IMG/VR virus record: IMGVR_UViG_2974666281_000001
Location: 1 to 64,000 of that record
Strand: one strand, 5' to 3'
DNA length: 64,000 nucleotides
DNA from: a virus
Taxonomy: Duplodnaviria > Caudoviricetes
Shown: positions 1-64,000 of the stretch, piece by piece
Position numbering within the stretch: position 1 is the stretch's first letter
Layout of the letters: each line of letters begins with the position of its first letter
Made by a program: the position numbers and the translations under genes
The notes under the pieces: model-generated
Told to the model about the DNA's origin: nothing
Database searches by the model: none
Seen by the model: only the letters and a program-made list of their open reading frames with translations

Positions 1-2169
1 TTACGAGCCCAGATTCAGTAGTTTAGCAAAGTCGGCAGCTTGTGTTTCAGACATACTATACCGACCTTTCATGTATTCAGAAAGAACAACGTTCTCTTTC
101 TCAAATTTCTTAACCCGTGCTTCTTGTTTGTCTGTTGCAAATTCAGTCAGACTTTCAAAAATGTTTCGAGCAAGTTTATGTTCATCGACATTCTCAGTCC
201 AGCTATTTTTGAACGACATAGCATAATTCTTCAATTTCATAGCCGCAGCAGAAACAGAACCACGTTCAGTGAAGAATTTGTCCATTGGAGCCAGACATTT
301 GTGTTTATTGATATGACGAGAATAATATGAATAAGAGCCAGAATCAACTGTATATTCATCATAGTCAACAGTATCAATAAGTTCGATAAAGAATTCACTC
401 ATACGTTTGTACAGTGATTTTAACTTATTATTCTTGTAAGCATACTTCCAAACAGCAGGACGAAGCACAATGTATTCTTTAATGTCGTCAATATATTCTA
501 CACAAGTCTTAATAGAATATTCAGCGATGTTGTGGATAATCTTACCGTCGATATCATAAAAATCATCACGATTTTTAAAGAGAACCCATTCTTCATCTAA
601 GTCGTAAACATCTTTAGCCGACAAGAACAAATCTGTATGATCAAGACCACCACTAGGATTTTTAACCAAGCGATAACCATTAGGTGATTTAGGACGAACT
701 GCACTTGGTCCTTTATTGACTTCTTCTTTTTTAACAATACCTTGGGCTTCAGTCAGTTCAGACATTTTGTAAACTTCGACTGGGTCTTCACCAAAGAAGG
801 TTTTAATCAATGCTAGAGTCTTCATCTCAAGTTCAGAGTTGACATCAAACATAACGATATCATCAAATGTCTTGAGCTTAGGATAACCAGCAGGCAATTT
901 ATCTTCACGAGTTAGTTGAGCTAATCCACGAATCGTGTCAAGCTTCTTATTGTTCTTAACATCGTTCAGAAGAACAACCAGCTTTTCAGTGTTATGACCA
1001 TACAGGCGATTCACTGAAGCAGTCTTAGAATTAGAAGACCATTTAATACGTTTACGAGTAGGAGAAGTACACATCTCGTATGCGCAGCCAACTTCAGCAA
1101 AATACTTAGGAATTTCGTGCATAACCTGCAACTGGCGCCAGTTATATTTTTTAACGCCAAATACTACTGAACGGTTCTGTAAGAAGTTTCTGGCATCATA
1201 AGACAAATTATCAACCATACGGTGAATCTTACGATCATTCGTTTCATTAGCGAAATCTTTCAGGTCTTCTTCTAGAACCTTTTTACCAAGCTCTTCAATA
1301 CGCTTACGGACGTTTGCAGTGGTTTGTTCGTCAAATGAAAGTTCTTCACGTGATGGTGTGATATCGAGTTCGCCAAGAGCAAAGCGAACAAAAGTAATAT
1401 CGTTTTTAATCTGAAGCCAAGATTTGGTTAACCCAGGGCATTCGTTCAATGGATAAACAATGTTACCATACAGAGCGTAGATGCCTTCATTTTCAAAGCC
1501 ATTATAGTTATATGGGATGCTATAAGTGTCTTCAAATTCAGGGAAGAAGTCAATTTCTGTTTTAGTCCCAGTGAGTTCTACTTTGCCTGCGAATGGACGA
1601 AGAACATAACGAATTTCTTTCAACCAAGAACTCAAATCATTCATTTTAACAGGAACAGTGATTTCAATACCGGTTTCATCGCCTTCTTTCATTTGTTCTA
1701 CAAAAGTAGGTTTCAGTACAGGTTCACCGTCATCAAGCATAGCGTTGAAGCCACGAATCATTCCATCATGATAAGAAACAACTGTGAATGTTTCAGTATA
1801 ACTAAATGGGGATTTAGAACCAAGGCCTAATGCACCAATGAAATCATTACTGTTCGACTTAGTTGAAGCAAAATAAGTCGTGTACAGGTTCAGAACATCG
1901 TCTTCGCTCAGACCAGGACCAAAGTCACGAATAACAAATCGTGGGTCCAGCTGAGAAGGAGCTTTAATTGTAAATGGCTTAGTCTGACCATTTAAGAAAT
2001 GGGCATCGATACAGTTACAAGACAGCTCGCGAATAATTGCACGAATCTTGTTTTTGTACAGATTAGAAGACAAGATTTTAAATGCCTTCGCTGACGTAGC
2101 GATACTAAACTTTTTAGATGCCTGATTTCCTGAACCCAGGATTACTTCATCGTCTGTAACTAATTTCAT
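1..2169 (-). CDS. rIIA: RIIA lysis-exclusion protector (GHKL ATPase-like N-terminus)
   Basis: LSSNLYKNKIRAIIRELSCNCIDAH, RDFGPG and GALGLGSKSPFSY motifs of T4 rIIA; stop codon at 1-3. Confidence 0.95.
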   Translation of the reverse strand: MKLVTDDEVILGSGNQASKKFSIATSAKAFKILSSNLYKNKIRAIIRELSCNCIDAHFLNGQTKPFTIKAPSQLDPRFVIRDFGPGLSEDDVLNLYTTYFASTKSNSNDFIGALGLGSKSPFSYTETFTVVSYHDGMIRGFNAMLDDGEPVLKPTFVEQMKEGDETGIEITVPVKMNDLSSWLKEIRYVLRPFAGKVELTGTKTEIDFFPEFEDTYSIPYNYNGFENEGIYALYGNIVYPLNECPGLTKSWLQIKNDITFVRFALGELDITPSREELSFDEQTTANVRKRIEELGKKVLEEDLKDFANETNDRKIHRMVDNLSYDARNFLQNRSVVFGVKKYNWRQLQVMHEIPKYFAEVGCAYEMCTSPTRKRIKWSSNSKTASVNRLYGHNTEKLVVLLNDVKNNKKLDTIRGLAQLTREDKLPAGYPKLKTFDDIVMFDVNSELEMKTLALIKTFFGEDPVEVYKMSELTEAQGIVKKEEVNKGPSAVRPKSPNGYRLVKNPSGGLDHTDLFLSAKDVYDLDEEWVLFKNRDDFYDIDGKIIHNIAEYSIKTCVEYIDDIKEYIVLRPAVWKYAYKNNKLKSLYKRMSEFFIELIDTVDYDEYTVDSGSYSYYSRHINKHKCLAPMDKFFTERGSVSAAAMKLKNYAMSFKNSWTENVDEHKLARNIFESLTEFATDKQEARVKKFEKENVVLSEYMKGRYSMSETQAADFAKLLNLGS

Positions 2170-2179
2170 AATTTTCCTA

Positions 2180-2383
2180 TCAATTCAAATGTTTCTTCAT
2201 AAGTTCTGCTACTTTAAGAAGTTCTTCTTGAGTAGCTATTTCATTAACAATTTTAACACGTAAATCAGAAGCATAATCTTTAAATTCAATAGCCATTTCA
2301 TGGTCCCAGAACTTATCAATCATACGATATTCAAGAGATACAGCTTTGTCAAACAATTCGAGATTAACATTATAGACGCGCAT
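2180..2383 (-). CDS. rIIA.1: rIIA.1 conserved hypothetical protein
   Basis: YNVNLELFDKAV..EYR resembles T4 rIIA.1; synteny. Confidence 0.8.
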   Translation of the reverse strand: MRVYNVNLELFDKAVSLEYRMIDKFWDHEMAIEFKDYASDLRVKIVNEIATQEELLKVAELMKKHLN

Positions 2384-2705
2384 TTTCTACAGCCTTATGT
2401 TCGATAACATAATCAGATTTAAACTTACCACATTCAGCGAACGCCTGACGCATAGCGCGAATTGTTGATTGGTTATCAAAGTGTTTATACAGAAGCTTAA
2501 TAGCGAACACCTGCATATTAGGACCAATACGTTCATTATTACGCAATGAGGTACATACCGATTCTACCATACGATTGAAAGCGTTAATCTTTGCTTTATC
2601 TGGATTCTTAGATTCTTCAAGAACTAATTTTGCTCTATGTTCTAAAACATAAGCTAGTTGGTCAACATCTATAAGGGTCTTTTCATCAGTCATTTGTAGC
2701 CACAT
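2370..2705 (-). CDS. hypothetical protein
   Basis: ORF; start chosen at MWLQ behind a GAGGA SD. Confidence 0.6.
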   Translation of the reverse strand: MWLQMTDEKTLIDVDQLAYVLEHRAKLVLEESKNPDKAKINAFNRMVESVCTSLRNNERIGPNMQVFAIKLLYKHFDNQSTIRAMRQAFAECGKFKSDYVIEHKAVENARL

Positions 2706-2730
2706 AATATTTTCCTCAGGTTCAGATACA

Positions 2731-2770
2731 AAAAAGGACATGGCTATAATAAACCATGTCCTTTAAAGCG
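2731..2770 (-). promoter_or_regulatory. inverted repeat AAAGGACATGG/CCATGTCCTTT followed by a U-run (terminator), overlapping a possible middle promoter
   Basis: 11-bp perfect IR with TATTAT in the loop and CGCTTTA upstream on the minus strand. Confidence 0.55.
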
Positions 2771-2771
2771 A

Positions 2772-2924
2772 TTAGTCTACACGACTAACCTGTCCAGTGA
2801 CTTTAACACGGGTTCCATCCGGCTGTGTTACAAAAATAGTAACACGGTCACCAGGTAGAGGTTTCGCGTCTGCCCACAGGTAACCATAGGTTCCGTCAAG
2901 CAGTGTAATCCACCATCTATACAT
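2772..2924 (-). CDS. small hypothetical protein
   Basis: AGGAG SD before MYRWW; late-like TAATAAATA at about 2962-2970. Confidence 0.55.
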   Translation of the reverse strand: MYRWWITLLDGTYGYLWADAKPLPGDRVTIFVTQPDGTRVKVTGQVSRVD

Positions 2925-2967
2925 AAAAGCTCCTTTTATAGTAGGGCACATCACCCTACTATATTTA

Positions 2968-4806
2968 TTAGCTCATCCAGGTCTTACGAAGTTCTGGATT
3001 ATCACCTAATAGCATTTCAAAAAGTTCTTTCCAGTTATCAGGCAGCTTAACAACATCGTAAACGGGTTCCATGATAACACGTTTGTATTCTTCACGTTTC
3101 AATGAACCGAGACCTTTGATATAACGAATATCGTAGCCCTTGAGACGTTCCTTGGCCTTTTCATATTCAGCCAAATCATACAACCATTCTTCTTTCTTGC
3201 CTTTAGTAGCAATGATTACAGGGGTCTTAACGAAACGAATACGTCCTTGTTCGAACAACTCAGGCCATTGAGTAAAGAAGGCCAGCAGTGAAGGATAAAT
3301 TGAACCTGTTCCATCGACATCAGCATCAGTCATAATACCAATATTACGATAGTTCATTGAATCAGCCTTTTCACCAATGGTCAATCCGGTGATTGCACAG
3401 ATATCAAATGCTTCTTTGTTCTTAAGAATATCAGCTGTAGACATACCCCAGGTGTTCATGAACTTACCACGTAATGGATAACCACCATGTAGTTCTCGGT
3501 CGCGAACTTCAATCAGATAGCCAATTGCCGAGTCACCTTCTGTTAAGAACAATGTTGTGTCTAATTTATCATCACCATATTTGTTAGGCTTGATGTGTTT
3601 GGCAACTTTGGCTTTTTGAGCCTTCTTAGCAGCTTTAGTTTCAGCAGCCTTTTCAGCAGCAATTTTACGAGCTAATGCTGCTTCAATAATAGGCATCAAT
3701 ACTGCTTCAGATTTCAAAATCTGTTGAGCAATCTTTTTAGTGTCTAATTGAATATGAGAGCGAATTTCGCCAAACGGAGAAGTCAATCGTTCTTTAGTCT
3801 GAGAATCGAAACGCATGTTCTTCATACCACGAACAAACATCACAAAAGTCAGACATTCTTTAACTCTGGCCTTAGTGACTTCAATTTTATGCTTTCGCTT
3901 GATTGCTGGCAGAAGTTCTTCGCAGATGTCATCCATCACACAATCAATATGGTGACCACCATTCTTAGTATGAATGTTATTCACATAAGTCAGATGACGG
4001 AAGCCATCTGGTGAACGACCAATAGCTATTGAACAATTATCAGCGTCAGCAATAACAGCTTCTTCGTCAAATTGTTTAGCAAACTTCTTGAAGTTACCTT
4101 GTACTTTTTTACCGTTGAACTTAAACTCAATATCTGGATAAACTACAGCCAGAGTTTGAAGCCGATCAAGAATAATATCAAGATATTCTTGGCTGAGTTC
4201 GTTAGTTTCGAAATGACTAAAGTCAGGAATAAACGAAACTAATGTACCTGTTTTAGCAGTTACATGTTCTTTATTTTTAGCTGGTTTTGTATCCCAACTA
4301 ATATTCTCTGCACCATTTGAGCAACGAACAACGATTTCATTTTTACCATCGCAAGTTGCGCCAGCGAAAGTAACAGAGAAGATATTAGTCAAAGAAGAAC
4401 CAACACCGTTCATACCGCCGGTTTCACGGTCTGCATCATCACCGAAGTTACCACCTGCTTTAGGACGAGTCCATGCAGCAACTGGTCCAGGGATTTCAGT
4501 TCCTTCAGGAGTCATAACAGGAGTTTGTGGAATACCACGGCCGTTATCTTCAACAATAACTTTATTACCACGAACTTCTACAGAAATTTTATTTGCATGA
4601 GCAAATCTAGTACGAATAGCTTCATCCACAGAGTTATCAATGATTTCATCAATCAGTTTAATAACGCCTGGGACGTATTTGACTTTTTCAAATTTACCGA
4701 ACAAAAAACGTTCGTGTTCTTCGTTAGAAGAAGAACCAATGTACATCCCGCTACGTTTGATAATGTGTTCACGGTCAGACAGAATTTTAATTTCGTTCTT
4801 AATCAT
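2968..4806 (-). CDS. 39: type II topoisomerase large subunit, uninterrupted gp39+gp60 fusion
   Basis: EIIDNSVDE, DNGRGIP, GGMNGVG (GHKL); TEGDSA, PLRGK, MTDADVDG (Toprim); YIKGLGSL. Confidence 0.97.
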   Translation of the reverse strand: MIKNEIKILSDREHIIKRSGMYIGSSSNEEHERFLFGKFEKVKYVPGVIKLIDEIIDNSVDEAIRTRFAHANKISVEVRGNKVIVEDNGRGIPQTPVMTPEGTEIPGPVAAWTRPKAGGNFGDDADRETGGMNGVGSSLTNIFSVTFAGATCDGKNEIVVRCSNGAENISWDTKPAKNKEHVTAKTGTLVSFIPDFSHFETNELSQEYLDIILDRLQTLAVVYPDIEFKFNGKKVQGNFKKFAKQFDEEAVIADADNCSIAIGRSPDGFRHLTYVNNIHTKNGGHHIDCVMDDICEELLPAIKRKHKIEVTKARVKECLTFVMFVRGMKNMRFDSQTKERLTSPFGEIRSHIQLDTKKIAQQILKSEAVLMPIIEAALARKIAAEKAAETKAAKKAQKAKVAKHIKPNKYGDDKLDTTLFLTEGDSAIGYLIEVRDRELHGGYPLRGKFMNTWGMSTADILKNKEAFDICAITGLTIGEKADSMNYRNIGIMTDADVDGTGSIYPSLLAFFTQWPELFEQGRIRFVKTPVIIATKGKKEEWLYDLAEYEKAKERLKGYDIRYIKGLGSLKREEYKRVIMEPVYDVVKLPDNWKELFEMLLGDNPELRKTWMS

Positions 4807-4830
4807 TTCATTTCCTCATGTAGTGGATGT

Positions 4831-4855
4831 ATCTTACTACTCTCTATAAAAAGCA
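4831..4855 (-). promoter_or_regulatory. MotA-dependent middle promoter of gene 39
   Basis: TGCTTTT-12 nt-TAAGAT. Confidence 0.7.
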
Positions 4856-4874
4856 AAAAGGGCCGAAGCCCTTA
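4855..4874 (-). terminator. intrinsic terminator with UUCG loop
   Basis: AAGGGC-TTCG-GCCCTTTTT. Confidence 0.85.
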
Positions 4875-5120
4875 TTCAAATCGAATAGTACTGTTCTTAA
4901 AGATAATTCCTGAACAAACAGCGCCTTTAACTTGCTTACCAGTTGGTCCAGTGGCAATAAAACCAGTAGACTGAGTGTCTTTCTCAGAACAAGAGAAGAA
5001 GCTATAGCCAGTGATTTCAATATCTGTGAAGCCATTAGCATCCAACAGACGAGTCGCATTATCGGCGTCAGTACAACCTACAGCCAGAACTGCGAGCATA
5101 GCAATAAGAATCTTTTTCAT
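4872..5120 (-). CDS. small lipoprotein (39.1-like)
   Basis: signal peptide with lipobox LAVGC. Confidence 0.7.
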   Translation of the reverse strand: MKKILIAMLAVLAVGCTDADNATRLLDANGFTDIEITGYSFFSCSEKDTQSTGFIATGPTGKQVKGAVCSGIIFKNSTIRFE

Positions 5121-5299
5121 TAATAATCACCGTTTTTAAAGCCGTTATAATGAACAGCTGGAGCAACAACTGTTTCACGTTTCATTAAACCTAGACAACC
5201 TTTAGGGCTATTACATGGGATAAGATTGTCTCGTTCAGAGACCTTTTTAATCTTTTCTACTTTATGTCCACAAGAACATTTATATTCATACAGAGGCAT
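5120..5299 (-). CDS. FmdB-like zinc-ribbon protein (39.2-like), 59 aa, not in the ORF track
   Basis: hand translation MPLYEYKCSCGHKVEKIKKVSERD..C..C. Confidence 0.8.
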   Translation of the reverse strand: MPLYEYKCSCGHKVEKIKKVSERDNLIPCNSPKGCLGLMKRETVVAPAVHYNGFKNGDY

Positions 5300-5624
5300 T
5301 AATATGTCCCATCCATTTTTCGGTTTTAAGTTCTAATTGAGTCTGAAGAATACTCAGAACAATAGGACGATATTTTTCGTCACTTAAATGAGCATACTTT
5401 GGACGATAATGGAGCCACATTGCATCTAGTACACAGTTCAAAATATCAGCACATTCACCAGCGAAATCTTCTTTCTGGCGATGTGGACGGTTAATCCAAT
5501 CACAGGCTTCACCAGTTTCAGAAGCCAGCTGTAACATAACGTTACCAATATAACGGGTTGGAACATTTTTAGTAGCTGTTTCTGAAGCTGTCAGAACAGA
5601 ACTGAAATCTAATTTATTTGACAA
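5286..5624 (-). CDS. MazG-like all-alpha NTP pyrophosphohydrolase
   Basis: LASETGEACD...FAGECADIL motif; TTG start assumed. Confidence 0.7.
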   Translation of the reverse strand: MSNKLDFSSVLTASETATKNVPTRYIGNVMLQLASETGEACDWINRPHRQKEDFAGECADILNCVLDAMWLHYRPKYAHLSDEKYRPIVLSILQTQLELKTEKWMGHINASV

Positions 5625-6048
5625 AACGGAGTTCCTTAAGCCAGTCGATTGCTTTAAGACGAGTATATTCATCGTCGATTTCAAACTTAATTGTACCATT
5701 TACTTTCATGAAGCGTTCTTCAACTTCAAGTTTTTCTTGTGGTACCCAATAATTTTCAGGCCAATCAGCTAGCTCTTTTGGCGATACTAGAATAAAATGC
5801 CATCGCATATTGTCTGGGATAGCACAATAGTTCCAGTAATACTGTCCTTCTGGGGTGTATACATTAATTTTCAGGACGCGCCTTGAAGTATCTTCACCAT
5901 CAGGCCCAAATGAAGTGTCACGTTTAATAACGTCAAATGGGTTATTTCTCAAATCAGCAGCCATACGACGGTCCATAGGGCTAGATGAGTTTGCCAAAAC
6001 ATTATGTCCGTGATCGGTTAGTACATAAGTAGCATTTAAATGGAACAT
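5614..6048 (-). CDS. GoF/ComC-alpha-like protein (paralog 2)
   Basis: position beside cef; weak similarity (NPFDVI, C-terminal I.FEID..AI.WLK). Confidence 0.45.
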   Translation of the reverse strand: MFHLNATYVLTDHGHNVLANSSSPMDRRMAADLRNNPFDVIKRDTSFGPDGEDTSRRVLKINVYTPEGQYYWNYCAIPDNMRWHFILVSPKELADWPENYWVPQEKLEVEERFMKVNGTIKFEIDDEYTRLKAIDWLKELRFVK

Positions 6049-6404
6049 TAGTTCAACCACGCTGCAGAGATAGCTTTAATCGCACGTTCAGCCTGTTCTT
6101 TCGAAGATACAGTGAACACCATTTCATGACCTTCGTCTTCAGTGATTTCGGTGAAGAACTCGGCTTCATCACTAGTCAACATAAATGTTCTGTCGATAGT
6201 TCCTGGCCCAGTCCCAGCTTTCGCGCCGGAGGCCATAATAATGGTATGAACGTCGTAATCTTCTTCATCGTAATTAACAACACGGAAGTCGTTACCATGT
6301 TCAATAATCATTTTGGCAAAGGTATCGTTATAAATGTGAGAGTTCTTAAAACCTTGAACATCACTTAGAGTATAACGGCCGTTATTTTTGAATTTTTGAG
6401 CCAT
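6048..6404 (-). CDS. goF: GoF/ComC-alpha-like mRNA metabolism modulator
   Basis: FMLTSDEAEFFTEI resembles T4 GoF WLSTNEAGFFDEV; synteny. Confidence 0.6.
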   Translation of the reverse strand: MAQKFKNNGRYTLSDVQGFKNSHIYNDTFAKMIIEHGNDFRVVNYDEEDYDVHTIIMASGAKAGTGPGTIDRTFMLTSDEAEFFTEITEDEGHEMVFTVSSKEQAERAIKAISAAWLN

Positions 6405-6631
6405 TAGTAAGTTTCCTTCCAGTAAGAAGTACCATCTTCAGTGATTTCACGGAAGATACCGTAGATTGGCATTTCGTCTTCTACTTCAGCAAAAACATAC
6501 ACAACTTGAGTATGTGATATAAAGTCTGACCACTCTTTTTGAACTACAACCAATTCATTGCTGAACAGAACATCTTCGAATTCATCACGATTAGAATCGG
6601 TTGTAACGTTTTTCAAGTTCATGTAAGACAT
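6404..6631 (-). CDS. cef: Cef, modifier of suppressor tRNAs
   Basis: DEFEDVLF..LVVVQKE...PIYGIFREITEDGTSYWKE. Confidence 0.9.
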   Translation of the reverse strand: MSYMNLKNVTTDSNRDEFEDVLFSNELVVVQKEWSDFISHTQVVYVFAEVEDEMPIYGIFREITEDGTSYWKETY

Positions 6632-6649
6632 TTTTGAATCTCCAGTTTG

Positions 6650-6692
6650 TTGGTGTAGGAGTACTATACCATGCTCCTACACCAATGTAAAC
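6650..6692 (-). promoter_or_regulatory. early promoter with stem-loop
   Basis: GTTTAC-18 nt-TATAGT, TGG extended -10; 12-bp IR TTGGTGTAGGAG/CTCCTACACCAA flanks the -10. Confidence 0.85.
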
Positions 6693-6700
6693 ACTTTAGT

Positions 6701-7099
6701 TTAAACAGAACCGAAATTGTCCGGGCGAACTTTACCCAGTGGGTCTAGCAGGTTCACATTTACACTGGCATAATCGCCTTGGAACACGATGTTAGCGATG
6801 TTGCCTTCAACCAGAGTACACAGAGCCAGAAGACCTTCACATTTCTGTTGACCATCAGCAGATACGATATTTTTATTAACGCTAACATACTGGCCTTCTA
6901 AATTGAAAGGAACTTCAACAGTCAAGAACTTGCCACGAACGTAGCCAACACGACCCGAATCAGCTTTAATCACGAATTCTGCATCAGCAGAGCTAAAACC
7001 TTTAGCATTAACCTGCAGAACTACACCGGCTTCGCCTTTGATAGCAGAACGAGAAGCAGAAGAGACAACAACACGAGTACCAACAATAATATGAGACAT
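6701..7099 (-). CDS. motB: MotB DNA-binding transcription modifier
   Basis: SRS..KG and GYVRGKFL motifs as in T4 MotB; synteny. Confidence 0.75.
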   Translation of the reverse strand: MSHIIVGTRVVVSSASRSAIKGEAGVVLQVNAKGFSSADAEFVIKADSGRVGYVRGKFLTVEVPFNLEGQYVSVNKNIVSADGQQKCEGLLALCTLVEGNIANIVFQGDYASVNVNLLDPLGKVRPDNFGSV

Positions 7100-7116
7100 T
7101 CAATTCACCTTTTTAG

Positions 7117-7773
7117 TTAAGAAGTTTGTACATAATACCACTTATATCCATAAGCAGATTTACCATTTTTAAGAGCTTTAGAAATGTTAGAACTGTTCTT
7201 AAGCCCCATGTGTTTAGCAGCATCAAACATACTATCGAATATTTCTTCCGCAGTGTCTGAAATTCTTTTTACTTTTCTATCGATAAATTTAGGGTGGGTC
7301 TTCCCTGAATTAGTTAAGGCTATTTTAGCTTTGACTTCGTCTGACCTAGCTTTACCTCTTAGAGAGTTTTTCTCGCTTAAAGCATACTTACGTATCAAGT
7401 CTTTTGTTTCATCAGAAACAATTTTGCCTTTATGACATTTAGACATGGAATTTTTAAATTCTGGTGTATGTACATGCCCGTAGAAGCCGCCACCCCCACC
7501 GCCTAAAGCATTATTATAGGTATTTCTATCTAGAACTATATCTTCGGTAATTAGAAGTCTTTCCGCATCCATTGCTTCTTCTCTAGAAGAGTGATGTGAA
7601 AGGATTTCTTTTTTGAAATTATCTTTACCATATTTCTTTTTAGCAAGTTCAAACGACTTACCAGACCCTAAATAGCCATCTGACAAGTCGTTAGTAGAAT
7701 GAACCCCATAATAAATCTTACCATTACATAAGTTGGTAGTCTTGTACGTATAATGATAAGATTTTTCTTTCAT
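7117..7773 (-). mobile_element. free-standing GIY-YIG (Seg-type) homing endonuclease with NUMOD3-like repeats
   Basis: YTYKTTN..NGKIYYGVHST..DGYLGSG; HTPEFK, SDETK and SDEVKAKI repeats; C-terminal HTH-like segment. Confidence 0.9.
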
Positions 7774-8453
7774 CGCGATTTAGGAAGAGATAACGGATCG
7801 GCGTTACTTTCATCAGGGACTTCATCAAGTCCTAATGCATACCTCTGAGCATACTTGAGCATTAAGATGTCTTTAGCACAGTCATGAATAGAATCGTGCA
7901 TAACGAAACCATTTAACGTACCTGCTGGCAACGGGGTGGTAGATAGACCACGGACCATAGAGTAACATTCGATTGCTGTGCGGATATCGCGTTGATTCCA
8001 GAACTTACATGGTTCAGCAGTGAAGGTATCGATTTCTTCTTCAGGAACACCCTGTACACGTTGGATTTCACGAATATGGTCTGTAAAGATTGGGAAGTCA
8101 AACGACATGCCACGACACCAACCTTGAGAATTCCAAGCATCAATTCCTTGAGCCTTGAGATACATCAGGGCTTCTGTGATACCATCGACGATAGTCATAT
8201 CATGCTCTGTAGGAGCTAAGTTCAGGCGCGCTTCTGCGGACTGCTCTTTCCACCATTTGATGGTACCTTTAGAGAAGACACGATGTCCTTTCTGAGATGC
8301 TAGATTGAACTTAACTCGTTTACCACGAGCAACGAGTTCATCAAAGCTTTCTACCACAGTAGGGTCTGCATTAAAAGCAATTAACGCAAGGTCAATCACT
8401 GCTGCATTAGATGTAGAGCCAAAAGTCTCATAGTCAATAACGAAATCAATCAT
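7770..8453 (-). CDS. dexA: DexA exonuclease A
   Basis: DFVIDYET, RGMSFDFP, QRDIRT, HDSIHDCAKD. Confidence 0.95.
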   Translation of the reverse strand: MIDFVIDYETFGSTSNAAVIDLALIAFNADPTVVESFDELVARGKRVKFNLASQKGHRVFSKGTIKWWKEQSAEARLNLAPTEHDMTIVDGITEALMYLKAQGIDAWNSQGWCRGMSFDFPIFTDHIREIQRVQGVPEEEIDTFTAEPCKFWNQRDIRTAIECYSMVRGLSTTPLPAGTLNGFVMHDSIHDCAKDILMLKYAQRYALGLDEVPDESNADPLSLPKSR

Positions 8454-8679
8454 CTGTTGCCACCTTAAATTGTAGCACTAAATTAGCTACATGGTCACTG
8501 ATATAAAAGTCAGGTGCAAAACCTGTGAACCAGATAATTGCATCAGCTTTCGCTTTAATAGCTTCGAGTTCTTCAATAAGTTCCCAGCCTATCAATAAGG
8601 CTGGGTGCTCTGCAGAATCTAGCTGGATTTTAATAGACTTAATAAGATCGTCTAAATGTTCTTCGGTCATTCCGTACAT
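8446..8679 (-). CDS. hypothetical protein (dexA.2-like)
   Basis: ORF between dda and dexA. Confidence 0.6.
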   Translation of the reverse strand: MYGMTEEHLDDLIKSIKIQLDSAEHPALLIGWELIEELEAIKAKADAIIWFTGFAPDFYISDHVANLVLQFKVATDD

Positions 8680-8686
8680 ATTTCAC

Positions 8687-10012
8687 CTATACAAAATAAA
8701 CATCATGTCGAGCTCGAGTGCTGGAAACATAAGCTAACTGTTTAGCTAAGTCAATGTCTGCCAACGTGATGCACGGGGTATAAATGAACGCGTTGTCTAC
8801 GCTTATACCCTGTGATTTATGAATCGTGCTACAAGGAAGAGCTTTAACTTTCAAGAACGTTCGTTTGGCGTCCCAGAAATCAGCCCAATGTGGACGTCTT
8901 CCTGCTGATTTTAACTCACGATACGATGTAGCAACTTTAGCCAAGAACATATCGAATTTCTGCTTTTCATTATCATCAGCAAGGACTTTAATTGTTTCAC
9001 GTTGATAGTCATCATCTTCATCGACGGTTTCGACTTCAAGGTGCCAATACGAAATCATTTGCTTAACTGAAACGTCTCGGGCTTTCAGGAAAGTAGAAGT
9101 CAGTTTGCAATCAAGAATGCGAACCATCTGTCCGTTGTTAAAGATGATTTCATTGAACTTCTTGCCGTCGAATTCTAGAGACTTCATATACGGCTCTTGC
9201 ATAACTAACACTTCACCAACAATAAACGGACTTTCTGTTTCGTATAGTTTACGACGAATAATACCATTCAACTTGTCAACTGATTTGTTGGTATACGCAA
9301 GCATACGGGTTTCGAATAAGTCTTCAGGTGATTTGACTACATCGAAATACTTCATCATGTATTGTTGAAGTGGTTTATCACCATTGAAGCCGTGGAACCC
9401 ATGCCCATCTTCGATACATTCACGGAACCACCCACCGTTACGAATTTCAGTAGCGACTTTAATGATAGGTCCGTTAGAACGTTTCACTTCAGTCAATGTT
9501 ACTTGTTTGAAGCGATGGTCGCTAAAGAAAGGCGACTTAGATGGTAAACTATCACCTGGTGAAACTGGACGAAGCTGCTCTTCATCACCTATACCAATGA
9601 CAGTACAATGCGATGGGATAGTGTTCATCAAGATTTTGAATAAAGCACCATCATACATTGACCCTTCATCGCAAAGAAGAACTCGACACTTAGCTAGGTC
9701 AGGCATTTCTTTCTGTTCGAAGATACTTTCTGCTTCATATGTCGTTGGCGAGATTTTCAAGATGCTATGAATAGTAGCGGCTTGATGTCCTGACAATTTA
9801 GACAACACTTTCTTAGCCTGGTGAGTAGGCGCAGCCAGCATAATGCCTAACTCCCCGTTACGGACCAGATGTTCTAAGATAAACTTAGTCATCGTAGTTT
9901 TACCTGTGCCTGCAGGTCCGTTAATCATAACATGGTGTTTCTTAGTTCGGATAGCTTCGATTACAATTTCAAATGCTTCCTTTTGTCCTACTGTTAAGTC
10001 GTCAAATTTCAT
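8687..10012 (-). CDS. dda: Dda SF1 helicase
   Basis: GPAGTGKT, CDEGSM, TIHKSQG, YVSSTRAR. Confidence 0.97.
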   Translation of the reverse strand: MKFDDLTVGQKEAFEIVIEAIRTKKHHVMINGPAGTGKTTMTKFILEHLVRNGELGIMLAAPTHQAKKVLSKLSGHQAATIHSILKISPTTYEAESIFEQKEMPDLAKCRVLLCDEGSMYDGALFKILMNTIPSHCTVIGIGDEEQLRPVSPGDSLPSKSPFFSDHRFKQVTLTEVKRSNGPIIKVATEIRNGGWFRECIEDGHGFHGFNGDKPLQQYMMKYFDVVKSPEDLFETRMLAYTNKSVDKLNGIIRRKLYETESPFIVGEVLVMQEPYMKSLEFDGKKFNEIIFNNGQMVRILDCKLTSTFLKARDVSVKQMISYWHLEVETVDEDDDYQRETIKVLADDNEKQKFDMFLAKVATSYRELKSAGRRPHWADFWDAKRTFLKVKALPCSTIHKSQGISVDNAFIYTPCITLADIDLAKQLAYVSSTRARHDVYFV

Positions 10013-10311
10013 TATGCCACAGTCACCCTTTTAACGAAAAGTGTATCAAAAATTCGTTTGAAACGAACTCGTTCTTCTTCAGAATATCTCACAAATTCAG
10101 TTACGTACTTGTCAAACCACCACCGGCGCGGCTGAACGGTTGTGACAGCTCGCCCGTGTTTTAGTCTATTATCAATAAACTCTTTTTCAAGTGATAAAAC
10201 TTTTTCAGCTGCATTTTTATGATTGAAAATAGTTGTGGTCTCATCATGTTCAAACAGATGTTCATAACCATCTTTATCTTTCCAAACTAATGCATAACCA
10301 TAATGCATCAC
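10012..10311 (-). CDS. dda.1: dda.1 hypothetical protein
   Basis: YGYALVWKDKDGY; synteny. Confidence 0.75.
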   Translation of the reverse strand: MMHYGYALVWKDKDGYEHLFEHDETTTIFNHKNAAEKVLSLEKEFIDNRLKHGRAVTTVQPRRWWFDKYVTEFVRYSEEERVRFKRIFDTLFVKRVTVA

Positions 10312-11003
10312 ATTTTACCTCGGATTAATTGAATCATGTTTGCACTCAAAGGAAGGCCCTTCATGATTTTCTTTTTGTCTAACCATGAAAGATTTTCAAA
10401 TCGAGACAATCCTTTAATTACTATATCATAAGAATGCACAGTTTCTTCAGCTTTAGAAGCCTTAGGAGCTTTCATTACATTAGATACAGACATCAAGCGT
10501 TTGATTTCAGCCTCACCACCAATAATTCGAGCAGTCAAAGCTTTCTTCATTTCTTCGTTGATGCCTTTTTGATTTAAATGAGCCTTACGTTTCTCGATAT
10601 TCGCTTGGATGCGAGCAATAGTTTTTCGAGTGCCTTTAGACAAAGATTCAATGTTGACTTCAGCTTCTTTGGCATCGACTGCACGAACAATCCGCCCAGC
10701 GATTTCATCTCGTTTCTGGATAAGTTCATGAAGCTCAAAATCACTACGCGCTTTATTGTATTTTTGCTTAACTGGGATGACATTGCCTTCGATATAGCCT
10801 AAAGAGTTGTTGAAACGTTCTAAGGAAAGCTTCTCGGACTCTTTATTGTCATTAAAGGGTTCGCCTGAATAAGCACAGTGAGTCTGTGTGACAACGTTTG
10901 TTAGATACTTCAGCGATAGATTAAACTCTTTAGAGCGGCGACTAGCGCTATTGTAAGTATTAACTAGACGGTTAGCAACAATAACTTCCTGTGGTTTAGC
11001 CAT
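10308..11003 (-). CDS. srd: Srd (RpoS degradation / sigma decoy)
   Basis: SASRRSKEFNLSL, CAYSGEPF, LSLERFNN.LGYIEGNV. Confidence 0.9.
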   Translation of the reverse strand: MAKPQEVIVANRLVNTYNSASRRSKEFNLSLKYLTNVVTQTHCAYSGEPFNDNKESEKLSLERFNNSLGYIEGNVIPVKQKYNKARSDFELHELIQKRDEIAGRIVRAVDAKEAEVNIESLSKGTRKTIARIQANIEKRKAHLNQKGINEEMKKALTARIIGGEAEIKRLMSVSNVMKAPKASKAEETVHSYDIVIKGLSRFENLSWLDKKKIMKGLPLSANMIQLIRGKM

Positions 11004-11017
11004 GACAATTTCCTCTG

Positions 11018-11043
11018 TGCTTTAACTTTGATAACGGTATAAT
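11018..11043 (+). promoter_or_regulatory. antisense consensus middle promoter
   Basis: TGCTTTA-13 nt-TATAAT on the plus strand. Confidence 0.55.
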
Positions 11044-11057
11044 GAATCAAGGATTCT

Positions 11058-11087
11058 AGTTTATCACAAACCAGGAGGCTTGTAAAC
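11058..11087 (-). promoter_or_regulatory. early promoter of srd
   Basis: GTTTAC-18 nt-TAAACT. Confidence 0.75.
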
Positions 11088-11089
11088 AG

Positions 11090-11698
11090 TTAGATAGAAA
11101 CAATCTCTAAATGATACATAACATACGCTGGAGCCAGCGGGTCATTTTGTACATCTTCGATGTTAACAATTCTCAATCGTGTTCCGATAGGAAGCATCCA
11201 TTCATCTTCGCCATTCACCATATCTAACTTATCACCCCTCTCATCATTATCTGCATAACTTTCATTGTACATAAACTCAGATTCTGGAGCAGCCAGCAAG
11301 ATGTTCATCATATGCTCTTGATAATTAAACGCTTTAACAGCATTACGTAATGAAAAGATTACTCTTGTACCATAGCAATAAGTCCCAGCAAACTGACGAG
11401 CAGTAGCAAAATCACTACTGAATGATGTAACACGATTGAGCTCGAAAGTTTCACCTACAGCAAGATCTTGGATTTGATATAGAGTTGTTTTAGAGATACC
11501 ACGATACAATTCTACAGGCACGTGTTCAGACAAATGTCTTGAAACAACTTTGGATAAGTCTTTGTGAAGGTTACTACAAGTCTTGTCGTTCATACACTGC
11601 CAAAGCAAAGATTGCTCATAGTCGCTGAACATAGAGTTAACAAGTTCTTCGTAGTAAGCTTGATTTTCTTCAGTGTATTCAACTGTTTGATACAACAT
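11090..11698 (-). CDS. Mod-family ADP-ribosyltransferase (single modA/modB-like copy)
   Basis: EQSLLWQCM, LYRG, VTSFS and GEDEW (R-S-E ART triad). Confidence 0.9.
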   Translation of the reverse strand: MLYQTVEYTEENQAYYEELVNSMFSDYEQSLLWQCMNDKTCSNLHKDLSKVVSRHLSEHVPVELYRGISKTTLYQIQDLAVGETFELNRVTSFSSDFATARQFAGTYCYGTRVIFSLRNAVKAFNYQEHMMNILLAAPESEFMYNESYADNDERGDKLDMVNGEDEWMLPIGTRLRIVNIEDVQNDPLAPAYVMYHLEIVSI

Positions 11699-11723
11699 GA
11701 TAGTCTCCTTTTAGTTCGAGAAG

Positions 11724-11753
11724 ACTATATCATGTTGAAATGGAGATGTAAAC
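11724..11753 (-). promoter_or_regulatory. early promoter of mod
   Basis: GTTTAC-18 nt-TATAGT. Confidence 0.8.
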
Positions 11754-11947
11754 TATGCCCAGGGAGCCCAAGGCGGCGGGTCTTTAAAGATAGCTGCTAG
11801 TTCATTAGCAAATGATTCAGGAATTTCGATATCATGTTTCTGAGCCAGAACAGTGATTTCAGAAGCAATATCATTTTCAGAACAATTTGCTTCTGGCTTA
11901 GGGTCTGGAATGACTAGCATATCGAATAAATCCATTATAGATACCAC
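11753..11947 (-). CDS. modA.2-like hypothetical protein
   Basis: C-terminal DPPPWAPW; synteny. Confidence 0.7.
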   Translation of the reverse strand: MVSIMDLFDMLVIPDPKPEANCSENDIASEITVLAQKHDIEIPESFANELAAIFKDPPPWAPWA

Positions 11948-12031
11948 TCGTTTTCTTTATACTGGGTGTAGACTTGTCCGATCTTAAATGCTTCTAATCT
12001 TAACAATTCATTTGAACGAGCAGTACAAATT

Positions 12032-12280
12032 TTAATCTTGTAAATTTTTGCGCTTTCCACAACATACACCTTCTACATAATCAGGATTTTCACGGAAGAA
12101 GTCGTCAGATATCTTCATTAAAGCTGGCGCAGCAATAGTTAAAAATGCTGCAGCCTTCATACCTCGATACCACATATCAAAATGTGTTTTCTTTAAAGGG
12201 CTTTTGTACGTAGGCCTATCATACTTAGTCGCAGGAACCGCCACCACTGTCACATGAGCCTGAGTCATAAGAACCACCAT
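12032..12280 (-). CDS. hypothetical protein
   Basis: ORF in gene-dense run; start uncertain. Confidence 0.55.
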   Translation of the reverse strand: MVVLMTQAHVTVVAVPATKYDRPTYKSPLKKTHFDMWYRGMKAAAFLTIAAPALMKISDDFFRENPDYVEGVCCGKRKNLQD

Positions 12281-12527
12281 CGTTTGAGTGCGAAGAGGGA
12301 CTAGAATAGCCGCCTGTTGATATATAAGTTAAAGGTTGCATATCAACATACCCTGTATCTGAACGTCGCTCAGGCGTAGTTCTACGCTCTTCAGGGCGTC
12401 GGATAACTTCTTCCATCATACCATCACCCACATAAATGTATTCACGTTCGATATCATTCGCCGAAATAGGAATCATACCTTCACCTGGTTTAGTAGGCTT
12501 GAACAAATCTTTAATCCACTGAATCAT
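12225..12527 (-). CDS. hypothetical protein with Ser/Gly/Asp-rich tail
   Basis: GAGGAG SD; middle promoter TGCTTTT-11 nt-TAGAAT at 12546-12569. Confidence 0.65.
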   Translation of the reverse strand: MIQWIKDLFKPTKPGEGMIPISANDIEREYIYVGDGMMEEVIRRPEERRTTPERRSDTGYVDMQPLTYISTGGYSSPSSHSNDGGSYDSGSCDSGGGSCD

Positions 12528-12570
12528 ATTTTTCTCCTCAATGATATTCTATCATCTCTATAAAAAGCAA

Positions 12571-12594
12571 AAATGGGAACCACAAGGGTTCCCA
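12571..12594 (-). terminator. soc terminator
   Basis: TGGGAACC/GGTTCCCA stem followed by a U-run. Confidence 0.8.
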
Positions 12595-12599
12595 ATAAC

Positions 12600-12848
12600 T
12601 TATGCGTCATCTTCCGGTGCAGGAGTTGCTTTAAACATTTCTTCGTTAGCAGCAATCCACTCATCTCGTTGAGTCACTTCAAACACAGTAGCATAAGCAG
12701 CTTTCTCTGAAGGGAACGTCTGGTAATGAGCATTAGCGATACGATGAACATCTGAGTACAGTTCAAAGGCAATAGAAACTTCTTTACCTTTTACTTCGCC
12801 TTCAGAAGTAGTATGATCGAAAGTTTTGATGTTTACATAACCACCCAT
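12600..12848 (-). CDS. soc: small outer capsid protein Soc
   Basis: GGYVNIKTF..EVSIAF.LYSD.HRIANAHYQTFPSE. Confidence 0.92.
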   Translation of the reverse strand: MGGYVNIKTFDHTTSEGEVKGKEVSIAFELYSDVHRIANAHYQTFPSEKAAYATVFEVTQRDEWIAANEEMFKATPAPEDDA

Positions 12849-12879
12849 AGTTTTCTCCTTTTAGTTTAAACTACAGGTG

Positions 12880-12887
12880 TATTTATA
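12880..12887 (-). promoter_or_regulatory. late (gp55) promoter of soc
   Basis: TATAAATA. Confidence 0.85.
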
Positions 12888-13409
12888 TCAATAACCTTGG
12901 TCTTGTCGAGCGAAGTTTTCCGCATTTTTTAGGTAATACAGTTTGAAGATTTCTTCAGCGTCCATACCTAAACCTGCGAACATATTCAGAACAAAATGCA
13001 GAATATCTATCATTTCGAATTTGATTTCGAGTTGGTCTTCGTGGGACATTTCAGAAATTGGTTTACTTTGGGCTTCCGAATAACGAGATTTCCATTTTTT
13101 CCAAACAGCTGAAGCATCTTTATCGCCGCGATGCATTTCGCCTAATGAAGTAATAAGTTCACGGAATTCGTCATCGATGCAGTCTTTTTGTTCACGAAGC
13201 CAGGCAACAACTTCACCTGCGGTTTTCAGCTTATCTGGATGATAACAAATTTCTGGTTTGTCATTAGCAAGACGAATCTGCAATGACTTCTGCATATCGA
13301 TCATTGTCTGTAGTGGGTCACCACCTACAGAACGAACAATACCTGCATAACGAGCTTCAGCTACATCAGAACCAGAAATCAATTGAGAACATTCATTAAA
13401 GTGAGCCAT
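12888..13409 (-). CDS. 56: dCTPase/dUTPase gp56
   Basis: MAHFNECSQL, DPLQ.M.DMQ..LQ, DDEFREL, FE.IDILHF, KNAENFARQD.GY. Confidence 0.95.
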   Translation of the reverse strand: MAHFNECSQLISGSDVAEARYAGIVRSVGGDPLQTMIDMQKSLQIRLANDKPEICYHPDKLKTAGEVVAWLREQKDCIDDEFRELITSLGEMHRGDKDASAVWKKWKSRYSEAQSKPISEMSHEDQLEIKFEMIDILHFVLNMFAGLGMDAEEIFKLYYLKNAENFARQDQGY

Positions 13410-13418
13410 TATTTTTCC

Positions 13419-13754
13419 TTAAAAGTTATTATTGTAACGTTCGTAAATACCGGTGTTGTTAATTGCATCTTTAATCAAGTTAGTGAAAAGATCGCAATAA
13501 GCTTTTTTATTCAGGTTGTAGTCCCAGTAATCATCAGTTACATCGCGGTAAATACCGATAGCATAACCTGAGTCGTCAGGACGACCATTAAGATTTTCAT
13601 ATTCAATGAACAAGAATTCATCTACAAAATTGATTAGAGCCTGGTTATTAGTTTTAATGAATCGACCCCAACCAGACCAAGTACCCTGGTCAGGCCTAAG
13701 AGAGCGAAGTTCAGCATAAAAAGCATCTTTATCAATAGTAAATTTTACAGTCAT
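13419..13754 (-). CDS. hypothetical protein
   Basis: ORF. Confidence 0.6.
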   Translation of the reverse strand: MTVKFTIDKDAFYAELRSLRPDQGTWSGWGRFIKTNNQALINFVDEFLFIEYENLNGRPDDSGYAIGIYRDVTDDYWDYNLNKKAYCDLFTNLIKDAINNTGIYERYNNNF

Positions 13755-13799
13755 ATCAAAACCTTTATTTGTAATCAGAAAGTAATTATATCATTTGAA

Positions 13800-14084
13800 T
13801 TATGGAGCAACATAGCCAAGTCGTTCAGAAATTACTTTGAAATGTTCAATTTTGTCAATCTTAGTCCTAATATGATATTCATCAGGCTTGAATTTAAAGT
13901 CCGAATGTGCTTTAAGATATTCAATACAAGCCAGAACATCTTGGAGTTCGAAATACAGACGTTCACGATTAGTTTCACCATTATATTCTGAATCCATACC
14001 GAATTGGATTATTTTAGAACATACCTGGGCTACTTCGTTACATTCTTCGCCTAATTTGATTAAAGCGTGCTGACAGCTATTCAT
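13800..14084 (-). CDS. MazG-like pyrophosphohydrolase
   Basis: KLGEECNEVAQ...FELQDVLA motif. Confidence 0.7.
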   Translation of the reverse strand: MNSCQHALIKLGEECNEVAQVCSKIIQFGMDSEYNGETNRERLYFELQDVLACIEYLKAHSDFKFKPDEYHIRTKIDKIEHFKVISERLGYVAP

Positions 14085-14428
14085 ACAACACCTCTTACTG
14101 ATTTGATAGATTCAATAATAATTTTGAAGTTTTCAGGAATTTCATAATTAGAAATTTTCTTATCAAAATGACTTTGAATACTAGCGTTACCAGATTCTAC
14201 ACATACTGAAAGATAGCTCTTTGGAGTAGACCCTTGTAGAGATTTTATTTTAGAAATAGCATCACTACGAATAGCATCATCTACACGAGATAAAAGAATA
14301 GAGCACAAATCATGAGTAGATAGAGTTTTAGCTGCTTTAAGCAATTCAAATTTAGACAGCTCTACTTTAACATCTGTTCTTTCTACTTTAACAGCATTAA
14401 CTGTAACACTTTGATCAAACTTTTGCAT
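14081..14428 (-). CDS. hypothetical protein
   Basis: ORF overlapping the primase stop. Confidence 0.6.
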   Translation of the reverse strand: MQKFDQSVTVNAVKVERTDVKVELSKFELLKAAKTLSTHDLCSILLSRVDDAIRSDAISKIKSLQGSTPKSYLSVCVESGNASIQSHFDKKISNYEIPENFKIIIESIKSVRGVV

Positions 14429-15437
14429 AACGACTTAACCTCATTTTGGCCATTAGGCCCTGTTCAGTGTTGTTCTGAATATAATTCATAATTTCTTCAG
14501 CAGTTGCGCCATCATCTTTAATCATATCGTTGATGTCTTTAGAATTCCAAGGAGCTTTATCCCAGAAAACTATACGTTCACCTGCTTCAATGAGTTTGTT
14601 CATACGCTTAATTGTATCCGGATGACGTGGTTCATTATCCATAATCCAGACACGGTTGTCTTTATAAGGCACAACATTTAAATCAAGACTACCACCAGTA
14701 ATTGCAATAGCATTATCAATAAACAAACTGTCTATTGGACCTTCCATGACGTATACATCTTTACGTTCGTCAACTGTATCTGTTCCATATATCTTGGTAG
14801 CTTGCGCATGTGCTTTAATTGTGATGTACTTTTGAGGTGCATCTTTTCTGAGAGCTCGCCCTTGGAATGATTCGATTTCCTTGTTTTTGTTGAAGATAGG
14901 AATAACCAAACGTGGTTCGTTCTTTTCATTCGCATAAGTCCCAGGATTAACTGTGTTAACTAGAGCAGGCCACTTCATTGTAAACCATAATCTGTTCCAG
15001 CGTTTCTTAGGAATACAACGGTTTTCTACATACTTCACAATCGGGTGGTCTTCTGGTAATCTATCAAGACGTTCACAAAACTCTAATTTTTCAATTTTAG
15101 GAAGTTTAGCCTTGAACAAAGGTTCTTCTTTCTTTTGAACTGGTTTTTCAGAAATAGCAGATTTACGTTTATCAAGTAGATATTCTCGATAAAGAGGTTC
15201 ATCATAGTCTTTAAGATACTGTGAAAGCCATGAATCATAATCACAGTTAAAACAATGGAATCTTACCCCGTCATTTGCAGGATAAGCCCAGAAGCGAGCC
15301 TTATGCTGGTCACGAAGTGAGTCACCACAAATTGGGCATCTTGCGTTTAATTTAAATTCTGAACCAGTAACACGTCTGAATCTTGGTAATATACTAAACA
15401 CCCGTTCAGCATATTCTCTGTCAACCCATGAACTCAT
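14415..15437 (-). CDS. 61: DNA primase gp61
   Basis: CPICGD..CFNC zinc finger, EGPIDSLF, DNEPR, KDIND. Confidence 0.96.
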   Translation of the reverse strand: MSSWVDREYAERVFSILPRFRRVTGSEFKLNARCPICGDSLRDQHKARFWAYPANDGVRFHCFNCDYDSWLSQYLKDYDEPLYREYLLDKRKSAISEKPVQKKEEPLFKAKLPKIEKLEFCERLDRLPEDHPIVKYVENRCIPKKRWNRLWFTMKWPALVNTVNPGTYANEKNEPRLVIPIFNKNKEIESFQGRALRKDAPQKYITIKAHAQATKIYGTDTVDERKDVYVMEGPIDSLFIDNAIAITGGSLDLNVVPYKDNRVWIMDNEPRHPDTIKRMNKLIEAGERIVFWDKAPWNSKDINDMIKDDGATAEEIMNYIQNNTEQGLMAKMRLSRYAKV

Positions 15438-15482
15438 AGAGCCTCCTATACTAAAATGGGCCTCATTTAGAGACCCATAATA

Positions 15483-15956
15483 TCACAACTTTTCAAGATT
15501 AATTTTCAAGCGCTTACGTTTAGTTTTACCTAAAGTTTTAGGCCCTTTATTAGTGATTGCACCTGATGTTATACCAGACGCGATATTCTCTGCGTCTCCA
15601 CCAGAATCACCTGCTACCATTTCTTCAAATAAAGGAATTGCTTCAAATATTTGTTTTTGTTCTGATTCCGTAATATTATACCGCGACGCTACAGCTGACC
15701 AAGCAGACATCATTGAACCTAATCCAGCTAAACCCGGAACAGTAGTCATCATACGTTTAATAGAACGTACAGATGCATGGAACGGTGTATAAGCTGCTTT
15801 TTCTTCAGGTGAAGATGGGCGCTTTAACACTGAACCTCGTTCGTCAATTATTTTAGCCTCATAAGCCTTCCATTCAGTGAATGGTTTCTGCATAAGTCGA
15901 ATAAATTTGTAGGCGTATACGGTATCAATGCTAGTTTTAAGTGCTGACATAGACAC
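15483..15956 (-). CDS. conserved T4-like hypothetical protein (61.1 position)
   Basis: GGAGG SD; late-like GATAAATA upstream; hairpin terminator at about 15457-15479. Confidence 0.7.
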   Translation of the reverse strand: MSMSALKTSIDTVYAYKFIRLMQKPFTEWKAYEAKIIDERGSVLKRPSSPEEKAAYTPFHASVRSIKRMMTTVPGLAGLGSMMSAWSAVASRYNITESEQKQIFEAIPLFEEMVAGDSGGDAENIASGITSGAITNKGPKTLGKTKRKRLKINLEKL

Positions 15957-15968
15957 CTCCTATCATAT

Positions 15969-16256
15969 TTATCCAAGAATCCATTTGGCTAATTCAGCGT
16001 TATCAAATGTTTCGTCACAATACATGTTGTAGTTTAAGTTTATTGCTTGACCAGGTTTGCTTATTGCAGACATAACTGCTTTCAACGAACCAGGATTATG
16101 AATTTCTACATTCTTGCGGACGTCAGCACGAATTTGGGCTTCCACTTGGGTTTGGTCTTCAGTCATAGACCACTCGCACATATCTTTGTCAAGATTAGCG
16201 TAAGCAGGAGCACAAGAACTAATAGTTAAAGCTAGAGCAACAACGATACGTTTCAT
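15969..16256 (-). CDS. sp: Spackle periplasmic lysozyme inhibitor
   Basis: signal peptide; DKDMCEWSMTEDQTQVEAQI.AD. Confidence 0.9.
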   Translation of the reverse strand: MKRIVVALALTISSCAPAYANLDKDMCEWSMTEDQTQVEAQIRADVRKNVEIHNPGSLKAVMSAISKPGQAINLNYNMYCDETFDNAELAKWILG

Positions 16257-16281
16257 TTTGATATCCTCATTTGTAAGGAAC

Positions 16282-16311
16282 ATAATACCACATCCTTGTG
16301 GTGTTGTAAAC
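16282..16311 (-). promoter_or_regulatory. early promoter (near-duplicate of 27173-27202)
   Basis: GTTTAC-18 nt-TATTAT. Confidence 0.85.
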
Positions 16312-16313
16312 TT

Positions 16314-17744
16314 TTAGAATTTAAGTGATGCAGCTAAGTTATCTAAGTCACTGCGGTCAACTCTAGATTGACGACCTTGTTCAGCTTGTTTTTGCATTGC
16401 ACCAGCTGCTTCGTTCACAGTATTACTTTGAGTAGGCAAATCGTTGTTTTCAACTTCAACCCATCGTTGATTACCTTTCTTAACACCTACTTGGAACTTG
16501 TTAATATAGTTCTTATCACCATAACGAGATTTAATCTGCTTAAACAGTTGGACACCCATTTGAGCAAATTCTTCTGTTTCAATTATGGCTAACATAAAGT
16601 CTGCTGTCGCTGGTAGACCTGCCGATTCTGCTACGTCCGCCATATCAATATCGCTTGCGTCCCATGCGCCACGTCCAACCTGAGCACCAGTCCACAAAAT
16701 AGTGTTAGTGTCGACTGCTAGTCCACGAAGTTCTTCTGCAACCGCTTTAACAATCGCATAGCTGTTTTCGCTAAATTGTTTGATACGAGAACTACCACAA
16801 ATCGCTAAGTAGTCAATAATGATAACATCAGGAACAAAGTTAGCCTTTAACTTCAGTTCATTCAAATACGCACGGAACGTATTAGCATTAGCACCACCAG
16901 TTGGGTACTGTTTAATCTTTAAGCGACCAAGAGAATTATTTGAACGCCATTTTTCCATCTTGGCTTTGTATTCAGCGTAAGAAATGTTACCATCATCAAT
17001 ATCATCTAATGATACGTCAAGAAGGTTTGCATCGATACGCTTAGCACATACTTCCTCTGCCATCTCCATAGAGATATAAAGGACGTTTAGACCAGATTGA
17101 AGATAATCAGCAGCTAAAGAACAAAGACCAAGAGACTTACCTACGTTAACACCTGCCATCAATACGTTAAGTGTCTTACGCTCAGCACCACCTTTAGTGA
17201 TACGGTTCAGTATATTCAAACGGAATGGAATCTTAGCTGTTTTGTTTTGATAAGACATCCAACGTTCTTCATAATCGTCCATCCAATCATGTCCAAGCTC
17301 AGCATCAAAACAGATAGCTAATGCGTCACGCATGATTTCAGGAATAGCTCCTACCCCAGGAAGTTTTTTGTTTTGTTTTTCTAGCGGAAGGTCTGCGTTA
17401 GTCTGGATTTCAATAATACGAGAAGTGGCATTATACATAGCCGCTTTTTGAACATATTTTTCAGTTTCTTTTACTAGCCATTCTTGGTCTTCATTAGTCT
17501 GGGCTAATGTTCCGAGCAGCTTTTTAGCACCAGAAACTTCTACTTCAGATGCAGTACTGTTATCTAAAGCGATGTCTAAAGCATTTTTAGATGGAATACT
17601 AGAATATTCTGATACATGGTCTTTCATAACTTTGAACAAAGTCTGAGCTGGCCCAGAATCGAAATATTCCGCGGCCATATATGGCCATACTTTTGTAAAG
17701 TACTCTCTGTTAAAGAGTAATTGAGCTAGGATTGTTTCTACCAC
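16314..17744 (-). CDS. 41: replicative helicase gp41
   Basis: AGVNVGKS, ISMEMAE, IIIDYL, IKSRYGD. Confidence 0.97.
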   Translation of the reverse strand: MVETILAQLLFNREYFTKVWPYMAAEYFDSGPAQTLFKVMKDHVSEYSSIPSKNALDIALDNSTASEVEVSGAKKLLGTLAQTNEDQEWLVKETEKYVQKAAMYNATSRIIEIQTNADLPLEKQNKKLPGVGAIPEIMRDALAICFDAELGHDWMDDYEERWMSYQNKTAKIPFRLNILNRITKGGAERKTLNVLMAGVNVGKSLGLCSLAADYLQSGLNVLYISMEMAEEVCAKRIDANLLDVSLDDIDDGNISYAEYKAKMEKWRSNNSLGRLKIKQYPTGGANANTFRAYLNELKLKANFVPDVIIIDYLAICGSSRIKQFSENSYAIVKAVAEELRGLAVDTNTILWTGAQVGRGAWDASDIDMADVAESAGLPATADFMLAIIETEEFAQMGVQLFKQIKSRYGDKNYINKFQVGVKKGNQRWVEVENNDLPTQSNTVNEAAGAMQKQAEQGRQSRVDRSDLDNLAASLKF

Positions 17745-17756
17745 TTTGACCTCATA

Positions 17757-18101
17757 TTAAAATTGATACCATTTTTTAGGTTTTATTTCACTTAACGCCT
17801 GTTGAATCTGCATTATAATACATTTTTCAACATGTTCGGCCAGCTCGGCTTTTCGTTCTTCAGACGGTGTTCCAAAATCAACCGTACATTCTCCTTTAGG
17901 AGAGATATTAATCCCGGTCACATAAACTATATGTGGAGTCTCATCAGGGAGGGTAAGCAATATTTCTTGTTTGACATTACCCATTGATTCTTTAATTATT
18001 TTCAAAGACCTTTCAAAGAAACGGGAATCCTCATCAGAGGATTCCTCCATTTTTTCAAAATTACTGAGGTCTTCTAAATCAGCTTCAGTAACATTATTCA
18101 T
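17757..18101 (-). CDS. 40: head vertex assembly chaperone gp40
   Basis: QEILL.LPD.T.HIVYV...DF.T..E.RKAEL..HVEKCI. Confidence 0.88.
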   Translation of the reverse strand: MNNVTEADLEDLSNFEKMEESSDEDSRFFERSLKIIKESMGNVKQEILLTLPDETPHIVYVTGINISPKGECTVDFGTPSEERKAELAEHVEKCIIMQIQQALSEIKPKKWYQF

Positions 18102-18102
18102 C

Positions 18103-19269
18103 TTAACCTGCAAAGTCGTCAAGTTCGGTTTCAATATCAGCCGCTGAAGCTTTCAATGGAACATCAGGTGCTGTGAATTTTTCAACCTTAGAAGAAATAA
18201 GGTCTTCAACTTCAGCGTCAACAGTCGCATTGGAATCAATTGCACCAAGCTGATAATGACGTTTAATGGCATCACGGAATGGTTCATGTTTAAACATAGG
18301 ACCCCAGAACTCAGTTGAACTAGTGTCTTTTGCTCGCCATGATTTTTCTTCACGAACCATTTCACCGGTTTCTACATCAAGAAATTCACGTGAGTACCAA
18401 CCATTTTTAGGTTTAACCACAAAACCTAATTCGAGAGCCATTTCAAGCAAACCGGAATATGGGTCAATACCACCATCAAACTTAACGTCAATAAAGAACT
18501 TAGATTTCTCTTTAACAGCACGAGATTTCTCTGCGTTCAATACAAACTGGAAGCCTTGAAGTTCGGTACCATCTTTAATCTGACGCTTACCAATAATGAA
18601 TACTGTGTCAGCAGAATACATCACACCGGTACCACCAGTCATAACAGTCTTACTGAACATTTCCATAGTTTCTATGGTATGGTTAACCGCAACACAAGGA
18701 ATGTCTTTAATACTGAAGAATGGAGTAACGATACGGAACAGAGATTTCAGCTGTTTAGCACGAGTCATATCAGCTACAGTTTTCTCGTTCAGAGCATCTT
18801 CTGTTTCTTTCTTAGAAGCCATGTTACCGATTGAGTCGATGAAGATAATAACCTTCTCACCACGCTCGATTGCTTCAAGCTGGTTTACCATATCAATTTT
18901 CAGCTGTTCAACTGACTGAATTGGTGTATGGATAACACGTTCCGGGTCAACTTTCATTGCACGCAGATAAGCTTCAGAGATACCAAATTCACTATCATAG
19001 AACAGACAAATAGCTTCTGGGTATTTGTTCATATATGCCGAAACCATCGTTAAACCCATATTAGATTTAAAGTGTTTAGACGGGCCAGCAAAGATTGTTA
19101 AGCCTGATTGCATACCACCATCAAGGGCACCAGAGATTGCGATATTCAGCATCGGAATCTTTGTACGAACTACGTCTTTATCATTGAAGAACTTTGACTT
19201 GGTCAGTTCAGCAGTCATTTTAGAGGTAGAAGCTTTAATCAGACGAGATTTCAGGTCAGCGAGTGCCAT
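18103..19269 (-). CDS. uvsX: UvsX RecA-like recombinase
   Basis: AGPSKHFKS, FYDSEFG, IDSIGN. Confidence 0.97.
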   Translation of the reverse strand: MALADLKSRLIKASTSKMTAELTKSKFFNDKDVVRTKIPMLNIAISGALDGGMQSGLTIFAGPSKHFKSNMGLTMVSAYMNKYPEAICLFYDSEFGISEAYLRAMKVDPERVIHTPIQSVEQLKIDMVNQLEAIERGEKVIIFIDSIGNMASKKETEDALNEKTVADMTRAKQLKSLFRIVTPFFSIKDIPCVAVNHTIETMEMFSKTVMTGGTGVMYSADTVFIIGKRQIKDGTELQGFQFVLNAEKSRAVKEKSKFFIDVKFDGGIDPYSGLLEMALELGFVVKPKNGWYSREFLDVETGEMVREEKSWRAKDTSSTEFWGPMFKHEPFRDAIKRHYQLGAIDSNATVDAEVEDLISSKVEKFTAPDVPLKASAADIETELDDFAG

Positions 19270-19350
19270 TCATTATATTCCATATGTCTCCATTATATTT
19301 TTCTCACAGGTTTAAAGGTAGAGTAATTATATACCCTGGTTTATATAGCG

Positions 19351-19572
19351 TTATTGTGAATATGTTTCACCGGTAGGATTTACTGAAGTGGATTCACATA
19401 TTTCGTAATGTTTATGACACTTCTCACAAAAGCCATGCCACCAACAATTGAATCCATCAGCGCCACATGTCCCTTCATGAACAAATCGCATGTGGTTACA
19501 ATTATAACAACGGAATTCTGTAGCCTGATAGATTTTGTAGGCCACATTACTTTTATCGTTCACAACAGACAT
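19351..19572 (-). CDS. small Cys-rich metal-binding protein
   Basis: 7 Cys including CYNC and CEKC; GAGGA SD. Confidence 0.65.
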   Translation of the reverse strand: MSVVNDKSNVAYKIYQATEFRCYNCNHMRFVHEGTCGADGFNCWWHGFCEKCHKHYEICESTSVNPTGETYSQ

Positions 19573-19591
19573 GTTTTCCTCACAAAGGCTC

Positions 19592-20140
19592 TTATCGAGC
19601 CCACTTAATTATGCTTGAAATAACTGCTTGATGTTCGCCAGCGTTAACACCACGGATGTTATTTCTACCGTCGTGATTCAAAATTTGATGAACTGGAAGG
19701 TCTTGATTATCAGCGAATTCTTCAAATAAAGAGATAACCTTATTGAAACCCTCTGGACTAAGAGAAATCAAATCATCTTCAAAGTCAGAAGTCATTTCAT
19801 TACGAGTCAGAATCAAAGTATAAACTTTATGGTTGTCAACCAGCCGATTGAAATCAACTTCAAACCGGTCTAGTTCTTTAAGCAACTCACCACGAATCAT
19901 ACCGTAAACCCAATTACTAATATATCCACGGTCTAGCAGATAGATTTTCTTAGGGTCAAGATATTCAAGCATTGTTTCGAAACAAGCTACTTCATTACGA
20001 CTTTTGATATCGAATCGACCATCATCAGTGCGTTTTGGGAAGTCAATGAGTTCATAACGGTCTGAGATTTCGCAGATATCACGAATCAATGATGTTTTAC
20101 CTGCGTTATCAGGTCCGTCTACATAAATTATTTTAGCCAC
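19592..20140 (-). CDS. thymidylate-kinase-like dNMP kinase (probably for modified dCMP)
   Basis: DGPDNAGKT P-loop, FP and LLDRG motifs. Confidence 0.85.
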   Translation of the reverse strand: MAKIIYVDGPDNAGKTSLIRDICEISDRYELIDFPKRTDDGRFDIKSRNEVACFETMLEYLDPKKIYLLDRGYISNWVYGMIRGELLKELDRFEVDFNRLVDNHKVYTLILTRNEMTSDFEDDLISLSPEGFNKVISLFEEFADNQDLPVHQILNHDGRNNIRGVNAGEHQAVISSIIKWAR

Positions 20141-21039
20141 AAATCACCTTCGATAATGACGTCTTCACGTTTAGGGATATTGTAAGGAGAATGAATATTG
20201 CATCTAAAGTAGATGAACTCTGCTAATCCAGGATGAAATACCTTTTCAGGATTTTCATGATACAGGATAATTGGAGTAGCCTTTAAGACACGATAATATT
20301 CTTTCTTACTCAGTTTGATAAGGTGTATTTTATCATAATTATATTCAGCAGCAACAAACGTGTCGTTCGGGTCTGTGATGTACAAGTCAATATCTAGATT
20401 CTTGCAAGTATTAACAACCTTTTTAAACTTATAACATTTATCACTGATTCTGAACGGATGGAATACACCCTTGAACTTGATTGGGTCCGTATTGCGAGAG
20501 AACGTCAGGATAACGTCAGGATTGATTACTCGCTGTGAGACTATGATCTTATCTTCATTAGCCCCATGAGCCACCAGAATGTCTTTCTGACACTCGTTCA
20601 GTACAAAAGTGCGAAGACTTTGGTTCACTGATTCAACATCTTTATCAATGAACTCATCAATATAATAACGTGGAACTTCTGGGTCTTTAGTGATATTGAA
20701 GTTGTAAATTACTTCATTTTTACCAGGATAACCTGTGATATCGGTTACAAGATGAGCACAATCAAAGTAATCCATCAATGAGTCGATAACGAACCAGTTC
20801 TCTTCCCAGAAATGTTTACGTGTTTCGTACGCGTTATCTTTATACCAGACAGGACAAAACATTACTTCAGGAAACAGTTCTCTCAACTCTGCTTCGTCAT
20901 CATTATTCTTTGGAATGCAAATGACATCACCGGGACTAGCCCGGTGTAATTGGAGTTGAAAGTTACCGTCTTTAAGAATAGCGTAATTACCAGTTTCGTA
21001 AGAACGCATTGAAAAGATAGGAACAATCAATTTAGCCAT
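20128..21039 (-). CDS. candidate DNA arabinosyltransferase
   Basis: sits at the beta-gt position of a sugar-nucleotide cluster; no similarity to T4 BGT; function inferred from context. Confidence 0.6.
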   Translation of the reverse strand: MAKLIVPIFSMRSYETGNYAILKDGNFQLQLHRASPGDVICIPKNNDDEAELRELFPEVMFCPVWYKDNAYETRKHFWEENWFVIDSLMDYFDCAHLVTDITGYPGKNEVIYNFNITKDPEVPRYYIDEFIDKDVESVNQSLRTFVLNECQKDILVAHGANEDKIIVSQRVINPDVILTFSRNTDPIKFKGVFHPFRISDKCYKFKKVVNTCKNLDIDLYITDPNDTFVAAEYNYDKIHLIKLSKKEYYRVLKATPIILYHENPEKVFHPGLAEFIYFRCNIHSPYNIPKREDVIIEGDLWLK

Positions 21040-21737
21040 TATTTTAAGAACCCTTTAACATAATCAAAGTCACGCTCAAAGACGTGGGCTGACACCATAG
21101 AATGAGTGTATGTACCTACTTTAACACCACATTCTTCAGCAATTAGGTTCATTAACTTCCATTGCAAATAGAAGTCCAGCTGCATAACAACGGCACAGTT
21201 CTGAGAACGCATATGACAATGTGTATAAAGACGACCATCACGAATGTAATAAGTCACAGAGTCAGTACATGGGTATTCTAGGGTCTCATCACTGTCAAGC
21301 AGTGCTTGGTCGCTTGATTCGAGAATCTGGAACACAACACGTCGCGAGTTAGGCTTCTCTTTAAGTTCTTTGAGAAGGGTTGGTAACTGGGCAACAATAC
21401 GAGGTCCATAAAAAGTGTTGAAGTTCGCAGGCAATGCGTCACTTTTTGGTTTTGAAATAAATTTAGCAACATTAGGATATTCCTTAAATGCTTCTACCGC
21501 GTCAGTGCCACCAGAAATCATGAACTTCCAGAATGCTTCGGCATAATCGTAATCAATACGATTGATACGTTCGTCTTGGAAGATAGCAGATTCTGGTTCG
21601 AATACTTCAATTACCGCAGAGCCAATTTCATGACAATGACCAATACGTGATTCTACAACAAATTCAGGTGACTTCAAGATGAGCTCATTCATCTCTTTAA
21701 ATGCTTCTTCAAACGTCCACGCTTTAACTGCAATCAT
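21039..21737 (-). CDS. thymidylate-synthase-fold dCMP-modifying enzyme (gp42-like, probable dCMP hydroxylase component)
   Basis: SRR, YPC catalytic Cys, MRSQN......LD, SAHVFERD. Confidence 0.85.
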   Translation of the reverse strand: MIAVKAWTFEEAFKEMNELILKSPEFVVESRIGHCHEIGSAVIEVFEPESAIFQDERINRIDYDYAEAFWKFMISGGTDAVEAFKEYPNVAKFISKPKSDALPANFNTFYGPRIVAQLPTLLKELKEKPNSRRVVFQILESSDQALLDSDETLEYPCTDSVTYYIRDGRLYTHCHMRSQNCAVVMQLDFYLQWKLMNLIAEECGVKVGTYTHSMVSAHVFERDFDYVKGFLK

Positions 21738-22078
21738 AATACCTCTTGTCGTTTTTTACTTTCATTAAAAATAAATTGATAGATTGATTTTAACTCATTT
21801 GGAACTGCAGCGAGTTTAAATGCTTCGACTTCAAGGTTCTCAATAGGAATATTATGTTTCTTTTTCAGAGAGCCAATCATATCAGTAACTTTAAATCGAC
21901 GTTCTAACAACTTATAGATTTCATAGTCGATATCTTCGACTTCAGAACGCATTGTGTCAAGAAGACGAGAAGGACTTGGCTTGACATTGAATGGGTTATA
22001 AGTTGCCGGGTCCTCGCCCGGCTGAATACGACGTGATTTGATAACTAGTTCGTTCATAGTGTGATTAATACGTCTCAT
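21734..22078 (-). CDS. AroQ-type chorismate mutase
   Basis: LDTMRSEVEDIDYEIYKLLERR...IGSLK...PIENLEVE...IFNESKKRQ matches the CM_2 pattern. Confidence 0.8.
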   Translation of the reverse strand: MRRINHTMNELVIKSRRIQPGEDPATYNPFNVKPSPSRLLDTMRSEVEDIDYEIYKLLERRFKVTDMIGSLKKKHNIPIENLEVEAFKLAAVPNELKSIYQFIFNESKKRQEVL

Positions 22079-23244
22079 TCTGGGTACCTCGTTGCGTCGT
22101 CTGCATTATCTGTGATTGATACAATCTGAATAGAATTCAGTGGCATGTCATTCTTAGATAGCTGACGTTTATAATAACGTTCGCAATAGGTACAAGTTGA
22201 ACCACATACTTCATTTGCACAATCAAAATCAGGATGTTTGAACCAACGTTTTTTCAAGAACCCATCAAGTAATGAAGTCTCGATATTAACCGTATGTTGG
22301 TAGTTAGCATCTGATTCATCGTTATAAATGGTTTCCAGTGGCTTCCAGAGCTCAAGGAGATTACCTTCAAATTTCTCTGAAGAATAAGCTTCCAGAACTT
22401 TCATGATGTATTCTGTTGAGCCTGTACGTCCTGACACTTTGAACTGAGTGATACCAATATCACGATACAGTTTTAAATCTTGTGGACGTACAAAACGTGT
22501 ACGGAGCCAGTTGAATGGGTCTGTGTCTCGGGCTTTGATACAGTGTTGCATCGGGTAACCATCCAATGACTGTGCATCTTCTGGTGTAGTGTCGGTACTA
22601 TGGAAAATATAGCAAGAGTCACGATAACTACAATGAGTGGTATAGCCTTTACCAGCATTAGAACAGAATTCATTGACCAGAATTTCAAAGATGATTCCAT
22701 TATCGTTACAGAATTTAGCAGCTTGCTTTAAGAATGAAACACTACGATTCTTATGAATACCACAGCAGACTTTCTTGATTTTGTATTGGTCGTGAAGATA
22801 CTTAATCTGTGTTACCGCATCTACGTGCAGGATAGTTGAAATTTCGAATTCAATTTCAGTATTCACTTCACGAACGATTTGCATTACAATTGGGTTTGCT
22901 ACTGTAATACGATAAACACCAATAGACCACAGATACTGAACATATTCTTGAATGGCTTTCTTTTTCCACTCGTCTAATTCACGCTTGGTGCCTGGGTTAA
23001 TACTGTTGAAGGTATAGTTGAAGCAAATACCTAATTCATTACAACGAGCGACGTATTTTTCCAGCTCTTCGTCTTTAACATCAGGAAGACGGAAATCAGG
23101 ACGCGCAGCTACAAACGCCATAGCTCGAGTAGAGCCATAGACTTCGTTGATTAATGAATCAGGGTTTTTAGCATTCAGCTCAACAATTTTATCAAGAAGA
23201 GCCAAATCAAAATTCGTTCCTACCTTAAAAGTAGATTTATGCAT
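22075..23244 (-). CDS. peptidase U32 family Fe-S hydroxylase
   Basis: IST...V, EILVNEFC..C..C..C cluster, FVRPQDL, FKVSGR. Confidence 0.85.
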   Translation of the reverse strand: MHKSTFKVGTNFDLALLDKIVELNAKNPDSLINEVYGSTRAMAFVAARPDFRLPDVKDEELEKYVARCNELGICFNYTFNSINPGTKRELDEWKKKAIQEYVQYLWSIGVYRITVANPIVMQIVREVNTEIEFEISTILHVDAVTQIKYLHDQYKIKKVCCGIHKNRSVSFLKQAAKFCNDNGIIFEILVNEFCSNAGKGYTTHCSYRDSCYIFHSTDTTPEDAQSLDGYPMQHCIKARDTDPFNWLRTRFVRPQDLKLYRDIGITQFKVSGRTGSTEYIMKVLEAYSSEKFEGNLLELWKPLETIYNDESDANYQHTVNIETSLLDGFLKKRWFKHPDFDCANEVCGSTCTYCERYYKRQLSKNDMPLNSIQIVSITDNADDATRYPE

Positions 23245-23245
23245 T

Positions 23246-23884
23246 TTATAACCTTACGTAATTGGGCCATTTTGGCGAATTAAGCCGAGTATAAAAAGCA
23301 CTTCGACTTAATCCTATAGCCTCATAAGCTAATTTCATCGTGGAATATTCCACACCATTTACTTCAACAGGTGATTTTCTCGAAGCTTTTTCGCCAGTAC
23401 AAGTCTTTCGACTTTCAGACATTTTATTTCGCGATGTGTCTGACCATACCTTTCCGATATTTGGTCCTGGCTTTCCTGTAATGGCTTTAGATAATTTAGC
23501 TCTTGTTTCAGGAGACAAACTTACACCGTATCGAGGATTATCTTTTCCGGTGAATCGTCCTTTACGGGACTTTGACATTTTATCACGAGATTCTTTGCTA
23601 TACGCAAATGCTGTATTTCCACCTAATTTCAAGTTCAATACATCAGGCCTTTTTAACCAGTCTTCATTAACCAATTTGGCTTCATAATCGTAAGCGTCTT
23701 GTTCTATGTCGAATGTGGCCAAAATCTCTTTTATGATTTTAGGGTTCTTGGACTTAATATAATCTTTAAGTTTTACTCCAGAACCCATATAATCATCTTC
23801 TATATTAGAAGTACTATGCTTACCAATATAGAATCTAACATCTTCTTCAGACGTGCACGTTATTTTGTACACGCAATGAATCAT
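23246..23884 (-). mobile_element. free-standing GIY-YIG homing endonuclease with NUMOD3 repeats
   Basis: CVYKIT..FYIGKHST..DDYMGSG; SKESRDKMS, SPETRAKLS and SDTSRNKMS repeats. Confidence 0.9.
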
Positions 23885-24246
23885 AAGTTTGGTTTGTACG
23901 ATTTCTTTGATTTGAATTCACCTTTATTCATAAGGTTTTTGAATTCGTCAGGACGCATAGCTTTGTCGTCGATAATCCAATCATACACAGGTTTATGTGT
24001 CAGCAGATTATGATACTTCAAGCCAATACGTTTCAAGTTCTCAATAAGAGAAGGAACAATTTCTGAAGTAATACGACCAGGACCTACTGACTTCATACCG
24101 CGAGCAGTATAAAGCGTAATCTCATGACCTTCATCGTACAGCTTGTTAATCATGGACACCATTACGGTGTCCGGCTTAAAGTTCACATAATCACGGTCAT
24201 TGTTCCAGAACGTAATTGTATCGTCGATGTCAAACGTTAACTTCAT
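23881..24246 (-). CDS. HAD-family sugar-phosphate phosphatase
   Basis: FDIDDT, LYTARG, KP..D.IIDDKA. Confidence 0.85.
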   Translation of the reverse strand: MKLTFDIDDTITFWNNDRDYVNFKPDTVMVSMINKLYDEGHEITLYTARGMKSVGPGRITSEIVPSLIENLKRIGLKYHNLLTHKPVYDWIIDDKAMRPDEFKNLMNKGEFKSKKSYKPNL

Positions 24247-25924
24247 TGATTCGTTCCCACTGATGAGTGATATCGCCACCTATAGGGCGATAGGAGACAC
24301 CTGTTTCTTTATCAGTCAGTACCCATTTACCAGGGTTCTTCGTGATTAACGTCGCCGTAATAGGCTCACTAATGTCCATTGAAACAGAGCCATCTTGGAG
24401 TAGACGGCCCATTTTACGTAATTGTTTAGTAAGCAGCATCATGCCATGGTAATATGCCGAAACTGCTTTCAACGGATTGTTCTTGAAGTAACCACCTAAT
24501 GCAATCCAGATAATAGCAACTGCAAGATGATGATAGTCGTTGAACAAATCACATTTCTCGTACTTATGAACCAATGGCTGAATATTAACAAAACAATGCC
24601 CTTCATCAATAATAAGACCACCCCAAGCATGATCGGAATTAAACTTATCATAACCTGAAATGGCGTAAAGGACTTTTGCTTCATCATACAACTGTGGACC
24701 AAAGATTTTAGTCTCACCAAAATAACCACGTGGATCAATGAATTTAACTACACCATCGTATTGAATCATGGTATTACTAAAGTTTGGGTCACCATGAATA
24801 ACACAATAACTACGCCCTTGGGTCTCGTGATGGTATTTAATCAAATGGGCTAATGCTTGTTTAAGCATCGGTTTCAGATGACCAAGTTTAACATGATTAA
24901 CATGGGTGATTTTACCAAACGATTCAATTAAGCCTTTAATTGAATCACAACGGTCGATTACTTTTGTGTAGAATTCTTTAGTGAAATCTAGTTCAATTTC
25001 TTCTTCAGTCGCATAAACGGAATGGCCAAAATTCAAAGCATCAAGAATTTCTTCGATTTTATCAAACTGTTTAAATGCTGGAAGCCCATACAGCCATTCA
25101 AATGCCGGAAGTCCTTTAATCCGTTCCATGATGAATGATTCACCATTGATACCTGAAATTTTAGGTATTGACTGAGATTTGACATGACGATACCATTCAA
25201 GTTCATCACGTTGAAGCTTTTTGCCTTGCTCGGTTAAAGCGAACTTTTCGACATAATCTTCTGTGATTTCTACAGCATTAAAACTACGGTTCAGTTCACG
25301 TTCTTTATGAGCTTCATGGAGTTTATCCATATCACCAAGGTCGATGATATTCATTAGCTCCGACTGTTTGAACGATTTGCCGTACAAAAAGTCTACAAAA
25401 TCTTGCCCTTGGCATTGTTCATTAATTTCTTCAAGCGTATCACCCATATAGAATTCCCAGTCTAAGAACTGATAAATTCCTACGACGTTGCCGCCAGTAC
25501 TTCCAACATTAGAAATATACTGTCCATCAAAGTTATAACGACACTGATTGCCTTTAGTGTAAATGGTATTTTGTTCCCAACACCATGAACCAAAGTCGGG
25601 AATAATGTCACACCAGTTAACGATAACGTTGTGACCTTCTAACATATGGTTCATTGTAGCTAATGCATAAGCAGAACCGTATGATTCATCTACGGTATGG
25701 ACAGTGATATTCAGGCCTTCTTGCTGAGCATAAGCACGAACCATTTCAGCGAACTTTGAATGCACGACTACAATAATTTCATCTGCACCAAGGTCTGCAT
25801 AGATGTCATGCAGATTTTTGAGAATAGTGTGTTGCTTATAGTTAACTAACACTTTAGGTATATGGTGCGTAATTGGATATAAACGAGTTGCCAACCCAGC
25901 TCCAAGAATAACTGCCTTTTTCAT
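24230..25924 (-). CDS. sugar-1-phosphate nucleotidyltransferase fused to an APH/choline-kinase-like kinase
   Basis: ILGAGLATRL.P.T..IPK at the N-terminus; IHGDPNFSN..FIDPRG in the C-terminal half. Confidence 0.9.
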   Translation of the reverse strand: MKKAVILGAGLATRLYPITHHIPKVLVNYKQHTILKNLHDIYADLGADEIIVVVHSKFAEMVRAYAQQEGLNITVHTVDESYGSAYALATMNHMLEGHNVIVNWCDIIPDFGSWCWEQNTIYTKGNQCRYNFDGQYISNVGSTGGNVVGIYQFLDWEFYMGDTLEEINEQCQGQDFVDFLYGKSFKQSELMNIIDLGDMDKLHEAHKERELNRSFNAVEITEDYVEKFALTEQGKKLQRDELEWYRHVKSQSIPKISGINGESFIMERIKGLPAFEWLYGLPAFKQFDKIEEILDALNFGHSVYATEEEIELDFTKEFYTKVIDRCDSIKGLIESFGKITHVNHVKLGHLKPMLKQALAHLIKYHHETQGRSYCVIHGDPNFSNTMIQYDGVVKFIDPRGYFGETKIFGPQLYDEAKVLYAISGYDKFNSDHAWGGLIIDEGHCFVNIQPLVHKYEKCDLFNDYHHLAVAIIWIALGGYFKNNPLKAVSAYYHGMMLLTKQLRKMGRLLQDGSVSMDISEPITATLITKNPGKWVLTDKETGVSYRPIGGDITHQWERINEVNV

Positions 25925-25949
25925 ATGATTTCCTCATTAAAGTACATCC

Positions 25950-25974
25950 ATTGTACCATCATTTAATTAAAGCA
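25950..25974 (-). promoter_or_regulatory. middle promoter driving the modification cluster
   Basis: TGCTTTA-12 nt-TACAAT. Confidence 0.75.
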
Positions 25975-26106
25975 CTGGAACTTGGCTTGTAGCCAGAGCA
26001 TGACCCAAGCAACGATAAGAGTTGGAATCATTACTGGAGTCATGATGCTCCAGTAAATAGTTGCACCGAAGAATAGCAATAATAAAAATGTGTCTAGATA
26101 TTTCAT
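25963..26106 (-). CDS. 47-aa membrane protein, not in the ORF track
   Basis: MKYLDTFLLLLFFGATIYWSIMTPVMIPTLIVAWVMLWLQAKFQCFN; ATGA overlap with the isomerase stop. Confidence 0.7.
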   Translation of the reverse strand: MKYLDTFLLLLFFGATIYWSIMTPVMIPTLIVAWVMLWLQAKFQCFN

Positions 26107-26732
26107 TGAGCACCACGCAATTGTTCGCCTAATGCACCACCTGGGTGAAAGCGTAGGAAGTCGTTAGGAGTAAACCCACGTTCGGCTGAAAGGTTAATTG
26201 CAAAGGTATCAATCAGAGCCAAGAGCAACGTTGTGGACATCGTAGGTGCCAACTTATGCTCATCAATCTCAACCGCCTTGCCTGTACAGAAATTGTAGTC
26301 AAACATGCTTAAAACGCCAGTATTCAAATCTGGATTGCAATGAAGTAGAATCTGTTCTACACCCGGACGAATTTGACGAAGGTGTTTGACGAGTCTAAGC
26401 ATCTCTTCAGTCTTACCTGAACGGCTGATGTGAATCAGAACATCGTTAGGGCCAATGAAGCCTGCGTCACCATGAGAATAATGCCCAGTGTTCAGATACA
26501 GGCTAGGAATACCCAATGAGGCCATTGTTTCTGAAGCCTTAGTGGCGATGTTAGCGTTTTTACCTACGCCTGTTATGATTATACGACTCTCATAATTGGA
26601 TAGTCCTGGGCGTCGCAAGCATTGCAGGATTCGAAGATAATGAGAGCTTCCATTGTTGATAATAGAAGACAACTTATCTAAGGCTTGTGCTTGCAAGACA
26701 AGAGCTGTTTTAGCACGGTCGATTGAAGTCAT
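26103..26732 (-). CDS. arabinose-5-phosphate isomerase (KdsD/GutQ SIS domain, no CBS domain)
   Basis: ITGVGKN, HGDAG, ISRSGKTEE, LAPT.ST, F.RFHPGGALG. Confidence 0.92.
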   Translation of the reverse strand: MTSIDRAKTALVLQAQALDKLSSIINNGSSHYLRILQCLRRPGLSNYESRIIITGVGKNANIATKASETMASLGIPSLYLNTGHYSHGDAGFIGPNDVLIHISRSGKTEEMLRLVKHLRQIRPGVEQILLHCNPDLNTGVLSMFDYNFCTGKAVEIDEHKLAPTMSTTLLLALIDTFAINLSAERGFTPNDFLRFHPGGALGEQLRGAQ

Positions 26733-27148
26733 TTGATATTTTCTTCCACACATTGGTTAATAATTGAATAGTACTTATCACCAACTTTTTGATATTTGGC
26801 TTTGTACTTTTCAGCTGTCTTGAAGTCGCCAGATTCAATAGAAGAATAATACTTACTTTCTACTTTAGCTAATTCAAGGTCTAAGAATTGCTGACACTTA
26901 CGAGCAATGGCTGACCGTTTTTCGGCTTTAATAGTACGTTCTAAAGCTTCACGTTCGCCAGGAAATTCTACACGTTCTACTTTCATGGTAGCATATTTGT
27001 CACAATTACCACCACACTGGTTTGAGACCCTCTGATAGACTAGTCCAGTCCCACCTTTATAAACTAAGTTACCGACGTAAGGATGATTCATCCCAGCACA
27101 ACCAGTAAGTCCAAAAGTTAAAGCAATGATAGCAAGTTTCATTTTCAT
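26729..27148 (-). CDS. lipoprotein
   Basis: lipobox LTGC. Confidence 0.7.
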   Translation of the reverse strand: MKMKLAIIALTFGLTGCAGMNHPYVGNLVYKGGTGLVYQRVSNQCGGNCDKYATMKVERVEFPGEREALERTIKAEKRSAIARKCQQFLDLELAKVESKYYSSIESGDFKTAEKYKAKYQKVGDKYYSIINQCVEENIK

Positions 27149-27172
27149 AATATGTTCCTCAGAATTTTATCT

Positions 27173-27202
27173 AATATACCACATCCTTGTGGTATTGTAA
27201 AC
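27173..27202 (-). promoter_or_regulatory. early promoter
   Basis: GTTTAC-18 nt-TATATT. Confidence 0.75.
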
Positions 27203-29911
27203 TTAGAAATCAAACATGTCAAACAAAGATGCTTTTTTCTCGTAATCAATCTTAGCCGCTTCTGTAAACGATGTCAAAGGTTTAACAAACGTTTTGTTGA
27301 ACAAAGCAGGATAGTCAATCCACTTCAGAACTTCAGAACGAATCTCTGGTGTGATTTCAGAACCAGACGGCCAACTAATACATGTATCACCAAACGGGTT
27401 CTGTTCACGCAATGGAAGAACCATAACCTTTTCACCTTCAGTGATAGCAGTAACGTTAGGCATACCTTTGGTTGCTCGGTTATAAGTCAGAATTCCACGA
27501 ATATGGTATGGGCATTTCGGACCTGGATAACCACCAACATCGTACTTCATGATGTTGTTTGCAGACGATACAGCAGCAATCGTTTTATAGTCTTGCTGTT
27601 TGAATTCATGTTCGAATTCTTTAAAGTATGTCTGAAGTGATTCTTCACCTTCTTGAAGCATACGTCTGATACATTCTTTCAATGCCTTCTGACATGCTTT
27701 AGGAGTAGAAGATTTCTGAGTTTCTAGACCCATGATTTTGAGTTTAGGTTCAGCATATCGGGTACCTTCCATGTCCCACACGTTCAGTGCATAACGTTTC
27801 TTCGCTGTCCAGAAACCACCAAGACCTTTAGAACCAAGTGGGGGACCAGAAATGGCTTCTCGGTCCATGAACATCAAATGTTCTCTGTTGTTCATATATT
27901 CGCACATTTCACGGAAACCTGAATCAATCGCAGGTTCTAGTTTTTCTTTACCAAATTTGTCTAAGAAATCGACAAGATGGTTTGTATCACGGAATTTATC
28001 TTCGCCTACTTTATCAATCAACTTATCTACACAAATATAAACAGAGTCTGTATCACCAGCGATAACAAACTTGTGGTCTTCTAATCCAACCACTTTGTTC
28101 ATATACTCGTTGATTTTACGTTCAATCCATTGAATAGCCATCTGACCAAACAGCGTGATTGCTGAGGCGTTTCTCAAATCATAATAACGGAACCATACGT
28201 TACCAAGTGCACCATAAAGAGAGTTGATAAGCAACTTGCGGTTAATCTGTGCTGTATTACCTGCAATACTTGCACGGTCGCATTTGTCTAAGAATTGTTT
28301 TAAAGCTTCTTTAGACATAGTTGACAAAAGAGCTTTGGTTTCATCATCAAAGTCATTACGAACATCGACATCAGGAACGCCACCAGAACCGAACGTATCA
28401 TGATGAAGAGCTTCTTTAATCAATTCCATATTACGTTGAGCACCAAGCATATAGCCTTTGTGTTCTTTACGCTGATAGAATACTTTAGTGATTTCTTCTG
28501 GGATAACACCTTGGTAAGACTTATCGTACATCCAACCATTTGGAGAACAAGAATATTCATCACTCGGACGAGGAGCAACTTTATTGATGTAATCATGAAT
28601 CGGATGAAGTTGGAACTGACCAGCCAATGTTTCAGGACTAATGTTAACCTGTCGAATGATGCTTGGGTACAGAGATGTCAAGTCACAAGACATAACGTAT
28701 TTGTAGCTATTCGGAACAGGTTCTTTAACGTAAGCACCAGGATAACTTTGTTTAACATGAGAACGGCACTGTGGGATTACTTTTTTCTTACTCTTAAGCG
28801 AGTTAAAAATAATTGCGTCCCAAGTCTTAATAGGACTAAACACAGATTGAATCTGCATTTTAGCATAATAACCCATTGACAGACTCAAGTTAATGAACTG
28901 CCGTTTCTGGTCGATTCGTTGTACACGTTCAACGTCGATAATGTTATAAGAAATATATCGTTGGTGATTTGTTTCACGAAGTTTGTTAATCGGGCCGTCA
29001 TAAGGCAGTTTACCTTCACCAAGTTCATATTCAGCGACATAGTCTAGAGAATAAGATGGTTGGTTCGTGAAACTAAATTTCTTATACAGCTCGATATAGT
29101 CCAGATGGCTGATACCGTAAATCTGAATTACTTCTCGTTCACCGTACATGTTCTGAATAATTTTAGACTTAGTACGACGATGAGGAGACAGACGGTTTGC
29201 AGTCTTTTCACCAAATACGTTTTTAATACGGTTGTAGATATAAGGAATATCAAATGATTCGGTGTTCCAACCAGTGAAAATAACTGGAGTCTTTTCAGTC
29301 CAAAGATTCAAATATTGAAGCAGAAGTTCTTCTTCATTTTCACACGGGATGTACACAATTCGGTCAAGAATTCGTTGTGGTACTGCATCGCCACCTTCAG
29401 CTTCAGATTTGCCAGCTAAAACAGGGTCCCAATGAGTAACAGAACCATATGGAGAATTCAACAGGTCGAACACATAGAAACGATCGTCAATTGAGTCATA
29501 GTGTGTAATGGCATCAATTGGATAAAGTGCCTGAGATGGGTCTGGGAACTCAGGAGCTGTTACTTCGATGTCACAGTTAGCCGCACGAATCAAACGATCG
29601 TCATAATGGATTTCATTCGGATAAGTGTCAGACAGATAGGCTAACTTAAAGTCATCCATACCCATTGCTTCAAGACCCATATCTTCCATACGACGAATCC
29701 AGTTATTTGCATCTCGCATATTAGGAAATGACTTCTTAACACAACCTTTACCATAGATATCTTCGTATTTCGAAGCTTGTCCTTGTTGACCATGCATAAA
29801 AAGATTAGGTTCGTACTTCACTTCACGAGAACGCTCTTTACCGGAAGAATCGATATAACGTTCATATAGAGTATCACCGACTTGTTCAATAGTCAGATAA
29901 AATTCTTGCAT
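27203..29911 (-). CDS. 43: family B DNA polymerase gp43 (unsplit)
   Basis: CDIEV, DLTSLYPS, KLLINSLYG, AGDTDS, C-terminal clamp motif SLFDMFDF. Confidence 0.98.
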   Translation of the reverse strand: MQEFYLTIEQVGDTLYERYIDSSGKERSREVKYEPNLFMHGQQGQASKYEDIYGKGCVKKSFPNMRDANNWIRRMEDMGLEAMGMDDFKLAYLSDTYPNEIHYDDRLIRAANCDIEVTAPEFPDPSQALYPIDAITHYDSIDDRFYVFDLLNSPYGSVTHWDPVLAGKSEAEGGDAVPQRILDRIVYIPCENEEELLLQYLNLWTEKTPVIFTGWNTESFDIPYIYNRIKNVFGEKTANRLSPHRRTKSKIIQNMYGEREVIQIYGISHLDYIELYKKFSFTNQPSYSLDYVAEYELGEGKLPYDGPINKLRETNHQRYISYNIIDVERVQRIDQKRQFINLSLSMGYYAKMQIQSVFSPIKTWDAIIFNSLKSKKKVIPQCRSHVKQSYPGAYVKEPVPNSYKYVMSCDLTSLYPSIIRQVNISPETLAGQFQLHPIHDYINKVAPRPSDEYSCSPNGWMYDKSYQGVIPEEITKVFYQRKEHKGYMLGAQRNMELIKEALHHDTFGSGGVPDVDVRNDFDDETKALLSTMSKEALKQFLDKCDRASIAGNTAQINRKLLINSLYGALGNVWFRYYDLRNASAITLFGQMAIQWIERKINEYMNKVVGLEDHKFVIAGDTDSVYICVDKLIDKVGEDKFRDTNHLVDFLDKFGKEKLEPAIDSGFREMCEYMNNREHLMFMDREAISGPPLGSKGLGGFWTAKKRYALNVWDMEGTRYAEPKLKIMGLETQKSSTPKACQKALKECIRRMLQEGEESLQTYFKEFEHEFKQQDYKTIAAVSSANNIMKYDVGGYPGPKCPYHIRGILTYNRATKGMPNVTAITEGEKVMVLPLREQNPFGDTCISWPSGSEITPEIRSEVLKWIDYPALFNKTFVKPLTSFTEAAKIDYEKKASLFDMFDF

Positions 29912-29930
29912 TTGATTTCCTTAGTTTAAC

Positions 29931-29946
29931 GACCGAGTAATTGGTC
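29931..29946 (-). promoter_or_regulatory. gp43 autogenous translational operator hairpin
   Basis: GACC-AATTACTC-GGTC just 5' of the SD; the T4 operator loop is AAUAACUC. Confidence 0.85.
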
Positions 29947-29967
29947 TCTTCATTATACCCCGAAAGA

Positions 29968-29985
29968 TAGGGAGCGAACTCCCTA
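29968..29985 (-). terminator. regA terminator hairpin overlapping the gene 43 middle promoter
   Basis: TAGGGAG-TTCG-CTCCCTA; TATAAT at 29952-29957. Confidence 0.75.
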
Positions 29986-29989
29986 CTTA

Positions 29990-30352
29990 TTAAGCACCAA
30001 TAGTATACTTAGATTTCAAAGTCCATTCATCTTTCTGCTTGAAAGAAATAACTCTAAAATTGTTCTGCATGACCGCTACTGTCTGGCCTTTATTAAGAGT
30101 CAAAAGACCCCATTGTTCCAGAAGTTGAGCAATCGAATCACGTCGAATAGTATCTTCAAGGTCAATATTAACCTGACGTCCGTCCATCTTCAACATTTCT
30201 TTGAAGTGAACAATATAATAATGTCCTTGTTTCTGAAGGATATGACAACTCTGATATAATACCTTATCTTTGTTATTAGCAATACCCATACGAGTCAAGG
30301 TTTCTTTTACTTTCAGAAAATCTTCAGGTTGTTTCAATGTAATTTCAATCAT
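29990..30352 (-). CDS. regA: RegA translational repressor
   Basis: PEDFLKVKETLTRMGIANNKDK.LYQSCHILQK. Confidence 0.97.
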   Translation of the reverse strand: MIEITLKQPEDFLKVKETLTRMGIANNKDKVLYQSCHILQKQGHYYIVHFKEMLKMDGRQVNIDLEDTIRRDSIAQLLEQWGLLTLNKGQTVAVMQNNFRVISFKQKDEWTLKSKYTIGA

Positions 30353-30353
30353 T

Positions 30354-30929
30354 TTACCATTCCAATGCTAGTTTTTTAAATTGTTTTTGTTCTTTCACGT
30401 TTTTAGTCACTGTTTTCACAAATTCATCAGTAACCAACCCTTTCATTTTCTTTAACAGAGAAGCAAGATGACCTTTTGCTTTATAAGTATCGAGATACAT
30501 CCGAGCATCATCAGCATTAATTGTATGGTATTTCATCAATAAGTGGATAACAAATTTGTCAGATGAATTATCTTCAAATTTGGCCCACTTACCGAATCTT
30601 TTACCTTTAGGTATTGAATGAAGATAATAGTTAAAATGGGCTTGGTCACTTAAGCCTGAACCTACTAAATTCATAGCATTAACTGCAATCATACAATCAA
30701 CATGTTGACTTAATGATGTGTCAACCCAGAACTTGCTATAGTTCTCGGATTGGCCTAGATAACGTTCGCGTTTACCGAAAGTAATATCATTAAGGAGTGA
30801 GAACATTTCATTCTCGGCTTTCTCTTTGAATGAATCACTTAAAGATTGGACTTGGTTCCAGTCCTTTCCTTTCCACGCGATTTCATGTTCGTTTAATTGA
30901 ACATCTTCATCAAAGAGACTTAAAGCCAT
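30354..30929 (-). CDS. 62: clamp loader subunit gp62
   Basis: SLFDED, KGKRFGKWAK. Confidence 0.95.
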   Translation of the reverse strand: MALSLFDEDVQLNEHEIAWKGKDWNQVQSLSDSFKEKAENEMFSLLNDITFGKRERYLGQSENYSKFWVDTSLSQHVDCMIAVNAMNLVGSGLSDQAHFNYYLHSIPKGKRFGKWAKFEDNSSDKFVIHLLMKYHTINADDARMYLDTYKAKGHLASLLKKMKGLVTDEFVKTVTKNVKEQKQFKKLALEW

Positions 30930-31891
30930 TGCATTTCCACCACTAGTTGGATGAACATATAAGTAAGATGAATTTCGATATTAGCTGCAATACCAAAATA
31001 CTGATTGCTCTCACCGACAATTTCGTACATTCGGATAATCGATTGTGGCGTCACTTTAGTGTACATTTCAGACAACAAACGTTCAATGAAGTTGCTGAAG
31101 TCATTTGAGTACTTAGGAGCCAGCGAACGCAAAGTTTTGACATCTTTAGATTTAAGAGCTTGAACAACATCATCGATTGAACCTTGTGTATTCATAACTA
31201 CAGATAAGATACCTGCATCGATTACACCTTTCTTAGAATAATGGTCAAGCTGATTAATCGTTTTACGAAATTCTGGGAAGTTTTTCTTAACTAATGCAGC
31301 CAGAACTTTAGGGTCTTCAACTTTGATATCTTCGTTCTTACAGATTGCAATTAAACGCTGCAGCATTTGACGTTGCATACGTTGTTCATCTTCTGGACGA
31401 GGTTCACCAAACTTGATTACATCACAACGAGAACGAAGTGGTGCAATAATACCTTCAAGGTTGTTTGCAGTGATAATGATTGAACAGTTGGAAGAATATG
31501 CTTCCATAAATGAACGCAAGTGTCGTTGAGATTCAGCAAGACCATTACGGTCAAATTCATCAATAACGATAACTTTACGTCGGCCTTCAATCGAAAGAGA
31601 AGAAGCGAAACGAGTTAACTCACCACGAACAAAGTCAATACGACAATCAGAACCATTAACAAACAGCATATCAGCATTAATGTCATTGCATAATGCTCGT
31701 GCTACAGTGGTTTTACCTGTGCCTGGAGAATTACTCTGGAGAATCATATGAGGGATTGTGCCTTTAGCTACAATAGCTTTAAAGACTTCATAATCATGTT
31801 GTGGGAGAATACATTCATCAATCGTTGTTGGACGATATTTCTGCTCGAACATAAACTCATTTTTATTTACAGACAATTTAATATCAGACAT
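30920..31891 (-). CDS. 44: clamp loader ATPase gp44
   Basis: EQKYRP, PGTGKTT, IDEFD, SRC. Confidence 0.97.
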   Translation of the reverse strand: MSDIKLSVNKNEFMFEQKYRPTTIDECILPQHDYEVFKAIVAKGTIPHMILQSNSPGTGKTTVARALCNDINADMLFVNGSDCRIDFVRGELTRFASSLSIEGRRKVIVIDEFDRNGLAESQRHLRSFMEAYSSNCSIIITANNLEGIIAPLRSRCDVIKFGEPRPEDEQRMQRQMLQRLIAICKNEDIKVEDPKVLAALVKKNFPEFRKTINQLDHYSKKGVIDAGILSVVMNTQGSIDDVVQALKSKDVKTLRSLAPKYSNDFSNFIERLLSEMYTKVTPQSIIRMYEIVGESNQYFGIAANIEIHLTYMFIQLVVEMQWL

Positions 31892-31913
31892 AATTTCCTC
31901 ATTTCAGATTAAG

Positions 31914-31932
31914 AAACCGGTCCGAAGACCGG
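31914..31932 (-). terminator. UUCG hairpin terminator after gene 45
   Basis: CCGGTC-TTCG-GACCGG-TTT. Confidence 0.75.
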
Positions 31933-31947
31933 GTAATTCATTATAAC

Positions 31948-32637
31948 TTAGAAATCGTGAGTAGAAGTTGCTTCCATCGCGATAACATAAGAAGATTGAG
32001 CACCTTCGAATTTTGATGCAAATTTCTTATCTTGAGCCCATAGCATTACTTTGTAATCAGCTGGAATCATTTTCATATTAGTCATGTTGATAACAAAGTT
32101 GAAATTGTTAGTTCCATTATATTCACCAAGAGCTAGTGTATACAGAACATTAGTCAGAGCAGAATCAGCTACCGCATTATAACCACGGATTTCAATATGA
32201 CCGTCAACATTAGTGATAGCCAGAGTATCAATTTGCAGACCACGTGATACACGCATCAACTGCTGAAGGTCTTCACCTTTCAGTTCAAAGATAACTTTAG
32301 CGACTGGGAATGGAATAGGCTTACTTGGGAAAGCAATTGTACTTGCATCAGCAATTGGCCAATGAATTGTAGAACGCTGGTCTTTAATAACAATAGTTGT
32401 TTGGTCTTTAGATACAGAAATTTCTGCATCTTCACCTACAAGACCAAGAATACTTAGAAAACCTGGTAAGTCGTAAATTGCTGCTTCGATATCAATCTCA
32501 TCAGAGATTGTAGATTCACCGTAAACAGCACCAATAACAGAACGAGTCATGATGAAATTACCTTTTTTCAACATGATACCTGAGTTAATAGTGGAAAAGT
32601 TTTTCAGAATATTCAGTGTGTCTTTGCTCAGTTTCAT
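31948..32637 (-). CDS. 45: sliding clamp gp45
   Basis: MKLSKDTL.ILKNFSTINSGI. Confidence 0.97.
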   Translation of the reverse strand: MKLSKDTLNILKNFSTINSGIMLKKGNFIMTRSVIGAVYGESTISDEIDIEAAIYDLPGFLSILGLVGEDAEISVSKDQTTIVIKDQRSTIHWPIADASTIAFPSKPIPFPVAKVIFELKGEDLQQLMRVSRGLQIDTLAITNVDGHIEIRGYNAVADSALTNVLYTLALGEYNGTNNFNFVINMTNMKMIPADYKVMLWAQDKKFASKFEGAQSSYVIAMEATSTHDF

Positions 32638-32682
32638 TTCAATACCTTATTAAGAAGAAGTTTAATTATACAATAAAAATTA

Positions 32683-33054
32683 TTAAGCCATTTCAGAGAT
32701 GACTTCATTCACGACAATAAATGCAGCTTCAATTAAATGTTCGTCTGCATCAACACAGAATTCATCTTCAAGACGATCTGGGCCATAAGGGTCAGCTACT
32801 AGTTTAGCACCTGCTGCAATTGAATCTTCGTAATACTTACGCATGATTTCAACCCATTTAGTACTAACAGCTTCATCGATACCGGCATAATAAGCCCAAC
32901 GCACTTCAGCAACTTTCAGCTTGTCTTTAATACGTGCTTGAATTTCTTCAGGCATCTGCAGGACCCAGGAACGACGGATTTTGTTATCGTTGTTTGGGTT
33001 AGAATCAGTACGTACGTTTTTAGGCTGAATGTCTTTAACAGTAATAGTCATCAT
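32683..33054 (-). CDS. rpbA: RpbA RNA polymerase-binding protein
   Basis: DIQPKNVRTDSNPNN.NKIRR.WVL. Confidence 0.92.
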   Translation of the reverse strand: MMTITVKDIQPKNVRTDSNPNNDNKIRRSWVLQMPEEIQARIKDKLKVAEVRWAYYAGIDEAVSTKWVEIMRKYYEDSIAAGAKLVADPYGPDRLEDEFCVDADEHLIEAAFIVVNEVISEMA

Positions 33055-33062
33055 AATATCTC

Positions 33063-33254
33063 TTATTCAAATACTTCTTCAAGGAACCAGGCGAGTGAAC
33101 GTCCTGAGTATATTTTTTGTAACTCGGAAGGGTTATCTTTGAATCCTTCCTTTAACATCGAATCAGTAACCATTATCTCTAAGTCAGAAACAAGTGAAAC
33201 TAATTTGTAGCGCCTGATTTCAGGCGCACATATTAAATGTTGATTTTCTATCAT
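33063..33254 (-). CDS. 45.2: 45.2 hypothetical protein
   Basis: synteny; PEIRRYKL. Confidence 0.75.
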   Translation of the reverse strand: MIENQHLICAPEIRRYKLVSLVSDLEIMVTDSMLKEGFKDNPSELQKIYSGRSLAWFLEEVFE

Positions 33255-34936
33255 TATTGCATCACCGTAAAGCGACCTACCTTCATCATCTGGAGGTGTT
33301 GGCCATAAGCTTGTGGGTCATGGTCACGATGACTGATAATAAACACGTTTGTATTCTGCAAACTATTCAAAATAGTAGAGATAGATTTTACACCATCAAC
33401 ATCTGTAGCAGAATCAAAAACCTCATCCAAAATCAAGGTAGATATATTAACACCTGAAACACGAGAAGCAATATCACGCCAAGTAAACAGAAGAGCGATA
33501 TCGATACGTGCTTTTTCGCCTTGACTAAATGAAGCATAACTAAAGTCTTCACGACCACGAGATTTAATCGTTTCGTTGAACTCTTCATCAAGAGTAAAGA
33601 CGTAATCGGCTTCCATAATTTTCAAGTACATATTAATCTGTTTATTGAACAGCGGAATATACTTTTTAATTATTGCACCTTTAATACCAGAATCTTTCAG
33701 CATCTCAGTAATGATACCACGATGATATTTTTCCATTACTAAAGATGTTTTAGCTTTGACAATTTTATCAAGTTCTTTTTGAAGCTTAGCAATTTCATCA
33801 GCATGGTCAATAAACTCAGCCGAAGCCTGTTCAATAGCAGCTTTAACTTTCTTTGCTTTCTCTACGGTAGAAACCATAGCGGCTTTAGATGAACGAATAT
33901 CTTGAGCTAACTTCTGCTGAGTTGAAACATTAGCCTTATGTTCATCAACTAAGAGCCTGAGGTTGTCTCTATGGGCGATTAAATTCTCGGAGGTACGATT
34001 ACATTCATGGATTTGGTCATTTATCTTAGTGATAATAGGACCACTAGAATGTAAGTCTTGCATACAAGTAGGACAATGCCCACCTTTCTCGTAAAGACCA
34101 AGAACTCTGTTATACCCACTGATTTTAGAATCAATGAGAACTACTTCTTGACTTATCTTATTAAATGCTTCAGAAGGGTCTTCGTCTAATACGATAGAAG
34201 TCAAACGCTCTGTTGCTGCTTCAATTTCGACCTTATACCCTCTAGCTTCTTTAGCTAGTTCGTCATACATCGTCTGAAGACGAGCAACATTATCTCCAGA
34301 CAATTTCTTTTGACGCTCTACGTTATCTTGATAGATTTTTACTTGTTGCACTAGACCGTCATGTCGAGTGTCAAGAACAGAGACTTGACTGTTCACTTCT
34401 CTGATAGCAGATTTATTCAGTTTGTCCATTTCAGCCAGCATAGACACTTCGAGCAAATCTTCAACGAGCTTGCGCCTGGCAGGTGTTGATAAGCCCATGA
34501 ACGGAGTATATCCTGCTGTTCCAAGTACGACAATTTGTTTAAATGATGAATATGACATTCCGATGAGCTTTTCGAATTGCTCTTGGAAATCTCTTGCACT
34601 CGCGGACTCGTCAAGCTTTGCACCATCTCGTTCAATTTCAAAGACATTAGGCTTTTGTCCACGTTTGATGTAGAACTGATGACCGTCGAATTCCATCCAC
34701 AGTTCTACCAATAATTCTTTTTTATTAGAGCTGTTTACTAATTGCCCTTTCTTAATATCACGGAAAGGTTTACCAAATAAAGCAAACGTGATTGCTTCAA
34801 GCATCGTACTCTTACCACCACCGTTCTTACCTGTGATAAGAGTCTTTTGTACTTTATCAAGTTCAATTTCGATAGGTTGTTGGCCCACCGACATAATATT
34901 CTTGTACTTGACTTTTTTGAGTTTAAAAGTCTTCAC
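33254..34936 (-). CDS. 46: gp46 Rad50/SbcC-like ATPase
   Basis: GKNGGGKS, CPTC hook, FSQGE, LDEVFD. Confidence 0.97.
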   Translation of the reverse strand: MKTFKLKKVKYKNIMSVGQQPIEIELDKVQKTLITGKNGGGKSTMLEAITFALFGKPFRDIKKGQLVNSSNKKELLVELWMEFDGHQFYIKRGQKPNVFEIERDGAKLDESASARDFQEQFEKLIGMSYSSFKQIVVLGTAGYTPFMGLSTPARRKLVEDLLEVSMLAEMDKLNKSAIREVNSQVSVLDTRHDGLVQQVKIYQDNVERQKKLSGDNVARLQTMYDELAKEARGYKVEIEAATERLTSIVLDEDPSEAFNKISQEVVLIDSKISGYNRVLGLYEKGGHCPTCMQDLHSSGPIITKINDQIHECNRTSENLIAHRDNLRLLVDEHKANVSTQQKLAQDIRSSKAAMVSTVEKAKKVKAAIEQASAEFIDHADEIAKLQKELDKIVKAKTSLVMEKYHRGIITEMLKDSGIKGAIIKKYIPLFNKQINMYLKIMEADYVFTLDEEFNETIKSRGREDFSYASFSQGEKARIDIALLFTWRDIASRVSGVNISTLILDEVFDSATDVDGVKSISTILNSLQNTNVFIISHRDHDPQAYGQHLQMMKVGRFTVMQ

Positions 34937-35952
34937 TGATTCTGTACCTCAACATAAAGTTGCTTAGATAATGCTTTCAAAGATTTAATATCTTCTTTAG
35001 ATGCATCAGGCAGAGCTTCAATATACTCTTCCATTAGTTCAAGCAAACTTTTAACTTCGATTTCTTCTTCACCGTCTGATTCTACAGTGTTATCCACCTT
35101 AGACACAACACGAAGAGAATGAACTACCTTTTCAAGTTCAGACTCAAACTTTGTAAGGTCTTTGTCAACCTTTTCAACAATAACACGGACTGCTAAGTTT
35201 TTGAAATCATCAACTTGAATAGTATCATTAGGATAAAACACTTTACGGTGCCAAGTTACAGCATTAGGAATAAAATCAAAACTTCCTTTCTTAGTGTCTT
35301 GTACCCAGAAACCACGTGGATCGTTTTCATCGCCAGCAGTTAGTGTCCATGGAGTACCGATGTACTTCACGTTAGCGGCTTCACTGATAGTATGGAAATG
35401 CCCAGACCAAACTTGCTTATACTTCTTCAAGAAATCAGGTTCAAGGCCATGAGATTTCATACCTTTATAAAAATAAAAGCCATTGAGTTCCCAGTGTCCA
35501 ACACAATATTCAGCCGATGATGTTCTAATATGCTCTAAAATTTCGGTTGTGTTTTCATCACACATCCATGGAATCAAGTCAATCAAAGTCCCGTCGAAAT
35601 CCATTGTAACAGGTTTTTCTATTACAGTAATATTTTTGTACTTACCAAGAACTTCTGTTGCCGCATTAGGAGTTAGAGTGTTCTTGTAGTGCATATCGTG
35701 ATTTCCCACGATAGTAACTAGATGAATACCAGCTTCTTCTAATTCTGTTGCAATCAGACGAGCAAACTCCATACATTTATGGGTGATTGCTTTACGAACG
35801 TCGAAGATGTCGCCATATTGAATAATATTTTTAATGTCATGCTTTTTAGCATAAGCAATATGGTCTCTGATACCTTTCAATTGGATTTCTTGGACCCAAG
35901 GGTCATCTGCTTTTACACCTAAGTGCCAATCCCCAGAGTGGATAATTTTCAT
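34933..35952 (-). CDS. 47: gp47 Mre11/SbcD-like nuclease
   Basis: GDWHLG, GDIFD, GNHD, SGHFH. Confidence 0.97.
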   Translation of the reverse strand: MKIIHSGDWHLGVKADDPWVQEIQLKGIRDHIAYAKKHDIKNIIQYGDIFDVRKAITHKCMEFARLIATELEEAGIHLVTIVGNHDMHYKNTLTPNAATEVLGKYKNITVIEKPVTMDFDGTLIDLIPWMCDENTTEILEHIRTSSAEYCVGHWELNGFYFYKGMKSHGLEPDFLKKYKQVWSGHFHTISEAANVKYIGTPWTLTAGDENDPRGFWVQDTKKGSFDFIPNAVTWHRKVFYPNDTIQVDDFKNLAVRVIVEKVDKDLTKFESELEKVVHSLRVVSKVDNTVESDGEEEIEVKSLLELMEEYIEALPDASKEDIKSLKALSKQLYVEVQNQ

Positions 35953-36092
35953 ATATCAAGCGCCGTCATCGCAATACAAAATAAGATTAATGAGATGAAC
36001 CCGTCAGGAGTAGAAAAGAACCCTATCCAACAAGCTCGTGTGAATGTATAGAAGGCCATGAATAATACGACCCATCCTAAAAACAATATCAT
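35949..36092 (-). CDS. 47-aa membrane protein (47.1-like), not in the ORF track
   Basis: MILFLGWVVLFMAFYTFTRACWIGFFSTPDGFISLILFC; middle promoter at 36114-36138. Confidence 0.7.
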   Translation of the reverse strand: MILFLGWVVLFMAFYTFTRACWIGFFSTPDGFISLILFCIAMTALDI

Positions 36093-36137
36093 AATGTTCT
36101 CCTCAATAGGTTCATTATATTCTCCTGTATAGATAGC

Positions 36138-36158
36138 AAAAAAGGGCCGAAGCCCTTT
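36138..36158 (-). terminator. UUCG terminator
   Basis: AAGGGC-TTCG-GCCCTTTTTT. Confidence 0.85.
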
Positions 36159-36450
36159 AGATTTTTTTAACTAAGATATATCCATTTGCTTCAGCTACTT
36201 TACGAGCTTCTTCAAATTTCTTCATCATTGTTCTTTTTGTTTTACGAATGGCTTCAAAGTCAGATGGAGACTCTTTAACTTGAGTCTCACACTTATAACA
36301 TCGAATAGAACGTTTCGGACCTGTATAAGATTTAGAGCAAGTGCAACACTTACCGTAATAGAATCCTTCAGGCCAATCATTCACATTACGCCATTGGTTA
36401 GAAACCGTCATATTCATCAAAAACATCCACATCTTCGGCTGATTTGACAA
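36157..36450 (-). CDS. Zn-finger protein (a-gt.2 position)
   Basis: CCTC..CYKC; C-terminal GYILVKKI; start uncertain. Confidence 0.6.
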   Translation of the reverse strand: MSNQPKMWMFLMNMTVSNQWRNVNDWPEGFYYGKCCTCSKSYTGPKRSIRCYKCETQVKESPSDFEAIRKTKRTMMKKFEEARKVAEANGYILVKKI

Positions 36451-36583
36451 TGATTTCAGTAATCACACGTTTTCCTTTTTCTGTACGATGATAATTCTCA
36501 GCGGCCTTTTCCAAGGCCTCTTTAGAATAGACAACACCATCACGATTAACAAAATCTGATTTAGCAATTACCACTTGTACCAT
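36398..36583 (-). CDS. hypothetical protein
   Basis: ORF. Confidence 0.55.
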   Translation of the reverse strand: MVQVVIAKSDFVNRDGVVYSKEALEKAAENYHRTEKGKRVITEIIVKSAEDVDVFDEYDGF

Positions 36584-36765
36584 GGTTTCACCTGTGCACT
36601 ATCTACCCACATCAGTTCTTTACGGTTGGCTTTAACCGGAGCGACAGTTGTGCCTAGAACACGATAGTGGGTCTCAGAGACCTTAACAGCCATAACACCA
36701 TCAGCCACAGATAAAGTGAACCCTGCGTTCACTTTAATACGTTTAAACGCCTTTTGAATGATCAT
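36568..36765 (-). CDS. a-gt.3-like protein
   Basis: NAGFTLSVADGVMAVK...VKPW. Confidence 0.7.
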   Translation of the reverse strand: MIIQKAFKRIKVNAGFTLSVADGVMAVKVSETHYRVLGTTVAPVKANRKELMWVDSAQVKPWYKW

Positions 36766-37093
36766 TAATGATTTCCCAAATCTGACGACGAGTGGTGTTC
36801 CAACCAGTAAGAATAATCTCGTCTGTAAACGGTTGACGTAAAATAGTACGAGATTTTTCAATCGCGTATTTGTACGCCTCGAAATTATTTTCCAGAACAG
36901 CAGTCTGAGCATGGTGGTTCAGACGGTCAAGTTCACGTTTGTTCTTACGATAAATCTTTTGCGCTTTAGCAATAGCTTCTACACGAGCTGCTTCTTGCAT
37001 GCGTGCAATTTCTTCTTGATATTCGTCATCTTGTTCAAGTTCTTGACGAAATGCTTCACCTGGCGCCAGGCCATTCTGATATTCTGGAGTCAT
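36743..37093 (-). CDS. a-gt.4-like protein
   Basis: KNKRELDRLN.HA..AVLENNF.AYKYAIEK.R. Confidence 0.8.
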   Translation of the reverse strand: MTPEYQNGLAPGEAFRQELEQDDEYQEEIARMQEAARVEAIAKAQKIYRKNKRELDRLNHHAQTAVLENNFEAYKYAIEKSRTILRQPFTDEIILTGWNTTRRQIWEIINDHSKGV

Positions 37094-37095
37094 AA

Positions 37096-37323
37096 TTATT
37101 CCGGTTTGTAATTTAATTCAACGAAGAAACCTTCGTCCGTAACCTGGTATTCGTAAGAAAGAACTCCCGATTCGGTTGTTATCTCTTCAAAACCAGGATT
37201 CTTGGGGTCAATAATAATAGGCAACTTCTCGATATCCCGTAAATACATTTTAAGCAAATAAGGAATAGCGTTTTGGTCGCCTACTTCTTCTAGGAACCCA
37301 TTGAGGTTAAGTTTGAGCCTCAT
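37096..37323 (-). CDS. a-gt.5-like protein
   Basis: [12 protein letters not shown]...IDPKNP. Confidence 0.75.
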
Positions 37324-37843
37324 ACAAAAAATCCAATGCATTATCATCTTCTAGATTTAAGACCTTTGTATCAGACCCTGGTACTTTAACTAGAGATGAT
37401 TCGTACTGCGTCATTTTATCATAGATGTCCTGAATAAAGGTTTCATCTGCTAACGCAACCATATCATCGTCACGACTGTCGTAAACATTGTGAACGAAAT
37501 AGCTGTATTTCTTTGCAACTTCTCTGCGTTCTTTTTTGATACGCTGAACGAATGCATTAAAACAAGCCTGGGTTATGTACGCATGTGGGTTGTTATACTT
37601 ATTTTCATCGAAGTTTTTAAGACCTTTAATTGCGGCCTCAATACCGTCCTCAATCATTTCTTGCTTCCAGGATTGGGTATATCCAGAGAAGTTAAAACGT
37701 TTTGAAAGCCCTTCTGAAATAAGCATGATAGCTAAACCAATTTCATTAGTCATTGGAATAAGTTTGTCTGGGTTTTCAGCACATTTCTTTTTCCATCGAC
37801 AAATTTCTTGATAAAGCTCTTTATTATTTACATAGTTTGCCAT
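37307..37843 (-). CDS. 55: late sigma factor gp55
   Basis: [36 protein letters not shown]; middle promoter at 37875-37899. Confidence 0.97.
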
Positions 37844-37909
37844 TTATTTCTTCCGTCACTCAATATTAATATCTATTATATCATTCAAAGGCGGAAGCAA
37901 TTTAAAGCA

Positions 37910-38173
37910 TTAACCTTTAATAACTTGATACATCTGAAACACTTTTTCAAGAATCTTACAGAACTCTTTAAAAGAAAGATTGTATTCGGTACCTTCTTCT
38001 TTAGCGATTTCTTTAAAATTATCGTAAAGACTCGGATATTGTTTGATGTTCAACATTGAAGCATGGGTTTCCCAGTACACACCTTCTTCATCATCGAACC
38101 AAACACCCATATAGTTATCTACTGTAAATGTGCCAACACCAGTGACAACCATAGAAATTTGATTAATTTCCAT
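37910..38173 (-). CDS. hypothetical protein (55.1 region)
   Basis: ORF, synteny. Confidence 0.6.
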   Translation of the reverse strand: MEINQISMVVTGVGTFTVDNYMGVWFDDEEGVYWETHASMLNIKQYPSLYDNFKEIAKEEGTEYNLSFKEFCKILEKVFQMYQVIKG

Positions 38174-38403
38174 TACGAAAGCTTCTTAGCGCATTCATAC
38201 GCATCATCAAAAAGACCGAAGGCATCAACTGAAGTATAGTCACCATTTGCAGTTGCTTCATATACCCACCAGATTCCGAAATCTTCTTCGAGAAGATAAT
38301 CAAGCCCAGCAGGAGAAGTTCCTTCGACTAGAACTCGTCCGTCTTCAAGTTCTTTAACTAACAGACCGGCTAATTGCAAGTCTGCGATTTCTTGTTTAGT
38401 CAT
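38173..38403 (-). CDS. hypothetical protein
   Basis: ORF, synteny. Confidence 0.6.
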   Translation of the reverse strand: MTKQEIADLQLAGLLVKELEDGRVLVEGTSPAGLDYLLEEDFGIWWVYEATANGDYTSVDAFGLFDDAYECAKKLS

Positions 38404-38411
38404 GAGATACC

Positions 38412-38753
38412 TTATTTTGCATTCTTAACAATTTTGAGATCGCAGAAACCTTTCTTACGCTGGTTCTTCATGCGACGGATAGTCTTATCAGAAATTTCGC
38501 CTTTAGTAGGATTATATTCGCCAACACCAAAGGCAGGAGTACCAAACTCAGACAGAATATAACCTACAACAAGTTCACGAATACGAGCCTTACCAATTTT
38601 CTGGTCGTTCTCTTTCATGGTACCGTGTAGTTCGATTTCCCAAGCATCAAGGAGTTTAGGAGTAACAGTGTCTTTCTTAAACAGGTCTGCAGCCATAACG
38701 TCCACTTTAGGGAATACGAAAGAGTTCAGAACGTTTTTAATAGCTTGGGACAT
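38412..38753 (-). CDS. 55.2: gp55.2 (host topoisomerase I inhibitor in T4)
   Basis: MSQAIKNVLNSF...ENDQKIGKARIRELVV.YILSEF. Confidence 0.8.
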   Translation of the reverse strand: MSQAIKNVLNSFVFPKVDVMAADLFKKDTVTPKLLDAWEIELHGTMKENDQKIGKARIRELVVGYILSEFGTPAFGVGEYNPTKGEISDKTIRRMKNQRKKGFCDLKIVKNAK

Positions 38754-38813
38754 AGTATTTTCCTCATTGATTGTTTTTGACATAGACATCTTATCATAGA
38801 TGCCTATAGCAAA

Positions 38814-39074
38814 TTACATCAAATGTTTAAGAATTTCACGAACCAAAATATCTAGCTCAGAAGAGAAAACATCTGGAATCAGAGCTTTACACGCGTTTGC
38901 TACACGTTGTGGATACATGTGAGCTTGTACAGCACAAACTCCAGTCATACAAGAACGAGCTCTTAAAACAATTTCAGTGTCGTCGATTTCAATACGTAAT
39001 TGTTCTTGTCCACGAGATTCAGAGCGAATCAAGATAGATAATTCAGTTTTCTTGGTTTTAGATACGATTACCAT
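38814..39074 (-). CDS. hypothetical protein
   Basis: AGGAG SD; early promoter GTTTAC-18 nt-TACTAT at 39103-39132. Confidence 0.65.
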   Translation of the reverse strand: MVIVSKTKKTELSILIRSESRGQEQLRIEIDDTEIVLRARSCMTGVCAVQAHMYPQRVANACKALIPDVFSSELDILVREILKHLM

Positions 39075-39144
39075 GTTTGTTCTCCTGTAGTTGGTAGGAG
39101 CCATAGTATCATGGAATAGGGTGCTTGTAAACACCCTTTTAAGA

Positions 39145-39456
39145 TTAGTCTTCGATGATGTCTCGGTCATAGCCGAGTTCAATGAGTTTGTCTTTGAAGT
39201 ACTTGATGTTATACATCTTTTGGTCATTGACAAATATGACAGGATAGCGTATAGAGAGCGTAGGGAACCCTGCTCTGCGGGCTAATGTAACAATAAGAGG
39301 TCTATCATGAACTATCCCTTCCTCCGTCTCACACACAACAGGATAAAAGGTGAAAGGGATATCAAGTTCTTTTAAGAGCTTAGTAGCAGTGATACAGCCT
39401 GGACAACGCCAGACTGTTTCAGGGATGCCGTAGATTTCAACTTTCAATTCGGCCAA
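39145..39456 (-). CDS. nrdH: glutaredoxin NrdH
   Basis: CPGC; IRYPVIF. Confidence 0.85.
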   Translation of the reverse strand: MAELKVEIYGIPETVWRCPGCITATKLLKELDIPFTFYPVVCETEEGIVHDRPLIVTLARRAGFPTLSIRYPVIFVNDQKMYNIKYFKDKLIELGYDRDIIED

Positions 39457-39709
39457 GGTTCACCAACCCATACTGGAAATCCCAGTATTGTTCGCCAATA
39501 TAAACACCAATAACAGAACCAGATTCAGCCCATTGAATAGAGACAGTGATGTCATTAGTATCTTCGGCTTCCAAAGCTTCTTCAAATTCTTGCATCTGTT
39601 CTGGAGTAAAGAAATCTGGATTCAGCTTGCAATTTTCGAACTGCATACCGTCATCCAGTTCGTCCCAGCCAGCCCATTTCAAGATTACATATTCTTCTAT
39701 GCGTTTCAT
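39437..39709 (-). CDS. hypothetical acidic protein
   Basis: ORF. Confidence 0.6.
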   Translation of the reverse strand: MKRIEEYVILKWAGWDELDDGMQFENCKLNPDFFTPEQMQEFEEALEAEDTNDITVSIQWAESGSVIGVYIGEQYWDFQYGLVNLGRIES

Positions 39710-39710
39710 A

Positions 39711-39953
39711 TTAACCTTCGATTTTGATTTCAAATTTACCAGTTTTGTCAAAGTTTTTTGTAGCATCTTCAATCTTTTTAGTCAGAGCTTCGACTCTTTC
39801 TTTAGATATTGTTTTGCTTTCAGATGGACTAATCAAGCCAGCCAGCATAATAACAAGACCAATAGGAATAAGACAAATAACCCCTGACAGAAGAGCAATA
39901 GCCAAGAGGGTCAAAGAGATACCAGTACGAATTTTATCAAAGAACTTTTTCAT
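39711..39953 (-). CDS. membrane protein (55.8-like)
   Basis: long hydrophobic segment. Confidence 0.65.
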   Translation of the reverse strand: MKKFFDKIRTGISLTLLAIALLSGVICLIPIGLVIMLAGLISPSESKTISKERVEALTKKIEDATKNFDKTGKFEIKIEG

Positions 39954-40078
39954 TATTTACCTTAGTAAGCCAAGAAGAAAACAAAAGTGTACATCACAGG
40001 GAACTCTTCACCAAGAGACACAACTAAGTCGTGTTGGATTTCAGAGATGGATTCAATTAATTCGTGGATAAAGCGCAT

Positions 40079-40552
40079 TTAAATTTCCTCAGTCCAGTTA
40101 CCTTTGTGGTTTACCCACAAACGTTGATTATCACTACCACGCCAAGCCTTTTGAGTTGACAGTGATTGTTCGTATTTTCCGTCAATAATAACATCTACAT
40201 TTTGAAGCAATTCAAGATGTTTTATGTCTTCAAATTTATAGCCAGTCCACATCCAAACATCTTTATGAGGATGACTGGTATGTAAGCATTTTAGAAGTGA
40301 TTCTATAGTCTCTCTATTATCTGGATAGAGTGGGTCTCCACCGGTAAGAGTGATTCCTTGAATATAATCTTTGCTTAAAAGCTCTCTGATTTCTTCAATA
40401 GTTTCTCCGGTGAACTCTGTCCCGTTGCGTGGATTCCATGTACTTTTATTATAACATCCTTCGCATTTATGCGAACATCCAGTAACGAAAAGAACGACCC
40501 TGCAACCAGGACCATTTATAAAATCGCAAGGATAGATTCTATCGTAGTTCAT
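40079..40552 (-). CDS. nrdG: anaerobic RNR activase NrdG
   Basis: CSHKCEGC radical SAM motif, GGDPL, RGSDNQ. Confidence 0.96.
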   Translation of the reverse strand: MNYDRIYPCDFINGPGCRVVLFVTGCSHKCEGCYNKSTWNPRNGTEFTGETIEEIRELLSKDYIQGITLTGGDPLYPDNRETIESLLKCLHTSHPHKDVWMWTGYKFEDIKHLELLQNVDVIIDGKYEQSLSTQKAWRGSDNQRLWVNHKGNWTEEI

Positions 40553-42362
40553 GTTTTGTACGGTTCACCATTTCTTTGTTCTTACCTACGTTGAAGCCTC
40601 GAACTGATGGATTGCCTAGATAACCACATGTGCGTCTGACAGTATTCATTTTAGAAGGGTCTTTCTCCCCACAGTATCGACAGACGAATCCTTCTTCAGT
40701 GGGTTTCATCTCGTCATGACTACCGCATGTGAAGCATTTATCAACAGGCATATTGACACCAAAATAATCTAGCTTCTCAATAGCATAATCCCAAACAGCT
40801 TCTAAGCCCTTAAGATTATCTTTCATATTAGGCAGTTCGACATAACTAATATGACCACCTTTAGCAATATAATGATATTTTGCTTCACGGTCAATCTTCT
40901 CGAAAGGAGAAATCTTTTCTTCTACTGAAACGTGGAAACTATTAGTGTACCATCCTTTGTCAGTGACGCCTGGTACGAGCCCATGAATTTTTGTATCAAT
41001 CTTACAGAATCGATAACAAAGATTCTCTGCGGGTGTAGAATAAAGGCTAAATGCGTATCCTGTTTCTTTAGACCAAAGATTCAGGTAGTCATTTATTACA
41101 TCAAGAGTTGTTTTACCAAAGCCTTCATAAGTCAAAAGTTCTAGTTCATGAATACCGATATACCCTAATGAAATAGATGATCGGCCATTTTTAAAGATAT
41201 CAATGATTTTATCAGTAGGTTTTAAACGAACACCAAAAGCGCCTTCTTGATATAAGATTGGAGCTACTGATGCGGTGGTTTCTTCTAATGATTTAATACG
41301 CGAAATCAAAGCATCATGACAGATTTTAAGCATATCATCTAAACGATACATGAATTTAACTGAATCCATATGCCCTTCTTCTTTGATTACATCAAGAGCA
41401 ATACGTGGTAAATTCAACGTTACTACACCTAGATTATTACGCCCATCAAGGATTTCTTTGCCTTCTTCTTTATGGACTGAAAGAAAACTGCGACAACCCA
41501 TGGGAGAAACTGGAACAGATGAACCAGTGATTTTCTTATTATTCTTTACTGAGATGATGTCTGGGTACATACGTTTTGCACTACATTCTAGCGCAAGTTG
41601 CTTAATTTCATAGTTAGGGTCTTCAGGCTTAAGATTAACCCCATCTTCAATAAACATAACAAGTTTAGGGAAAACTGGAGTAATTCCGTCTCGTCCTAAT
41701 CCACGGATTCTATTTTTAAGAATAGCTTTTTGGATTAACACTTCAGGCCAAGATGTACCTGTACCAAATGTAACTGTAACAAAAGGAGTCTGACCATTTG
41801 AACTAAACAATGTGTTTACTTCATATTCGTATGCTTGAAAAGCATCGAACACATCTTTTTCGGTTTTATCGAATGCATATGGAACACATCCATAGATGTC
41901 GTATTTACGAGCATCACTGAGGTGTTTTTTATACGTGGCTTCGACATAAGGAGCAAGAACTTTATCTACATTAGCGAAAGTAGTCCCACCATATTGATGA
42001 GATGCAACTTGAGCTGTAATTTGAGCCATAATAGCAGTTGCTACACCAATTGATTTAGGTTTTTCAATTTGGGCATTACCAAGTTTGAATCCATTCTCTA
42101 ACATGCCTTTTAAATCAACAAGACAACAGTTAGTAAACGGAAGAGCAGGGCTATAATCCATATCATGAAAATGAATTAAGCCCTGCTCATGTGCAGATAA
42201 AACGTTTTTAGGCAGAACACTTTTAGCAATATGCTTTGAAGCAATACCAGCCATTAAATCTCGTTGCGTAGGAAAAACGTTGCCGTCTTTATTCGCATTT
42301 TCATTAAGAAGGTCTTTATTAGACTTATTAATGACCGAGAGAATATCTTTTTCAATTGTCAT
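40539..42362 (-). CDS. nrdD: anaerobic ribonucleotide reductase NrdD (intronless)
   Basis: ENANKD, TNCC, MGCRS, TPAE, RRTCGYL. Confidence 0.97.
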   Translation of the reverse strand: MTIEKDILSVINKSNKDLLNENANKDGNVFPTQRDLMAGIASKHIAKSVLPKNVLSAHEQGLIHFHDMDYSPALPFTNCCLVDLKGMLENGFKLGNAQIEKPKSIGVATAIMAQITAQVASHQYGGTTFANVDKVLAPYVEATYKKHLSDARKYDIYGCVPYAFDKTEKDVFDAFQAYEYEVNTLFSSNGQTPFVTVTFGTGTSWPEVLIQKAILKNRIRGLGRDGITPVFPKLVMFIEDGVNLKPEDPNYEIKQLALECSAKRMYPDIISVKNNKKITGSSVPVSPMGCRSFLSVHKEEGKEILDGRNNLGVVTLNLPRIALDVIKEEGHMDSVKFMYRLDDMLKICHDALISRIKSLEETTASVAPILYQEGAFGVRLKPTDKIIDIFKNGRSSISLGYIGIHELELLTYEGFGKTTLDVINDYLNLWSKETGYAFSLYSTPAENLCYRFCKIDTKIHGLVPGVTDKGWYTNSFHVSVEEKISPFEKIDREAKYHYIAKGGHISYVELPNMKDNLKGLEAVWDYAIEKLDYFGVNMPVDKCFTCGSHDEMKPTEEGFVCRYCGEKDPSKMNTVRRTCGYLGNPSVRGFNVGKNKEMVNRTKHELR

Positions 42363-42832
42363 TTAATGCTTTTCCTAAATTGTTTCTTGTATTCTTTTAC
42401 CAAGGTAGCCTTAGAATCAGACTCTTTGAAGATGAAGCCTTGGGCTTTCATTTCAGCAATCATTTCATCTTTGCCTAATCTTGAAAACCATTTGGTTTTA
42501 TCAGTAACATAATTTGGATGGATATTATTTTTAGAATAATCGGCTTTCAGATAGGTCAGCAAACTCTCAAGCCACTCGAGGTAGTCAACATCTTGACCTT
42601 TCAAACCAGAGCGGTTGAACTTATGCTTCATTTGACCTTCTGCAGCGTTACACAGATTACACAACAACCCACGAACCTTACCGGCTTTTGGTCCATTTAA
42701 ATCGTGGTCGTGGTCAAGATGATTAGATTGAACATCTGAAGAAAGTTCTCTTTTGCAGAGAAGACATCTACCATGTTGTGCATCATAAAAGTTTTGTTTT
42801 TGTTCTTTGTACAGTTTGCCAGTTAATAACAT
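42359..42832 (-). CDS. 49: endonuclease VII gp49
   Basis: CLLC, HLDHDH, VRGLLCNLCN. Confidence 0.96.
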   Translation of the reverse strand: MLLTGKLYKEQKQNFYDAQHGRCLLCKRELSSDVQSNHLDHDHDLNGPKAGKVRGLLCNLCNAAEGQMKHKFNRSGLKGQDVDYLEWLESLLTYLKADYSKNNIHPNYVTDKTKWFSRLGKDEMIAEMKAQGFIFKESDSKATLVKEYKKQFRKSIK

Positions 42833-42866
42833 AAGTTCACCTCAATATAAGATGAACTTATTTATG
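42831..42866 (-). promoter_or_regulatory. gene 49 RBS-sequestering hairpin plus late promoter
   Basis: IR ATAAGTTCA/TGAACTTAT covers the SD and ATG; CATAAATA at 42859-42866; same arrangement as T4 gene 49. Confidence 0.75.
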
Positions 42867-43169
42867 TTACTTAATCAAAAGAAAGATTGGGTCTTCACAT
42901 TTAGAACAGCCATCAATATGAGAATCAGTGAACAGCGCCCAACGTTCTTCTACGTCTTTGACGTCAATAATGATATTGAGCTTATCAATTAGAACACGCT
43001 GTGCACCAAAATAAGCCCCACCAGGCACGTCTTCAAAACGTCCAGCAATAATAGTTAGTTCATCACCAGGCTCGATATACTTGTTTAACAAGTTATATGA
43101 GGCTTCAAGTCTTTTACGAGCAGTATATGTATTGAAGACTGGTGTTACAAGAATTTTACTTCCGTTCAT
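42867..43169 (-). CDS. hypothetical protein
   Basis: ORF. Confidence 0.6.
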   Translation of the reverse strand: MNGSKILVTPVFNTYTARKRLEASYNLLNKYIEPGDELTIIAGRFEDVPGGAYFGAQRVLIDKLNIIIDVKDVEERWALFTDSHIDGCSKCEDPIFLLIK

Positions 43170-43608
43170 TTACGATACCTTCTAAGTAAGTGATGTATTC
43201 TGCAGCTTTCTGCATAGTATCATACTCTTCAGAGTCACAATTCTCTTGTGCTGCAAAAGAACTTAGAGCAAGAGTAAGAGGAACGATTCTACCACCGAAA
43301 TGATTCAGCTTAATTTCATTACGTGCTGCAATAGGATCGCCCGAACCGATTTCTTCAAGTTCTGTATCAATTGATTCATTGAACCAAAAGCACCAGAACC
43401 AACTGTTAGGATTATCTTTGATTGTGATAAATTTACCAGTCTTTAAGCAAATGACACCTGTGATAGCATCAGAACATCCACGATTTTCTTTGTCATCGCT
43501 GATAACTTGAAATTTGAATCCCTTAACAAGTTCAGGGAACTGAGTGATAAGTTCCGGGTCTTCTTTTACTACTTTAAATTGTTTGCCAATCAAAGTGCGG
43601 AGTTCCAT
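43156..43608 (-). CDS. pin: Pin, inhibitor of Lon protease
   Basis: FPEL, WC.W..ES, AAQEN.D..E...MQ.AAEYI.YLE. Confidence 0.85.
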   Translation of the reverse strand: MELRTLIGKQFKVVKEDPELITQFPELVKGFKFQVISDDKENRGCSDAITGVICLKTGKFITIKDNPNSWFWCFWFNESIDTELEEIGSGDPIAARNEIKLNHFGGRIVPLTLALSSFAAQENCDSEEYDTMQKAAEYITYLEGIVNERK

Positions 43609-43738
43609 AGCGATCCTCATAATCTAAAAGTTCATTTTCACTAGGGTCATCATATACTGGGTTTTCTTCAGCAAAGTTCTCCTCTGGCTCGACAGTTTCC
43701 CACCGCGCCGCATACCATGGTTTTAAAGCGTAATCCAT
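43574..43738 (-). CDS. 49.1: 49.1 hypothetical protein (54 aa, not in the ORF track)
   Basis: MDYALKPWYAARWETVEPE. Confidence 0.8.
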   Translation of the reverse strand: MDYALKPWYAARWETVEPEENFAEENPVYDDPSENELLDYEDRYGTPHFDWQTI

Positions 43739-44025
43739 TCTGTTATGGTCTTTGTCACTTCTCGCTGGCGTTTTTCGACCAAGCTTACTTCTGGTTCACT
43801 GTAGTACCAATCGCTATGATATGAACCAGATCGGGTCTCATTTACGGCTACATGCACATTATGCTTTGTAGACCAATAAACAACTTGTCTGTATTGGTAC
43901 TTGTGGTTCTGAGTCCACTCTTCTGCTTCGTCTACGTCCAAATAATCAGAATCTTCAAAATCGTAATACTCAGAACGCCCATTATGGTCATCTAAGATTT
44001 CGTTCAGAATTTCTACATTAGTCAT
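43723..44025 (-). CDS. 49.2-like protein
   Basis: WTQNHKYQYRQVVY...E.RSGSY.SDW. Confidence 0.7.
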   Translation of the reverse strand: MTNVEILNEILDDHNGRSEYYDFEDSDYLDVDEAEEWTQNHKYQYRQVVYWSTKHNVHVAVNETRSGSYHSDWYYSEPEVSLVEKRQREVTKTITEWITL

Positions 44026-44945
44026 TTAGTTTTACCATACAATGGCCGTATTTCCACTTACTCATGACCTTATGTCCGTTAGTATAAGTGACTTCGACAA
44101 TTGCTTTATGATTTTTAATTTTCATGATTACGCCTGTTTCAAGCGAACCATACCCATAATAAATGGCGACTGTGTCACCAACATTTAAAAGAGAACCACG
44201 ATAGTCGTTCATTTAACCTCGAAGCTTTTGAAGCTCTTCGTCATCAATCCATGACTCAAGACCTGATGGTAAAGCACATTCCACTTCCCACAGCAGTTCT
44301 TCAATCTTTTGAAGGCGTTCTAGTTCGTCAAGTTTAATGAGTACTTCTTTATCTGTAACAATCATTTATTCACCTTGATAGTTTTTATCATCACACCAAC
44401 TACAGTCTACCTGGAAATCAGGTTCACCATATTCCCAACGATGTCCTACAACATTATCGTTTACATCATATTCTTCTTCAATCCCTACATAAGACCATTG
44501 GATTGTATGAAGTTCTTTACCTTGAAGGATTTTAGATTCGCCCCATTGATTATTAAAAGCAAAAGAAGGATTATCTTTTGCTCGTTGAATCATGTGGTCA
44601 GTGAAGGTAGATTCTAAATCTACCTGGTCACCAGCGACTATAACTAAATCGATTTTAATCATCTTTAAAGTTCCAGAATGAAGCTACTACAAGCCATAAA
44701 GGCCAGAAGACTAACGACAAAACACACATACCGAAATCATTCTCTTTAATAAGAGATGTCAACGTTTTAGTATAGCCAATACCCATAATAATATAAGCAG
44801 CTAAACAAACACCTTCAACCATGAATCTTTCCTCGCATCACATCGTTAACTTTAGCTGCATGATTGATAAACTCACGAAGCTGTTGATGAGTCATTTTAC
44901 TCTCGATACGTTTTAAGCGAACGCCGTCACGAGGACGGCGTCTTT
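44018..44945 (-). other. run of small hypothetical genes (44018-44212, about 44213-44365, 44366-44662 and further short ORFs)
   Basis: abutting minus-strand ORFs. Confidence 0.55.
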
Positions 44946-45220
44946 TATTTGAGGTATTCTCTGAGTTCTGTGAATCCACCAATTGCTGCACCTTTTGGGT
45001 CGAAGATTTGTGGCATTGACAGACCAGACTGTGAAGGGCGATTCAGTCGCACCAACAGTTCAGAAATAACTTCAGGGTCAAACAGAGGACCGTCAGGGCC
45101 TTTACCACTCACAACTGAGATAAACTTATATGGAATTTTCTTTGCGGCCAGGAGACGTTTAGCATTGATACATGGGACGCATTTATGGATGCTTTCGTCG
45201 TAACCAAAAATCGTGTACAT
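44945..45220 (-). CDS. nrdC: thioredoxin/glutaredoxin NrdC
   Basis: HKCVPC.NAKRLL, MPQIF.P.G..IGGF. Confidence 0.92.
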   Translation of the reverse strand: MYTIFGYDESIHKCVPCINAKRLLAAKKIPYKFISVVSGKGPDGPLFDPEVISELLVRLNRPSQSGLSMPQIFDPKGAAIGGFTELREYLK

Positions 45221-46760
45221 CTTGTTCTAATTCCTTAATAGTATCAGCCAATCCGGCTTTAAAATCTTGATGGTTCTGGATATCCCAGAGACCTTTAGGC
45301 GATTGAACTCGTCTATGGACATCACTCATAATCATTTCATAAGCAGCGTTTCTAGCCATAGTACAAGTACGCTTAATTTGAGAGGAGTTTGGGAATTCCC
45401 CAGATTCTTTATAATAACTTACTAGTAGCTCAAGCATCAAACGCTCGGCTACGTTTAGATATTCTTTACGCTTCGCTTTTGCCACGGAATTTCTCCAGAC
45501 GAGCTAAAGTTTCTTTATAGACTTCGTGAGCAGCTACGGCAACCATCTCAGATTCAGGTAAATTGATGTCTTTAGACTTCATTACATTCACACGGTGGAA
45601 TACGCCTGCGGCCATCATCACACGATTCATTTCCATAATAGAACCCATATAATCTTTAACATGAGTTGTATCGACACCATCTTCATAAGCAGCCATTAAG
45701 AGGTCTAATGAAGCCTTTTCAAAAGCAATAGCTTTTTCAGACATCCACTTAATGAATTCAGGTGTGTTATTTCCTGCTAAAGTTTTAGTTTGCATCTTTT
45801 ACCTCAGGAAAAACCTGATTGATACGAGCCTTAATAGCTTCGTCAAGAATAGAAGTCCATGCATTATTGATACGAGCACGAATCAGTTCGTCGATTTTAT
45901 GCTCATTCATTTTGATAACACGGTCGATTTGTGCTTCAAGCTTTTTATTAGCTCGTTGAGTTTGGTCATGAAGGAAGTTCTGAATGGCATTAGATGCAAC
46001 TTTCTCTGCTTCTTCACGAATTTTTTCACGAACTAATTGAGTTGACTCAATACCAGACCAACCTTTATCTTTCAGCAATTTGTCCATCTGGTTTTTAACT
46101 TCTTCTTTAACAGAAGGCAAATCAACAGGATGATTCTGGATTTCTTCTTGAATCAAAGTAGACACACGATTCCGAGTATCTTTCAGAATCAGGTCTTTAG
46201 TGATGTTTTGAATAACTGAACGACGAAGTTGAGCGTGAGCTTCAGTACCTTCAGGGAACAGTTGGCGCACAGCGTGTGTATCTAAAGACATGCTAATCAT
46301 TTTTAATCCTCGAAATTAATATGAATATCAGTACGACCTACTTTACTCATAATAAAGTTAAGCAAATCGCCTTCGTTAAAGCTATCACTATTACAGCATG
46401 AAGCATATGGGCGCAGGTCATCGTATTCTACGCCGTCAATAGTAACTAGATAGCCATCGGCTGAGTTCCAACAACCTAAATCACAATCGCCTGATTCAGC
46501 GTAAATCTTTTTAACTTCAATATTCATTTTAATTCCTTCTCAAATTTATGCTTACAATGACGACATTTCATTTTTAATACATCAGTTCGCCAATCAACCA
46601 ATTGTACTTGCATACTATCACATTCTGGGCATGGAGACACTTGCTTACAGGCGTTTTCGCGCCTGTCTACCATTTCCATACAAGCTTTCCAGTCGATTTC
46701 AAATACTTCTTCATCACCAGAAGATTCGAGATTATCAATGAGTTGTTGTGTTCTAGCCAA
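45183..46760 (-). other. hypothetical genes 45183-45485, 45466-45795, 45785-46300, 46303-46527, 46524-46760 (the last a CPEC/CRHC Zn ribbon)
   Basis: overlapping or abutting minus-strand ORFs. Confidence 0.6.
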
Positions 46761-47793
46761 TTAACACCTCGATAGCTTTCTTAAGCACATCACGTTGAGT
46801 CATAAGATTAACATCTTGCTTCGCAAGAGCTTGCAGACGTTTTTCAATTTCAATACGTTCTGCCCCATTTGCTTCTAATTGAGCATCAATCACATGAATT
46901 GAATCACGAAGCTGGTTAGCATGATGAATCTCAATTTTGGTTTCTAACGGTTCAAATGTCTGCATTTTTGTCAATGGCACCAAATAGCTAGTTTTAGGGA
47001 GATTCTCGTAAACACTTTCTTTAACATGAAGACCTTTGGCCTTATGATTCGGACGCAGAATAAACTCAGCTTGTGAAGAAGAGATAGTTTTCATTTCAAC
47101 GTCAGCAATGAAATCCATCTGATTAAATGCTGCATTCAGTTGTTCTTTAAAACGGTCACGAATACGAGTCAAATTAAAATCAGTCTCTAGTACTGGCGAA
47201 CGAGCTTGAATATGAACACGGATCACTTCATTATCTACTGTTGTTAAAGTAACTGAAGTGATTTTGCTTCCAGGTCGATTCCCATTTTGAGAATAATGGT
47301 ACTTCTGACGAAGGTCACCAGGAAGAAGTTTAGCGCCTTGAGTTAGAACCCAATCAAGCTTCAGTGCTAAATTAGTTCGAACCTTAGCAGCAAAACTCAT
47401 CGAATGATCAACTGTGCCAGTGTTTCGAACATAATAACCACTACTGGTAATATCTTCTAAAGGCATTTCTTTTAATTTCGCTTGAGCTTTAATAGCGCCA
47501 GCAGCACGTGAACGACGTAATGCAATGTAAAAATCTTCTGCATTAAGGCTCATAGAATGGAACTTGATTTTTGCTTTAAACGGATGGATAACAGGGAAAT
47601 CTTCAGCCACTTTATTGACAAATGAAGCTCCAATAAATGTCATAGCTGTAGGAGTCACAGGACGGAATACCGTATCCATATTAGCATCAAATGGATATTC
47701 AATTTTAATGTATTTCGCCATGTCACCACGGAGAATATCACGGAGGGTGTTCAATACGTATTTGCGCAGTTCTTTATCAGTCTTAATAATCAT
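46753..47793 (-). CDS. conserved hypothetical protein with C-terminal coiled coil (nrdC.x family)
   Basis: 346 aa; middle promoter TGCTTTA-13 nt-TATAAT at 47867-47892. Confidence 0.7.
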   Translation of the reverse strand: MIIKTDKELRKYVLNTLRDILRGDMAKYIKIEYPFDANMDTVFRPVTPTAMTFIGASFVNKVAEDFPVIHPFKAKIKFHSMSLNAEDFYIALRRSRAAGAIKAQAKLKEMPLEDITSSGYYVRNTGTVDHSMSFAAKVRTNLALKLDWVLTQGAKLLPGDLRQKYHYSQNGNRPGSKITSVTLTTVDNEVIRVHIQARSPVLETDFNLTRIRDRFKEQLNAAFNQMDFIADVEMKTISSSQAEFILRPNHKAKGLHVKESVYENLPKTSYLVPLTKMQTFEPLETKIEIHHANQLRDSIHVIDAQLEANGAERIEIEKRLQALAKQDVNLMTQRDVLKKAIEVLIG

Positions 47794-47893
47794 TTTCTCA
47801 CCTTCTGGCAGAGCCAGGTTCTTTTATCGCCGGATTAAATAGGATGTTTTGGAAAGTCCTTGATTCATTATACCAACGACTTTCCTAAAGCAA

Positions 47894-48667
47894 TTATTCT
47901 TCAATAGTTACTGAAGAAGGGCGTTTGAAGAAAGAATGAGTTGAATCATCTTTAGCATGTTCAAACGTAGCTTTGAATTCGATTTCACCACGATAATCAG
48001 CAGGAACTGCCTTTGGCAGAGAACCATAAACCGTGGAACCATTTTCTAAACGAACTGTCATTTTAAAGACAGGGCCGTAATCACCCATCCAATCTTTAAC
48101 AGAGACAACGCGTCCTTTAACTGTCAATTTACCCATAGGGGCTTCACCTTTGTCGGCATTTAGTGTGGTATAATAATCATCAAACCACTTCTGAGAAAAC
48201 TCCTGAATAGCTTTCAGGATGGTTTTGTGTGCACGAACTTCGACCATACCAACTCGAGTTTTACCAAGGTCCCAAAGTTTATAAGGCTTTTTCATTTCGA
48301 TATACTCAAAAGCTTTAAGCTCTAAGTACATATCAAAAGTCAAACGAAGCTTCCACCAGCCATGGTCTCCTGTGTACTCAGGCTTGTCCATTTGCTCAAG
48401 TTCAGTGGTATATGGAAGATAACTACCAGCGTGATATGCTTCTACTTCACCTAATTCATTTTCCCACAAGTACCCATCGAAAGGAGCATGTGGACGATCA
48501 TCTTTACCCCAGGTAGGAGCAACAACTTTATCAAATCCTTCACGACCGTAGCGGGTCTTGACCCATCCAGCATTCAACTCACATGCGCGTTCTTCAACTT
48601 TCGCACGGTGCGCTCGGTAAGCGTTACGATTTTCTTCAATAATGTTTGTGATGATTTCGTTTAACAT
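47894..48667 (-). CDS. hypothetical early protein with possible C-terminal OB-fold
   Basis: TVKGRVVSVK...KMTVRLENG.TVYG...EIEFKATF; own early promoter. Confidence 0.6.
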   Translation of the reverse strand: MLNEIITNIIEENRNAYRAHRAKVEERACELNAGWVKTRYGREGFDKVVAPTWGKDDRPHAPFDGYLWENELGEVEAYHAGSYLPYTTELEQMDKPEYTGDHGWWKLRLTFDMYLELKAFEYIEMKKPYKLWDLGKTRVGMVEVRAHKTILKAIQEFSQKWFDDYYTTLNADKGEAPMGKLTVKGRVVSVKDWMGDYGPVFKMTVRLENGSTVYGSLPKAVPADYRGEIEFKATFEHAKDDSTHSFFKRPSSVTIEE

Positions 48668-48683
48668 TTTGATTCTCCGTTGT

Positions 48684-48725
48684 TGGTGTAGGAGCATAAT
48701 ACCACGTTCCTACACCGTTGTAAAC
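48684..48725 (-). promoter_or_regulatory. early promoter with stem-loop
   Basis: GTTTAC-18 nt-TATTAT; IR GGTGTAGGA/TCCTACACC. Confidence 0.85.
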
Positions 48726-50635
48726 TACTTCGTGTTAATGATGTATACTATCCACACAGGCCAAAACAAGATAATCAAAATGTTCTTAGGCAGCCGCTCT
48801 ATTGCGCTCTTGCCTTTGACCCATCCTGAAGTTACAGCAGCTACCAGAAGCCCACTTATCATCCATGAGAGTGGAAACACAACATAAAGTAAAGCCATAG
48901 CTAAAGGAGTCATTAGTAAAAAGTCCTGTTAGAAGGTTCGCCTGTAAACCAGGCTGAAGTTGAAATAGCTCGGGCCTGTTCAGCTAAGTCAAAAGATACA
49001 TTGATACCAATCTTTTCAAGCTTCCAGTCTGTAGCAGCTTCAATCTGAGCCTTATCCATCTCTATAAGGTCTTGCGCTTTACATTTAAGCTTAAAGCGTT
49101 TTAGCTCAGGAGTCAGTTCGCCTGATTCGGTTTGAAGACGTTCTTCATCCATGATAACATCAGTAATCAATCTTTCATTATCATATTTCACAATAGCTTT
49201 GTTCATTGCCAGACAGAATTTTTGTTTAGCTCCCTTGAGAGCTTCAACTTTTTCTTTAATGAGGATATCAGCAATGTTCATTACCAGTCCTTTTGTGGAA
49301 GTGGGATGTCATCAGCCCAGATAGATGCCGTAGTTATTTCTTCACCTTCAAGCCAGAGTTCAATACGTAAAGTTGAATCTTTATAGCTTGGTGGCACGAC
49401 GTTTAAGCTTAAATTTTCTTTTAGATAATCTTTCAATTCTTCTTTAGTCATCTGAAACCTCTTTAGGTTGATACTTTAATTGTAATATATCATGGACTTT
49501 AATAGCTTCTACGTAAATCGTTGGAATAGTGAAGTCATAAACCCATTGAACAATTTCTTTATCTTTCAAAGCCCAAGGTTTATAATAAGCCCAGACATCT
49601 TGGTGTTGTTTAAAGACTGAGTCCATTTCACGACGTGCTTCACGAGCCCAATAAAGAAATGTACCAATAACTTGAGCCCAATATTCAGGACAAATAGACA
49701 TATGAGATGGACCAGATTGTTCCATTTTCTCAGTGATAATAAGTTCTCGCCAGGCGCTCCTGAGCTCACCCAGGGTGTTTGGTTTTGTACCGTGATTAAA
49801 CTTATACAGCTCTTCACAAATACGTACAGCCGCTTTCTCTTGCTTTCCTTGTGGCTTTCCTGCATAGATATGAGCCGGAGGATAGATGCTAGTGTTTTGA
49901 ACCCAGTTGTTCATTAAGATAGACATGTTTTCACCGTTTCTTTAGATGGAACGCCATTACCATTATCAGAATACTTACGTTGCATAATAAAATCATATGG
50001 GTCATCAATATCATAACGCATCCAGAATACACCCATATTGATATTATGAGGAGCATTACCAGAAGAACCAGTAGCACGTCCTACATCGCGGCGAGAATAA
50101 CGATGATGCCCATGTTGGTCATACGCTGTTTCATATGAAGTGCCAGCTCCAGTGATACCTTCAATAATGATTTCTTCGCCGCCATTAGTAATGAATTTAG
50201 AGCCTTTAGTGAAGTACGACGGGTTACCATTTTTAGAAGAAACCATTACAATAACATCTTCGATATTCTGGTCATCGTTATACGTTCCAAGATGCCATAC
50301 TGCTTGGAACTCATTTTCAGCTTCAACCGTTGATACACGAAACTTTTCGTCCCAAATACCATTTACAAATCTTTTGAATTTGATTTCGTATTTCACTAAA
50401 GCACTCATGCTTTCACCTCTTTATTTCCAGTTACCAGACCATGTACCAGAACAACAATTGCAGCTACAACGCCGAATGTCATAACCATTAACAGCGGGTC
50501 AGTAAAGAAACCGTTTAGAGCTTGGTACCAATCAAGCCATTCCATACGCATACGGAAGAAAGCCACAAACTTCTCACCTTCACGGTCGATGAACAAGTTA
50601 ACAACCCACCAAAAAGCAAATACGATAGTTTCCAT
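48725..50635 (-). other. hypothetical genes 48725-48913 (membrane), 48913-49281, 49444-49926 (nrdC.9-like), 49914-50408, 50405-50635 (membrane)
   Basis: ORF track; early promoter ATTTAC-18 nt-TATGAT with IR at 50663-50696. Confidence 0.6.
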
Positions 50636-50698
50636 TATAATTTCCTCATTTCGTTTCAGTAAAGCCATCATAACATGTATGATGGCTGTTGTAAATAC

Positions 50699-51679
50699 TT
50701 ACTTAAGCAAAGTTACTTCAGCAATTTCTTCCCAACCATTTTCGTCTGTAGCTACGAAGTCAGCAAGATAAAGCGCAGTACGTAACGATACATTACGAAG
50801 CTTAGCAACATTAGCTTTCATCCAAGCCAGAGCTTCATAAGTCTGAGCATCTGTAAGACCACGTTTCTGCATCATGTCAGTAGAGAGAATTACATCTTCA
50901 ACACGAACCATGATTTCTTCGTTTGAGTGAACACCAAGGTCCAGATAAACAGAACGTGATACTAGAGCTTGAAGGTGTGGAGAAAGTTTAGAACCACGCT
51001 CTAATTCACGGTCGATATCGACGTTAGTGATGAACACGATAGTTCCAGCAAACTCAAACTCTTTATCAATGCCTTTGTCATCAAGATAAGCTGAAGCAGT
51101 GCTCCAACAAACTTTACGAGTTTCACCAGTATCGAGTGCAGCTTTCAGAAGGTTCAGGATATCCATGTCACTGAACACATCAACATCATCCAGAAGCAGA
51201 ACTGAACCTTCTTCTTTATTTTTCCAGAGCTGTTCGTAGAGGCCAATACCTGAGATTTTACCGTTGATGCTTTTGAAAACGATTTCACCACGTTCGTCAG
51301 CAGCTTTCAGATTTTTCTCTAAAGTGTATGTCTTACCAATACCTGCAGCACCAGAGATAATTAATGAACGGATATTACCAGAAATGATGCCTTTAGTCAT
51401 CATATTCATCACTGTGAAGCGTTTGTTGATACGTTGTTTCATTTCCTCTTCTGATTCAACTGAAGTCAGAGGAGAAACCTCCATTCCTTCCATTTCGATA
51501 TCACATTTGAACACCCATACTCCACGTTCTTTACCATCAACCTGGATGAACACTTTACCGTCACCAAGGTGTGCTTCGTGAACTGGAACAACCTCTGGGA
51601 ACCAGGTCTTAGTTGCAACAAACTTACCATTGATGTCATTGCCGCGGTAAGTACCTTTGTTGATTTGAACGTTGAACAT
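50699..51679 (-). CDS. AAA+ ATPase (nrdC.10-like)
   Basis: GAAGIGKT, LLLDDVD, FITN, ALVSR. Confidence 0.8.
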   Translation of the reverse strand: MFNVQINKGTYRGNDINGKFVATKTWFPEVVPVHEAHLGDGKVFIQVDGKERGVWVFKCDIEMEGMEVSPLTSVESEEEMKQRINKRFTVMNMMTKGIISGNIRSLIISGAAGIGKTYTLEKNLKAADERGEIVFKSINGKISGIGLYEQLWKNKEEGSVLLLDDVDVFSDMDILNLLKAALDTGETRKVCWSTASAYLDDKGIDKEFEFAGTIVFITNVDIDRELERGSKLSPHLQALVSRSVYLDLGVHSNEEIMVRVEDVILSTDMMQKRGLTDAQTYEALAWMKANVAKLRNVSLRTALYLADFVATDENGWEEIAEVTLLK

Positions 51680-51775
51680 TTTATTTCTCCATTTACTTGT
51701 TTTGTTTCGATGCAGCTATAATAACATGTTTGAAGCAGATGTACATACCTTTTTGAAAAAGATTTAAATGCCCGA

Positions 51776-51796
51776 AAGGGACCCGAAGGTCCCTTC
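51776..51796 (-). terminator. UUCG terminator
   Basis: AAGGGACC-TTCG-GGTCCCTTT. Confidence 0.8.
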
Positions 51797-52229
51797 ATTA
51801 TGAGTGCTTGTCTATCTGATGGTCTGCCAATCGTTTAGGCAGTGACCAAATGGCTTTCAAGAGACCCATGACGCAGACACAGACACCAATCCAGAGCCAT
51901 AGAGTTAAGAAGAACCAGAAATCAACTGCAGTATCAACTGCACCACGTTTAATCATGTAGCGAGTAATAATGTAGCCCACTGTGAAGTAGACCACAAGGA
52001 TAAAAGCAAATAGCACCATAAAAGTTATACTCATATTGCGTCCCAATATAGCTTGAACTCTATCTGATGACGAGCCCACCGTTTAAATTTCCGAAGTTGT
52101 TTCTTGGTAGGTTTACAAGCAAACTTACCGTTCACCCTGAATCCTGTTTCTCGACAAACTGCTTCAAGATACCAACGTCTGCCTGTTCGTGGATGGGGTC
52201 TCCCGTAAGAGACCCATGTTTTCATTATA

Positions 52230-53243
52230 CTATCGGTTGTAATAAGCGTTGTGGTTGTCAAGATAGACCTTCTCTATGAAGTTGTCCCAAAAGGTCATAT
52301 CGACCTTTTTACGCATACCATTTCGTTCAGCGTTGATAGCTAGGGTTTCAACCAAATCGACTGTATCTTCTAGAAGTTCTTGAACTTCTTTGAAAGCCAC
52401 TTCACCAGCCTTAATCAGTTTTATGATTCCAGCTTCACGTAATGGGAATACTAAATCACCAGTTGTATAGATTTCTTTCAATTGAACGCCAGCTCGATAA
52501 GCATGGCTCAATGCTTTCCAATCTATACCTTCGTTAGCTTCTGCTTTACGAGCACGTTCACCGTATTCGTCCCACAGTTTCATCAGAGAATGCTTCATTT
52601 CTTTGATAGTGATAGTTGTCTGGAACTTACGGCCTAGCACGTTATAAAACTTCTGAACACCTGACTTATGGTCAACAAAATCAGTCCATTCTAAGAATTC
52701 GCCAAGAGGAAGCTTTTCAGCGATATCTTGAACTTTCCAACGCTCGTTAATACCTTTCTGCTGAGGACGATCATCATACTTCCATTCTGGAATATCTTTG
52801 ATAACATCTATTACTTTACGCAGGTCAGCCAGACGAGAGCCTTTGACACCATATTTTGCCGCTTGCTTACGAACATAACCTAGATAGGATTTCATGTCAG
52901 TAGTGTAGAAACGAGAGCGGTTTTCTTGAATAAACTTCCAGACATCAGGTAAATCAGAAGCCACTACAAGATTAGCAGGAGTATGAAGCATATCAAGAGC
53001 AACAGTTTCTCCTGTTGAAGCGAGCTCAAAGAAATATTTGAGACTGTACAACTCATGGTCAACGTCGTCCTTACTATTTTTCGAAGCAGTGTTGTTAGTG
53101 TTCAGATTAGTATGGTTCATTGCACGACCCATTAGGATATCTCGAGGGTGTGGAACAAAGATTTCTTTAAAGTCTACATCAGACTCAGGAGTAGATGTCC
53201 CATAAAGATGACTACCAAAATAGCCTTTCATTACTGTTTTCAT
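52230..53243 (-). CDS. Pol-beta-superfamily nucleotidyltransferase (nrdC.11-like)
   Basis: GSHLYGTSTPESDVD (GS..DxD motif); DWKALSHAYR. Confidence 0.85.
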   Translation of the reverse strand: MKTVMKGYFGSHLYGTSTPESDVDFKEIFVPHPRDILMGRAMNHTNLNTNNTASKNSKDDVDHELYSLKYFFELASTGETVALDMLHTPANLVVASDLPDVWKFIQENRSRFYTTDMKSYLGYVRKQAAKYGVKGSRLADLRKVIDVIKDIPEWKYDDRPQQKGINERWKVQDIAEKLPLGEFLEWTDFVDHKSGVQKFYNVLGRKFQTTITIKEMKHSLMKLWDEYGERARKAEANEGIDWKALSHAYRAGVQLKEIYTTGDLVFPLREAGIIKLIKAGEVAFKEVQELLEDTVDLVETLAINAERNGMRKKVDMTFWDNFIEKVYLDNHNAYYNR

Positions 53244-55488
53244 AAGTAAATATGTCTTCCTTTAGCAAATTTGACTAAATCGTTTGCAGCTTTAACTTTA
53301 GCCTCGATAGCTTCTTTATCTGCAAGCTTTTTAGAAGTCAATTGGGATTGTCCAATTTTCTTGTACGTGTAAAAATATTGAACATCATGCGTATGATACA
53401 TTTCACCATCAGGATGTTGTTCACGTTCTACTGTGCTTCTTATTGAAGTTTCAATCATTGGCCAAATAGCCCAATCAGAAGGTGTTCTGATAATAGCTAC
53501 TGATATTTTGGTTTTACCATAACTATAGTCATTAATATAACCTAAAATACGAGAAGCACGGTCCATTAATGCGAACGTAATATCAGAATAAGAAGCCATA
53601 GGCATTTGCTTTACAATACTCATTGTAAGCTTCTTTTTAGTTGTTATGATTTCAATATCCACGGATAAATTCCCATTGACCATTACGATAACGAACCATC
53701 GATTGAAGATCTAAACGACCTTCAAATACAGATGTATTACCAGAGATAAGGTTATGTCTAACTTTAATCTGTTCGCCATTTTCGAAAGTAAAAATAGCTA
53801 TAGGCTGTAGTGACATTAAAGATTTCTCGATTGAGGAATTAAAAACGGCCTTTCGGCCGTTTATTGTATATTCACCGTAGTCTTTAAGCATTTTCAAGTC
53901 CAAACGCAGTGAGAGCCGATTTATCTCGTGGGTTCAACATAGAAGCTTTACCCTCTGGGTCTGTTAAGAACAGAGTACCATCGCCAGCAACGCCTACAAC
54001 AGTATATCCTTTTCCACATTTCCACAATATATCGTTAGTCGCAACAGGACTAAAGACAGTTGAATTTACACGTTTATGTCGACATGGAATCTTTTTATCA
54101 TTGAAAATAACTTCGGTATGACCAGCATCAGAATAAACTTCACAAAGGTTCCATGAGGTGATGTCAGTTTCGCCAACAATGCTGTAAGTTTTACCTAATA
54201 AGTCAATGATAAGCAGATGATTATTACTGGTGGAAATATGCTGAGCGTAAATAAGAGTTTTCTTATCTGATTTGTGAACCATACGGATGATGTATTTGAA
54301 AACTTCTTTAGTGACGCTTCCACCACGATTAATAAAAATATCATCACCTACAGTTAATTCAACTAGTTTAGTTTGAGCTACTTGCTTTTTAGTACCAATC
54401 ATTTCTTTTTCCTCAAAACAGGGCCTTTCGGCCCTTTTAGTTATTCAGACTTTTCTGCGTCAACGAATTCAATAGAAGGGCAGAATTTAGACTTTTTAGC
54501 TTTAATAAAAGACATCATCAATGATGGTTCTTTAGGCGGTATACCTGATTCACGTCGTTCTTTTTCTTTTTGATACTTACGTTCTTCTAAATAATCTTTA
54601 ACCCATTCAGTAAGCCAGTGTACACCAAATGCAATACCAAAACAAACTGCACCTATAGCTGCAATTAGAATCAAACCAACAAACACAGAAGAAATAGCAG
54701 TAACTACAGAGCCAGTTGTGATACCGACTACACTAAGAAGCCATACGGTCAAACCATTACCTAACATCCAGGCTAAAGAAGCTACACCCACCGCTTTAAT
54801 AAATGCAAACAAAGTAAAGAAAGCCGTTTTCCAGAAGTACGGACATAACGACGTAGGAATTTTCCATTCATTACCAGAATAGAATTTGTTCAACTTAAAG
54901 TGCCAAGAGTTACGATAGATTTGCATATTATAGACCTTTCAAAGATAGGATAACAGAGTTTAAGTAACGGACTAAAGCTTCAGCTTCAGCTTTTGTTAGT
55001 GCGAGTTCATCGATATCGCTTAAGTCGCGTTGGATAATTGTCACAAAATCACAGCAAACACCTTTTTCGATATTAACATCACGACGAACAGATAGTTCAG
55101 TGTCGTAGTTAACACCGTGGTCTGGAGTAATATCAGACACGAGTAAAGCTTTACATTCTTTACCAGGTTCGAGCCATTGTAAATTTGTCATTTTATACCT
55201 TGTTTGTTTAACGTAGAGCCATTATAACATGATTCTAGAGGATGTAAACTACTTGATGTAGTTGCTATACTGTTCAGAACCTTTTCGAATGATTCGAGAG
55301 CAATAAGGCAGAGATTCAGTGGTTTTGATGAACCGTTCTAGCTCATAAGTAGTGCATGTGGTCATAGTGTACATCAAAGCACCAGTTGCGCCTTTGTATT
55401 GGCAAATCTCTACGCGTTCAGACTTGTCGTACTGACGGGTGACAACAAGATCGCCCACTTCAAGTTTAGTTGACATACTACCACCCAA
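53240..55488 (-). other. hypothetical genes 53240-53683, 53652-53903, 53884-54402, 54441-54926 (membrane), 54928-55191, 55249-55488
   Basis: ORF track; terminator at 54420-54436; early promoter at 55221-55249. Confidence 0.6.
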
Positions 55489-56164
55489 ATTGGTCAGAAG
55501 TTACAAACACTTGTTGTTGCTTACGAAAGATTTCATTCAAATCTTTCTGCGGTTCGAGATAATCAGATTCAGTGACACGAATCAAATAACGCCAACCTGC
55601 AGAACGTGCCGCTTGAGCTGTGTGAAGTTCCCACCAATCCCACTCGTAAATAATGCCTGGAATCACTTCATAGGTTTCGAGATGTCGACGAGTTCGAGCC
55701 ATTTGTTCAGAAACACGTTTGTACAAAGAACCGTCAGGCTGACAGGGAACGTTGAGTTCAATATTACGATTCTTTACAAACATTGTAGGACAATCACAGC
55801 CAAGAACCATCAAATGATAACGTGGCGAGCGTCCTTCTTCTTGTTTGAAGATATTTGGAGTTCCACGAGCAGGACTCATTGAACCACCACGTGGTACACC
55901 ATCAGTGTGCCAGCCTGGAATAGCAGGGAACATCCCTGGTTGGAGCAGGTGTGTCTTTACGTCAACCGTAATATGATTATAGTCCATACCTAAGTTCATT
56001 GATGCTAGCGCCGCCTGAGTGATTGCTCCACCAAAGTTCATAGCCACATCTACTGAAGCATTCCACAACCCAGGTGCATTTTTAATATCGTTCTGGGTAA
56101 AGCCTTGAACTAATTGGCCTGTCTTGACTTCACCACGATTAAACATCATAGGAACAGTCTGCAT
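55478..56164 (-). CDS. putative 2OG-Fe(II) dioxygenase
   Basis: PGWHTD (HxD), distal ELH, then WRYLIR. Confidence 0.65.
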   Translation of the reverse strand: MQTVPMMFNRGEVKTGQLVQGFTQNDIKNAPGLWNASVDVAMNFGGAITQAALASMNLGMDYNHITVDVKTHLLQPGMFPAIPGWHTDGVPRGGSMSPARGTPNIFKQEEGRSPRYHLMVLGCDCPTMFVKNRNIELNVPCQPDGSLYKRVSEQMARTRRHLETYEVIPGIIYEWDWWELHTAQAARSAGWRYLIRVTESDYLEPQKDLNEIFRKQQQVFVTSDQFGW

Positions 56165-56174
56165 TATATTTTCC

Positions 56175-56441
56175 TCATCTTAATTGTGAATCTTTTGAAC
56201 CACGACGGTTGTAGTAGCTTTTAACCACGTTATCAGCCTTACTTTGACATTCAACACAAAGTAAACAACCAGGAACAGCCTTACGGCGAGCCAAAGGAAT
56301 AGGTTCATCACACTTCTCACAGAATTCAGCACTTTCACGTTTTGAAGCTAACTCAAGCTCTAGGCGAGCCCAGTCAACTGCATCATTTACTACGGCTTCA
56401 CGGGTAGCGAAACCTTCATCACTTGGACCCCAACCGTTCAT
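56175..56441 (-). CDS. DksA/TraR C4 zinc-finger protein, YbiI-like
   Basis: CEKC..PIPLARR.AVPG..LCVECQ; C-terminal YNRRGSKDSQLR as in enterobacterial YbiI. Confidence 0.88.
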   Translation of the reverse strand: MNGWGPSDEGFATREAVVNDAVDWARLELELASKRESAEFCEKCDEPIPLARRKAVPGCLLCVECQSKADNVVKSYYNRRGSKDSQLR

Positions 56442-56604
56442 CAGATGCTCTTCTGTACCAAGTCAATAAGATTATTCACTAAGTTGTAAGTGAACAGTGG
56501 ATTATGATATTGGACAAAAAGATATCCAGCAATAAGTAAATATTTCATAAGTTCTCCTGATTGAGAGGGCATCTTTTATCATGCCCTCTCTGTGTTGTAA
56601 ACTA

Positions 56605-57051
56605 TTAGTAATCGTAGTACATTTCCATTTCACGCCATTCCTGACGTTCACGTTCTTGATCTTCAGGCGTAAAACCTTTAGCATAAGCTTGGTCAACCGG
56701 GTCACTGAATTCATCAGCTTTCAGTTCAGCCAAGAACTTCATGGCGGCTTCTTTAGAAGTATAAGCACGGTTCAGGTTATACACACCACGGTTAGTACCT
56801 GTGTCAACACCCATGTCATTCAAAGAGCTTTCAGTTTTGTAAGAACTTTCTTTGCCAGAACAATCAATGTAACAGTTAATCAGTTTGACAAACAGATACT
56901 TTTGGCTTCCACAGAGCTCAACTTCATACGGATGTGAAGTGATGATGAGCTTGTTGATTTCACTTTCATCTACGACAGTGTTTTTACGATTGACACCATA
57001 TACATGATACAACACACGGCCTGGAACGAAATCACTAAGTTGAGCTTTCAT
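56605..57051 (-). CDS. hypothetical early protein
   Basis: GAGGA SD; early promoter GTTTAC-18 nt-TACTAT at 57080-57109. Confidence 0.65.
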   Translation of the reverse strand: MKAQLSDFVPGRVLYHVYGVNRKNTVVDESEINKLIITSHPYEVELCGSQKYLFVKLINCYIDCSGKESSYKTESSLNDMGVDTGTNRGVYNLNRAYTSKEAAMKFLAELKADEFSDPVDQAYAKGFTPEDQERERQEWREMEMYYDY

Positions 57052-57117
57052 AATATTTTCCTCATGTTTGTGTAGGAGTATAGTAACACGATCTTTTTAT
57101 GATGTAAACACTTTACG

Positions 57118-57150
57118 AAAAAAGGCACCCCTCAAATGAGAAGTGCCTTT
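57118..57150 (-). terminator. terminator of the rI operon
   Basis: AAAGGCAC...GTGCCTTTTTT. Confidence 0.7.
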
Positions 57151-57153
57151 AAA

Positions 57154-57540
57154 TTATTCGAGAGAAAGCAAATATTTTGTTTGATAACATACACCTACGA
57201 TTTCATCAATCGTGCTTTGAATAGCCGGTGGCATGCTTTTATAGATTTTGTCAGCTTCTTCTATGAGAATGTCTAACATTTTTACAGTGTCTGTAGGTAG
57301 CTCAGATTGGGAGACTTGGTACGGGGTATACTTACGACCGCTGAAGCCAAGCCACTGTTCACCAAACTTGTCAGTTAAATCAGAAATAGCATCAAAGAAC
57401 TTATTGTAAGCTTTATGACGTGAGTAGTTCTTCGTTTCGAAGTGAGTTGAATGGAAATAAGATGCTGATACCAGAAGTAAACCTGTAAAACGGTCTGCTG
57501 GCTCTACCTTACCATCTTTTATAAATTCATTGAATTTCAT
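57154..57540 (-). CDS. rI.-1: rI.-1 ferritin/Dps-like protein
   Basis: YFHS.HFETK.Y.RHKAY...DKFGEQ. Confidence 0.85.
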   Translation of the reverse strand: MKFNEFIKDGKVEPADRFTGLLLVSASYFHSTHFETKNYSRHKAYNKFFDAISDLTDKFGEQWLGFSGRKYTPYQVSQSELPTDTVKMLDILIEEADKIYKSMPPAIQSTIDEIVGVCYQTKYLLSLE

Positions 57541-57820
57541 TATCTAATGGAACCTTCATACTATAAGCATATTCTATGCCTGCATGTTTTCCATCAACCG
57601 AACAATCTCGGTCGCATACACCATCCTTTTCTTGCCATTTGGCTTGAATAAAAGCAAAGAACTTTTCAGATTGTTGTTTACTAGGTTCTTTAAACTTTGA
57701 GTAAACAGTTAGTGCGCCTTCGACATATTGGTTGAAGCTAGCGTCTTCCGCTGATGAAACTGATGGGGCCAAACAAGCCCCTATTAATATAGTTGTTGAT
57801 AAAACACGAATAAGGCCCAT
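57527..57820 (-). CDS. rI: antiholin RI
   Basis: N-terminal signal/SAR; F..Y.EGAL.VYS.FK.PS..QSE.F. Confidence 0.85.
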   Translation of the reverse strand: MGLIRVLSTTILIGACLAPSVSSAEDASFNQYVEGALTVYSKFKEPSKQQSEKFFAFIQAKWQEKDGVCDRDCSVDGKHAGIEYAYSMKVPLDNEIQ

Positions 57821-57829
57821 AAGGACTCC

Positions 57830-58048
57830 TTATTTCTGCCCTGTATTTTTCTTATGCTGCAAAACAGCCTTAACCGTAGCGAGGTATTTGTCGAGCGAGC
57901 GTTTACGTGTATAATCTGCTTTAGAACCTAACAAACGAATTTCTTCTTGAAGACGTGCAATAGCATGTCCGGTTTCATGACGAATTTCGTCTAATTGAAC
58001 CACAGTGAGATTACGAAGTTTCTTTTCGCTTAAATGCTGCATATACAC
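57830..58048 (-). CDS. rI.1: rI.1 hypothetical protein
   Basis: [17 protein letters not shown]...HKKNTGQK; late-like AATAAATA at 58070-58077. Confidence 0.85.
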
Positions 58049-58104
58049 CTCTTAGGTTAGTTACACAAGTATTTATTCATTTACAAATTGTAGAAAAATT
58101 TAAC

Positions 58105-58488
58105 TTAATCCCACAACATCTGGGTTAGGCCTTTTTCATATTTACGAGCAGCTTTCTCGTCCCAATTATAATCAGTGTCGTTTCTCAACGAGTTTTTGAT
58201 TTCCATCTTGTGAAATACACGAGGAATCGGTGAAGCATATCGCATCCAGCGCAGAGTCTTCCAAAATGAATCACGATGACGCTCTTTCATCATAGAAGCA
58301 AGCTCTAAAGGTCTTTCCATGTTTTCTGCAATTTGTTTATCAACATATTTCTGTTGATATTCTTTGTCTTTCTTAGTTTTAACGTATTCGGTATAACGTT
58401 TGATATAAGCGAATTCGTTATTCTTCTGGTCGTGCCATTTAGATGAAGTGGTCACGTGCCAGCCTTTACGACGGATAGTTCTTGACAT
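58105..58488 (-). CDS. basic hypothetical protein
   Basis: GAGGT SD; MSRTIRRKG N-terminus. Confidence 0.7.
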   Translation of the reverse strand: MSRTIRRKGWHVTTSSKWHDQKNNEFAYIKRYTEYVKTKKDKEYQQKYVDKQIAENMERPLELASMMKERHRDSFWKTLRWMRYASPIPRVFHKMEIKNSLRNDTDYNWDEKAARKYEKGLTQMLWD

Positions 58489-58549
58489 AATTACCTCTTG
58501 AGTTTACATTAAAGTACCTCAATGGTAATAAAACCCTGATTTAAACATA

Positions 58550-58720
58550 TTAACCTCTGTCAATAATTTCATAGATTTTGTTTAGATAATCATCGCCTAA
58601 ACGAGCTCGAATCAGTTCTTCAAAAGTAATAGGTTTTTCAGCCCAGCCTAATACTACGGATTGGGTTTGAAGAACATGTTGAAGCTCTTCAAGGGCTTCT
58701 TGTTTAGTACTAATTGTCAT
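58550..58720 (-). CDS. 56-aa hypothetical protein, not in the ORF track
   Basis: hand translation MTISTKQEALEELQ..; AGGTG SD. Confidence 0.6.
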   Translation of the reverse strand: MTISTKQEALEELQHVLQTQSVVLGWAEKPITFEELIRARLGDDYLNKIYEIIDRG

Positions 58721-59297
58721 AAACACCTAACATCTCGCACCAATGTTTGCGACAAAGTGAGACGTATTTGTCTTCTCCACCAAGTTCAACTTGGTCCCCA
58801 TCTTTGACTGCATTACCTTCAGAGTCAATACGTGCTACCATAGTTGCTTTACGTCCACAATGGCATACACCTTTAAGCTCAACCAGTTTATCCGCTGTCG
58901 CCAACAAAGCTTTAGAACCTTCAAACAATTCACCACGGAAATCCGTACGTAGCCCATAAGCCATCACAGGCACATGGTAGATATCTACTATTTGACACAG
59001 CTGAAGAACTTGATTAGGCTCAAGAAATTGGGCTTCATCAACCAGCACACAGTGAATATCACGTTGTGTTTGGGCCCATTTAAAGAACTCAAGAATATTC
59101 ATTCCTTTATGAATAACATTGGCTTCTTGTCTAAGACCTATACGAGATACAACTTCTGTTGCAGAATCTCGATCATCCACAGCAGGCTTCATTACTAGTG
59201 TACCCATACCGCGTTCTTTATAGTTGTGAGCTACTGAAAGAAGTGCGGTACTTTTACCTGCATTCATTGAAGCAAAATTAAAATAAAGTTGAGCCAT
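58710..59297 (-). CDS. tk: thymidine kinase
   Basis: MNAGKST, VDEAQF, YGLRTDF, CHCG, SLCRKH. Confidence 0.97.
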   Translation of the reverse strand: MAQLYFNFASMNAGKSTALLSVAHNYKERGMGTLVMKPAVDDRDSATEVVSRIGLRQEANVIHKGMNILEFFKWAQTQRDIHCVLVDEAQFLEPNQVLQLCQIVDIYHVPVMAYGLRTDFRGELFEGSKALLATADKLVELKGVCHCGRKATMVARIDSEGNAVKDGDQVELGGEDKYVSLCRKHWCEMLGVYDN

Positions 59298-59477
59298 ATT
59301 ATTTGCCTTGTAATAAACAGCTAATATTACCTACTAAGTCAACTAAAATTTGTCGTTGAACATCTGCTTCGGCTTCACGAGTACGCCATTCATCCATTGA
59401 AATCTCGCAATCACAATTAGCTTCTTCGGCTGCTCTTACTGAGTCTTCAAACTTTTTTAATATATCTAAGAATTCAT

Positions 59478-59948
59478 TCATAATGCTTCCCAATCAACAA
59501 TAATTATATCAATATTAGGTGTGAACATATTAATCAGAGCTTCGACTTTAGTCCAATCACCACCAGCAATACCACATCCAATACGAGGCATATAAATTTG
59601 AGGAATACAAATCTGATTCTCAGCCCATTTATTCAATTCTATCAAAGAATCGACTAAAGCACCATAACGAAGATCAGGGCCAGGATAAAATTGTGTATAT
59701 AGATTAAAGCAAATATTTTCTTGTTTATTGAATTTAGTGCTCAATGTAGCTCGAGTGAATGTGCCTAATTTATTAGGGTCACCAAGATAAGTGTCAGTTT
59801 TATCGATATCAGCAATAGGTGGGTAGGCCTTAGCCAATTGACCAGCTACTCCGCCACCCATTGTATGGTGACAATTACATCCATGAGCTACGTTTTTACC
59901 TGAAAGAAATAAGGCGACCAAGTCGCCTTTAATATATTTTGTAATCAT
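59478..59948 (-). CDS. macrodomain ADP-ribose-processing protein (tk.4-like)
   Basis: KGDL, HGCNC..TMGGGVA, PRIGCGIAGGDW. Confidence 0.9.
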   Translation of the reverse strand: MITKYIKGDLVALFLSGKNVAHGCNCHHTMGGGVAGQLAKAYPPIADIDKTDTYLGDPNKLGTFTRATLSTKFNKQENICFNLYTQFYPGPDLRYGALVDSLIELNKWAENQICIPQIYMPRIGCGIAGGDWTKVEALINMFTPNIDIIIVDWEAL

Positions 59949-60304
59949 CTTTTGCTCAATCCACGGTTATAAGCATCTACTAATCTATCGACCATAGAAG
60001 TACATAAGTCTTTATAATTAGCTTGTGCCGGTATACATTCTAAAGTCATCAATCGGTTTTCATAACGACGAATAAGAGTATCATTTTTAAAACGAGATTT
60101 AGAATCTTTTTCACCGTCTTTGTATGAAGCCATCATTTGTAAAGAAAACGTATTAATGCAGTCGATATTAGTAGGAGAACAATAGTCTTTAGCTGTTCTG
60201 GTAACATATTCTAATACCTCAGTCTGTTCTGTCGACTGTTCTGCTGCATGAACTCCCAAACCTAAAATTAACCCAAGAATTAGAACTGTCTGTTTTAGCA
60301 TCAT
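59945..60304 (-). CDS. vs: Vs valyl-tRNA synthetase modifier
   Basis: RTAKDYC....CI..FS...YKDGE; synteny. Confidence 0.75.
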   Translation of the reverse strand: MMLKQTVLILGLILGLGVHAAEQSTEQTEVLEYVTRTAKDYCSPTNIDCINTFSLQMMASYKDGEKDSKSRFKNDTLIRRYENRLMTLECIPAQANYKDLCTSMVDRLVDAYNRGLSKR

Positions 60305-60849
60305 TCCACCGTTTGATGTAACATCTTATTTGATTTAAGATAGTTAGCTTTGGATAGAACATCTGAAGCATACTTGTTACCAGCTTTTACAGCCCAGCCT
60401 GCATTGTAACTAGATAATGCTTTTCTCATATCGCCTTTATGAATATTAAGCCAATAACTCAATTCAATATAAGCCCATGTCGCAGAATTTTCTCTCTTTT
60501 TAAGCATACGAATTATTTCTTGATCAGACATTTTCCAACCAAGTTGTTTAACCCTATTGCGTAATGTAGGAAGATAATTCTGAAACATTCCATACGCATG
60601 ATGTTCCTTCGACTTACCCATAAGAGTTCCAGCCGAAGATTCTTGCCAAGCCAATCCAGCCATAATATATCCAAGGCCGTTATTATCGTATCGAGCGTTG
60701 TGCTCTTTGAACTTACCCGACTTCTGGAATTGTTCACCAAAAGCATACGCATATTGTAAATTATCGAGTTGTTCATTACTGAAGTTAGGCTCTGACCCAA
60801 TAGCCATAGAACTAAAGACTAATAGGGCTGCTGCTATCACTTTTTTCAT
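60301..60849 (-). CDS. vs.1: vs.1 SLT transglycosylase-like protein
   Basis: WQESSAG, YGMFQ, SYNAG. Confidence 0.88.
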   Translation of the reverse strand: MKKVIAAALLVFSSMAIGSEPNFSNEQLDNLQYAYAFGEQFQKSGKFKEHNARYDNNGLGYIMAGLAWQESSAGTLMGKSKEHHAYGMFQNYLPTLRNRVKQLGWKMSDQEIIRMLKKRENSATWAYIELSYWLNIHKGDMRKALSSYNAGWAVKAGNKYASDVLSKANYLKSNKMLHQTVE

Positions 60850-60860
60850 GATTACCTCTG

Positions 60861-61316
60861 TTATAAGTCTATAACTTTTGTGCTAATCTTTCCTTCAAGA
60901 CGTTTATTGTTAACGAATGCCATACGACACATTAACCCGTAGGCTGAGCCGTTACGGTTCTTGTCTACTGTCATACCAAGCCACAAGTTGCGGTCGGTAA
61001 TTTCGAGACGGAGTGGACGATATTCTACTCCTGGAAGAATTTCATCTTCTACATCTGGAAGCGGAGTCAATTTTAAGAACTCGACAACTTCTTCCACATG
61101 TTGATGTAGTTTATGGAACAGGCGGAACACGTAAGTTTCATCGATTTCACGTTGGATAGCACGGTCCAAAAGATGAGACGAATACTTAATGTGGAAAGCC
61201 TGTACATCTGCCGCTTTACAAGCTGCTTTGATTTCAGCATTGATTTTATTGAACTCTGTCTCAAAGATACGACGGAGTTTGTTTCTGCGAATGTAAACAT
61301 CTGCGTTAATAGTCAT
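60861..61316 (-). CDS. regB: RegB GGAG-specific endoribonuclease
   Basis: IRRNKLRR.FETEF, HLLDRAIQREIDE; early promoter at 61347-61376. Confidence 0.93.
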   Translation of the reverse strand: MTINADVYIRRNKLRRIFETEFNKINAEIKAACKAADVQAFHIKYSSHLLDRAIQREIDETYVFRLFHKLHQHVEEVVEFLKLTPLPDVEDEILPGVEYRPLRLEITDRNLWLGMTVDKNRNGSAYGLMCRMAFVNNKRLEGKISTKVIDL

Positions 61317-61375
61317 TATTTAATCCTCATTTGTTTGTGTAGGAGTACTATACCACAATCAAATGAGGATGTAAA

Positions 61376-61666
61376 CTAGTAAAATTCTTCTGGGCGGAAA
61401 ACAGCTCGACAAGCCCACATGCTTGCTTCTTTCAGACGTTCTTTTGCTGTAGCAACCTGACGATGTCTTTCAGAGTTGTCATCAAAAGCGGCATCGGCTT
61501 CTAGGCTTTCGTCCATTGCATGGATAATAGACCATTCGTTGACGAGATTAGTTTCAAGTTCAGTGAACAGTTTACCAAGCTCGGCTTCAAGAGATTTGAT
61601 GCGATTTACAGTTTCGATCTTGTCATCTGTATGTGGGCGATAGCCTTTGATATCTTCAATCGGCAT
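61376..61666 (-). CDS. vs.4: Vs.4/Acb2 cyclic-nucleotide sponge (anti-CBASS)
   Basis: IEDIKGYRPHT..KI..VN.IK...LKEASMWACRAVF.PEE. Confidence 0.9.
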   Translation of the reverse strand: MPIEDIKGYRPHTDDKIETVNRIKSLEAELGKLFTELETNLVNEWSIIHAMDESLEADAAFDDNSERHRQVATAKERLKEASMWACRAVFRPEEFY

Positions 61667-61898
61667 AAGGGATTTCCTCGTCAGTTTCACTATTGTATTC
61701 GACTAATCGAATAGGTTCTGTGATGCCGTAACCTTCAGTACCGAGATAGCTTTTAACAGGACCATAAGTCATTTTGACAGGGTCCCAAGACGATACGTCA
61801 GCCCAACATTCCATTAGGCCTTGTTCACCTGAATTGCTGAACCAATCGCAAAATGCTTGAATAGCTTTTTCACTACCTTTGATTATAACTTGAGCCAT
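61656..61898 (-). CDS. vs.5-like protein
   Basis: WFSNSGEQ, GYGI.EPIRLVEY. Confidence 0.75.
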   Translation of the reverse strand: MAQVIIKGSEKAIQAFCDWFSNSGEQGLMECWADVSSWDPVKMTYGPVKSYLGTEGYGITEPIRLVEYNSETDEEIPYAD

Positions 61899-62139
61899 AA
61901 TAGCCACCTTTATGTACATAACGAATAGAAATATCTAGCTTAATAGGGTCTTTAAACATCTGAACAGCACGTACTAGTTTACGATCGTAACAAATCAAGC
62001 TACGAGATACCAGGCCGTAAAAAGGCCCAGCAACAAAAGTAATTTGGATGTCAGGTTTTGAATTAAGCTCTTCTAGAGTTGCTTCAGTTTCAATAACAGA
62101 CTTTTGGAATGGGCCGTTCATAATCATATATCTCATCAT
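61873..62139 (-). CDS. vs.7-like protein
   Basis: F..GPF.GL...SL..YD. Confidence 0.65.
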   Translation of the reverse strand: MMRYMIMNGPFQKSVIETEATLEELNSKPDIQITFVAGPFYGLVSRSLICYDRKLVRAVQMFKDPIKLDISIRYVHKGGYYGSSYNQR

Positions 62140-62669
62140 TGTAATCCTATCACGAAGAAAAGTGGAAGCTCGTTAGTTGTACGCAACACAGCAGTGCTAA
62201 CTTCTTTTTGGTAAGTGGAGTAGAACTTGTGCATCTCTGGCAGACGAATAGGTTCATCTATAATAAAGAGAACACGAGACAATGAGATTCCACGGAAACT
62301 ATTGCAATTTCCACTTAAGAAGTTACGTATCGAGACTGTAATAATATCACGTTTTAATTCATGAGCAGAATAGCGATGACGTTTTTGATTCAGGTGTTCT
62401 TCAATGATTCGCTTCTTAGTGATTTCAGCAAAACTAGATGTATCTGAAATGACTACAACAGAGTTACCACGTTCCAGCCATTCTGAAGTGAATTGAGCTA
62501 CAGCCTCAGTTTTACCTGATTGACGTCCACCATCGATACGAAGAGTACAATATTCTTGCATCAGCGAGATAGGATAAAGCTTTTGGTCTTTAAGTTCTTC
62601 TAAACGATTGTCTGCACGGGTTGAGAACGCATGCATCAAGGTTAGATAGATGGGAGTTAGATATTTCAT
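62136..62669 (-). CDS. vs.8: vs.8-like P-loop NTPase
   Basis: YCTLRIDGGRQSGKT (Walker A), FIIDEP (Walker B), FFVIGLQ. Confidence 0.8.
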   Translation of the reverse strand: MKYLTPIYLTLMHAFSTRADNRLEELKDQKLYPISLMQEYCTLRIDGGRQSGKTEAVAQFTSEWLERGNSVVVISDTSSFAEITKKRIIEEHLNQKRHRYSAHELKRDIITVSIRNFLSGNCNSFRGISLSRVLFIIDEPIRLPEMHKFYSTYQKEVSTAVLRTTNELPLFFVIGLQ

Positions 62670-62679
62670 TTTGTTTACT

Positions 62680-62872
62680 CAGTCTAAGAATGGCAGCATC
62701 CTTGCTGTCTAGTGGCATCCTGCGATATGCCTCAGAGGGCTACAGCCACCACTGTTGGTGGGACCCTGATTGTAACTGGCTTTACCGCGCTTGGGCTTGA
62801 CCTTTTTACAGGTACCAGAAGCCACTTCACACAGAGGACACGACGTTCATGAGGAGAGGTTCAGGTTAGCTT
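62680..62872 (-). ncRNA. candidate structured non-coding RNA or 5' leader
   Basis: no long ORF; about 53% GC by hand count; at least six helices. Confidence 0.55.
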
Positions 62873-62884
62873 TTTGTTTGAAGA

Positions 62885-63301
62885 TTAGTTGTAAATAGCC
62901 TTACCGTAATGTTTGTACCATAAAGGCTTTTGAGCAATTTTTTCATCAAGACGTGCCTGAGATAACATGATGTCATCTAAAGACGGACAGTAATGATTAC
63001 GAAATTCCTTAGGAATGTCACTGATATCCTGAACAGTAACATCCTTGATATTGAACCCACGTTTCAGACATTCAGCAATCAACTGAGTTTGACGATCAAC
63101 TAAGTAGTCAAGTTTGTCATAGAAGAACGTGACATGGCCAGTGCCTAACAAGAACTTAGAAGCAATTTTAAAATCCTTGAGACGTTTGCCATTTTGAACA
63201 TGCTTACGAACAGCACCAAATACACGAGGGAGTTCACGATACTCAGCCATGAGATGTTGGTCAGCAAGTTCAGAAACGAGAGTTAAGTTAATACGTGTCA
63301 T
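62885..63301 (-). CDS. denV: endonuclease V (pyrimidine dimer glycosylase)
   Basis: [28 protein letters not shown]; early promoter at 63327-63356. Confidence 0.97.
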
Positions 63302-63355
63302 GATGTCCTCCAAAGTTTAGGAAGACATCATACCACAGTACTATCTTGTTGTAAA

Positions 63356-63643
63356 CTACTTTTTAGAGTAGTCAGCCATTAGTTTGACTACGTCACCTAA
63401 TTTCTTACCAAACAGATAATCTACTTCTTTACCTGCTTTGTTAACAATCTGCCATTGACCATCGCCTTTGTTGCCAAAAGTATAGTCACCAACTTTAAAC
63501 GAGTAGCCACCTACTTTTTTAACAGGAGTCACTTCAAAACCAAGTTTTTTAGCTTGGAAAGTTACACGACGCAGGGTGTCGTCCATTTCGCTTTCAGTCA
63601 AAGGCTGAGTATAAGTTTGAAGATAAGATTCAAGTAAAGTCAT
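63356..63643 (-). CDS. probable internal head protein
   Basis: lies between e and denV like the T4 ip genes; N-terminal L-x-E motifs (LLE, LTE) like prohead-protease sites. Confidence 0.5.
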   Translation of the reverse strand: MTLLESYLQTYTQPLTESEMDDTLRRVTFQAKKLGFEVTPVKKVGGYSFKVGDYTFGNKGDGQWQIVNKAGKEVDYLFGKKLGDVVKLMADYSKK

Positions 63644-64000
63644 TAGTATGCACCCCAAGTGCCAGTTTTAAAAGTAGAAATAACGCGCTTTGCACGGTTC
63701 GTAGTCTGATTATACCATCGGGATTTAGCTAAGTTAACTGCTGCTTCGTCCCAACGTTTTTCTTTAAGCATACGCATTGAATTAGTGAATCCTGCGACGC
63801 CTGCTACACCCATCTGGAACACCATATTAATCAGTGCTGCTCGACGGATTTCGTCAAGAGAATCGTACACAGGCTTCAGAACGCTGTTGCCTTGAATACC
63901 TTTAACAGCTTTCTCAACATCTTTAGCAAAGATACTTTCAGCTTCATCTTGAGTAATCTGTCCATTACAAGAACGACCAACAAGTTTGTCGAGTTCTGCT
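63643..64000 (-). CDS. e: T4-type endolysin (3' part; start lies outside the window)
   Basis: [17 protein letters not shown]...[24 protein letters not shown]...[20 protein letters not shown]. Confidence 0.97.

Follow-up and report, generated by a model that had tools for sequence, protein, structure and literature searches.

A possible oxygen-independent U32 hydroxylase and arabinosylated phage DNA

Hydroxylation that depends on prephenate and proceeds without O2 has its precedents in the U32 family of proteins (PMC5727448, PMC6599085, PMC10990095), for no member of which has the reaction been demonstrated in vitro so far. RlhA (YdcP), which synthesises 5-hydroxycytidine at C2501 of the E. 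coli 23S rRNA, hydroxylates cytosine at C5 in a prephenate- and Fe–S-dependent manner that does not need O2. TrhP and UbiUV each provide an O2-independent U32 route beside an O2-dependent one (TrhO and UbiIHF, respectively) that leads to the same product, and their prephenate comes from chorismate mutase.

A second set of described systems comprises the arabinosyl-5-hydroxycytosine clusters of the phages RB69, HY126, DLP3, LC53 and Bas46/47 (Lee et al. 2026, He et al. 2026, Mahler et al. 2025). There, a TS-fold flavin enzyme suffices by itself to make 5hodC in E. coli, with oxygen taken from O2 as judged by 18O2 labelling (Lee et al. 2026, PMC13326640), UDP-arabinose is made by three other enzymes (PMC13326640), and DLP3 produces the full tri-arabinosyl-5hoC (PMC13326640). 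In the accounts of these clusters that were covered, which do not include He et al. 2026 (Nat Chem Biol) or the paper of Mahler et al. 2025, U32 appears only as a table label, and chorismate mutase, prephenate and anaerobiosis go unmentioned; with the same limit, the literature on U32, prephenate or chorismate mutase in connection with phage DNA modification held nothing relevant, and none of it puts forward an O2-independent U32 route in these phages. RB69 gp50 is labelled 'sugar or heterocycle reductase' by Lee et al. (PMC13326640), which counts against a hydroxylase function.

Organisation of the locus

The window, that is, the whole stretch of 64,000 nucleotides that was analysed, belongs to a Winklervirus-type T4-like phage with 97.7% identity to Erwinia phage Gravdalen and 94.6% to Serratia phage LC53, the DNA of which contains arabinosyl-5-hydroxycytosine. 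It holds the whole arabinosylation cluster in the order shared with the described phages (isomerase, AfhE-like, AfhF-like, 5hodCMP synthase, arabinosyltransferase 1, kinase), and its features are the following.

19592–20140, minus strand: thymidylate-kinase-like nucleotide kinase (RB69 gp45, DLP3 gp78); phrog_761, E 1e-42, and synteny
20128–21039, minus strand: homolog of the first DNA arabinosyltransferase (RB69 gp46:47, DLP3 gp79); phrog_3891, E 2e-149, and synteny with DLP3 gp79 and JS98 orf38
21039–21737, minus strand: TS-fold flavin-/O2-dependent dCMP 5-hydroxylase (5hodCMP synthase), by homology the ortholog of RB69 gp48 and of the HY126 enzyme; PDB 9IQU/9IQC
21734–22078, minus strand: AroQ-type chorismate mutase (CM), 114 aa, predicted; Pfam CM_2, PDB 1YBZ
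22075–23244, minus strand: U32-family protein of 389 aa with a putative Fe–S cluster, a candidate for hydroxylating pyrimidines at C5 with prephenate and without O2; Pfam PF01136, phrog_5757, E 5e-262
23246–23884, minus strand: seg-like homing endonuclease, an insertion in the cluster that lies outside the pathway; NUMOD3, E 3e-15, phrog_314
23881–24279, minus strand: HAD phosphatase of the AfhF (RB69 gp51) type, UDP-arabinose synthesis; phrog_1238, E 4e-41, role from PMC13326640
24230–25924, minus strand: bifunctional sugar kinase and nucleotidyltransferase of the AfhE (RB69 gp52:53) type; NTP_transferase, E 7e-11, kinase-like C-terminus, phrog_4098, role from PMC13326640
26103–26753, minus strand: arabinose-5-phosphate isomerase with a SIS domain; Pfam SIS, E 3e-10, annotated in Virsaitis27 as D-arabinose 5-phosphate isomerase
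40551–42302, minus strand: anaerobic class III ribonucleotide reductase NrdD, a context gene; PF13597, E 1e-167

The genes for the U32 protein, CM and the TS-fold enzyme are three consecutive ORFs, and at both of their junctions (22075–22078 and 21734–21737) the plus strand reads 'tcat', the coding-strand ATGA, with stop and start codons overlapping. The TS-fold gene meets the next gene in a TAATG overlap (21037–21041), and the genes of the arabinosyltransferase homolog and the Tmk-like kinase overlap by 13 nt; from these overlaps, the five genes from U32 to the kinase are translationally coupled. The cluster is flanked downstream by uvsX (18103–19269) and upstream by the DNA polymerase gene (27203–29911), which places it in the slot of T4 gene 42. 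The preliminary description of this DNA, made by reading the letters, had already reported three ATGA-joined genes at the location of T4 gene 42 in a phage with nrdD, and the ORF coordinates, the flanking genes and the NrdD match bear it out on each count. Promoter and terminator scans performed no better than on shuffled sequence. NrdD equips the phage for anoxic replication, and a class I RNR large subunit is also encoded in the phage genome, beyond the window (genome position 141826–143352).

The TS-fold enzyme

The 232-residue TS-fold protein matches Pfam Thymidylat_synt (E 4e-15) and, over 228 residues (4–231), PDB 9IQU/9IQC (E 4e-124), and is 72% identical to DLP3 gp80. Its signature consists of LEYPC at 153–157 (L143E, C146) and RSQNCAVVMQLD at 177–188 (RSQN...D: D169N, N177D), a segment that is also present in 9IQU. 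Since MAFFT and pairwise alignments of this segment to ThyA were ambiguous by two residues, the signature call is based on the published signature (Lee et al. 2026) and on the identity with 9IQU. Judged by sequence, the protein is an ortholog of the flavin-/O2-dependent 5-hydroxy-dCMP synthase published in 2026.

The preliminary description had given this protein the task of activating dCMP for U32, with CM supplying the prephenate. In one joint machine of this kind the TS-fold Cys would attack C6 of dCMP and U32 would deliver the prephenate oxygen. The translational coupling of the three genes and the nucleophilic Cys kept in the TS-fold enzyme would suit such a machine, but we consider it very improbable. 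Its orthologs produce 5hodC unaided, using flavin and incorporating 18O from O2, and so the TS-fold protein is not a helper of U32; moreover, DLP3 and coliphage JS98 have the TS enzyme without U32, and there are complete phage genomes that carry relatives of U32 and no TS-fold gene at all (see below). Neither the helper role nor the joint machine was sustained, and two parallel routes, one O2-dependent and the other predicted to be O2-independent, are a better reading.

The U32 protein

The 389-residue protein matches Peptidase_U32 (PF01136) with an E-value of 1.4e-11 and 44.5 bits, against a cut-off of 22.4. Its AF2 model (pLDDT 91.7) is a TIM barrel, for which a Foldseek search gave the uncharacterised U32 protein 5D88 as best PDB match (E 7e-7) and otherwise generic TIM barrels, while a sequence search of the PDB gave no match. 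Among 44 homologs, C160, C179, C194, C205, C211, H215, C235, C342, C347, C351 and C354 are invariant. In the region equivalent to the canonical Fe–S motif, the cysteines follow approximately the pattern C-X10-C-X5-C-X23-C (C194, C205, C211, C235, plus H215), the canonical CX6CX15CX3/4C (4Fe–4S) spacing being absent, which counts against a hydroxylase function, and a second invariant set is formed by C342, C347, C351 and C354. The protein falls in a clade of its own, mostly from phages and phage-like contigs (461 clusters at E ≤ 1e-30), whose longer members have no informative fusions, only an intein and DUF2621. Among the characterised U32 subfamilies in NCBIfam only UbiU matched, scoring 17 bits where the cut-off is 440, which leaves the protein outside these subfamilies.

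RlhA belongs to the same Pfam family, hhalign relates the two proteins with 80% probability, and the local motif C..CYIxHA aligns, with C205 and C211 at the positions of the first two Fe–S cysteines of RlhA. However, the identity is only ~21%, the phage protein is shorter (389 versus 653 aa) and lacks the C-terminal domains of RlhA, its cysteines are spaced differently, and it has an additional C-terminal CX4CX3CX2C. The presumed substrates also differ, a free deoxynucleotide for the phage protein and rRNA for RlhA. Alternatively, the phage U32 could do the work of RlhA or TrhP, hydroxylating rRNA or tRNA of the host or of the phage, and lie among DNA-modification genes by coincidence: all the characterised nucleic-acid U32 proteins act on RNA, and T4-like phages encode tRNAs. 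We give this a very small probability, considering that the phage U32 is without the C-terminal domains of both RlhA and TrhP, is operonic with DNA arabinosylation genes in several unrelated phage types, and is missing from related phages that lack no translation function.

The chorismate mutase

The 114-residue protein matches CM_2 (PF01817; E 1.7e-11, 44.6 bits, cut-off 27), with residues 44–112 covering profile positions 2–80 of 80, and its sequence match in the PDB is 1YBZ (E 3e-7). A lineage-specific N-terminal extension of ~39 residues precedes a CM core of ~75 residues. In a MAFFT alignment with the CM domains of E. coli PheA and TyrA, R44, R61, K72, E85, S107 and Q111 correspond to R11, R28, K39, E52, S84 and Q88, whereas V84 replaces R51 and N81 replaces D48, two replacements that count against the function proposed below. 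The six matching residues, out of eight active-site positions (R11', R28, K39, D48, R51, E52, S84 and Q88), are invariant in 12 phage orthologs, in all of which the D48 position is Asn and the R51 position Val, Ile or Leu. The CM_2 domain and the six residue equivalents are common to the PheA/TyrA and archaeal AroQ enzymes (PDB 1ECM class, 1YBZ) and to the phage protein, which differs from them in D48N, R51V and the 39-residue extension; it also scores under every curated equivalog cut-off in NCBIfam.

On this evidence the product of the small ORF belongs among the AroQ chorismate mutases, with predicted activity, and the conserved residues of both CM and U32 fit active proteins. The two family assignments made in the preliminary description, which had placed the larger protein in the U32 family and read the smaller one as a PheA-like CM with R11, R28, K39, E52, S84 and Q88 kept and R51 changed to Val, thus hold under the Pfam searches, the TIM-barrel model, the invariant cysteines and the MAFFT alignment. 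The phage CM is fused to neither a dehydratase nor a dehydrogenase, and would thus leave prephenate unconsumed.

U32 and CM as an accessory of the arabinosylation cluster

The Acinetobacter phage DLP3 and JS98 have the gene order of the window, but no U32, CM or DAHP synthase anywhere. Since the published pathway is complete without U32 and CM, and both phages do without them, the pair is an accessory and not a step of the sugar pathway. A role of U32 in UDP-arabinose synthesis was considered and rejected, DLP3 making the full modification without it. The ~40 Escherichia phages of the JS98 type have facultative-anaerobe hosts and yet no U32, which counts against a hydroxylase function. CM was detectable in only 48 of the ~216 U32-bearing isolates, and in the RB69-like coliphage locus that was examined an unrelated 79-aa ORF occupies the CM slot, which likewise speaks against the proposal.

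The genome of the phage also encodes a DAHP synthase (267 bits), outside the cluster. In T4-like phages a monofunctional CM is ATGA-coupled to U32, and other lineages have DAHP synthase–CM fusions (many cases), or a DAHP-synthase-like gene or a 151-aa CM adjoining U32; one contig type carries a near-complete shikimate pathway (DHQ synthase, shikimate kinase, DHQase-EPSPS, chorismate synthase and shikimate dehydrogenase). Across 50,697 phage records, DAHP synthase was found in 207 and U32 in 216, with nearly equal host-name profiles. The co-occurrence across phages that the preliminary description had proposed to check was thus found, the U32 clade recurring with prephenate-supply genes in unrelated phage lineages, and from gene content prephenate supply is tied to U32 in separate lineages.

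CM and DAHP synthase might also be ordinary auxiliary metabolic genes, serving aromatic amino acids or the diversion of chorismate, with an unrelated U32 (for example a protease) and no hydroxylation. U32 was indeed originally named as a peptidase family, and most coliphage members are without CM. We regard this as improbable, given that the CM and DAHP synthase genes adjoin or overlap U32 in independent lineages and with differing CM architectures, that the catalytic and Cys residues are strongly conserved, and that DAHP synthase is almost confined, among phage isolates, to U32 carriers.

U32 in phages without the TS-fold enzyme

From IMG/VR we retrieved 35 divergent U32 loci (35–53% identity), the neighbourhood being defined as 10 kb. 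Within this distance a hydroxylase-type TS was found in none of the 35, while ~23 have a homolog of the first arabinosyltransferase, ~25 a kinase, and 15 an AfhE-like enzyme (E 1e-9 to 1e-42). In six loci the arabinosyltransferase homolog overlaps or is adjacent to U32, at ~16 nt or less (single-pass phmmer E down to 1e-20). Whole-record searches of the records that were at least 90% complete gave no TS-fold gene in 11 of 12, and a canonical ThyA in the twelfth. A ThyX-like gene, far from the cluster, is present in 7 of the 12 TS-less genomes and counts against a hydroxylase function. NrdD occurs in 8 of 19 such U32 records and a class I/II RNR large subunit in none, whereas the genome of the window has both classes.

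The TS hydroxylase is found in phages of the aerobes Acinetobacter (57), Rhizobium (16) and Agrobacterium (5), and U32 matches in phages of Enterobacterales and Shewanella, a contrast between aerobic and anaerobic hosts that is confounded by phage phylogeny. In a search of sequencing runs, one of the jumbo phages without TS turned up in metagenomes that several studies had obtained from wastewater, which fits a gut or sewer origin and is not proof of anoxia.

Proposed function

U32 and CM most likely give the phage another way, one without O2, to the 5-hydroxypyrimidine nucleotide that the TS-fold enzyme makes, a view that we hold with as much belief as doubt, and in which hydroxylase activity, substrate and prephenate use are inferred. 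It is supported by the comparative results, namely the arabinosyltransferase and kinase neighbours of U32, the genomes without a TS-fold gene, the RNR classes and the prephenate-supply genes. In the proposed route, the phage DAHP synthase and CM would push the host shikimate flux towards prephenate; the U32 enzyme, with its putative Fe–S cluster, would use it as oxygen donor for the C5 hydroxylation of dCMP, as proposed for RlhA, TrhP and UbiU/V, and with the chemistry known from RlhA; and the product would then be handled by the nucleotide kinase, the polymerase and the arabinosyltransferases that both routes share. Such an arrangement would resemble the pairs TrhO/TrhP (tRNA) and UbiIHF/UbiUV (ubiquinone), and also the class I and class III RNRs that the phage itself encodes. 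The O2-dependent route of the phage relies on a flavoenzyme, like UbiI/H/F. In contrast to the TrhP/TrhO and UbiUV/UbiIHF systems, the duality in the phage is deduced solely from gene content, and CM and DAHP synthase are supplied by the phage itself. Its U32 is apparently a single chain, unlike the UbiU–UbiV heterodimer.

A related possibility is that U32 does serve this DNA modification, as a hydroxylase or oxidoreductase that depends on prephenate, but with a substrate other than dCMP, such as a different nucleotide (for example dUMP), cytosine already incorporated into DNA, or an intermediate that is a sugar or a flavin. The overlap or contact of U32 with a dCMP deaminase gene in two lineages (L006, L053) points in this direction, as do the polymeric substrates of RlhA and TrhP, the reductase label of Lee et al. 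and the MTHFR TIM barrels that Foldseek also gives for U32. Nevertheless, this seems rather unlikely to us: the dedicated nucleotide kinase that travels with U32 fits a free-nucleotide product, DLP3 completes the sugar chain without U32, and the TS-less phages need a source of the acceptor hydroxyl for the adjacent transferase homolog.

With a probability of roughly 0.45, the phage U32 may be the first U32 enzyme to act on a free nucleotide, a prephenate-fuelled, O2-independent dCMP C5-hydroxylase that would be a backup to the flavin/O2 enzyme in phages of facultative anaerobes and the only hydroxylase in many phages of anaerobes, with the shikimate pathway of the host reprogrammed by the phage, through DAHP synthase, CM and in some cases the entire pathway, so that it supplies an oxygen atom to a DNA base.

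Implications

The U32 hydroxylases RlhA, TrhP and UbiUV are without an in vitro assay, their substrates being ribosomes, tRNAs and very hydrophobic quinone precursors. If the proposal is true, the phage U32 would have in dCMP a substrate that is both small and soluble, on which the mechanism of prephenate as oxygen donor could be settled. Two conserved genes of this well-studied cluster would also gain a function, and the long-puzzling DAHP synthase of RB69-like phages a rationale. For the phages themselves, the proposal would account for the replication of 5-hydroxycytosine DNA in guts and sediments that are anoxic and so closed to the published O2-dependent enzyme, and would suggest that phages of anaerobes hold a large, unexplored diversity of DNAs with hydroxylated and glycosylated bases.

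Organization of the gene cluster

The U32-family protein of the window is encoded in a translationally coupled run of five minus-strand genes, together with a chorismate mutase (CM), a thymidylate-synthase-fold (TS-fold) protein, a 303-aa protein and a Tmk-like kinase.

ORFs of the five-gene run (coordinates, strand, product)
22075-23244, minus, U32-family protein, 389 aa
21734-22078, minus, chorismate mutase, 114 aa
21039-21737, minus, thymidylate-synthase-fold protein, 232 aa
20128-21039, minus, 303-aa protein
19592-20140, minus, Tmk-like kinase, 182 aa

Neighbouring genes overlap at every junction: by ATGA at the first two, by TAATG at the third and by 13 nt at the fourth. Upstream lie genes for a seg-type homing endonuclease, a HAD phosphatase, a bifunctional nucleotidyltransferase/kinase, an arabinose-5-phosphate isomerase and DNA polymerase, and downstream lies uvsX. 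The U32-CM-TS run occupies the T4 gene 42/beta-gt slot, and the ORFs, overlaps and uvsX/DNA polymerase flanks confirm the preliminary description of three ATGA-joined genes at this position. The Pfam assignments (CM_2, Peptidase_U32 and TS) are likewise all above the curated cut-offs. The seg-like endonuclease (GIY-YIG/NUMOD3; 23246-23884 (-)) sits between the HAD phosphatase and U32 genes; related phages, for example EcS1 (L012), lack it. A Cys-rich 73-aa ORF (19351-19572 (-)), possibly a zinc ribbon, separates the Tmk-like kinase gene from uvsX and gave no significant family match. DNA identity is 97.7% with Erwinia phage Gravdalen, 94.6% with Serratia phage LC53 and 93% with Erwinia phage Virsaitis27 (Winklervirus), and in GenBank records of relatives the CM ORF is already annotated as 'putative chorismate mutase' and the U32 ORF as 'peptidase'.

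The TS-fold protein is a known hydroxylase

The TS-fold protein had been viewed as a dCMP-activating helper of the U32 enzyme, which was not borne out. It matches PDB 9IQU/9IQC (E 4e-124) and has all the diagnostic residues (L143E, C146, D169N and N177D), and is therefore the known O2-dependent hydroxylase. The DNA of RB69 and of Acinetobacter phage DLP3 contains 5-hydroxycytosine with mono- to tri-arabinosylation (Lee et al. 2026, PMC13326640). In the same work the TS homolog (RB69 gp48 or DLP3 gp80) was enough for 5-hydroxy-dC formation in E. coli, this type of enzyme binding flavin and taking its oxygen from 18O2, and UDP-arabinose required only the isomerase, the AfhE-like sugar kinase/nucleotidyltransferase and the AfhF-like HAD phosphatase. 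The authors credit He et al. 2026 with a flavin-bound crystal structure and in vitro reconstitution. Lee et al. name the U32 protein only in a table, as 'sugar or heterocycle reductase', and mention neither U32, CM, prephenate nor chorismate (PMC13326640); in literature other than He et al. 2026 and Mahler et al. 2025 we found no paper tying U32 or prephenate to phage DNA.

The gene order in DLP3 and coliphage JS98 is that of the window, with TS directly after the phosphatase or kinase gene, and the whole genomes of these two phages contain no U32, CM or DAHP synthase. Because DLP3 makes the full modification without it, the U32-CM pair is an optional cassette, outside the core pathway.

Chorismate mutase and U32 proteins

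Alignment of the 114-aa ORF with the CM domains of E. coli PheA and TyrA bore out the residues first picked out by eye: R11, R28, K39, E52, S84 and Q88 are kept and R51 is replaced by Val; in addition, D48 is Asn. The six kept residues are invariant in 12 orthologs from T4-like phages, at identities of only 33-87%, which argues for a working ligand site.

The U32 model (pLDDT 91.7) is a TIM barrel, with the U32 protein 5D88 as best solved-structure match. Over 44 homologs with identities down to 46%, ten Cys and one His never vary, and hhalign pairs C205 and C211 with the first two Fe-S cysteines of RlhA. The canonical CX6CX15CX3/4C spacing of the family is absent from the phage protein, which has an extra invariant CX4CX3CX2C at its C-terminus. 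Comparison with subfamily profiles placed it in none of the curated bacterial subfamilies, and its clade comprises 461 clusters at E<=1e-30. Inteins usually insert at functionally critical sites; one U32 homolog (P0185, 699 aa) has an intein just after profile position ~161, beside the invariant C160.

Genomic context of U32 in other phages

Scanning IMG/VR with a profile yielded 49 U32 loci, in which ORFs were called up to 10 kb from U32 and compared by jackhmmer and single-pass phmmer. All 14 T4-like loci contain TS, transferase, kinase, phosphatase and AfhE-like genes, and 12 of them CM. In the 35 divergent loci (U32 identity 35-53%), no hydroxylase-type TS was found within 10 kb of U32; one fragment (G035) has U32 plus a hydroxylase-signature TS, the latter ~10 kb further along the record. 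A homolog of the first arabinosyltransferase is found in ~23 of the 35, in six of them overlapping or directly adjacent to U32 (up to ~16 nt away), a kinase in ~25 and an AfhE-like enzyme in 15. In several divergent loci the neighbour of U32 is a DAHP synthase-CM fusion or a CM of 151 aa, and in two a dCMP deaminase abuts U32; in L006 the U32 and dCMP deaminase genes overlap. In the large phage-like contigs L006 and L067, U32 lies among Pol III alpha, UDG, a radical SAM/SPASM protein, a DNA methyltransferase and a GT4 glycosyltransferase. One type of phage-like metagenome contig (L009, L010; 7068-17107) carries nearly the whole shikimate pathway: a DAHP synthase-CM fusion comes first, U32 second, and after it the genes for DHQ synthase, shikimate kinase, DHQase-EPSPS, chorismate synthase and shikimate dehydrogenase. 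In more distant members DAHP synthase overlaps U32, or U32 lies within a replication and modification module. In the U32 tree, the T4-like TS-bearing clade is nested inside TS-less lineages.

Twelve divergent-U32 virus records reach at least 90% completeness. Eleven of them lack any TS-fold gene, with the caveat that seven of the 12 have a ThyX-like gene far from the cluster; the remaining record has a canonical ThyA (L143, D169, N177). Of 19 divergent-U32 records, 8 encode the anaerobic class III reductase NrdD and none a class I/II RNR large subunit; the window's own genome has both class III NrdD and class I.

In 50,697 phage isolate records, U32 was found in 216, the ten commonest host names all being Enterobacterales, and also in Shewanella phage Thanatos. 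The TS hydroxylase homolog is present in 364 records, among them phages of Acinetobacter (57), Rhizobium (16) and Agrobacterium (5), and CM is detectable in only 48. In the one RB69-like coliphage locus examined (phiE142, L022), the CM slot is filled by an unrelated 79-aa ORF (11155-11394 (+)), ATGA-coupled to U32 and with no Pfam match. DAHP synthase is found in 207 records, with nearly the host profile of U32. The window's own genome (G000) encodes an AroF/G-type enzyme (134307-135194 (-); L064 1465-2481; 338 aa, 267 bits), in an operon of polynucleotide kinase, DUF7320, DAHP synthase, a 113-aa ORF and dCMP deaminase.

Possible role of the U32 protein

The simplest account is that U32 hydroxylates C5 of a pyrimidine deoxynucleotide in a reaction that depends on prephenate and not on O2; we assign this reading a probability of about 0.5. 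It is suggested by the accessory nature of the cassette, by the repeated independent linkage of U32 to prephenate supply and, in phages with no other hydroxylase, by the proximity of U32 to an acceptor-using transferase and by anaerobic-only nucleotide metabolism. We go no higher because the cysteines form an atypical motif, many U32-bearing phages lack CM, phylogeny confounds the host pattern and no U32 enzyme has been reconstituted to date. The earlier proposal of a joint U32, CM and TS-fold module for prephenate-fed cytosine hydroxylation is partly supported, having lost its TS-helper leg.

In the window phage, the U32 route would run parallel to the flavin/O2 enzyme. A 29-kb viral fragment that is not T4-like (L065 1126-1977 (+), L057) combines a U32 homolog with a TS homolog bearing the hydroxylase signature (CEYPC, RSNN...D), and would make a second lineage equipped with both routes. 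Such a duality of O2-independent and O2-dependent enzymes would match, by analogy, the TrhP/TrhO and UbiUV/UbiIHF pairs.

Follow-up and report, generated by a model that had tools for sequence, protein, structure and literature searches.

The 64,000-nt stretch of viral DNA analyzed here (referred to as the window) contains an open reading frame at 21039-21737 on the minus strand. Its 232-aa product matches the Pfam family Thymidylat_synt (PF00303, E 4.1e-15) and also the thymidylate synthase (TS) families of PHROG, which raises the question of which reaction this protein catalyzes. A preliminary description, made from the sequence alone, had proposed a gp42-like enzyme that is still specific for dCMP, apparently no longer uses folate and hydroxylates the base at C5 rather than hydroxymethylating it. 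Our own analysis indicates with high confidence that the product of the gene is a dCMP 5-hydroxylase (5hodCMP synthase) that depends on a flavin and O2, belongs to the AfhB/RB69 gp48 family and has the TS fold. This assignment is based on orthology, the fold, the D169N signature, the replacement of folate-side residues, the gene cluster around the locus and the modified DNA of phage LC53. The window is DNA of a T4-like phage: over 4 kb around the hydroxylase gene, it shares 99.0% identity with Serratia phage vB_SspM_LC53 (Straboviridae, Winklervirus) and 98% with Erwinia phage Virsaitis27. For LC53, 5-arabinose-hydroxy-cytosine has been reported in the phage DNA (cited also in PMC13326640).

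The window protein aligns without gaps to RB69 gp48 (81% identity) and is 72% identical to DLP3 gp80. Its best sequence matches in the PDB are 9iqu and 9iqc (E 4e-124; about 80% identity to AfhB), which are entitled 'phage HY126 dCMP hydroxylase-AfhB with substrate dCMP' and 'Monooxygenase dependent on riboflavin with dCMP and FAD', respectively. An AlphaFold2 model of the window protein (mean pLDDT 85.5) superimposed on these two entries with Z 31.6-32.6 and an rmsd of 1.2-1.6 A (for 9iqc, Z 32.6 and 1.6 A over 232 residues), and the next structural matches were MilA (Z 23.8) and thymidylate synthases (Z about 21). The key mechanistic work on HY126 AfhB (PDB 9iqc, 9iqu, 9ir2) is reportedly that of He et al. 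in Nat Chem Biol, 2026. When RB69 gp48 or DLP3 gp80 is combined with a dNMP kinase in E. coli, 5-hydroxy-dC enters the DNA, and its oxygen derives from 18O2; both are yellow enzymes that release a co-purified, FMN-like flavin (Lee et al., NAR 2026, PMC13326640). The sources name the flavin differently, as FMN-like for RB69 gp48, as FAD in 9iqc and as 'riboflavin' in the title of the latter entry. [quoted passage not shown] By analogy with them, the window protein is expected to bind a flavin and to form 5-hydroxy-dCMP in an O2-dependent manner.

Orthology, fold, residue signature and gene context were established for the window protein itself. AfhB, RB69 gp48 and DLP3 gp80 (72-81% identity) have the same fold, length and signature (C146, N177D, D169N, L143E and a residue other than Gly at position 173, in E. 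coli ThyA numbering), and their gene neighbourhood and downstream arabinosylation genes are alike. The window protein is orthologous to AfhB and RB69 gp48 and comes from the Winklervirus (LC53-like) branch; we found no difference of substance.

The signature was derived from an L-INS-i alignment of 129 sequences, which comprised the window protein, RB69 gp48, DLP3 gp80, RL38J1 gp216, T4 gp42, E. coli ThyA and 123 representatives at 50% identity taken from a full HMMER scan. According to this alignment, the window protein keeps the catalytic nucleophile C146 of ThyA as C157 (codon at 21267-21269, minus strand, in YPCT) together with the nucleotide-binding residues R21, R126, R127, R166, S167, H207 and Y94. 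The changed positions are N177 (D188), D169 (N180), G173 (V184), E58 (F69), W80 (V90), L143 (E154) and Y209 (F220); E58, W80 and G173 are folate-side residues. In addition, about 30 C-terminal residues of ThyA have no counterpart in the window protein. The motif that holds R166 and S167 as well as N180, V184 and D188 reads RSQNCAVVMQLD (21174-21209, minus strand), compared to RSCDVFLGLPFN in ThyA and RSNDVVFGFRND in T4 gp42. The preliminary description had given all three strings correctly, and its reading of them agrees with the alignment: the catalytic PC is kept, Asp stands at the N177 position, the folate-contacting Asp is replaced by Asn and the conserved Gly by Val. The Asn that it singled out is D169N, the exchange proposed as a predictive signature of 5hodCMP synthases (PMC13326640).

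These changes are not peculiar to the window copy. C157 is invariant both in the 27 close relatives and in the 57 Asn-type representatives, and N180, V184 and D188 are invariant in the close relatives. Among 253 relatives with a recognizable motif, a count that includes close relatives, 184 combine Asn, a residue other than Gly and Asp (median length 235 aa) and 47 combine Asp, Gly and Asp (median 309 aa); the corresponding numbers for the representatives at 50% identity are 57 and 45. Asn combined with Gly occurs in none of the 253 motif-bearing relatives. The signature changes co-vary across the family and are not due to chance. A segment around PKSDALPANFNTFYG (residues about 90-110; 21408-21470) is near-invariant in the family and has the lowest confidence of the model (pLDDT about 56), and this segment could form a mobile loop that covers the cofactor site.

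The position of the folate-activating Glu (E58 in ThyA, E60 in T4 gp42) depends on the register of the alignment, and pairwise HMMER, hhalign and L-INS-i placed this region in three different registers. The one obtained by hhalign profile alignment to T4 gp42 has low confidence in the N-terminal region, and against E. coli ThyA the same program aligned the C-terminal half alone. In the pairwise HMMER alignment to MilA, AEAFW falls opposite AEALW, by which the Glu would be kept as E67. We rejected this candidate: position 67 varies among the 27 close relatives (E in 19, A in 3, K in 2, D in 2 and N in 1), F69 is invariant in them, and the large alignment, which runs gapless through the conserved G-x-T-D, places this Phe in the Glu column (codon at 21531..21533, minus strand). 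In that column, Phe is found in 43 of the 57 Asn-type representatives and Glu in 44 of the 45 representatives of the Asp/Gly type. Together, the gapless alignment, the Phe in the Glu column and the contrast between a variable E67 and an invariant F69 argue that the catalytic Glu is gone from the window protein, a placement taken from the large alignment and not from a residue-level structure superposition. The loss of this Glu had already been suggested from a comparison by eye of YAEAFWKF (21522-21545, minus strand) with its counterpart YIQRELEW in T4 gp42, and the register used there is that of the 129-sequence alignment.

A thymidylate synthase (EC 2.1.1.45), as most records annotate the gene and as Pfam and PHROG name it, has practically no chance of being the correct identity, since the protein has the dCMP-selecting Asp in place of the dUMP-selecting Asn177, scores far under every NCBIfam TS equivalog cut-off (e.g. 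66.6 vs 174.55 bits) and is encoded in the same genome as a canonical full-length TS (144296-145150, E 3.9e-101), so that the hydroxylase gene is not needed for dTMP. E. coli ThyA and the window protein have in common the fold (Z about 21), the phosphate-binding Arg/Ser set and the Cys nucleophile, but ThyA has a folate site and a C-terminal stretch that are missing from the window protein.

Several records label orthologues 'dCMP hydroxymethylase', and an ordinary folate-dependent enzyme of the T4 gp42 type would agree with the location of the gene between uvsX and gene 43, which is the genome position of T4 gene 42, and with the Cys and the N177D change common to both proteins. T4 gp42 (PDB 1b5e) also has the TS fold and an acidic residue at L143. 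However, its identity to the window protein is just 27%, and the residues of folate chemistry are replaced: where gp42 has E60, D169, G173 and a Trp equivalent to W80, the window protein has Phe, Asn, Val and Val, so that it lacks the Glu as well as the Asp169 and Gly173 of the R-S-x-D-x-x-x-G motif. Moreover, the product of the orthologues is 5-hydroxy-dC and not hydroxymethyl-dC (PMC13326640), and it is arabinosyl-hydroxy-cytosine that occurs in LC53 DNA. A gp42-type hydroxymethylase is, in our view, extremely improbable. T4 gp42 forms a hydroxymethyl group from methylene-tetrahydrofolate and water, whereas the window enzyme, judged by its orthologues, would introduce a hydroxyl group from O2 via a flavin. 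The nearest solved relative outside the hydroxylase clade is the CMP hydroxymethylase MilA (PDB 5b6d, 5jnh; E 8e-13, Z 23.8, 24-25% identity). MilA differs from the window protein in being folate-dependent and acting on CMP, and relatives of the MilA (Asp/Gly) type have retained the Glu and have a greater median length (309 aa). The initial proposal of a dCMP-specific C5 hydroxylase without folate chemistry is therefore supported, the evidence being RB69 gp48, DLP3 gp80 and AfhB, yet it was incomplete, since it named neither the flavin as replacement cofactor nor O2 as oxygen source.

For the hydroxylase, we propose the following reaction path. The substrate dCMP would be supplied by the phage dCTPase, a gp56-like protein (12888..13409, minus strand) that is annotated in the 99%-related LC53 and has a weak match to Pfam dUTPase_2 here. 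Asp188 would select cytosine, and Cys157 would add to C6 and make C5 nucleophilic, as in thymidylate synthase. Instead of attacking a folate-derived methylene, C5 would then receive its oxygen from a flavin-oxygen species. Presumably, this species is a C4a-hydroperoxyflavin that arises when reduced flavin reacts with O2, and the flavin would sit at the pterin (folate) site of TS. Elimination of the Cys would free 5-hydroxy-dCMP, kinases would convert it to the triphosphate, and the polymerase would incorporate it in place of dC. Finally, the neighbouring transferase would add arabinose from UDP-arabinose made by the products of adjacent genes. Of these steps, we infer the covalent Cys addition, the hydroperoxyflavin intermediate and the position of the flavin where folate was formerly bound, on the grounds that the TS machinery is conserved.

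The genes next to the hydroxylase would provide functions for the later steps of such a path. The hydroxylase gene lies within a run of start-stop overlapping genes on the minus strand, with uvsX on one side and the DNA polymerase gene on the other. In order, the run encodes a U32-family protein, a chorismate mutase, the hydroxylase, a 303-aa transferase and a thymidylate-kinase-like kinase. The first of these (22075..23244) is a divergent member of the peptidase U32 family and probably an iron-sulfur protein (PF01136, E 1.4e-11; phrog_5757). The stop codon of its gene overlaps the start of the AroQ-type chorismate mutase gene (21734..22078; Pfam CM_2, E 1.7e-11), the stop of which overlaps the start of the hydroxylase gene, the junction being ATGA in both cases; the U32 and chorismate mutase genes are translationally coupled to that of the hydroxylase. 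The hydroxylase stop and the transferase start overlap by 1 nt (TAATG). The transferase (20128..21039) is a candidate DNA arabinosyltransferase, with 48% identity to DLP3 gp79 and a match to phrog_3891 (E 2e-149); DLP3 gp79 is listed as 'alpha-arabinosyltransferase 1' (PMC13326640, Table 1). Its open reading frame shares 13 nt with that of the kinase (19592..20140; phrog_761, E 1.1e-42), which occupies the position of RB69 gp45 and DLP3 gp78.

Beyond the U32 gene, on the DNA polymerase side and likewise on the minus strand, we found genes for a Seg-type homing endonuclease, a HAD-type sugar phosphatase (23881..24279; TIGR01689, E 2.6e-13; phrog_1238), a nucleotidyltransferase-kinase fusion for UDP-arabinose (24230..25924; PF00483, E 6.9e-11) and a SIS-domain arabinose-5-phosphate isomerase (26103..26753; PF01380, E 3e-10; annotated in LC53). 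The phosphatase is in the position of AfhF/RB69 gp51 and the fusion protein in that of AfhE/RB69 gp52:53 (PMC13326640). Nucleotide kinase, DNA glycosyltransferase and NDP-sugar genes are all present, and their order is as in RB69. The endonuclease gene (GIY-YIG/NUMOD3; 23246-23884), which is located between the U32 and the HAD phosphatase genes, splits the modification cluster relative to RB69.

None of the cluster genes scanned was recognized as coding for a flavin reductase, so that the host would have to supply the reduced flavin. A 91-kb metagenomic T4-like contig has a Flavodoxin_2 gene (PF02525, E 1.1e-19; 9497-9991, plus strand) whose end lies 10 nt ahead of the gene of an Asn-type TS homologue. 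This Flavodoxin_2 gene looks like a phage-encoded flavin reductase partner of the hydroxylase, and its adjacency agrees with an enzyme that uses a flavin and has a reductase at its side. Fusions of Asn-type relatives to a flavin reductase were not found among the longer relatives. The five longer Asn-type TS homologues listed carry a C-terminal histidine-phosphatase domain or, in one case, MazG.

We also analyzed the U32 protein and the chorismate mutase. The phage U32 protein has ten invariant Cys, three of which (C205, C211 and C235) are matched by Cys in UbiU, TrhP and RlhA; a comparison with the PDB gave no sequence match. The chorismate mutase keeps R11, R28, K39, E52, S84 and Q88 of the chorismate mutase domain of E. 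coli PheA, that is, six of the eight residues compared, which we take to be those of the active site as described for EcCM. Outside the window, the phage genome encodes a class I DAHP synthase (134307-135194, minus strand; PF00793, E 8.4e-81). DAHP synthase and chorismate mutase together would push the shikimate flux of the host towards prephenate.

These genes suggest another way of making the modified base, in which the TS-fold enzyme only activates C5 and the U32 iron-sulfur protein delivers the oxygen, independently of O2, from prephenate made by the chorismate mutase. The start-to-stop overlaps of the U32, chorismate mutase and hydroxylase genes and the phage-encoded DAHP synthase would agree with such a module, and so would RlhA, since U32 enzymes such as this one depend on prephenate and Fe-S clusters and form 5-hydroxycytidine in rRNA (PMC5727448). 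But RB69 gp48 and a dNMP kinase are sufficient in E. coli, with the oxygen coming from O2 (PMC13326640), the same base is made by DLP3 and RL38J1, neither of which has a gene for U32 or chorismate mutase, and AfhB crystallizes with its own flavin. It is very unlikely that the hydroxylase depends on prephenate in this manner; if the U32 protein hydroxylates at all, it more likely acts as a separate enzyme in parallel.

The flavin- and O2-dependent hydroxylase could then be one part of a two-route system. It would represent the aerobic half, and the chorismate mutase and the U32 protein would hydroxylate cytosine, either as dCMP or in DNA, without oxygen, with prephenate as the hydroxyl donor and the DAHP synthase feeding the pathway. 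Such an arrangement would have its counterpart in TrhO/TrhP and UbiIHF/UbiUV, two pairs of the hosts. We put this forward as a tentative proposal, to which we would give somewhat less than an even chance. It is favoured by the invariant Cys of the U32 protein, the retained chorismate mutase residues and the DAHP synthase, and also by the phage hosts and the deaminase-coupled U32 gene described below. In air, the hydroxylase works without U32 (PMC13326640). For RB69 gp50, which is a U32 protein, the same paper gives no designation other than 'sugar or heterocycle reductase'; it cites RNA pyrimidine hydroxylation pathways and makes no mention of prephenate, chorismate or U32. In the literature searched, which did not include He et al. 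2026, we found no paper linking the phage U32 protein or chorismate mutase to 5-hydroxycytosine.

By tblastn, homologues of the U32 protein were detected in 216 phage records and the window chorismate mutase in 41. In RB69, gp49 (4257-4496, minus strand) is at the position of the chorismate mutase, aligns poorly to chorismate mutase and is without the catalytic residues. Based on gp49 and on these numbers, the chorismate mutase is not universal in U32-bearing phages. The hosts listed for U32-bearing phages all belong to genera of the Enterobacterales, except for Shewanella (phage Thanatos); Acinetobacter and Rhizobium are not among them, although phages there carry the hydroxylase. The hosts of U32-bearing phages are thus facultative anaerobes. 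This host pattern is confounded by phage phylogeny. Near the more distant Asn-type TS genes of three metagenomic T4-like contigs, no U32 gene was found within 10 kb. At 7447-9086 (plus strand) of a 466-kb metagenomic phage contig, the gene of a U32 protein 54% identical to that of the window overlaps the stop codon of a dCMP deaminase gene. Genes for thymidylate kinase, UDG and the DNA pol III alpha subunit lie beside it, with no TS homologue within 8 kb.

The dCMP hydroxylase family is already known from publications of 2025-2026, also for the LC53-like phage lineage, and the window copy adds one further annotated orthologue. Its value for annotation lies in the fact that most database records mislabel the gene as thymidylate synthase or dCMP hydroxymethylase. 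A rule sharper than D169N alone could combine E58F, W80A/V, D169N, the change of G173 to V, T or I and the shorter length of the protein. The enzyme shows how the fold of a folate-dependent one-carbon transferase has been turned into a flavin monooxygenase. Hydroxylation of dCMP is the first step towards arabinosyl-5-hydroxycytosine DNA, and DNA modified in this way shields phages from restriction and CRISPR nucleases. A step that depends on O2 is awkward for a phage of facultative anaerobes, and how a phage of such hosts in gut or soil manages this essential step is a question for which the neighbouring genes of U32 and chorismate mutase are relevant. If the two-route system is true, phages of facultative anaerobes would be able to build 5-hydroxycytosine DNA in anoxic habitats.

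Follow-up and report, generated by a model that had tools for sequence, protein, structure and literature searches.

Within the window, the 64,000-nt stretch of phage DNA analyzed here, a gene-free gap of 215 nt (62670-62884) separates denV from a homolog of vs.8 (Table 1). All of the genes around the gap are on the minus strand. An initial annotation, made from the sequence without database searches, had pointed to the GC-rich character of this gap, and the GC content does peak there, at 0.54 (62700-62849) compared with about 0.35-0.42 around it. The same annotation had recognized Walker motifs in the downstream protein; both GGRQSGKT and FIIDE are present in this Vs.8 homolog, which also weakly matches Terminase_6N and AAA_14. 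Its description of the gap as the longest in the window was inaccurate, as a crude count based on ORFs of at least 60 aa places it third, behind 44663-44944 (282 nt) and 58489-58709 (221 nt). The closest match to the gap identified by BLAST is in Erwinia phage Gravdalen (Winklervirus, Tevenvirinae), at 100% identity.

A gap of this kind could lack an RNA element altogether and be a small protein gene, a spacer carrying a promoter or terminator, or GC-rich DNA in which hairpins arise by chance. The first of these draws on existing annotations, in that the Gravdalen record has a 38-aa ORF at 62709-62825 and the corresponding region of T4 is annotated as the N terminus of Vs.8. However, the small ORFs annotated in different records are spurious and fall on either strand, and the core of the element described below has stops in all three frames in most family members. 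In addition, the CPLC encoded by the open frame of the window becomes SPLS in Jiaodavirus, so that the cysteines are serines in relatives. Nonconservation of the cysteines and the stops in all frames also led us to reject a Zn-ribbon-like reading of the 38-aa ORF. With regard to a spacer, no promoter-like site was found within the gap and no terminator-like sites were found in 62400-63400, the latter in agreement with the earlier remark that the element is not a terminator. Since neither signal was found between denV and vs.8, RNA from the gap would be made within the sense-strand message of these two genes. Judged by its sequence in the window and in relatives, the element is noncoding.

A BLAST search with the gap revealed a block of about 80 nt that hundreds of T4-like phages, representing many genera, share at 80 to 93% identity; its flanks are unconserved. 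In these T4-like relatives, the block lies directly 5' of a vs.8 homolog, and the upstream gene varies. IMG/VR, species genomes, and metagenomes were scanned with patterns and then with a covariance model, which brought the number of distinct members to more than 40. Alignment of these members indicates that positions 62765-62872 of the minus strand form an RNA core of approximately 108 nt, composed of helices P0 to P5, that belongs to a family of structured phage RNAs. The strand order of the core is P0, P1, the P2 hairpin, P0', P4 enclosing the P3 and P5 hairpins, and P1'. P0 and P1 therefore cross, creating a nested double pseudoknot in which helices lock both ends of the core. P0 starts 13 nt after the denV stop codon. 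P0, P4, and P3 lie on one continuous strand and are probably stacked; the boundary between P0 and P4 moves by one pair between clades, which is indicative of coaxial stacking.

Table 1. Genes and predicted RNA features at the denV-vs.8 locus, listed in the direction of transcription
Feature	Position	Strand	Remarks
denV	62885-63301	-	Upstream neighbor; Pfam Pyr_excise, 3.3e-15
P0, 5' strand (AAGCUA)	62867-62872	-	Pairs with 62819-62824, making the pseudoknot
P1, 5' strand (CCUGA)	62861-62865	-	Pairs with 62765-62769
P2, long imperfect hairpin (ACCUCUCCUCA...UGUGUGAAGU)	62824-62860	-	Length differs among family members
P0, 3' strand (GGCUU)	62819-62823	-	Runs straight into P4
P4, 5' strand (CUGGU)	62814-62818	-	Pairs with 62776-62780 (GCCAG)
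P3 hairpin (ACCU-GUAAAA-AGGU)	62800-62813	-	Loop G-U-R-A-N-A near-invariant in the family
P5 mini-hairpin (GC...GC)	62787-62796	-	Pair 79-88 is GC in 28 of 28
P5-P4 junction (GGUAAA)	62781-62786	-	Highly conserved; invariant columns in A3 and A5
P4, 3' strand (GCCAG)	62776-62780	-	Covaries with the P4 5' strand
P4-P1 junction (UUACAA)	62770-62775	-	Kept in long forms
P1, 3' strand (UCAGG)	62765-62769	-	Covaries with the P1 5' strand
Tail hairpin 1 (CCACCA-ACAG-UGGUGG)	62746-62761	-	After the core; homologs CUAGC/GCUAG and CAUC/GAUG in Karamvirus-type relatives
Tail hairpin 2 (GGCAU...AUGCC)	62714-62731	-	First ANGGA motif, CAGGA, 62718-62722 (GGA 62718-62720)
Tail hairpin 3 (CAGCA-AGGA-UGCUG)	62694-62707	-	Second ANGGA motif, in the loop, AAGGA, 62699-62703 (GGA 62699-62701)
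vs.8 homolog	62136-62669	-	Downstream neighbor; 177 aa, terminase-ATPase-like P-loop protein; phrog_1488, E = 2.4e-70

Alignment of the intergenic regions and analysis of their covariation, the check that the initial annotation had proposed, showed conservation in relatives and covariation in every helix. In an alignment of 28 sequences with 28 nested pairs, 88.3% of cells pair, compared with 31.7 to 43.3% when the 3' partners are slid by 1 to 3 columns; with the pseudoknot included, the values are 88.0% and 29 to 42%. Changes on both sides were found in 15 of the 28 nested pairs, compared with 8.9 ± 1.3 in shuffles (0 of 500 reached 15), a statistic that is inflated by the kinship of the sequences. 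The independent pair types in P0, P1, and P4 are the stronger argument. P0 takes the form of seven complementary pairs across clades: AAGC(UA)/(UG)GCUU, AAAGC/GCUUU, AAAGG/CCUUU, AACC/GGUU, GGGAA/UUCCC, GGGG/CCCC, and GAGGG/CCCUC. Its column pair 13-60 is GC in 13 and CG in 11 of 26 long forms, and the 5' flank of a given sequence forms a more stable duplex with the P0' strand of that sequence than with P0' strands taken from the rest of the family (-5.1 versus -3.4 kcal/mol; 0 of 5,000 permutations). Four of the five P1 pairs vary on both sides, with more than 12 complementary variants among relatives, and P4 occurs as CUGG/CCAG, UCC/GGG, CCC/GGG, CCUUU/AAAGG, and CUUUU/AAAAG. In P2, one base pair is AU in 14 sequences and CG in 12, deletions are paired (CUCA/UGAG to CUA/UAG), and the whole helix is reduced to loops of 6 to 10 nt in T4, rV5-like, and Ivi forms. 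P3 is 100% paired, with a closing pair that is AU in 22 sequences and GC in 3. The P5 pair 80-87 is CG in 25 and UA in 3, and A-U in L218. The many G-U pairs, which would be A-C on the opposite strand, identify the gene-sense strand as the one that folds.

These results revise part of the fold proposed initially. The outer helix CCTGA/TCAGG corresponds to P1 and covaries strongly, and ACCT-GTAAAA-AGGT is P3. The three hairpins placed after the core exist as well, and relatives show covariation in the first and third of them. The TGGCTT/AAGCCA helix, in contrast, is peculiar to the window: relatives pair TGGCTT with the 5' flank, forming P0, and GCCAG with CUGGU, forming P4. Of the two pairings of the TGGCTT region, T4, Jiaodavirus, and the Aeromonas phages retain only that with the 5' flank. 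The pairing seen in the window is a coincidence attributable to the resemblance of the 5' flank AAGCUA to the internal AAGCCA. A GUAA/UUAC helix suggested by RNAalifold on the first alignment, in which the program found only parts of the structure, was discarded; it never varies and is lost in T4.

The description of the gap as highly structured holds through covariation only. The nested minimum free energy (MFE) of the whole gap is no better than that of shuffled sequences (z = -0.13 for the minus and +1.19 for the plus strand), a measure that is uninformative here because the fold is pseudoknotted. Considered by itself, a z score near 0 would count against a highly structured element, and together with the annotated ORFs it is what favors the absence of any RNA element. 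Against this stand the compensatory changes in six helices, the interrupted frames, and the missing promoter and terminator signals. We therefore regard a gap without an RNA as scarcely credible, and the RNA family is almost certainly real.

The covariance model also matches phage T4 itself (NC_000866, 64842-64935; 37.5 bits, E = 5e-8), right after the denV stop codon. The T4 copy is a short form, with a simple hairpin of 6 bp as P2, GGGAA/UUCCC as P0, and GUAAAUA as the junction. In the T4 annotation, the vs.8 coding sequence (219 aa) is given an ATG start codon that falls within P2, and its reading frame extends across the RNA. The match of T4 to the Vs.8 family profile begins only at 64786, a further point against a coding function for the element, and Vs.8 homologs begin with MRTFLTG. 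From the start of the profile match and the start of the homologs, we conclude that vs.8 in T4 probably starts 42 codons downstream of the annotated position. When contigs assembled from T4 RNA libraries are aligned with a T4-like locus (96.6% identical to T4), they extend without a break from denV through the element into vs.8; RNA ends or cleavage are not visible in such assemblies.

Searches beyond the T4-like relatives placed the predicted RNA in several unrelated families of virulent gammaproteobacterial phages. Among 50,697 phage records, BLAST found the long form in 401 and the T4-type form or shared block in 1,040. The covariance model additionally matches an rV5-like phage, coliphage Ivi, Aeromonas phages, and metagenomic tRNA arrays. 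Genomes carry one copy, with the exception of NHEP36, which has two when scanned whole. Some relatives have a tandem pair composed of a long and a short form; CCCUCU at 62730-62740 in the window is a remnant of the second unit of such a pair. The surroundings of the core differ from lineage to lineage. In Aeromonas phages (AhSzw-1-like and T4-like types), genome G003, and metagenomic contigs, tRNA arrays contain or adjoin it, and it has the orientation of the tRNAs. The element precedes internal-protein genes in NHEP36 and Marfa and is flanked by a terminator and a consensus promoter in Ivi.

The smallest forms are those of the rV5-like phages (about 119 records) and the 45-kb phage Ivi, which have a tiny P2 and no P4-P1 junction, a segment that reads GUAAAUA in the T4 type. 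They nevertheless keep ACCUGUAAnAAGGU-CGA-GCC(C/A)AAG(U/C)GC-GGUAA, 93 to 97% identical to the T4-like forms. This block of 32 to 43 nt, comprising P3, P5, and GGUAA, is shared at that level among T4-like, rV5-like, and Ivi-type phages, whereas the other helices differ. Recent horizontal transfer, as opposed to constraint, could account for part of this identity across families. A search of 5,426 complete Escherichia coli genomes detected no copy. A core-pattern scan of 185,579 prokaryote species genomes returned about the number of matches expected by chance plus one real match, on a misbinned phage contig.

The predicted double-pseudoknotted RNA family is undescribed and uncatalogued. The Rfam search that had been proposed for the gap yielded no matching family: across the whole window, none of the 4,227 models of Rfam 15, which include all ribozyme and riboswitch classes, reached its gathering threshold, and at E values up to 10 only chance-level matches appeared, none to a ribozyme family. 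Rfam searches of the T4, AhSzw-1, and G003 loci returned only tRNAs. ARAGORN found no tRNA or transfer-messenger RNA (tmRNA) genes in the window; the tRNAs that neighbor the element in relatives were detected by ARAGORN or as Rfam RF00005, and the element itself was not. Literature searches covering vs.8, denV, small RNAs of T4, and RNA motifs of phages turned up no description of the element. The initial suggestion of an unrecognized ncRNA thus agrees with what we found, namely a conserved, covarying, noncoding, sense-strand element without an Rfam match. Two further resemblances were set aside. The GCGGUAA segment, which we take to be identical over 7 nt to the 530 loop of 16S rRNA, is too short at 7 nt and is not conserved in the Aeromonas forms. 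A possible similarity to flavivirus xrRNAs, based on strand order, was dropped.

Past the core, T4-like phages have a 3' tail, which in the window comprises three hairpins. All T4-like tails keep A(U/A/C)GGA(C/U), followed after 17 to 19 nt by a hairpin with an NGGA(A) loop; in the window, the second ANGGA motif lies 19 nt past the first. The stem of this third hairpin covaries (GCCA/UGGC, GGCA/UGCC, GACA/UGUC, and, in the window, AGCA/UGCU), and the NGGA(A) loop is invariant. In CsrA-binding sites, two or more A(N)GGA motifs are separated by 10 to 63 nt, and a hairpin loop holds one or more of them. The tail has this arrangement, with two A(N)GGA motifs and one of them in a hairpin loop, as a motif match only. 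The T4-like tail may add a site for a CsrA-type protein to the core, by resemblance.

One alternative is a cis-acting leader, either riboswitch-like or controlled by a protein, in which the core would be a sensor and the tail, through its two ANGGA hairpins, would be an expression platform governing the translation or stability of the downstream gene, here vs.8. Such a leader is expected to lie directly 5' of vs.8 and to have a conserved tail, and this is what most T4-like genomes look like: in several genera, the element immediately precedes the vs.8 homolog regardless of the upstream gene, and the tail, with its fixed GGA-GGA spacing, covarying hairpin, and CsrA-like loop, occupies the interval between the core and the ribosome site. 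However, the same core also turns up within tRNA arrays, 5' of internal-protein genes, and flanked by a terminator and a promoter, and the Aeromonas, rV5-like, and Ivi forms have no tail. In addition, the tail hairpins leave the downstream ribosome site unsequestered. For a riboswitch in particular, what lies downstream is too varied (vs.8, internal-protein genes, tRNAs, or a promoter), and neither a terminator nor a sequestered ribosome site was found. We consider a leader function possible but unlikely.

The proximity to vs.8 could alternatively mean that the RNA is a dedicated partner of the Vs.8 ATPase, with which it would form a ribonucleoprotein in the manner of the phi29 packaging RNA (pRNA) and its packaging ATPase. 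The RNA and a Vs.8-family gene are indeed no more than 1.5 kb apart in all T4-like genomes examined, including the distant Aeromonas types and G003. Conserved regional gene order can explain this linkage, and the order and spacing vary: an internal-protein gene separates the two in Marfa, four small ORFs do so in the AS-zj type, and in G003 vs.8 is upstream with a lysozyme gene between. Moreover, no Vs.8-family gene was found in three phages that carry the RNA, namely, AhSzw-1, HeinrichReichert (rV5-like), and Ivi; T4 served as the positive control in these searches. The RNA-ATPase module envisaged in the initial annotation is accordingly not supported as an obligatory pairing, given these three lineages, and Vs.8 is, by gene content, dispensable for carriage of the RNA. 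A dedicated partnership seems to us highly improbable.

The strand order of the core raises the further possibility of a new class of self-cleaving ribozyme, with a nested double pseudoknot like that of hepatitis delta virus (HDV) and a cut just 5' of P0. Cleavage there would detach whatever precedes the element, be it a message or the trailer of a tRNA, and the RNA that follows would begin with a structured 5'-OH end. The order P0-P1-P2-P0'-P4-P1' is equivalent to P1-P2-P3-P1'-P4-P2' of HDV, and the crossing of P0 and P1, the P2 hairpin, and the P4 domain on which this equivalence depends are all supported by covariation. Consistent with a ribozyme, P0 begins 0 to 15 nt past the upstream stop codon, and variable peripheral helices surround a conserved core. 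HDV-like ribozymes have a P3 of about 3 bp, whose L3 loop forms P1.1 with residues after P1'. In the family, the P3 equivalent is a hairpin of at least 5 pairs and of variable length, no P1.1 is seen, P0 does not start with a G-U pair, and the P0 3' strand enters P4 directly. The catalytic C of HDV-like ribozymes is the first residue of J4/2, and substitutions there inactivate the ribozyme (PMC10879173). At the equivalent place, the family RNA has UUACAU(A), with C in the fourth position, T4-type members have GUAAAUA, and the rV5-like and Ivi forms have lost the segment. The location in tRNA arrays recalls the phage theta ribozymes (PMC10879173), but the elements in those arrays are 80 to 110 nt away from the upstream tRNA. 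The minimal forms also lack an unpaired conserved residue beside the 5' end of P0, and no Rfam ribozyme family matched even at an E value of 10. Lacking the catalytic C, the short P3 with L3, and P1.1, the RNA is not a member of the HDV-like class. Because these defining features and a conserved residue at the P0 5' end are absent, we judge HDV-type self-cleavage improbable. The initial proposal of a ribozyme or riboswitch-like leader is thus neither demonstrated nor favored, given that the element is also located within tRNA arrays, downstream of terminators, and 5' of unrelated genes.

The reading that we prefer, with a probability of roughly 45%, is that the element is an autonomous, compact, nuclease-resistant RNA that shows an invariant face made up of P3, P5, and GGUAA to a conserved partner. 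The changing neighbors (vs.8, internal-protein genes, tRNAs, and a terminator-promoter pair) argue for an autonomous module rather than a gene-specific leader. An autonomous module with a specific binding face would also be expected to show what is seen here, namely, a single copy per genome, presence in unrelated virulent phages of related hosts and absence from the host genomes, locked ends, and a near-invariant surface. Conservation is close to letter for letter only in the P3 loop, the P3-P5 junction, P5, and GGUAA, which makes a binding face the most likely reading of this part. The pseudoknotted scaffold would present the face to a conserved host or phage factor, and the RNA might act as a decoy, a sponge, or a scaffold for a ribonucleoprotein. 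In T4-like phages, the RNA is encoded in the ip/denV/vs accessory region, a location that would fit a role in host takeover or antidefense.

A bolder proposal, which we put forward as speculative and doubtful, is that the element is one of two things. It might be a new class of self-processing ribozyme that combines the HDV fold with a different active site. Alternatively, it might be an RNA antidefense or host-takeover factor that is shared horizontally among unrelated virulent phages and neutralizes a conserved bacterial protein by binding to it; the RNA would then have been overlooked in T4 for decades because it was annotated as the N terminus of Vs.8. T4 is the best-studied phage, yet it appears to carry an undescribed five-helix double-pseudoknotted RNA common to more than 1,000 sequenced virulent phages. 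The accessory region in which this RNA sits also holds known antidefense genes. One of these is vs.4, which we take to be Acb2. The type IV Thoeris inhibitor TadIV-1 is encoded in the same region (PMC13243611), and its gene appears to be vs.3, judging by the primer and plasmid names in that study. The corrected start of T4 vs.8 matters for current work on Vs.8 as an activator of Avs2; in a 2026 preprint, Vs.8 was reported to be toxic when coexpressed with the immune sensor EcAvs2.

Several known RNAs share individual traits with the family. Like the HDV-like ribozymes (HDV, CPEB3, drz, and theta), its members have a 5' end buried at a helix junction and a fold that lies entirely 3' of that end. 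They differ from these ribozymes in having a long, variable P3 equivalent and a J4/2-like junction that some members do without, and Rfam provides no match. The phi29 pRNA is also a structured phage RNA encoded near the gene for a terminase-type ATPase, gp16. There is, however, no similarity in sequence or structure between the two RNAs, the family RNA occurs without Vs.8 in three lineages, and Vs.8, unlike gp16, is not the packaging enzyme.

The tail resembles RNAs bound by CsrA or RsmA in that two A(N)GGA motifs occur at a distance of 17 to 19 nt and a short covarying hairpin displays the second one in its loop. Sponges of the CsrB type contain about 8 to 22 such motifs, in contrast to two in the tail, and neither tail motif overlaps the ribosome site. 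The absence of the tail from the Aeromonas, rV5-like, and Ivi forms is a further difference.

Within T4 itself, RNAs C and D (species 1 and 2) are likewise small noncoding RNAs of T4-type phages whose function is unknown, and rnaC and rnaD adjoin tRNA genes (PMC3014915), as the family RNA does in Aeromonas phages. A 2010 review of T4 RNA biology listed RNAs C and D without a known role and stated that no riboswitch or trans-acting small RNA had been characterized (PMC3014915). The two RNAs have another fold and are not homologous to the family: model R1, run with filters off, had no match at their locus (L132, 7909-8172) at E values up to 10. The family RNA lies 6 kb away from them in T4, between denV and vs.8. 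The gene 32 leader of T4 also has a pseudoknot in an early T4-type message, 5' of the gene. The gene 32 operator is of the simple H type and is linked to a single gene and the product of that gene, whereas the family RNA is predicted to be a five-helix double pseudoknot that occurs before unrelated genes and in tRNA arrays.

The Erwinia phage Gravdalen record has a small ORF annotated on the minus strand, within the RNA core and its tail of hairpins (see the table), and other records have small ORFs there on the opposite strand; on either strand, they are probably spurious. For the T4 vs.8 gene, the Vs.8 family profile and homologues place the start near 64789 (T4 NC_000866), and the N terminus of the coding sequence as annotated is probably 42 codons too long. 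This N-terminal extension is a translation of the RNA element, the frame of which is open by accident.

Features at the RNA element and related loci (L-numbers are locus handles; L132, T4; L224, coliphage Ivi; minus strand marked where reported)
Feature	Location	Strand	Remarks
38-aa "hypothetical protein" XPP59682.1	window 62709-62825	minus	Gravdalen record; lies within RNA core and tail
Annotated vs.8 CDS, 219 aa	L132:1254-1913 = T4 NC_000866 64253-64912	minus	
Long and short RNA units in tandem	L026:5077-5311 (-); L031:8960-9195; L009:1243-1500		Some Karamvirus-like relatives
Second structured domain, ~75 nt	L079:8899-8978; L204:1265-1345 (-); L137:2875-2950		AhSzw-1-like Aeromonas phages
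Common ~40-nt motif, AAUCGACGCUUUAAGUAGCCCA..GUAUUUGUAA	L088:~1990-2030 (-); L137:~3060-3105		
tRNA, anticodon CUA	L079:6910-6984; L137:334-408		Listed as tRNA-Pyl; ARAGORN
Minimal RNA locus	L224:1060-1400		Coliphage Ivi

All that stays of a second RNA unit in the window is a CCCUCU remnant (62730-62740) between the first and second hairpins downstream of the core. The initial annotation had described the denV/vs.8 gap as the longest without a gene, but two stretches without an ORF of at least 60 aa exceed it in length: 44663-44944 (282 nt) and 58489-58709 (221 nt). The RNA model reached only chance-level scores just outside the former (44474-44578; E = 0.6) and inside the latter (58611-58679; E = 5.9).

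In AhSzw-1-like Aeromonas phages, the second structured domain occupies the whole stretch from tRNA-Glu to the core, and the closing helix of this domain covaries (UUCAGAG/CUCUGAA versus UUCAGGG/CCCUGAA). Two further conserved hairpins lie 3' of the core, so that the inter-tRNA RNA reaches ~240 nt. In the tRNA arrays of these phages, ARAGORN also calls an amber-suppressor-type tRNA. The AAUCGACGCUUUAAGUAGCCCA..GUAUUUGUAA motif precedes the core in one Aeromonas phage and follows it in another; it appears to be an independent, mobile module of RNA or DNA.

Among the records in the BLAST tallies that have a T4-type copy and a T4-like neighborhood (grcA), 18 are named "Campylobacter" and a further one, PV654520 (142 kb), "Pseudomonas phage". 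Either the hosts given seem questionable or these records may be chimeras. The minimal RNA of Ivi is flanked by an intrinsic terminator, which follows the lysis genes, and by a consensus TTGACA-N17-GATACT promoter. Ivi and the rV5-like phage HeinrichReichert also have in common a TTGATAG motif ~30 nt 5' of helix P0, which may be the RNA's own promoter.
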